Shown here: positions 1 to 10,352 of the stretch, in pieces | How positions within the stretch are numbered: position 1 is the stretch's first letter | Layout of the letters: each line of letters opens with the position of its first letter | Assembly (NCBI GenBank): GCA_028693335.1 | Contig: JAQUVR010000019.1 | Span: 1-10,352 of the forward strand | Length of the DNA stretch: 10,352 nucleotides | Origin: Candidatus Iainarchaeum sp. | GTDB taxonomy: Archaea > Iainarchaeota > Iainarchaeia > Iainarchaeales > CSSED10-239 | Direction of reading: 5' to 3' | Notes under the pieces: generated by a model | Databases searched by the model: none | Seen by the model: only the letters and a program-made list of their open reading frames with translations | What the model was told of the DNA's origin: nothing | Made by a program: the position numbers and the translations under genes

Positions 1-3000
1 TGTTGGTGTATCAAACATTTGAAAAGGACCAACATGCTCTAATGCTTTATTTAATTTATCAACATTATCTTTTGCCTTGTCATTATCATTATCAGGTTGA
101 GCCTTAAAATCAATAGCAACCTCTTTATTATCACAACCATTTGTTGCATCAAGGTCTTTGTTTAATGTTGCTTTTAGGTCAGAAATATCTGCACCATTAG
201 TTACAGAAGTATATTCAACCCACATGATATAGCTTTTATTTTCAGAATTATAAATTAATTGACCTCTTTCAAACTGAACAGCAACATTATAACCAACAAA
301 ATCAGTATTTCCAGAATACACTAATTTTGTAGATCTGTTTCCTGCTAAAATAATTGCCTTTGCATTTGCTCCATCAGCAATCTTTCTTGGTGTACCTTCT
401 GCAACTATTCTTCCATTATTTGGAGTAAGATCATAAGCTGTTGATGGATGAGCATTGTTAGCCATCTTTACTGGACCTAAATAATCAATTAAGTTAGTTA
501 TATTTGCTGGAATTTCAATACCTGTTTGATTCTTATACCCAGTTTTTAAACAATTTAAAAATGCTTGATCCTTTACAATAAAATTACCATGACCATCCAT
601 TTCAAATAACTCTGTATTACCATCAGGAACTGGAATATAACTTAGACTGTGTGGAATAACTTTTGCAGGTATTGCAAGATTATCAGCAATTAAACGAACA
701 TAATCTTTATTTTGTGAAGAAATAATTGTTTCTGTTATTCCTTTTTCATCAGTTACTATTAACTCTCCAGTTTCTTTATTAATCTCTAAAGTTATATTAT
801 TAGTCTCATCTCTTAAAACTTCAACACCTTTATCAGAATAAACACTTGCTCTACATTTTGAACCTGCACCAAGCTCTACAAAAAACAAATTACCTTTTAC
901 CTTTGAAAATGTGTTTCCACCAGTAGTTACTTGTGCTTGAGCAATTGGATATTCAACCAATTTTTGATCAGCAAATTTTTTGATTTCATCAGCACCAGCA
1001 GAAACTGTTTTTTCAAGTTCTGTACCTGCAGTTAAATTTACTAAACCTTCTTCTAACTTTTCTGTACTTTCTGTAATACTTTCAGCAATCTTATTTTTAG
1101 AATCTTCTTTTAATCTTTCATCAGTTGTTTTAGATACAAAAATGTGAGTATAATAACCTTCTTGATCATCAACACATTCACTTAATTGAGGAATAATAAA
1201 CATAGCTTGAGGAATATTACTTAATAAAGCTGGAGCTAACCATGTACTTGTATAAGAAGAAATTGCAATATATGCAACATGCTCTGCAAGAACAAGACCA
1301 CCAGCAACTCTATAATCTTTTGGTAAAACTTTACCAATTGGCATTCCTAAAAGATCCAAAGACTCTAATCTATTAGCACAAGTTTCTTCATTATTTCTTG
1401 CATGAAGAAGATTAATAGAATTCTCTGTTTTTGTATTTGCTAAGACACCATCATAATCTGTGTGATGTGAAAAACTTATTAATGTTTGACCTTTTTTTTC
1501 TATATTTGTTTTAGAAGTATTTTCAATAATGTAATTATTTGTTTTTGCAGTTGATGGAGTATTATAAGTAATATCCAAATCCTTAATTACAGAACTAAAA
1601 GCAGAATCTGTTGATAAAAGATTTTCTGTTGATGATTCTGGATTAGTAGTTCCTTCTGTGGTAGGAGTTAATTCTGTTCCTTCTGCAGGAGTATCTGGAT
1701 TTGTTATTTCTGAGGTGTCTGTATTTTCTGTTGGTAATTGACTCTCTAAATTAGACTCTTGTGTTACTCTTTGATTTTCAACCTCATTAGTTATTTCTTG
1801 TTTAATCCCATCAGTCAAAAGATCATGATCACCAAATTTATAAGTACAAGCAGCACCACAACCAGAACTTAGATTATCTGTAATTAAAACAATATCATCA
1901 ACTTCTGATCTTCTTATTTTACCCTCAGTTAAATTTACGATAAATTTATTTATAGACTGTCCCATTTGATTATCCATGTCACTAGTCAATTCTTTTGGAA
2001 TATAAGATGCCCAAAATAATGCAGAATTTAGATACTGCATAAATAGATCTCCTTGATCAGAACCTTCATTTGCAAAAAAATCAACATAAGCATCAGAATA
2101 CAATGGATTAGTTTGGTGCTTTATTTGTAAAGATGTATAAGTTTCAGGAAGTTGTAAAATACTATATTTTGTAAGACCAAGTCTTTCTCCATAAACAGTA
2201 TTAAAACCAGTCTTTAATTCCCAATAAAATAAATTCCAACCAAGCATAGCTGGACCCTGTGTAAAAAATCTTTGAAATGACTCCCCATTAAATTCTTTCA
2301 TTTTTTTGTTAATGCCACTAATACCTCTACCACTAACCCATTCTTTATTAGACAATGTTGTCATCATTTCTTGAGCATTAAAAGAAGCATCACTAAATTT
2401 TTTAGTTAAAAAACCATCATTTAAAGCATAAGCTGTTTCAATTGGATCAACACCAAAAACATCAGTAGGAAGATTAGATTTAATAGAACTAAAGGTTTCA
2501 AAAGTTCCAACACCCAAAGCATCCATTTGATTTTTATTAAATAAATGTGCTGAAATTTCAACAGCATTACCAGTTGATGGATCAATATATCTTATAAATC
2601 CATCTGGATTTAACTTAGCAAAAGCATCAGCAGCTGTAGTTCCTCTAACTGTTGCTAAAGAAGTTGGATCTGCAATAACTGATTGAACTTTTAATCTTTG
2701 AACAACAGCTGTAGAACCATCAGCAAAAGTTACTGGAACATCTTCAACTAATGCAGATTTTGCGGCTTTTGTTGTATATTTATTTCCACTAACCTGTATT
2801 TCAAAAGGATCACCAGCACCTCTTAACCCTTTATTACCAATACTTACAGCATCTCCTGAATTTGTAGAAATTACACTATTTGCATTAATTACTCTTCCTG
2901 TTCCAGGATCAATAATATTTCTATTACTTACAACAGATAAAGCATCAAGACCATCATCCCAAACAAAACCATTAAATGTTTGAGTTTTAAATGCCTTTCC

Positions 3001-4566
3001 TAATTTAACAGCATCAGCAGCAGTAGAAACAACAGCATCATATTCAGCACCAGTTAATGTTGTAGACCACATTCCTGCAGGAACATTACTTGCTTTTAAT
3101 GTTTGGATTTTTTTCATTCCACTAATATATGCTGGATCAGCAGTTCTTGCTTTTAAAATAGTGTCCGCAATTTTAAATTCTTCAAAATATTGTGTTGCAT
3201 TATCAGTAAATGCATATTTTTGAACTTTATTAAAACCATCATTATTTACAATACTTTTATGTAAAAATTCACTAGTTTTTTTCTTATCACTAATACCACC
3301 CAAAAACTCTTTCATCTCTGCATCAATCTTATTACTTTGAAGATCTCTAAGTCTTATATCTGGTGGATTTCTTCCAACAATACCTGCTGAATTTAAATTA
3401 GATATAAAATCATCAACATTATGTGTATACTTTTTTGCAGCAAGAGCCATTCTTGTTTGTTGAACTGGATGCCTCATTAGATTTACTGGATCATCCAACA
3501 AATTATCTAAAAAACCACCTTTTTTTATAACTCCTGCATTTCTTAATTTATTTGGGATATAATTATATATATTTAATGCAGTTTTATTTCTAAAAATTTT
3601 TGCAGCACTATTTAATAATAAAGGACTAGCTGAACTAAATACCATGTCAACAGTAAAATATTGATTAAACATTTTATCAAATAAAGAATAGGTGTTAATA
3701 TAACAATCCTCACCCCTACAAGTAGTTTGCATTTGAGCAGCAAAAGAATCTGTTAAAGCACTATTTTTAATTGCCTTATCCATTAACAAATTAAGTTTTT
3801 CAATCTCTACACCATTCAGATCATTTTCAGGATTATTTGCAACCTTGTTATAAAAATTTATTTCTTCTAAAGACATATCACTAAAAACACCAAGATCTAT
3901 ATCAGTAGAATAATCTTTATTTAAAACAGCTTCGCCAACCTCTTCCTTTAATTTATTTACTTGTAACCAATCAAGAGCATCTTTTTTTACAATACTAGTC
4001 TGTCTCCAGAAACCACTAGCACTATTATTTCTATAAAGACCAAGATCTTTTAAATAACATGCTGGATCTTGAGAAGTATCACATCTACCAAATCTTAAAG
4101 TTGACTCAAGGTTTATACCATAATAATGAGGACCAGTACACACCTTTCCAAGAATTGTTGGAACCTCTAATGGATTTATTGTGTGAGCAGGTATTTCTTT
4201 TTTTAGAGCAAGATCTCCAGCCTTTGCATCAGGTTCAGTAATTAAAACAGAATTTCTTTCAAGTGTTGGATCTGTTTTTTGAGGTGTTTGATTAGAAGTA
4301 ACAACTTCAGCAGTAAAACCTTTCAATAAAATAGATCTCCATAATTTTTCAACAGATTCTTCTGGTAATTCAGTTGTTAGACAACCAGTTCCAGAATCAG
4401 AGATTATTTTTGTATCTGTTACCTTTGTATCTGGATTTGCAAAATAAATAACATTATTATTTGTATTTGTTGTTGGTAAAGTTATTGCTTGTGCAAACAC
4501 ACTATTTATAAATAATGTTAAAAAAAACATTGTTATTATTTTTTGGCTAGTTTTATTAATATTCAT
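1..4566 (-). CDS. Giant secreted/surface protein. The N-terminal 1522 aa are present. The 5' end is complete and the 3' end lies beyond the window start.
   Basis: I translated the minus strand by hand in the frame of ATG 4566-4564. All 1522 codons down to base 1 are free of TAA/TAG/TGA. An upstream in-frame stop sits at 4596-4594. The ORF is absent from the supplied track, presumably because it has no stop inside the window. The N-terminus MNINKTSQKIITMFFLTLFINSVFA|QAITLPTT has a basic n-region, a hydrophobic core and a small-residue cleavage site, as in a Sec-type signal peptide. GTGA lies 6 nt upstream of the ATG as a weak SD. The gene starts 22 nt downstream of the 185-aa membrane-protein gene. 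I recognised no named domain. Confidence 0.85.
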   Translation of the reverse strand, partial: MNINKTSQKIITMFFLTLFINSVFAQAITLPTTNTNNNVIYFANPDTKVTDTKIISDSGTGCLTTELPEESVEKLWRSILLKGFTAEVVTSNQTPQKTDPTLERNSVLITEPDAKAGDLALKKEIPAHTINPLEVPTILGKVCTGPHYYGINLESTLRFGRCDTSQDPACYLKDLGLYRNNSASGFWRQTSIVKKDALDWLQVNKLKEEVGEAVLNKDYSTDIDLGVFSDMSLEEINFYNKVANNPENDLNGVEIEKLNLLMDKAIKNSALTDSFAAQMQTTCRGEDCYINTYSLFDKMFNQYFTVDMVFSSASPLLLNSAAKIFRNKTALNIYNYIPNKLRNAGVIKKGGFLDNLLDDPVNLMRHPVQQTRMALAAKKYTHNVDDFISNLNSAGIVGRNPPDIRLRDLQSNKIDAEMKEFLGGISDKKKTSEFLHKSIVNNDGFNKVQKYAFTDNATQYFEEFKIADTILKARTADPAYISGMKKIQTLKASNVPAGMWSTTLTGAEYDAVVSTAADAVKLGKAFKTQTFNGFVWDDGLDALSVVSNRNIIDPGTGRVINANSVISTNSGDAVSIGNKGLRGAGDPFEIQVSGNKYTTKAAKSALVEDVPVTFADGSTAVVQRLKVQSVIADPTSLATVRGTTAADAFAKLNPDGFIRYIDPSTGNAVEISAHLFNKNQMDALGVGTFETFSSIKSNLPTDVFGVDPIETAYALNDGFLTKKFSDASFNAQEMMTTLSNKEWVSGRGISGINKKMKEFNGESFQRFFTQGPAMLGWNLFYWELKTGFNTVYGERLGLTKYSILQLPETYTSLQIKHQTNPLYSDAYVDFFANEGSDQGDLFMQYLNSALFWASYIPKELTSDMDNQMGQSINKFIVNLTEGKIRRSEVDDIVLITDNLSSGCGAACTYKFGDHDLLTDGIKQEITNEVENQRVTQESNLESQLPTENTDTSEITNPDTPAEGTELTPTTEGTTNPESSTENLLSTDSAFSSVIKDLDITYNTPSTAKTNNYIIENTSKTNIEKKGQTLISFSHHTDYDGVLANTKTENSINLLHARNNEETCANRLESLDLLGMPIGKVLPKDYRVAGGLVLAEHVAYIAISSYTSTWLAPALLSNIPQAMFIIPQLSECVDDQEGYYTHIFVSKTTDERLKEDSKNKIAESITESTEKLEEGLVNLTAGTELEKTVSAGADEIKKFADQKLVEYPIAQAQVTTGGNTFSKVKGNLFFVELGAGSKCRASVYSDKGVEVLRDETNNITLEINKETGELIVTDEKGITETIISSQNKDYVRLIADNLAIPAKVIPHSLSYIPVPDGNTELFEMDGHGNFIVKDQAFLNCLKTGYKNQTGIEIPANITNLIDYLGPVKMANNAHPSTAYDLTPNNGRIVAEGTPRKIADGANAKAIILAGNRSTKLVYSGNTDFVGYNVAVQFERGQLIYNSENKSYIMWVEYTSVTNGADISDLKATLNKDLDATNGCDNKEVAIDFKAQPDNDNDKAKDNVDKLNKALEHVGPFQMFDTPT
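1621..1800 (-). repeat. Low-complexity Thr/Glu/Asn/Pro-rich linker-coding segment inside the giant ORF (about aa 923-982)
   Basis: The translation reads QEITNEVENQRVTQESNLESQLPTENTDTSEITNPDTPAEGTELTPTTEGTTNPESSTEN. At the DNA level the plus strand shows a reiterated ttctg / tctgg motif every 12-15 nt. Confidence 0.6.
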
Positions 4567-4588
4567 TTTTTTCACAGATCCATATTTT

Positions 4589-5146
4589 TTATATTAATAT
4601 TAAATACAATAAAATTGCAATAATTTTTGGAAAAAGCAAATAAACAAAAAACACACATATAAAAGTAATTGTTAAACTTATCCAAAGATCAACAAAATTT
4701 AAAGACTGCTTTATTGCTTTTGATAATTTGCCTTTTTTGTTATAATGTCTTTTATTTAGTTTTTCATAAATAAGAGTTGTAATCATTTCAAATATTACAA
4801 CAATTGCTGTTAGCAATAAATTAACAACTAACAATCTAAAAATACTATATAAAAAAAATAAAATCAGATAATATCCAGAAACTGGCAGACCAGTATTAAT
4901 TATTAGAAAAACAAAATAAATTATTAAAAATATAAAAAGAACGACATAAGTTAAAAAAAACAAAGAAACAATATAACTTTTTTTTTCTCTTATCTTTGAA
5001 AAAGGATTTTTTAACCAATTAACAACAAATACAAAAGGAATAGCAAATATTGCAGAAAAGAAAACAAGTTTAATAAAAAACCACAAATAATTAAATAATT
5101 TTAAAAAGATATTAGATAGTTTTGTGCTTAATATTAATTGATCCAT
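4589..5146 (-). CDS. Small polytopic membrane protein (185 aa, about 4-5 TM segments), function unknown
   Basis: This is a complete ORF from the track. Long Phe/Ile/Leu-rich hydrophobic stretches are separated by Lys-rich loops (KNPFSKIREKKS, EKLNKRHYNKKGKLSKAIKQ). GAGGG (plus-strand ccctc at 5153-5157) lies 6 nt upstream of the ATG. The stop is 22 nt upstream of the giant ORF start, so the two are probably co-transcribed. Confidence 0.7.
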   Translation of the reverse strand: MDQLILSTKLSNIFLKLFNYLWFFIKLVFFSAIFAIPFVFVVNWLKNPFSKIREKKSYIVSLFFLTYVVLFIFLIIYFVFLIINTGLPVSGYYLILFFLYSIFRLLVVNLLLTAIVVIFEMITTLIYEKLNKRHYNKKGKLSKAIKQSLNFVDLWISLTITFICVFFVYLLFPKIIAILLYLILI

Positions 5147-5293
5147 AAAAAACCCTCATAAATATAAAATATATTTAAACAAAAGCTTTATATATATAAT
5201 ATTTATTATATCATATAAACAGAAAAGTTAAACTATTTAAAAATATTTAGATTAATAAGATTTATAGAGAAACTAAAAGAAAAAAGATCTATT
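5147..5293. promoter_or_regulatory. Divergent intergenic promoter region with several archaeal TATA-box-like elements
   Basis: This is the only sizeable non-coding stretch and sits between divergently oriented genes. It contains ctttatatatataa (5186-5199, near-palindromic and usable on either strand), atatttaaa (5171-5179) and tttataga (5261-5268). The last element is about 26 nt upstream of ATG 5294 and no SD is present, which fits a leaderless mRNA. TATA-like strings are frequent in DNA this AT-rich, so the exact elements remain unresolved. Confidence 0.5.
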
Positions 5294-5971
5294 ATGGAAG
5301 ACTTAAAAAATATTAAAAGAAGAGAAAGAAGATTCTATAGAAAAATAGAAAATGATAAGATAGAGTACGATATAAAATCAAAAGAAAATAATAATATTCC
5401 ACAAAATAACTTGCCAGGAGCAACTCCTGAAAAAAAAGAAATTATTGAAAATATATTATCAGAAATAAAAAATAGTATTAATCCTGATATTGATGAAATC
5501 ACAGAAATTATATATGATCAATTAAATATCAATAACCTTCCAATAGATCAAGAAACAGTAAAAGAAGCAATCTATAGAAATAGACATAAAAATCCAGATA
5601 AAAAAACAGACGAATCCGAAAAAACAGAACCAGTCTTTTTATCAGAAAGAAAAGAACTAGAAACAGTTATTGATGATATCTTAGATCAATTATCAAAATC
5701 AGAAACATTAGAAAATAAATATCAACTAGACAAAAATAAAAAAGAAAACTCCGAAGAAAAAAATAGTAAAAGACCAAGAAGAGAAGAAAAAACAGAAGAG
5801 CCAAAAAAACCAGAAGAAAAACCAAAAGACGAAAAAAAACAAAAAACAGAAAAACCAAAACCAAAAAAAGAACCTAAAAAATCTGAAATGGAACTAGATT
5901 TTGGAGATGATGTAGATACTGAAGATCTTAATGATTCAGAATCAGATGATGATTTAGGATTAAAATTCTAA
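5294..5971 (+). CDS. Lys/Glu-rich, probably intrinsically disordered protein (225 aa) with a basic N-terminus and a strongly acidic C-terminal tail
   Basis: This is a complete ORF and the only plus-strand gene. The first ~130 aa have ordinary composition. They are followed by the charged low-complexity tract EEKTEEPKKPEEKPKDEKKQKTEKPKPKKEPKK and the tail EMELDFGDDVDTEDLNDSESDDDLGLKF. The antisense ORF 5667..5864 is Phe/Leu-rich junk, which supports the purine-rich strand as the coding one. Confidence 0.6.
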   Translation: MEDLKNIKRRERRFYRKIENDKIEYDIKSKENNNIPQNNLPGATPEKKEIIENILSEIKNSINPDIDEITEIIYDQLNINNLPIDQETVKEAIYRNRHKNPDKKTDESEKTEPVFLSERKELETVIDDILDQLSKSETLENKYQLDKNKKENSEEKNSKRPRREEKTEEPKKPEEKPKDEKKQKTEKPKPKKEPKKSEMELDFGDDVDTEDLNDSESDDDLGLKF

Positions 5972-6777
5972 TTTAGATTTTCTGAAATTAATTCACATCT
6001 TAATTTTTCAATATCTGAAGAGTCATTAAGTATAAGATTTGATGAAATATCAACTGTTGCTGGCCAAATTGCAAAAGTTGTATTAACAGCAACATCTGTT
6101 AATGTTGTTTCTGGCGTATAATATTGAAAACGCATTGGAATTGATGACGAATATATCTTATTTGCCTTAGATATTATAGATCTCACTATAGTATAATCCT
6201 GTGGGTTACAAAGATAATAGCTATAAGGATTATTTGAATCAATTGAATAAATTTTTCTATATTTTGCAAGATTTGGTGTTTGATCAGTAATGTCCTCATA
6301 ATTTGTAAGTTTTAATAAAAAGAAAATATATTTTTCATCAGCATCATAAATATAAAAAACATAATCATAATTATTTAATGGACGCATAATTGATTTAACC
6401 ATGTGATATAAATTAAACTTAACAATATCATCATAATCAGGATTACCAGCAGCATCAGCAATTCTCATTTGATTAATATCTGAGTTTTTTCCAATTAATT
6501 TGTCTGGATAATAATCATGTTTAACAGCAGTCATCAAATAATCAACTTCTTGACCAGATTGATAATTTAGATCATAATTTAATGGAATAGAGCTATAAAA
6601 AATAGTTCTCATAGCAGCATTTGCATACTCCTTAAAATAAAGATCAGAAATACTTTGATCAACTCTATCTCCATAAGAAGAAGAATATCTAAACATTAAC
6701 ACAGCCAATGTTACAATAATCATTAAAAAAAATAATGCATCTGTAACTGCTGCTTGACCTTTTTTTTTTCTAAACAT
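5968..6777 (-). CDS. Pilin-like protein with an archaeal class III (prepilin-type) signal peptide, 269 aa
   Basis: The N-terminus is MFRKKKG|QAAVTDALFFLMIIVTLAVLMF: a short basic leader, a KGQ cleavage motif and a hydrophobic helix. The Tyr/Asn/Asp-rich extracellular part has 2 Cys and N-x-S/T sequons. It is the last gene of the operon, 20 nt downstream of the previous gene. Confidence 0.75.
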   Translation of the reverse strand: MFRKKKGQAAVTDALFFLMIIVTLAVLMFRYSSSYGDRVDQSISDLYFKEYANAAMRTIFYSSIPLNYDLNYQSGQEVDYLMTAVKHDYYPDKLIGKNSDINQMRIADAAGNPDYDDIVKFNLYHMVKSIMRPLNNYDYVFYIYDADEKYIFFLLKLTNYEDITDQTPNLAKYRKIYSIDSNNPYSYYLCNPQDYTIVRSIISKANKIYSSSIPMRFQYYTPETTLTDVAVNTTFAIWPATVDISSNLILNDSSDIEKLRCELISENLN

Positions 6778-6797
6778 ATTTTCTCATTTTTAAAAAA

Positions 6798-7295
6798 TTA
6801 TCTCCAAACAACAACATATAATCTTGCTGGTTTGATATATAGATCTTTTTGAGTAGTTGTTGGATAATGATAAATAATAATTTCACTGTTTGCTCTTGTA
6901 ATAAAATCTGTAATATTAGAAGTATTACATGCATATAATTCATTAGAATCATCAATTTCTTCCTTTAAAATTTCAGATTCAAGATTTTCTTTATCCAACA
7001 CAACATAATTACTAGAATTAAGATCTAGATCAACCAAAAAAGCATTCCAATTATGTTTTGTTTGAACCTTACTACAGGTTTTTTTAAAAGAATCTAAATT
7101 AAGAATAACTGGTTCCTCTTTCATAATTGCAGAAATATTTATAACTTCTGTTTTTAGGGAATAAAGATCTGTGTTATTTTTATAAACATTATAAGTATTT
7201 AAAAAAACACTAAAAAAAATCATTAAACCCAAAAATATAGGAATTAAACTTGGTAGATCATCACCAATTGCACCAATAAAACCATATCTTGTCAT
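6798..7295 (-). CDS. Pilus-operon protein with an N-terminal hydrophobic anchor (165 aa) and a non-canonical leader
   Basis: The N-terminus is MTRYGFIGAIGDDLPSLIPIFLGLMIFFSVFL, with a possible RYG|F processing site that is not the KGQ type. The extracellular part has 2 Cys and about five N-x-S/T sequons. It ends in the beta-strand-like LYVVVWR. It starts 13 nt downstream of the preceding gene. Confidence 0.65.
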   Translation of the reverse strand: MTRYGFIGAIGDDLPSLIPIFLGLMIFFSVFLNTYNVYKNNTDLYSLKTEVINISAIMKEEPVILNLDSFKKTCSKVQTKHNWNAFLVDLDLNSSNYVVLDKENLESEILKEEIDDSNELYACNTSNITDFITRANSEIIIYHYPTTTQKDLYIKPARLYVVVWR

Positions 7296-7308
7296 AAATA
7301 ATCATATT

Positions 7309-7986
7309 TTAACTTGTTGGAGCCTCTGAAGATATATTTATTGTTAGATTAGTTACTGTATTTAAACAATCAATACCTTCATCATTAAGCAACATATCCC
7401 GCACCTCATTTCCTTGATTACAGGTGTAGATTCCATTTTTATATGCACATGGAAAAAAATAAATATTTGGTTTTCCATCTTTAATTTTTTTTACAAAAAA
7501 TATTTTATTATCAATAGAGTTTGATTTAAGAGGATCATAATGAACAAATGTTTCATCAGTAACTTTACAAATACTTTGATTACTTTGACAATCAGAACTG
7601 TAAAAATTAACTGGGCCATTAAAATCAATATCATAAGCAGCATAAATTGTGTTGTTGTTTTTTCTTCTATCCATAATTGCTAAAACAATTCTATTTGTGT
7701 CACTTGTAATCTCATAATAAGAAAGATCAATTTTATATTTTATACTAAACATATCAGAACCACCAGAATTGGTGTAAATCTTATCAGGCAAATTTAATTG
7801 CTTTACTGTACAATAACTATTACTCTCAATACCAGTTTTAATCTCAGTACCAAGTTTATAAACCAGTTCAAAACTTTGTCTAGTTTTCATATTTGAATTA
7901 ACAGTTGCCATAAAAAAAATAACTATAGATGCAATAGCAGTAACAAAAATTAAAAGATTCATTTTTGATAAACTAAATTCAATCAT
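7309..7986 (-). CDS. Pilus-operon protein with an N-terminal hydrophobic anchor (225 aa), Cys-containing extracellular domain
   Basis: The N-terminus is MIEFSLSKMNLLIFVTAIASIVIFFMATV, a single hydrophobic helix with no clear G/A at -1. There are 6 Cys plus N-x-S/T sequons. The start lies 4 nt after the upstream stop (cataaaggtATG), which suggests translational coupling. AAGGT sits adjacent to the ATG. Confidence 0.65.
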   Translation of the reverse strand: MIEFSLSKMNLLIFVTAIASIVIFFMATVNSNMKTRQSFELVYKLGTEIKTGIESNSYCTVKQLNLPDKIYTNSGGSDMFSIKYKIDLSYYEITSDTNRIVLAIMDRRKNNNTIYAAYDIDFNGPVNFYSSDCQSNQSICKVTDETFVHYDPLKSNSIDNKIFFVKKIKDGKPNIYFFPCAYKNGIYTCNQGNEVRDMLLNDEGIDCLNTVTNLTINISSEAPTS

Positions 7987-7990
7987 ACCT

Positions 7991-8605
7991 TTATGCTCTT
8001 TTCTTTCTAATTAAACAAACCTTTTGTGTACCATGTCCTGTTTGTGCACCAGATTTAAAGGCTCTATAATTACCTGGTCTTATAGTTGTAATAGTTGTGC
8101 CTATATTTCCAGAAACAATTGGGTTGATAACTTCCCATTCTAATTCTTCCTCTGTATCAACACATTCAGATTGAGAACCAAAATCAATACTTGTTGGAAG
8201 ATCCATACATATTGGATCTATTGGTTGAAGCCTTATAGATTTTTGTGTATCTTCATACACATATTCCAACAACAAACAAGTATTACCACCCCCACAATAA
8301 GCAGTACATCTAGATGGATCATTATATGTGTTTAATTGAACTGATTCATAAATTTCATTAAAACAAGCCTTTGTTTGAAAATTAATATTTCTTATTACTA
8401 GATCAGAACCCAGAACAACCTCTCTTAATGCCTCTTTAAAATTACTAAGATCAGATCTTTTATTACCAATACAAACATTTTGAGAAAGATTCTTAAGAGC
8501 AAAAGAACCAGCAACAATAACAAAACCCATTAATACAACTGCAACAAGTACTTCAAAAGGAGCACTTACTTGTCCTTTTTTTTTATTAAAAATATTTTTA
8601 GTCAT
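7991..8605 (-). CDS. Pilin-like protein with an archaeal class III signal peptide, 204 aa, 8 Cys
   Basis: The N-terminus is MTKNIFNKKKG|QVSAPFEVLVAVVLMGFVIVAGSFAL, matching the KGQ-x-S-x-x-x-E-x-L pattern of archaeal prepilin/prearchaellin leaders. The C-terminus QKVCLIRKKRA is paralogous to that of the 8891..9427 gene. Confidence 0.8.
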   Translation of the reverse strand: MTKNIFNKKKGQVSAPFEVLVAVVLMGFVIVAGSFALKNLSQNVCIGNKRSDLSNFKEALREVVLGSDLVIRNINFQTKACFNEIYESVQLNTYNDPSRCTAYCGGGNTCLLLEYVYEDTQKSIRLQPIDPICMDLPTSIDFGSQSECVDTEEELEWEVINPIVSGNIGTTITTIRPGNYRAFKSGAQTGHGTQKVCLIRKKRA

Positions 8606-8663
8606 GTTCTACCAATAAAATAGATAAGAAAAAGAATTTAAAAAAGATCTGTTTTAGAAAAAT
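8606..8663 (-). terminator. Oligo-T-rich spacer downstream of the mini-pilin gene; possible partial (attenuating) archaeal terminator
   Basis: On the minus strand, T5 (8662-8658), T6 (8645-8640) and T5 (8633-8629) all fall within a 58-nt spacer. This is the largest gap inside the operon. Oligo-T tracts are the known archaeal termination signal, but they are also common in AT-rich DNA. Confidence 0.3.
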
Positions 8664-8861
8664 CTAAGAAGTTTGTGCAGCAACCTGAGTTGCAGGTAAA
8701 TTTGCAAGACTTGTTTGAGTTTTTACAGATCTGCTAAACATTGGTTTAATTACTGCAATTAAGACAATTGCAACAATTGCAACAATAACAAGCATATAGA
8801 GAGTAGAAGCAGAATCTGTTTGTGCCTTTTGATCTTTTAATATTTTTTGTATAATATTCAT
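8664..8861 (-). CDS. Mini-pilin: 65-aa class III signal-peptide protein and candidate major filament subunit
   Basis: The sequence is MNIIQKILKDQKA|QTDSASTLYMLVIVAIVAIVLIAVIKPMF followed by a 24-aa Ser/Thr/Gln/Ala tail. It has a basic leader, A at -1 and Q at +1, then a very hydrophobic helix. It has no Cys. It carries the best SD in the window: AGGAG (plus-strand ctcct at 8872-8876), 10 nt upstream of the ATG. Confidence 0.7.
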   Translation of the reverse strand: MNIIQKILKDQKAQTDSASTLYMLVIVAIVAIVLIAVIKPMFSRSVKTQTSLANLPATQVAAQTS

Positions 8862-8890
8862 ACTTCTCTAACTCCTTTTATATATTAAAC

Positions 8891-9427
8891 TTATGCTCTT
8901 TTTGGAAAGACTATACAAACTTTTTCACTTGAAAAATCTGTAAAACGACTTTCACAAAGTGATGCCCCATCTGGAACTTCACCAGTAAATTGACCTAAAG
9001 ATGCTTGCATTTCATCCTTATAATCACATAAAACACCAATTTGATATGAAAGTGTTGAACTACTATTGTAAGTTATACTTGCACCACTCTCACCAGAAAA
9101 ATTACTTCCAGGACTAACAATACAAACTTGTTGTCTACTTAAACCTGTTCCTTCAGCAAGAGCAGGAGCAGAAATCGAATCTCCGTTCTTAAATTTAACA
9201 GACTCTGTATATCTTAAAGATCCAACAGAATTTATTTGAGATCTAATTAATGTTTGAGCACTCTCTTCTGGGTTTCCACCAATATTTACATTCTTCATAA
9301 TTATTGGAAGTAAAACACCTAGTAAAGCCAAAGCAACAACAGCAGCAATCAATAACTGAAATGTAGAAAACGCTTGTCCTTTTTTATTTAATTTTAATTT
9401 TTTCATAAAATTTTCAAAATCTATCAT
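8891..9427 (-). CDS. Pilin-like protein with an archaeal class III signal peptide (178 aa using the revised start; the ORF track extends to 9481)
   Basis: From ATG 9427 the leader is MIDFENFMKKLKLNKKG|QAFSTFQLLIAAVVALALLGVLLPI. GGGTGA (plus-strand tcaccc at 9432-9437) lies 4 nt upstream of this ATG. The 18-codon upstream extension (MLIYFVKYYLFKNKKGDI) overlaps the predicted promoter/5'UTR. The protein has 4 Cys and the C-terminus EKVCIVFPKRA. Confidence 0.8.
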   Translation of the reverse strand: MIDFENFMKKLKLNKKGQAFSTFQLLIAAVVALALLGVLLPIIMKNVNIGGNPEESAQTLIRSQINSVGSLRYTESVKFKNGDSISAPALAEGTGLSRQQVCIVSPGSNFSGESGASITYNSSSTLSYQIGVLCDYKDEMQASLGQFTGEVPDGASLCESRFTDFSSEKVCIVFPKRA

Positions 9428-9480
9428 AATGTCACCCTTCTTATTTTTAAATAAATAATATTTAACAAAATAGATTAACA

Positions 9481-9498
9481 AAATATATATAAAACTTG
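9481..9498 (-). promoter_or_regulatory. Archaeal BRE/TATA-like promoter element for the pilin operon
   Basis: The minus strand reads caaGTTTTATATATATTT, with the TTTATATATA core at 9493-9484. A TSS about 25 nt downstream (around 9462) would give a ~35-nt 5'UTR that contains the GGGTGA SD upstream of ATG 9427. Confidence 0.5.
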
Positions 9499-9513
9499 TT
9501 TTTTTAAATAATT

Positions 9514-9522
9514 AAAAAAAAA
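9514..9522 (-). terminator. T9 tract immediately after the stop of the 170-aa membrane-protein gene; candidate archaeal terminator
   Basis: The plus strand has A9 at 9514-9522, which is T9 on the coding strand, directly abutting the TAA stop (9525-9523). Oligo-T is the canonical archaeal termination signal. Confidence 0.4.
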
Positions 9523-10035
9523 TTAGATAATTCCATAAATTAAATTAAAAACATAAACAATTAATGTAGGAATTAATAACATAATTAAATAATCCCACAA
9601 CAATAATTTATGATCAGCCTTATAATATTCCCAAAGATATTCTGTTTTAGTCTTTTTCTTAACCTTTAAAAAATACCACATAGTTCCAAAAATCAAACAA
9701 GTCATTACCCAAATAATAGTAATTGCAAGAGATGATTCTAAAGACAATAACCATTTAGAAAAAAACAACCAACCTAATAATAAAAAAACAATTGTTATTA
9801 TTGAAGAAAAGATCATCTTAAAACCAAGCTTTGCAGTTTCAGTTTTAAAAATTCTTATTATTTTACTAAAGATCCAACTAATAATAAACAAAAGAGTCAT
9901 TAAAATAATTATTGCAAAAATTGTAACTAGTATAACTGTACCAATAAGATACCCAATACCCAAAATTAAAATAGCCAAAAAAATATAAAAAATTTTTGAT
10001 AATATATTTTTATTTTTCATAAAATCACCATACAT
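9523..10035 (-). CDS. Small polytopic membrane protein (170 aa, about 4-5 TM segments), function unknown
   Basis: This is a complete ORF. Hydrophobic stretches are separated by Lys-rich loops (SKIIRIFKTETAKLG, KVKKKTKTEYLWEYYKADHK). Its ATG (10035-10033) directly abuts the TAA (10038-10036) of the upstream gene. It has no GxGD-type aspartyl-peptidase motif. Confidence 0.7.
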   Translation of the reverse strand: MYGDFMKNKNILSKIFYIFLAILILGIGYLIGTVILVTIFAIIILMTLLFIISWIFSKIIRIFKTETAKLGFKMIFSSIITIVFLLLGWLFFSKWLLSLESSLAITIIWVMTCLIFGTMWYFLKVKKKTKTEYLWEYYKADHKLLLWDYLIMLLIPTLIVYVFNLIYGII

Positions 10036-10352
10036 TTAATTATTATAAATATCATTAACAGGTTTTTTATTAAAGAAAAAAACACAAAAAGTTGGACAAA
10101 TGTCAAAAGGATTATTATCATTTCTGGTTAGATCTGTATTAACTTCTGGATAAGAGGAATTAACCACATTTAGTCCATTATGCGCTGTTTGATTACAATA
10201 AACATAAACATCCATTTTTCTATAACTTCCTTTAATTGTAATAAATTCTCCATTATCGCTTTTTACGATCCCCGGTCCAGCAACAAAAGAAACGCAATCT
10301 TTGTTTAGACCACTTAGATTTTGAACAGTTCTTCTATCTAATTGTCCCCTAA
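10036..10352 (-). CDS. 3' end (about 105 codons) of a Cys-containing, probably secreted protein whose start lies beyond the right edge
   Basis: I translated this by hand in the frame that ends at TAA 10038-10036. It is open to the window edge. The sequence is ...RGQLDRRTVQNLSGLNKDCVSFVAGPGIVKSDNGEFITIKGSYRKMDVYVYCNQTAHNGLNVVNSSYPEVNTDLTRNDNNPFDICPTFCVFFFNKKPVNDIYNN*. The visible part has 4 Cys plus N-x-S/T sequons. It is not in the ORF track because it has no start inside the window. Confidence 0.65.
   Translation of the reverse strand, partial: RGQLDRRTVQNLSGLNKDCVSFVAGPGIVKSDNGEFITIKGSYRKMDVYVYCNQTAHNGLNVVNSSYPEVNTDLTRNDNNPFDICPTFCVFFFNKKPVNDIYNN

Follow-up and report, generated by a model that had tools for sequence, protein, structure and literature searches.

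Gene Content of the Locus

The analyzed window comprises 10,352 nucleotides from a genome of Candidatus Iainarchaeum sp. Its host belongs to the DPANN archaea and to the phylum Iainarchaeota. These organisms are uncultured, and published views of their lifestyle conflict (PMC5905446). The largest gene of the window, herein referred to as the giant gene, occupies positions 1..4566 of the minus strand and is represented by the first 1,522 of its approximately 1,703 codons. The preceding gene, g11 (4589..5146, minus strand), has its stop codon 22 nt ahead of the ATG of the giant gene and encodes a 185-aa polytopic membrane protein with 4–5 transmembrane (TM) segments, for which neither a family match nor invariant catalytic residues were found. 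Upstream of g11 lies a divergent AT-rich intergenic region (5147..5293, about 19% GC), which contains TATA-like runs; a GAGG precedes the g11 ATG by 8 nt. Judging from these signals, this is a probable promoter region for both the g11–giant pair and the divergent gene g10. The latter (5294..5971, plus strand) encodes a Lys/Glu-rich protein of 225 aa with an N-terminal RRxRRFYR motif, and its position and orientation are kept across loci.

The remaining genes are encoded by the minus strand. Proteins with class III signal peptides are encoded by g09 (5968..6777; 269 aa, pilin-like, MFRKKKGQ/AAVTDALFFLMIIV; found by tblastn in 46 of 83 loci), g06 (7991..8605; 204 aa, pilin-like, …NKKKGQ/VSAPFEVLVAVV), g05 (8664..8861; 65 aa, …QKAQ/TDSAST…), and g04 (8891..9427; 178 aa, pilin-like, …LNKKGQ/AFSTFQLLIAAVVALA; the start at 9427 is favored over a TTG at 9481). 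The product of g05 matches Flp/Fap weakly and is a candidate for the major pilin. Two further proteins of the pilin cluster are the 165-aa g08 (6798..7295), whose GFIGAIGDDLPSLIPIF motif is also retained in the distant locus L086, and the 225-aa g07 (7309..7986), which has a hydrophobic N-terminal helix. A polytopic membrane protein of 165 aa is encoded by g03 (9523..10020), a gene restricted to the window's clade; the protein is not related to archaeosortases (HHalign probability 0.2%). The window ends within g02 (10036..10352), of which the 3' part is present. Its 59-aa ORF matches the C-terminus of the 183-aa product encoded by positions 3668–4219 of the related locus L001.

The Giant Gene and Its Integrity

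The minus-strand frame at positions 1–4566, previously proposed from a translation by hand, contains 1,522 codons without a stop and opens with MNINKTSQKIITMFFLTLFINSVFAQA. Given the base composition of this strand, the probability of such an open run is about 2.6e-61; all other frames of the same region are open for at most 93 codons. In the close relative P0001 from locus L001, which is 98% identical to the window's gene product and about 97% identical in DNA, the full-length protein has 1,703 aa, and hence the 3' end of the gene is cut off in the window. Codon differences between the window and L001 are synonymous in 112 cases and nonsynonymous in 32, corresponding to a dN/dS of 0.076. The giant gene is under strong purifying selection.

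The only point in favor of an assembly or annotation artefact, or of a decaying pseudogene, is the absence of the gene from the mechanical ORF list. This list leaves out frames running past the window end, which is why the giant gene is missing from it. The window and L001 are colinear across all 1,522 codons, with no indels, and this colinearity together with the low dN/dS argues against an artefact, as does the chance probability of about 3e-61. In addition, independent assemblies derived from many samples are colinear with the gene, and the protein architecture is kept in 192 cluster representatives. For practical purposes, an artefact or a pseudogene is refuted.

Architecture of the Giant Protein

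The giant protein consists of a Sec-type signal peptide, an ectodomain, a Gly/Ser stretch, a FNIPLxPE motif, one C-terminal TM helix, and a basic tail. The ectodomain is non-repetitive (no internal repeats were found in the protein) and acidic, with a mass of 181 kDa and a pI of 4.9. The signal peptide (residues 1–25, MNINKTSQKIITMFFLTLFINSVFA/QA; 4492..4566, minus strand) is of the Sec type, as assigned earlier; its n-h-c layout and its c-region, NS(I/V)FA, are conserved in the family, and its h-region has a Kyte-Doolittle value of 1.96. Cleavage is predicted to occur after VFA. The (K/R)G-Q motif of class III signal peptides is absent.

The conserved N-terminal region (residues ~51–200; 3967..4416, minus strand) contains C62, C143, C162, and C170, all at least 90% conserved, and is modeled by AF2 with low confidence. 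Cysteine-containing segments had been pointed out before; at least 90% conservation in the family was found for C283, C288, C903, and C907 as well. The most invariant segment is formed by residues 268–307 (…MQTTCRGE(D/N)CYINTYSLFDKMFNQYF…; 3646..3765, minus strand), with 16 invariant columns among 19 homologues and conservation up to 0.86; its (Y/F)SxFDK motif is retained in Iainarchaeota-type members. The following middle region (residues ~322–743; 2338..3603, minus strand) is less conserved (0.31–0.55) and is modeled as a helical bundle followed by an alpha/beta part (pLDDT 62–94). Residues 745–925 (1792..2334, minus strand) form another conserved region with low AF2 confidence. It includes YVDFFANxGSDQGDLF and a CxxxC pair, with near-invariant columns at 778–907.

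The Thr/Glu/Pro-rich hydrophilic linker described earlier corresponds approximately to residues 926–1000 (1567..1791, minus strand). This linker is hypervariable, with conservation of 0.16–0.31 and gaps of up to 50%, and has 8 nonsynonymous vs. 2 synonymous changes between the two 97%-identical strains. The C-terminal region (residues ~1001–1650, of which 1001–1522 are encoded at 1..1566, minus strand) defines the superfamily; profile A2 detected 192 cluster representatives. It contains the motifs SFSHHTDYDG and CVDDxEGxYxH, a helical hairpin, and beta-rich domains. All the sequence features quoted in the earlier note are present in the translation, including the charged helical stretch. The hydrophobic stretch was located at residues ~1086–1126, although on the Kyte-Doolittle scale it falls below TM grade.

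Topology was assigned from hydropathy and conservation. In the full-length relatives, the signal peptide and the C-terminal helix are the only segments that reach the Kyte-Doolittle threshold for TM segments, and all complete members combine a signal peptide with one C-terminal TM helix that is followed by a basic tail. The motif in front of this helix is conserved, the family form being (L/I)PxxPE followed by the hydrophobic helix and the basic tail. The anchor itself lies beyond the window and is supplied by the full-length relative P0001.

Searches for Known Domains and Folds

The absence of a recognizable domain, claimed earlier on inspection, was borne out. No matches to the giant protein were found in Pfam, NCBIfam, PHROG, or PDB sequences, profile searches included, and no confident match to an S-layer protein, a known adhesin, or any other fold was obtained. 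The AF2 models are partly confident (pLDDT 80–94 for the beta-rich residues ~1310–1620), with the lowest confidence in the most conserved segments, and provide no positive support for adhesion. The model of the C-terminal region had no credible Foldseek match in PDB or BFVD; its beta-rich part produced only insignificant propeller-like matches (TM ~0.1). For residues ~322–743, weak helical-bundle resemblances of the FlgL and Hbl/Nhe types were found (E at least 0.014, TM at most 0.2).

DPANN cells depend on their hosts for lipids and metabolites. The giant protein might be an enzyme displayed on the surface or an effector acting on membranes, for example a hydrolase, a pore former, or a fusogen that acts on a host envelope, with the pilus system delivering or positioning it. 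Strongly conserved polar, metal-ligand-like motifs (SFSHHTDYDG, CVDDxEGxYxH, and DFFANxGSDQGD) and several conserved, moderately hydrophobic segments besides the anchor are consistent with such a role, as is a faint Foldseek resemblance of the confident helical-bundle and beta-head part to ClyA-family toxins (Hbl, NheA, MakA, and SmhA). However, these resemblances are not significant, given their E-values of 3.8–9 and probabilities of 0.01–0.03, and no enzyme family was matched at the sequence or profile level. Moreover, conservation throughout the superfamily mainly concerns Gly, Pro, Cys, and aromatic residues, a structural pattern, and the HHT and GSDxGD motifs are gone in distant members. 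An enzyme or effector is unlikely.

Distribution of the Family and Comparison with S-Layer Proteins

An exhaustive HMMER search with profile A2 brought the family to at least 192 clusters (50% identity), whereas a word-seeded search detected only 18–19 relatives. Members occur in at least 91 species genomes, almost all of them from Iainarchaeota (Iainarchaeum)/Diapherotrites, with distant members carrying Micrarchaeota labels. The gene is apparently single-copy.

An apparently single-copy gene found this widely in one lineage could encode the main envelope protein, either the S-layer protein that forms the lattice or its stalk anchored in the membrane (like SlaB or tetrabrachion); adjacency to pilus genes would then reflect only the need of pili to cross the envelope. 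The signal peptide, the C-terminal TM anchor behind a Gly/Ser spacer, and a mass and pI inside the classic S-layer ranges (10.1101/2021.04.28.441871) fit this possibility. Makarova et al. (2016; PMC4858521) applied the label "S-layer-like" to analogous proteins linked to type IV pili, and according to Gfrerer et al., the micrarchaeal S-layer protein has no detected anchor and could require a second protein as a stalk with a TM segment. On the other hand, none of 30 diverse members matched PF05123/PF05124, TIGR01564/01567, or other S-layer models. The giant protein has 14–17 cysteines, many of them conserved, whereas typical S-layer proteins are nearly devoid of sulfur-containing residues, and the number of N-glycosylation sequons (16) does not exceed expectation (20.7). 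In Micrarchaeota, an S-layer protein from another family has been verified and is highly abundant, yet genomes labeled as Micrarchaeota also carry giant-family members, and both proteins presumably co-occur in one micrarchaeal genome. Finally, it is unusual for S-layer genes to be coupled this tightly, at 15–30% identity, to a pilus cluster and a gene for a low-complexity polytopic membrane protein. The envelope-protein explanation is rather doubtful, and the giant protein is probably not a lattice-forming S-layer protein.

Linkage to the Type IV Pilus Locus

The conserved archaeal type IV pilus locus that ends with the giant gene encodes a TadC/FlaJ-type platform and 5–7 class III "KGQ" pilin-like proteins. 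The gene at the head of the locus belongs to the T2SSF-family platforms; its orthologues (45–47% identity) carry PF00482 and are so named. A FlaI-type ATPase is encoded in the pilus locus of a sister clade. Locus L084 has the order T2SSE/FlaI-like ATPase, platform, pilins, g10, g11, and giant, and the same surrounding gene order was found in L086, where the distant giant member has 1,333 aa. Class III signal peptides were predicted for 143 of 945 ORFs upstream of the giant gene vs. 6 of 1,248 downstream ORFs.

The adjacency to pilin genes claimed earlier was confirmed: the neighboring pilin cluster is genuine, and it stays linked to the giant gene throughout the lineage. Of the 49 loci with enough upstream DNA, 43 carry two or more of the pilin-like genes g06, g08, and g09, and in 33 of the 49, g09 lies on the same strand no more than 3 kb upstream of the giant gene. 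Among the six exceptions, five loci (L045, L048, L049, L061, and L070) have none of the three genes; in L043, the platform gene alone lies upstream. In 55 of 59 loci, g11 lies immediately upstream of the giant gene in the same orientation; the remaining four loci have g11 at another place. The coupling of the giant gene, g11, and the pilus cluster persists at 15–30% identity. In the window's clade, an oppositely oriented gene separates the giant gene from the pilin genes; the giant gene and g11 probably share their own promoter and adjoin the pilin genes, rather than forming one operon with them.

A large secreted protein whose gene adjoins several genes for minor-pilin-like proteins recalls a PilY1-like pilus tip adhesin, the analogy drawn in the earlier note, and large DUF2341/PilY-like proteins are known in Methanococcus-type archaeal type IV pilus loci (PMC4858521). 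This analogy fails: no PilY1/Neisseria_PilC, DUF2341, or vWA domain was matched, the signal peptide is Sec-type and not class III, and the conserved C-terminal TM helix with its basic tail should keep the giant protein in the membrane of its own cell. The propeller-like matches of the beta-rich C-terminal model are, as given above, insignificant. A tip adhesin is very improbable.

Proposed Role of the Giant Protein

We favor, with moderate confidence, the explanation that the giant protein is anchored in the membrane and serves, at the cell surface or in adhesion, as a dedicated component of a type IV pilus-type apparatus specific to Iainarchaeota and related DPANN archaea. Its conserved position beside the pilus genes makes it a good candidate for surface or host attachment of these tiny cells. 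The protein would be exported via Sec and lose its signal peptide, and the C-terminal helix would then tether the ectodomain at the outer face of the cytoplasmic membrane. Alternatively, the protein may be processed at (L/I)PxxPE, the ectodomain being held by another anchor. The membrane-proximal C-terminal beta-rich module is conserved across the whole superfamily and probably docks on conserved machinery, namely g11, the pilins, and the platform. The N-terminal part is more variable: its 800–1,000 residues differ between lineages and, carried on the fast-evolving Thr/Glu/Pro stalk, probably face the environment. In this working model, the pilus would extend outward and the anchored giant protein would offer a fixed surface for binding or holding; in addition, it may be an envelope scaffold through which the pilus operates.

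Archaeal type IV pilus loci with an extra large protein bearing a C-terminal TM domain, termed "S-layer-like", or an adhesin, were previously described by Makarova, Koonin, and Albers (2016; PMC4858521). The giant protein is a new family inside this loosely described category.

An Intact Gene for a Giant Protein

The minus-strand frame at window positions 1–4566 contains 1,522 stop-free codons, and its translation begins with MNINKTSQKIITMFFLTLFINSVFAQA. Given the base composition of the same strand, a run of this length has a chance of about 2.6e-61, and the longest open run in the remaining five frames of 1–4566 is at most 93 codons. The mechanical ORF list lacks this gene only because it leaves out ORFs running past the window end. 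No matches were found in the window by Rfam and tRNA scans.

A word-seeded search of 5.8 billion proteins revealed 18–19 relatives of the giant protein, none of them annotated. One of these relatives, P0001, is 98% identical to the giant protein and provided the 3′ end of the gene, resulting in a full length of 1,703 aa. The 181 residues absent from the window include a beta-rich sequence, a Gly/Ser-rich stretch, the motif FNIPLAPE, a 24-residue hydrophobic helix, and a Lys-rich tail. The contig encoding P0001 (L001) is 96.4% identical in DNA sequence to the whole window. Across the giant gene, the two sequences align colinearly with no indels and differ by 112 synonymous and 32 nonsynonymous codons (dN/dS = 0.076). 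This colinearity and the low dN/dS value rule out a frameshift or a chance ORF and demonstrate strong purifying selection. Together with the improbability of the open frame, they bear out the proposal of the earlier note that the ORF is a real gene; all the sequence features quoted there were also found in the translation.

Distribution of the Family

The exhaustive HMMER search with a profile of the C-terminal region, performed against 1.84 billion cluster representatives, resulted in 192 representatives at E ≤ 1e-3, 96 of them at E ≤ 1e-30. Thus, the word-seeded count had understated the family. Nearly all of the representatives are 1,200–1,700 aa long, with the matched region at the C-terminus. 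Relatives of the giant protein are encoded in at least 91 GTDB species genomes. The labels of almost all these genomes read Candidatus Iainarchaeum, Diapherotrites, or "archaeon"; the complete genome of Ca. Forterrea multitransposorum is among the 91. The most distant representatives have the NCBI label Candidatus Micrarchaeota. These distant members retain the signal peptide, the C-terminal beta-rich region, the juxtamembrane motif (L/I)-P-x-x-P-(E/D/Q), the helix, and the basic tail, and are devoid of the motifs of the N-terminal region. This pattern indicates a superfamily in which the membrane-proximal module is conserved and the distal part varies by lineage.

Architecture of the Giant Protein

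Conservation along the protein was mapped using 19 homologues. A Sec-type signal peptide (residues 1–25) is followed by a conserved Cys-containing region (residues ~51–200) and by the most invariant segment, MQTTCRGE(D/N)CYINTYSLFDKMFNQYF (residues 268–307). The middle region (residues ~350–744) is less conserved. The next conserved region (residues 745–925), with YVDFFANxGSDQGDLF and a CxxxC pair, is connected by a hypervariable and gappy Thr/Glu/Pro linker (residues 926–1000) to the conserved C-terminal region (residues 1001–1650). The latter contains SFSHHTDYDG, CVDDxEGxYxH, and IPAKVIPxSLSYIPVP, and its conservation peaks in the part adjoining the membrane on the N-terminal side. When the window is compared with L001 (97% identity), the linker shows 8 nonsynonymous versus 2 synonymous changes and a change rate of 10.7 per 100 aa, versus 1.1–1.8 in the other regions of the ectodomain.

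In complete members, transmembrane-grade hydropathy was found only for the N-terminal signal and the C-terminal helix. All complete members have this helix (Kyte-Doolittle 2.1–2.9), with a basic tail after it. The moderately hydrophobic stretch previously pointed out at residues 1086–1126 was considered as a transmembrane segment and rejected, being below the hydropathy threshold. The mature ectodomain has computed values of ~1,647 aa, 181 kDa, and pI 4.9. No internal repeats were found by self-BLAST or profile self-alignment, nor were any Pfam repeat families. Therefore, the giant protein is not a repeat-built fibrillar adhesin of the cadherin, Ig, or RTX type.

An S-layer protein would fit the size, pI, topology, and ubiquity of the family, the giant protein being secreted, acidic, anchored, and within the range of 40–200 kDa. 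As a rule, canonical S-layer proteins build a 2D lattice and rank among the most abundant proteins. They are also expected to have very few sulfur-containing residues and heavy glycosylation (10.1101/2021.04.28.441871), whereas the giant protein has 14–17 Cys, many of them conserved, and its N-X-S/T sequons are not enriched (16 observed vs. 20.7 expected). This interpretation is further weakened by the lack of matches to PF05123/PF05124, TIGR01564/TIGR01567, DUF1608, or similar families in Pfam and NCBIfam. Additionally, the cultured micrarchaeon has a verified and highly abundant S-layer protein from a recognisable family found throughout Micrarchaeota (10.1101/2021.04.28.441871). That family is a different one, yet genomes labelled Micrarchaeota also carry the giant family. 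The giant protein may alternatively be the TM-bearing S-layer stalk postulated in the same study (10.1101/2021.04.28.441871).

Homology and Fold Searches

Searches in Pfam, NCBIfam, PHROGs, and PDB sequences gave no match for the single protein, for the family profile, or for the profile of the 30-member superfamily, in agreement with the earlier suggestion that the protein has no recognisable domain.

For AlphaFold2 modeling, the protein was split at the linker, and alignments of 18–19 sequences were used. The N-terminal slice is confident only at residues ~322–743, a predicted helical bundle followed by an alpha/beta part, and the C-terminal slice only at residues ~1310–1620, which are beta-rich. 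The highest confidence was found for the less conserved parts of the protein and the lowest for its most conserved segments, namely residues 51–350, 745–925, and 1001–1150 (window positions 3517–4416, 1792–2334, and 1117–1566, respectively). The split at the linker may have broken a discontinuous domain, which could account for the low confidence in these segments. The models are too incomplete for a claim of a new fold.

Both models were compared by Foldseek with PDB, and the C-terminal model was also compared with BFVD. Only generic matches with TM ~0.1–0.2 were found, including sliding clamps, propellers, FlgL/flagellin, and Hbl/Nhe-type bundles. For the propeller-like matches, TM was ~0.1 and E ≥ 1e-3. 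The top BFVD match to the C-terminal model (E = 9e-5) was rejected, having TM 0.07 and rmsd 33 Å. No confident match to an S-layer or a known adhesin fold arose from these searches with partly confident models. An enzymatic or membrane-active effector has also been considered, for which only conserved polar motifs and a resemblance to ClyA-type toxins can be named. This resemblance, between the helical bundle with a beta-head and ClyA-family toxins or flagellin, is non-significant (FlgL, E ≥ 0.014; Hbl, NheA, MakA, and SmhA, E 3.8–9; TM ≤ 0.21).

Association With a Type IV Pilus Locus

The neighbours of the giant gene in the window encode small proteins with such N-termini as KKKGQ|AAVTDALFFLMIIV and NKKGQ|AFSTFQLLIAAVV, which are predicted class III (prepilin-type) signals with Gln at +1. 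From five to seven genes for proteins with class III signal peptides adjoin the giant gene, and this arrangement is conserved across loci. Among crude ORFs of 83 loci, class III signals were found in 143 of 945 same-strand ORFs located up to 8.5 kb upstream of the giant gene and in 6 of 1,248 ORFs downstream of it. In the loci with at least 4 kb of DNA upstream of a complete giant 5′ end (49 loci), at least two of three marker pilin-like genes were present in 43. The last pilin gene lies within 3 kb on the same strand in 33 of these 49 loci, with a protein identity of only 23–35%. Thus, the adjacency to a pilin cluster noticed earlier in the window is conserved across related genomes.

The head gene of the cluster encodes the platform, a 745-aa protein with a weak but full-length match to T2SSF. 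PF00482 is present in its orthologues (45–47% identity), whose assigned name is "type II secretion system F family protein." In the sister-clade locus L084, the gene order is the T2SSE ATPase, the platform, seven small genes, an opposite-strand gene for a charged protein, a gene for a 177-aa membrane protein, and the giant gene. The ATPase of this locus, a 761-aa T2SSE/FlaI-like protein encoded directly upstream of the platform (region compared, L084 7670–12376), has FlaI and TadA as its best NCBIfam matches. The same order was found in L086, the locus of a distant 1,333-aa member: the platform, RRGQ pilins, relatives of g05, g06, g08, and g09 from the pilin cluster of the window, an opposite-strand gene for a Zn-ribbon protein, a gene resembling the small membrane protein gene g11, and the giant gene. 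In the clade of the window (L001 1417–3654 and upstream), there is no assembly ATPase gene beside the platform; upstream, the opposite strand carries genes for ferredoxin and an AP-endonuclease.

Within the pilin cluster of the window, the 65-aa product of g05 (8664–8861, minus strand) combines a class III-type signal (…QKAQ|TDSAST and a hydrophobic helix) with a weak match to Flp/Fap pilins. The gene is conserved in many loci and, judged by size, its product is a candidate major pilin. For g04 (8891–9481) and g03 (9523–10035), both on the minus strand, the mechanical starts (TTG at 9481 and ATG at 10035, respectively) are probably too far upstream; the class III signals and the orthologues fit ATG at 9427 for g04 and at 10020 for g03.

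The small membrane protein gene, g11 (4589–5146, minus strand), is the closest neighbour of the giant gene. Its product has 4–5 TM segments and ~163–203 aa. Of 59 loci, 55 have g11 as the immediate upstream neighbour of the giant gene, and the remaining four carry it at another place in the locus. In two loci with an inversion, g11 remains with the pilin genes. The g11 protein has no family match and almost no invariant residues and therefore resembles a structural partner more than an enzyme. In the window, the giant ATG is located 22 nt past the g11 stop, and an AT-rich region precedes g11, which is divergent from an opposite-strand gene; the g11–giant pair probably has its own promoter. The Iainarchaeota-typical pair was also found in L070 (JAFCCG010000034.1), a contig labelled "Chloroflexi bacterium," which is probably mis-binned. 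The opposite-strand gene, g10 (5294–5971, plus strand), encodes a Lys/Glu-rich protein of 225 aa with an N-terminal RRxRRF(Y)R motif. Its position between the last pilin gene and g11, in the opposite orientation, is kept across divergent genomes. A CPxC zinc ribbon forms the C-terminus of some of its orthologues; the one in L086 reaches 713 aa and has an N-terminal hydrophobic segment.

Some loci carry additional genes. Downstream of the giant gene, L001 encodes another surface-type protein (16075–17859, minus strand) with DUF5018 and GLUG motifs; the contig end truncates it, leaving at least 594 aa. In L045, a 1,952-aa, very acidic protein (20% Asp+Glu) is encoded in the pilin-gene position upstream of the g11–giant pair (270–6128, minus strand). 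Near the pilus locus of L084, a second giant protein is encoded (1–3533, minus strand); it exceeds 2,631 aa and has a faint match to CarboxypepD_reg. In L086, the pilin cluster is interrupted midway by a toxin–antitoxin-like set of PIN, DUF7718, and HVO_A0114 genes (2938–4242, plus strand).

Proximity to minor pilin genes, which has now proved conserved across loci, was the basis for the earlier analogy with the pilus-tip adhesin PilY1. This analogy fails. No matches to PilY1/Neisseria_PilC, DUF2341, or vWA were found in Pfam for the window protein or for 30 diverse members, and the signal is of the Sec rather than the class III type. Moreover, the conserved C-terminal hydrophobic helix and basic tail of all complete members constitute a predicted membrane anchor, which makes residence at the pilus tip unlikely. 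Of the earlier interpretation, the pilin context and the absence of known domains are thus retained.

The C-Terminal Tail as a Possible Sorting Signal

In Iainarchaeota, the tail of the giant protein carries the motif FN(I/L)P(L/S)xPE; distant members have LP(S)xP(E/D/Q) instead. In both cases, a TM helix and K/R residues come next. Tripartite signals of the exosortase, archaeosortase, and rhombosortase systems were used for comparison (10.1101/2023.06.07.544157, PMC6219818). Like the PEP-CTERM, PGF-CTERM, and GlyGly-CTERM substrates, the giant protein has a short motif, a hydrophobic helix, and a basic cluster at its extreme C-terminus, with a Gly/Ser-rich stretch just ahead of the motif. A small gene of the exosortase/archaeosortase family (~185–200 aa; TIGR04178, 47.5 bits) was found within the pilus cluster or close to it in four of the 85 loci: L084 (4835–5404, minus strand), L024 (2157–2768, plus strand), L037 (2133–2690, plus strand), and L061 (14167–14727, minus strand). 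In L024 and L037, it is located directly upstream of the g04 pilin gene. These small archaeosortase genes may be linked to the (L/I)PxxPE–TM–basic tail of the giant protein. In contrast to the known substrates, (L/I)PxxPE matches no NCBIfam sorting-domain model (four members, E up to 1), and most loci have no sortase gene nearby.

In 1.23 Mb of neighbourhood DNA the motif was seen only on the giant family, and a signal common to other proteins was set aside for these loci. Diverged archaeosortases or rhomboids were also sought in g11 and g03. Neither is related to sortases: family matches and invariant catalytic residues are absent, and the HHalign probability is 0.2%.

A Probable Surface Protein Tied to a Pilus System

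The evidence shows that the giant protein is real, constrained, exported, and either C-terminally anchored or C-terminally sorted, and that its gene is a constant member of an archaeal type IV pilus-type locus. Archaeal type IV pilus (T4P) loci with extra large proteins were described by Makarova, Koonin, and Albers, one type being "S-layer-like" with a C-terminal TM and another being read as an adhesin (PMC4858521). In a later review by the same authors, DPANN pilus loci are described as having unrecognisable pilins and "specific surface proteins" (PMC6393860). No description of the giant family was found in the literature, and the locus is not described at the gene level in the Forterrea genome paper or in the micrarchaeon co-culture papers. 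A TadC/FlaJ platform and class III pilins in the locus, conserved across genomes, together with a signal peptide and a C-terminal transmembrane domain in the protein, are features shared with the large anchored ("S-layer-like") proteins that Makarova et al. (2016) described from T4P loci. The giant protein is therefore read as a new family in this loose category.

The conserved membrane-proximal module would probably dock to g11, the pilins, or the platform. The lineage-variable N-terminal part, carried on the fast-evolving linker, probably faces outward and would bind something; the giant protein may have a role in host contact. A much bolder scheme is regarded as improbable: the g11–giant pair and the pilus cluster would form an undescribed surface organelle in at least two DPANN phyla, its 180-kDa ectodomain of a new fold would recognise and hold or even open the partner-cell envelope, and the (L/I)PxxPE–TM–basic tail would be a new class of archaeal sorting signals processed by the small archaeosortase or by g11.

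Attachment of DPANN archaea to other cells, and their exploitation, is little resolved at the gene level. Cryo-tomography of DPANN contact sites has revealed filaments, surface remodelling, and unidentified complexes (PMC8975820, PMC11329633). The type IV pilus locus, g11, and the 180-kDa anchored protein without a known domain define a lineage-wide candidate module, present in at least 91 species genomes and extending to genomes labelled Micrarchaeota, a phylum with a cultured representative. If this extension holds, proteomics, immunolabelling, and tomography can put the hypothesis to the test. In addition, a large "dark" protein family receives a name and boundaries, and a possible new C-terminal sorting motif is flagged. 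Should the giant protein be only an envelope scaffold, the result would still be useful for genome annotation, if less surprising. The giant protein, a predicted "dark" surface protein with clear boundaries, occurs lineage-wide in association with a pilus system and is a testable candidate for DPANN surface biology.

Comparison With Known Systems

SPEARE proteins of Nanohaloarchaeota, proposed to mediate host contact, are likewise very large secreted proteins of genome-reduced, probably host-dependent archaea. They are much larger than the giant protein and contain recognisable protease, adhesion, and nuclease domains, whereas in the giant family no domain is recognisable and the pilus-locus context is the defining trait.

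With anchored S-layer components, namely the SlaB stalk of Sulfolobales, tetrabrachion, and the Haloferax S-layer glycoprotein, the giant protein shares a type I topology, a C-terminal anchor, acidity, large size, and a Ser/Thr/Gly-rich spacer near the membrane. It differs from them in being Cys-rich and linked to pilus genes, without S-layer signatures or enrichment of sequons.

PilY1 of bacterial type IV pili and the DUF2341 proteins of Methanococcus-type Epd loci are also large non-pilins encoded with minor pilin genes, and adhesion is plausible in this comparison. In contrast to them, the giant protein has a Sec signal and a C-terminal membrane anchor and is devoid of PilY1, DUF2341, and vWA domains.

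The "S-layer-like" proteins of the Pyrobaculum and Thermoproteus T4P loci (PMC4858521) are likewise large, and their genes lie in or beside a T4P locus that comprises a TadC-type platform and numerous, rapidly evolving class III pilins. Both they and the giant protein have a signal peptide, a C-terminal TM anchor, and conserved cysteines, and function is assigned by inference only. Within the reach of the tools used, no sequence relation of the giant family to the described families or arCOGs was detected. The giant family further differs in belonging to DPANN archaea and in having a dedicated partner, g11, and the (L/I)PxxPE juxtamembrane motif.

Follow-up and report, generated by a model that had tools for sequence, protein, structure and literature searches.

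A conserved block of seven prepilin-like genes, probably part of a type IV filament cluster, in the archaeal phylum Iainarchaeota

In bacteria, fixed-order and non-interchangeable pilin-like proteins are found beside a large Sec-dependent surface protein, both in type IVa pili (FimU-PilVWXE with PilY1) and in type II secretion systems (GspH-I-J-K). In the archaeon Methanococcus maripaludis, the substrates of the EppA peptidase have leaders of 5-13 aa ending in Gly, with Gln at position +1, and the major pilin MMP1685 (EpdE) has 74 aa, 62 of which remain in the mature protein (PMC3875500). As in the Tad system, the Epd major pilin has no globular head (preprint 10.64898/2026.04.22.720090), and System 1 of the archaeal type IV filaments (TFF) has been reported in DPANN (preprint 10.64898/2026.04.22.720090, PMC3875500). 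'Dark-matter' type IV pilus islands of DPANN with unrecognisable pilins, as depicted in Fig. 2A of Makarova, Wolf & Koonin (2019, PMC6393860), combine an ATPase and a TadC-like platform with signal-peptide proteins that have no pilin similarity; the locus described below follows the same concept.

The window analysed here, a stretch of 10,352 nt, comes from a relative of Ca. Forterrea and belongs to a strain near-identical to that of a 117-kb MAG contig (L001; GCA_030154545.1, JASEYN010000276.1) of the Iainarchaeota (Diapherotrites, DPANN). Its left edge lies inside the gene of a giant protein and its right edge inside a pilin gene, g0, so that only the pilin block is visible (Table 1). The six tightly spaced minus-strand ORFs of the original prediction (5968-9427) are all present, and the gaps between g1 and g6 were measured as 29, 58, 4, 13, and 20 nt, in agreement with the predicted 4-58 nt. 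To these g0 is added as a seventh pilin gene. The Iainarchaeota are tiny-celled archaea.

Table 1. Coordinates of the genes in the 10,352-nt window
Feature	Position	Strand	Description
g0	10036..10352	-	last 105 codons; translation; runs off right end
TM170	9523..10035	-	170-aa polytopic membrane protein between g0 and g1
g1	8891..9427	-	178-aa prepilin
g2	8664..8861	-	65-aa mini-prepilin
g3	7991..8605	-	204-aa prepilin
g4	7309..7986	-	225-aa pilin-like protein
g5	6798..7295	-	165-aa prepilin-like protein
g6	5968..6777	-	269-aa prepilin
Convergent cytoplasmic protein gene	5294..5971	+	225 aa, acidic/Lys-rich
TM185	4589..5146	-	185-aa ~5-TM protein
Giant surface protein	1..4566	-	first ~1521 of 1703 aa

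The predicted K-(G/A)↓Q leaders, each preceding a hydrophobic helix (arrow, cleavage site), were found to the letter in g1, g2, g3, and g6, where they read KLNKKG↓QAFSTFQLL, KDQKA↓QTDSASTLYML, NKKKG↓QVSAPFEVL, and RKKKG↓QAAVTDALFF, respectively. Of 1159 non-pilin ORFs with 120 aa or more, taken from 92 related loci, 24 have [KR][GA] with a hydrophobic stretch and none has Gln at +1; the window leaders are thus far beyond chance. The leader motif is kept across 40-77 orthologues per pilin family. The two remaining proteins had been regarded as merely anchored, with non-canonical leaders, which does not hold for g5. The g5 leader, MTRYG↓FIGAIGDDLPSLIPIFLGLMIFF (TRYG↓FIGAIGDDLPSLIP), corresponds to K-K-G↓Y or Q-K-G↓F in relatives and is thus of the class III type. 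In g4 the leader is almost absent (MIEFSLSKMNLLIFVTAIASIV); most relatives have MLG↓F(T/I)LSKLNLLILV, and in the window's clade the Gly at -1 has changed to Glu or Asp (MIE-FSLSK), so that g4 of this clade probably stays uncleaved. Given the K-G↓F/Y leaders of g5 and the M-L-G↓F leaders of g4 in relatives, all seven proteins can be considered prepilin-like. The sequence evidence supports the assignment of g1-g6 as prepilin-like genes, with class III signals, of a putative uncharacterised archaeal filament system.

The individual families differ in their heads. The g0 protein (183 aa in L001; leader KLNQKG↓DSEAFESFRMLIAF, mostly K/S-G↓Q among 77 orthologues) is, by profile comparison, identified as a true paralogue of g1 (hhalign probability 94.6%, E=7e-8). 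The proposed paralogy of the mid-size pilins g1 and g3 was not borne out: their globular parts align with hhalign E=0.17, and BLASTP finds similarity only in the leader and the C-terminal 16 residues. The g1 gene, with a TTTATATATA element and the ribosome-binding site GGGTGA ahead of its ATG, encodes the leader MIDFENFMKKLKLNKKG↓QAFSTFQLLIAAVVALALLGVLL and a head with two invariant Cys. Its slot has been duplicated in some lineages and replaced in others (the L004_259 family), which suggests that g0 and g1 would be variable, surface-exposed subunits. The mini-prepilin g2 (…KDQKA↓QTDSASTLYMLVIVAIVAIVLIAVIKPMF…) yields a predicted mature protein of ~52 aa, a helix without a globular head, with an invariant KP-F (KPMF in the window). 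The larger g3-g6 have one-to-one orthologues, and each has a head of its own, presumably stabilised by Cys. Conserved Cys are present in all head domains: eight invariant or nearly invariant ones in g3 (NKKKG↓QVSAPFEVLVAVVLMGF), four conserved ones in g4, and two invariant ones in g5, which also has the motif IGDDLPSLIP (I-G-D-D, P-S, and I-P invariant, both Leu nearly so). The g6 protein (MFRKKKG↓QAAVTDALFFLMIIV) models as a classic helix-plus-head pilin, with a 58-residue N-terminal helix (4-61) and an α/β head (AlphaFold2, pLDDT 88.4, pTM 0.81). The model has no fold neighbour in the PDB, and the g6 family has 210 representatives in 1.84 billion proteins.

The globular domains are indeed unrecognisable, as had been suggested, Pfam, NCBIfam, and PDB profile searches all being negative; nor did the pilin families match any PDB sequence. 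The profiles proposed for their identification (PF04021, PF07790, archaellin), as well as Flp models, were not matched, and PF04021/DUF361 in particular was found neither in the six window pilins at E≤1 nor in 140 orthologues at E≤0.01. A bindosome or another known system was tested as an identity for the pilins with a negative result; they contain no solute-binding or other recognisable domain.

A Pfam/NCBIfam scan confirmed that the window contains no ATPase, platform, or peptidase gene. The broader statement that no assembly machinery is in sight is a boundary artefact. In L001, a 745-aa T2SSF platform gene is located next to g0 and ends 14 nt before it, hence the platform should start ~0.25 kb past the right end of the window. 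It has 324 homologues, and members at 45% identity carry PF00482 and bear the name 'type II secretion system F family protein [Ca. Diapherotrites]'. T2SSF is matched by 51/65 platform members (best E=1e-6), and by the clade's own copy (L001 and P0001, mutually 99% identical) with E=1.3e-3. The best PilC match of the platform structure model is insignificant (3jc8_Ca, E=0.46), and a second T2SSF repeat was sought and could not be demonstrated. A T2SSE ATPase gene immediately precedes the platform in 51 of the 61 related loci; the 10 without an adjacent one constitute the window's own clade. In sister clades this ArlI/CpaF-type protein (PF00437, E=5.6e-18) has ~760 aa, including a ~370-aa N-terminal extension, and among PDB entries it is closest to the A. 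fulgidus secretion ATPase 2OAP, CpaF (E=7e-26), and FlaI. The search beyond the window thus found the ATPase in sister clades and did not locate it in the window's own genome, because the two assemblies of this lineage break off at one and the same gene, ~1.4 kb upstream of the platform. In most members of the clade, no T2SSE ATPase gene lies closer than ~10 kb to the platform. The 92 loci yielded no candidate for the prepilin peptidase: there is no GxGD-type motif, and the membrane proteins of the cluster have no conserved acidic residues. The prediction of an uncharacterised filament therefore stands with respect to the prepilin genes and their unmatched domains, and falls with respect to a filament lacking machinery, whose assembly genes are just past the window edge; the cluster is an uncharacterised variant of a known machine.

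A survey of 80 GTDB genomes revealed an ancestral order starting with an opposite-strand archaeosortase-family gene, the ATPase (~760 aa), and the polytopic T2SSF platform (~750-780 aa), and continuing with g0-g6, an opposite-strand gene for a small cytoplasmic protein, a 5-TM protein, and a giant surface protein of 1500-1700 aa with a C-terminal anchor. The g0-g6 genes are colinear in 23/41 loci with enough sequence, with the 5-TM and giant proteins coming next; one subclade retains g0-g2 only. The window's clade departs from this order: the ATPase gene no longer neighbours the platform, and g0 is followed by an extra membrane protein, TM170. The latter occurs only in this clade and matches nothing in Pfam or NCBIfam; a peptidase function was ruled out, as it has no conserved acidic residues. 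The convergent gene overlaps the g6 stop by 4 nt and encodes a protein in which an N-terminal KRRERRFYRK motif and a C-terminal DDDLGLKF are conserved. An opposite-strand gene occupies this position phylum-wide, and its product in L005 bears Zn-ribbons.

TM185 always immediately precedes the giant gene and shows no catalytic-type conserved residues among 37 orthologues. The giant protein has a Sec-type signal (MNINKTSQKIITMFFLTLFINSVFAQA) and no Pfam match; its synteny across the phylum links it to the pilin block, as the original prediction proposed for this neighbour. It is not simply secreted: the C-terminus, outside the window, has the anchor …FNIPLAPE-TM-KKPFKKRK, and orthologues end in …NPFNLPSLPE-TM-KKK (generally, PxxPE-TM-basic). 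Such an ending, with a TM helix between a short Pro-containing motif and a basic cluster, is likewise found in archaeosortase systems (ArtA with PGF-CTERM), and 39 distinct loci have an exo/archaeosortase-family gene beside the ATPase gene, scoring 37-42 bits against TIGR04178 (cutoff 23). Unlike ArtA, this protein fits no named subfamily, the putative signal on the giant protein matches no known sorting-signal model, and in the window's clade no archaeosortase gene lies within 10 kb; any cleavage of the giant protein is putative.

These observations lend some plausibility to a different function, namely that the cluster builds a short, T2SS- or bindosome-like pseudopilus rather than a long adhesive pilus, and that it deploys, holds, or pushes the archaeosortase-processed giant protein through the envelope. 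The tripartite signal and the neighbouring archaeosortase-family gene are in line with it, as are the seven one-to-one pilin families in fixed order, resembling the GspG-K or FimU-PilVWXE priming sets, and the retention of the giant and TM185 genes at the ATPase-platform-g0 core in three loci (L042, L077, and L059) where g1-g6 are missing or inverted. We nevertheless consider this unlikely, since such archaea have no outer membrane that would need a secretion piston, and the link to the giant protein is one of synteny; the domain, sorting-signal, and archaeosortase searches described above argue in the same direction.

Considerably less probable is that in the window's clade the cluster is decaying or has been re-purposed, leaving a remnant whose prepilin-like proteins are just membrane-anchored surface proteins, with no filament assembled. 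The ~760-aa ATPase has gone from its ancestral position in 10/10 clade members with upstream sequence, g4 of the window has no Gly at -1, and g5 no Lys at -2. However, all genes are intact, and identities among five clade members amount to 61-68% for the platform and 33-61% for the pilins (family means 39-51%), with motifs preserved. Moreover, L008 and L009 encode, at a distance of 3-4 genes from the platform, a short FlaI/2OAP-like ATPase (400-469 aa) without a platform gene of its own, and a 'secretion-related ATPase' was reported for the closed Forterrea genome of the same clade (PMC5905446). Finally, a divergent archaellum operon for motility is the least credible reading: the best NCBIfam match of the ATPases is the FlaI model and several class III-signal proteins are clustered, but the ATPases reach 138 and 214 bits with the FlaI equivalog, whose cutoff is 550, archaellin (PF01917) is absent from all Pfam scans, no ArlH/KaiC-like or ArlC/D/E/F/G protein is among the genes scanned or labelled in the loci, and the headless mini-pilin and +1 Gln are Epd/Tad traits instead (PMC3875500).

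The closest known system is the Epd/Tad-like pilus of Methanococcus, and the originally suggested Epd-like logic of major and minor pilins remains the best analogy. In both, the leaders are short and end in Gly before a Gln at +1, several pilins of 130-300 aa are accompanied by a headless one of very small size (65 aa, against 74 aa for MMP1685), and the ATPase and platform genes are part of a large multi-gene cluster. Yet the tests of membership failed: in contrast to Epd, PF04021/DUF361 is unmatched, Glu at +5 is not conserved (acidic residues occur at +2 to +7, depending on the family), one ~750-aa platform gene replaces two, the ATPase has its long N-terminal extension, no EppA-like peptidase is encoded in the cluster, and the seven fixed pilin families are accompanied by linked archaeosortase and giant surface protein genes. 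The bacterial Tad/Flp pilus (CpaF, TadB/TadC, Flp) shares the CpaF relationship and a headless mini-pilin, and +1 Gln is known in some Flp pilins (PMC3875500). It differs from this archaeal cluster in that the Flp_Fap match of g2 is far below threshold (E=0.068, 13.4 bits versus 32.2), secretin, TadZ, and RcpA are missing among the annotations and labels of the fetched loci, and six further pilins with heads are present. The gene logic may also be compared with bacterial minor-pilin priming sets and their adhesin, to which no sequence or fold similarity exists; the giant protein, having no Pfam match, has none to the PilY1 family and, unlike PilY1, is C-terminally membrane-anchored. Our literature search found no paper on the phylum-wide seven-family layout, the leaders, the g6 fold, or the archaeosortase/giant-protein linkage.

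Taken together, g1-g6 very probably form part of a seven-gene prepilin block in an Iainarchaeota-wide, type IV pilus-like filament cluster. The preproteins would insert into the membrane via the N-terminal helix, and an unlinked class III signal peptidase would cut after Gly/Ala at -1, leaving Gln (Phe or Tyr in g5) at +1. Driven by the ATPase, the platform would then lift the helices from the membrane and polymerise them, giving either a surface filament or a short pseudopilus. With Methanococcus EpdE and bacterial Flp as models, the headless g2 is the foremost candidate for the bulk subunit, an assignment that we put forward tentatively, and g3-g6 may act as minor pilins of an initiation or tip complex. 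The likely role of the filament is attachment to surfaces or host cells, in which it may act in concert with the co-conserved giant surface protein.

The six prepilin-like genes of the window, g1-g6, belong to a cluster that most probably encodes a type IV filament machine; its prepilin-type leaders, its platform and ATPase families, its synteny, and the pilin architecture of g6 are direct observations. The window is AT-rich (G+C content about 19-33% in 500-nt windows) and contains no tRNAs or Rfam families. The intergenic gaps from g1 to g6 are 29, 58, 4, 13, and 20 nt, and upstream of the g1 ATG lie GGGTGA and, at a greater distance, the element TTTATATATA.

Features of the window, and the short ATPase genes of two related loci (L008 and L009)
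Feature	Position	Strand	Length	Remarks
g1	8891-9427	-	178 aa	
g2	8664-8861	-	65 aa	
g3	7991-8605	-	204 aa	
g4	7309-7986	-	225 aa	
g5	6798-7295	-	165 aa	
g6	5968-6777	-	269 aa	
Convergent acidic/Lys-rich protein	5294-5971	+	225 aa	4-nt overlap with the g6 stop
TM185, ~5-TM protein	4589-5146		185 aa	
Giant gene, window portion	1-4566	-		Runs off the left end; Sec-type signal at start
TM170, polytopic	9523-10035		170 aa	Right of g1
g0, last 105 codons				Beyond TM170; runs off the right end of the window
Short ATPase	L008:3851-5053	-		3-4 genes upstream of the platform, on the other strand; window's clade
Short ATPase	L009:5290-6699	-		3-4 genes upstream of the platform, on the other strand; window's clade

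A class III leader followed by a hydrophobic N-terminal helix is present outright in four of the six window genes, and is recovered via orthologues for g5 and g4. The four K-(G/A)↓Q leaders quoted in the original prediction (the arrow marks the expected cut) match the window translations exactly. The leader motif is conserved in every orthologue family (40-77 members each), where its commonest forms are QKG↓Q, KKG↓Q, ERA↓Q, and EKA↓Q. Among 1159 background non-pilin ORFs of at least 120 aa from 92 related loci, [KR][GA] with a hydrophobic stretch near the N-terminus occurs in 24 and Gln(+1) in none. The leader pattern of the window genes thus exceeds chance: four of six neighboring genes have the Gln(+1) form, versus 0 of 1159 in the background.

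The remaining two genes had been described as having non-canonical leaders, which holds for g4 and g5 of the window themselves; in their relatives, the respective starts are MLG↓F and K-G↓F/Y. The g5 product, which starts with MTRYG↓FIGAIGDDLPSLIP in the window, is predicted to be a class III-type precursor that has lost the Lys at position -2, because its relatives have KKG↓Y…, QKG↓F…, or RKG↓F…. In its IGDDLPSLIP motif, 39 sequences share I-G-D-D, P-S, and I-P without exception and both Leu almost without exception. Unusually for a pilin, this motif puts Pro and Asp residues between the cleavage site and the hydrophobic helix. In most relatives, g4 starts with M-L-G↓F-(T/I)-L-S-K-L-N-L-L-I-L-V, that is, with a three-residue leader, and resembles the bacterial G↓FTLIE. 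In the window's clade, formed by relatives of Ca. Forterrea, this Gly has changed to Glu or Asp (MIEFSLSK, MFDFALSK), and cleavage of g4 there is doubtful. Finally, g0, which is cut by the right end of the window, is predicted to be a seventh prepilin; full-length in the near-identical contig L001, it encodes 183 aa with the leader KLNQKG↓DSEAFESFRMLIAF.

Searches of Pfam with 140 orthologues of the seven pilin families gave no consistent match in any family, and the window pilins matched neither NCBIfam nor, at E<=1, Pfam, except for a sub-threshold Flp_Fap match of g2. Sequence-profile searches of PDB with the g1-g5 families yielded nothing significant, the best match being PilE1 (E=0.11, g3), confined to the N-terminal helix. 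In an hhalign comparison of the head domains, g0 and g1 were the only related pair (94.6%, E=7e-8). The proposed paralogy of two mid-size pilins was not borne out, as g1 and g3 align with E=0.17 and their BLASTP similarity is confined to the leader and the last 16 residues. The heads contain two invariant or nearly invariant Cys in g1, g5, and g6, four in g4, and eight in g3, a pattern that fits extracytoplasmic, disulfide-stabilised domains. The mature g2 protein, of ~40-60 residues, consists essentially of the helix and a short tail with an invariant KP-F (KPMF in the window).

The AlphaFold2 model of g6 (33 homologues; pLDDT 88.4, pTM 0.81) has an unbroken 58-residue N-terminal helix (residues 4-61) followed by an α/β head, and the protein is modeled as a classic pilin 'lollipop'. 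No neighbor of the head was found among PDB structures (best E=0.028, TM<0.2). Among 1.84 billion clustered proteins, the g6 family is represented by only 210, which marks it as small and lineage-restricted. No major subunit stood out when the pilins were compared by relative evolutionary rate.

The g3 product is encoded identically on JASEYN010000276.1 (GCA_030154545.1, 117 kb; L001), where the locus lies at the contig end, and g6 is 97% identical to its counterpart there; on these identities the window is assigned to a strain variant of the GCA_030154545.1 MAG. Beyond the window, L001 encodes a polytopic protein of 745 aa (L001:1430-3667), whose gene ends 14 nt upstream of g0. This protein (L001/P0001) covers the whole Pfam T2SSF model with E=1.3e-3. 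Of its 324 homologues, those with ~45% identity contain PF00482 and bear the name 'type II secretion system F family protein [Candidatus Diapherotrites archaeon]', and a T2SSF match (E<=0.01) is present in 51 of 65 family members. These matches identify it as the platform, of the T2SSF/PilC/ArlJ/TadC family. In a Foldseek search of PDB with its AlphaFold model (pLDDT 82), the PilC architectural model 3jc8_Ca ranked third with an insignificant E=0.46. A second T2SSF repeat was detected neither by hhalign of the two halves nor by Pfam on ten C-terminal halves.

We found 152 relatives of the platform, taking one genome per GTDB species, fetched the best 80 of these 152 loci, and labeled the ORFs of all loci by iterated profile searches. 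The lineage-named records in the best 80 of 152 are mostly Ca. Iainarchaeum or Diapherotrites, and the few others are evidently mis-binned. Two closed genomes are in the set, CP064981.1 and that of Ca. Forterrea multitransposorum (CP045477.1), which belongs to the window's clade and has a 62% identical platform; Forterrea is classified within Ca. Iainarchaeota, of the kingdom Nanobdellati (DPANN). The recurring gene order is a ~760-aa ATPase, the platform, g0-g6, the opposite-strand protein, sometimes a further membrane protein, the 5-TM protein, and the giant surface protein (1500-1700 aa). Strict colinearity of g0-g6 was observed in 23 of the 41 loci whose sequence extends 6 kb or more past the platform; six more differ only by a pilin of another family (L004_259), with a g1-like leader, in the g1 slot, and in others there are duplications or an inversion (L016, L047, L077). 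One subclade of six loci (L027, L050 from CP064981.1, L054, L062, L071, L082) keeps g0-g2 alone, and none of g1-g6 follows g0 in L042 and L049, the 5-TM and giant genes directly following g0 in L042. Judging from gene order and homology, the cluster is conserved across the phylum Iainarchaeota.

In the subclade with g0-g2, the ATPase and platform are retained and unrelated genes, such as a ~345-380-aa ORF, stand in place of g3-g6; these may be unrecognised substitutes or belong to a simplified system. The L004_259 family (107-277 aa) has one to four copies in the g1 slot of one subclade (L004, L010, L011, L014, L015, and L029, between TM170 and g2), some with the g1-like leader KKG↓QASSTFQLLIAAIVA, and g1 is duplicated in other lineages; the g1 slot is a hot spot of pilin turnover. 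The convergent protein opposite g6 has a conserved N-terminal KRRERRFYRK and C-terminal DDDLGLKF (18 orthologues), its counterpart in L005 has Zn-ribbons in place of the acidic tail, and its role may lie in regulation or in assembly.

Even in loci that lack g1-g6 or have them inverted (L042, L077, L059), the giant and 5-TM genes remain linked to the ATPase-platform-g0 core. The full-length giant in L001 (L001:9703-14814) has 1703 aa, a Sec signal, no Pfam domain, and the C-terminus …GGFNIPLAPE-FVFFSLYVSIILCGFLLIY-TKKPFKKRK. Among four other full-length giants, three end with …NPFNLPS(L/M)PE-TM-basic and L024 has the variant …PWNLPSLPE-TM-KKKK; a signal-like C-terminus was observed in four of five full-length orthologues. 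A tripartite motif-TM-basic shape is characteristic of exosortase/archaeosortase sorting signals, and the PxxPE-TM-basic end of the giant looks like a signal of the archaeosortase type, though it matches none of the known signal models. In 39 distinct loci, the ATPase is immediately preceded by a ~180-aa gene of the exo/archaeosortase family on the opposite strand (e.g., L005:5922-6470; 41 ORF matches, including two in L006, a near-duplicate locus). With TIGR04178 (cutoff 23) its product reaches 37-42 bits, and it can be placed in none of the named subfamilies; no such gene was found near the cluster in the window's clade.

The linkage of the giant to the cluster is real; what it means is an inference, and the following two readings are both unlikely. 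The seven-pilin filament machine may be coupled to the archaeosortase and the giant in one composite apparatus peculiar to the Iainarchaeota lineage, the filament or pseudopilus displaying or deploying the giant as an adhesin for surface or host contact; this has a small but appreciable probability and, if true, would be a use of type IV filaments not described in archaea. Alternatively, the cluster may form a short pseudopilus whose task is to serve the giant with its sortase-type signal; this most plausible rival of a filament machine is itself rather improbable.

The ~760-aa ATPase is encoded immediately upstream of the platform in 51 of the 61 loci with at least 2.6 kb of upstream sequence. 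It matches PF00437 (E=5.6e-18); among solved structures, the A. fulgidus secretion ATPase 2OAP (E=3e-29), CpaF, and FlaI are closest to it, and by this homology it can be classified as a genuine secretion ATPase. The ten loci without an adjacent ATPase are exactly the window's clade, where ferredoxin and AP-endonuclease genes face the platform and TM170 follows g0. The ATPase of the window's own lineage was not found, as two independent assemblies stop ~1.4 kb upstream of the platform, and none was found in the 9.8 kb upstream in L007, the closest relative for which that much sequence is available. That the cluster is a decaying remnant in this clade, the second rival in plausibility, is very unlikely. 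Two members of the clade (L008, L009) encode a short 2OAP/FlaI-like ATPase (400-469 aa, E=3e-45), which has no platform gene of its own. Its close relatives stand alone on low-GC contigs (L087-L090; 400-486 aa over all these loci), and a metagenome scan found six loci, none of them platform-linked. It is plausible that the short ATPase has replaced the ~760-aa one in the window's clade. For the closed Forterrea genome, 'a secretion-related ATPase' has been mentioned (PMC5905446).

Several further observations concern this region. In L008 and L009, the short ATPase adjoins a ~93-aa TFIIB-like Zn-ribbon protein. Near a short ATPase, L089:684-2108 (minus strand) encodes 474 aa with the class III leader KTKQKA↓ITPIVATILLVVV and a C-terminal HINT/pretoxin-HINT domain, which would be a pilin-like protein with a module for self-cleavage or toxin delivery. 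In several lineages, inteins with LAGLIDADG homing endonucleases split the gene of the pilus ATPase, one in L022:1256-5035 (1259 aa) and two in L072:4465-9912 (1815 aa), and from their length the ~1270-1300-aa ATPase ORFs of L028, L040, L054, L056, L063, L065, and L075 probably contain an intein as well. The assemblies that stop upstream of the platform, the NCBI MAG (L001:1-270) and a Logan run (L093:1-256), end at one gene; two independent breaks at the same gene suggest a repeat or mobile element there, in agreement with the transposon-rich Forterrea relatives.

No candidate prepilin peptidase was found within ±10 kb in the 92 loci, where no ORF has a GxGD-type motif; TM170, TM185, L005_336, and L005_400 contain no conserved acidic residues. 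Prepilin peptidase genes are often unlinked in archaea.

Among the features by which archaeal T4P-like systems are recognized, the cluster has class III subunits and a T2SSF platform encoded with the pilins, its gene lying beyond the window and one T2SSF domain being detectable. The closest known system is the Epd pilus ('System 1') of M. maripaludis, whose major pilin MMP1685 has 74 aa (62 aa mature) and whose EppA substrates have 5-13-aa leaders ending with Gly, followed by Gln (PMC3875500); this pilin is headless, like the Tad/Flp pilins (10.64898/2026.04.22.720090). Gln(+1) is present in the pilins of the cluster too. However, membership fails on the tested features: the cluster lacks the conserved +5 Glu, has one platform gene where Epd has two, and includes no peptidase. 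Of the profiles proposed in the original prediction, PF04021 (Class_IIIsignal, DUF361) matched neither the window proteins (E<=1) nor the 140 orthologues (E<=0.01), and PF07790 (Pilin_N) and archaellin PF01917 likewise matched none of either set. Against Flp/Fap (PF04964), g2 scored 13.4 bits (cutoff 32.2), and one of the 140 orthologues reached E=0.0095. The bindosome, named at the outset as a possible counterexample, found no counterpart here, since searches with the pilin families detected no SBP or other domain; the BasE ATPase model scored 76 bits (cutoff 1000). An archaellum, the least plausible rival, is effectively excluded, as the FlaI equivalog scores of 138 and 214 bits are far below the cutoff of 550, Pfam scans gave no archaellin, and no Arl accessory protein was recognized among the genes scanned or labeled in the loci.

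T4P islands with unrecognisable pilins have been reported in some DPANN genomes by Makarova, Wolf and Koonin 2019 (PMC6393860). Diapherotrites are not covered in Makarova et al. 2016, and a 2026 survey of type IV filaments treats DPANN in general terms only. The kind of system is thus known, and the seven-family phylum-wide layout and the linkage to a sortase and a giant protein appear to be undescribed.

In the type IV filament machine that we favor, a class III peptidase would cleave the precursors after Gly or Ala, and the platform and ATPase would assemble the N-terminal helices into a polymer. The strongest candidate for the bulk subunit, on the analogy of M. maripaludis, is g2; g0 and g1 would be variable exposed subunits, and g3-g6 may form an initiation or tip complex. 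Its most likely function would be adhesion, either to surfaces or to partner cells. The DPANN archaea are ultrasmall and in many cases dependent on other cells, and their attachment to and interaction with partners are largely obscure. In Saccharibacteria, analogous ultrasmall bacteria, type IV pili are described as driving episymbiosis.

The cluster overturns nothing and represents an uncharacterised branch of a well-known machine family. Neither Pfam nor NCBIfam detects its seven pilin families, which are therefore annotated as 'hypothetical' in every MAG; with profiles derived from them, such systems could be recognized and counted, and the families are targets for proteomics, antibodies, and cryo-ET. 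The Iainarchaeota thereby gain a concrete phylum-wide candidate apparatus, with seven pilin families and their cleavage motifs, a platform, an ATPase, and a co-conserved giant protein.
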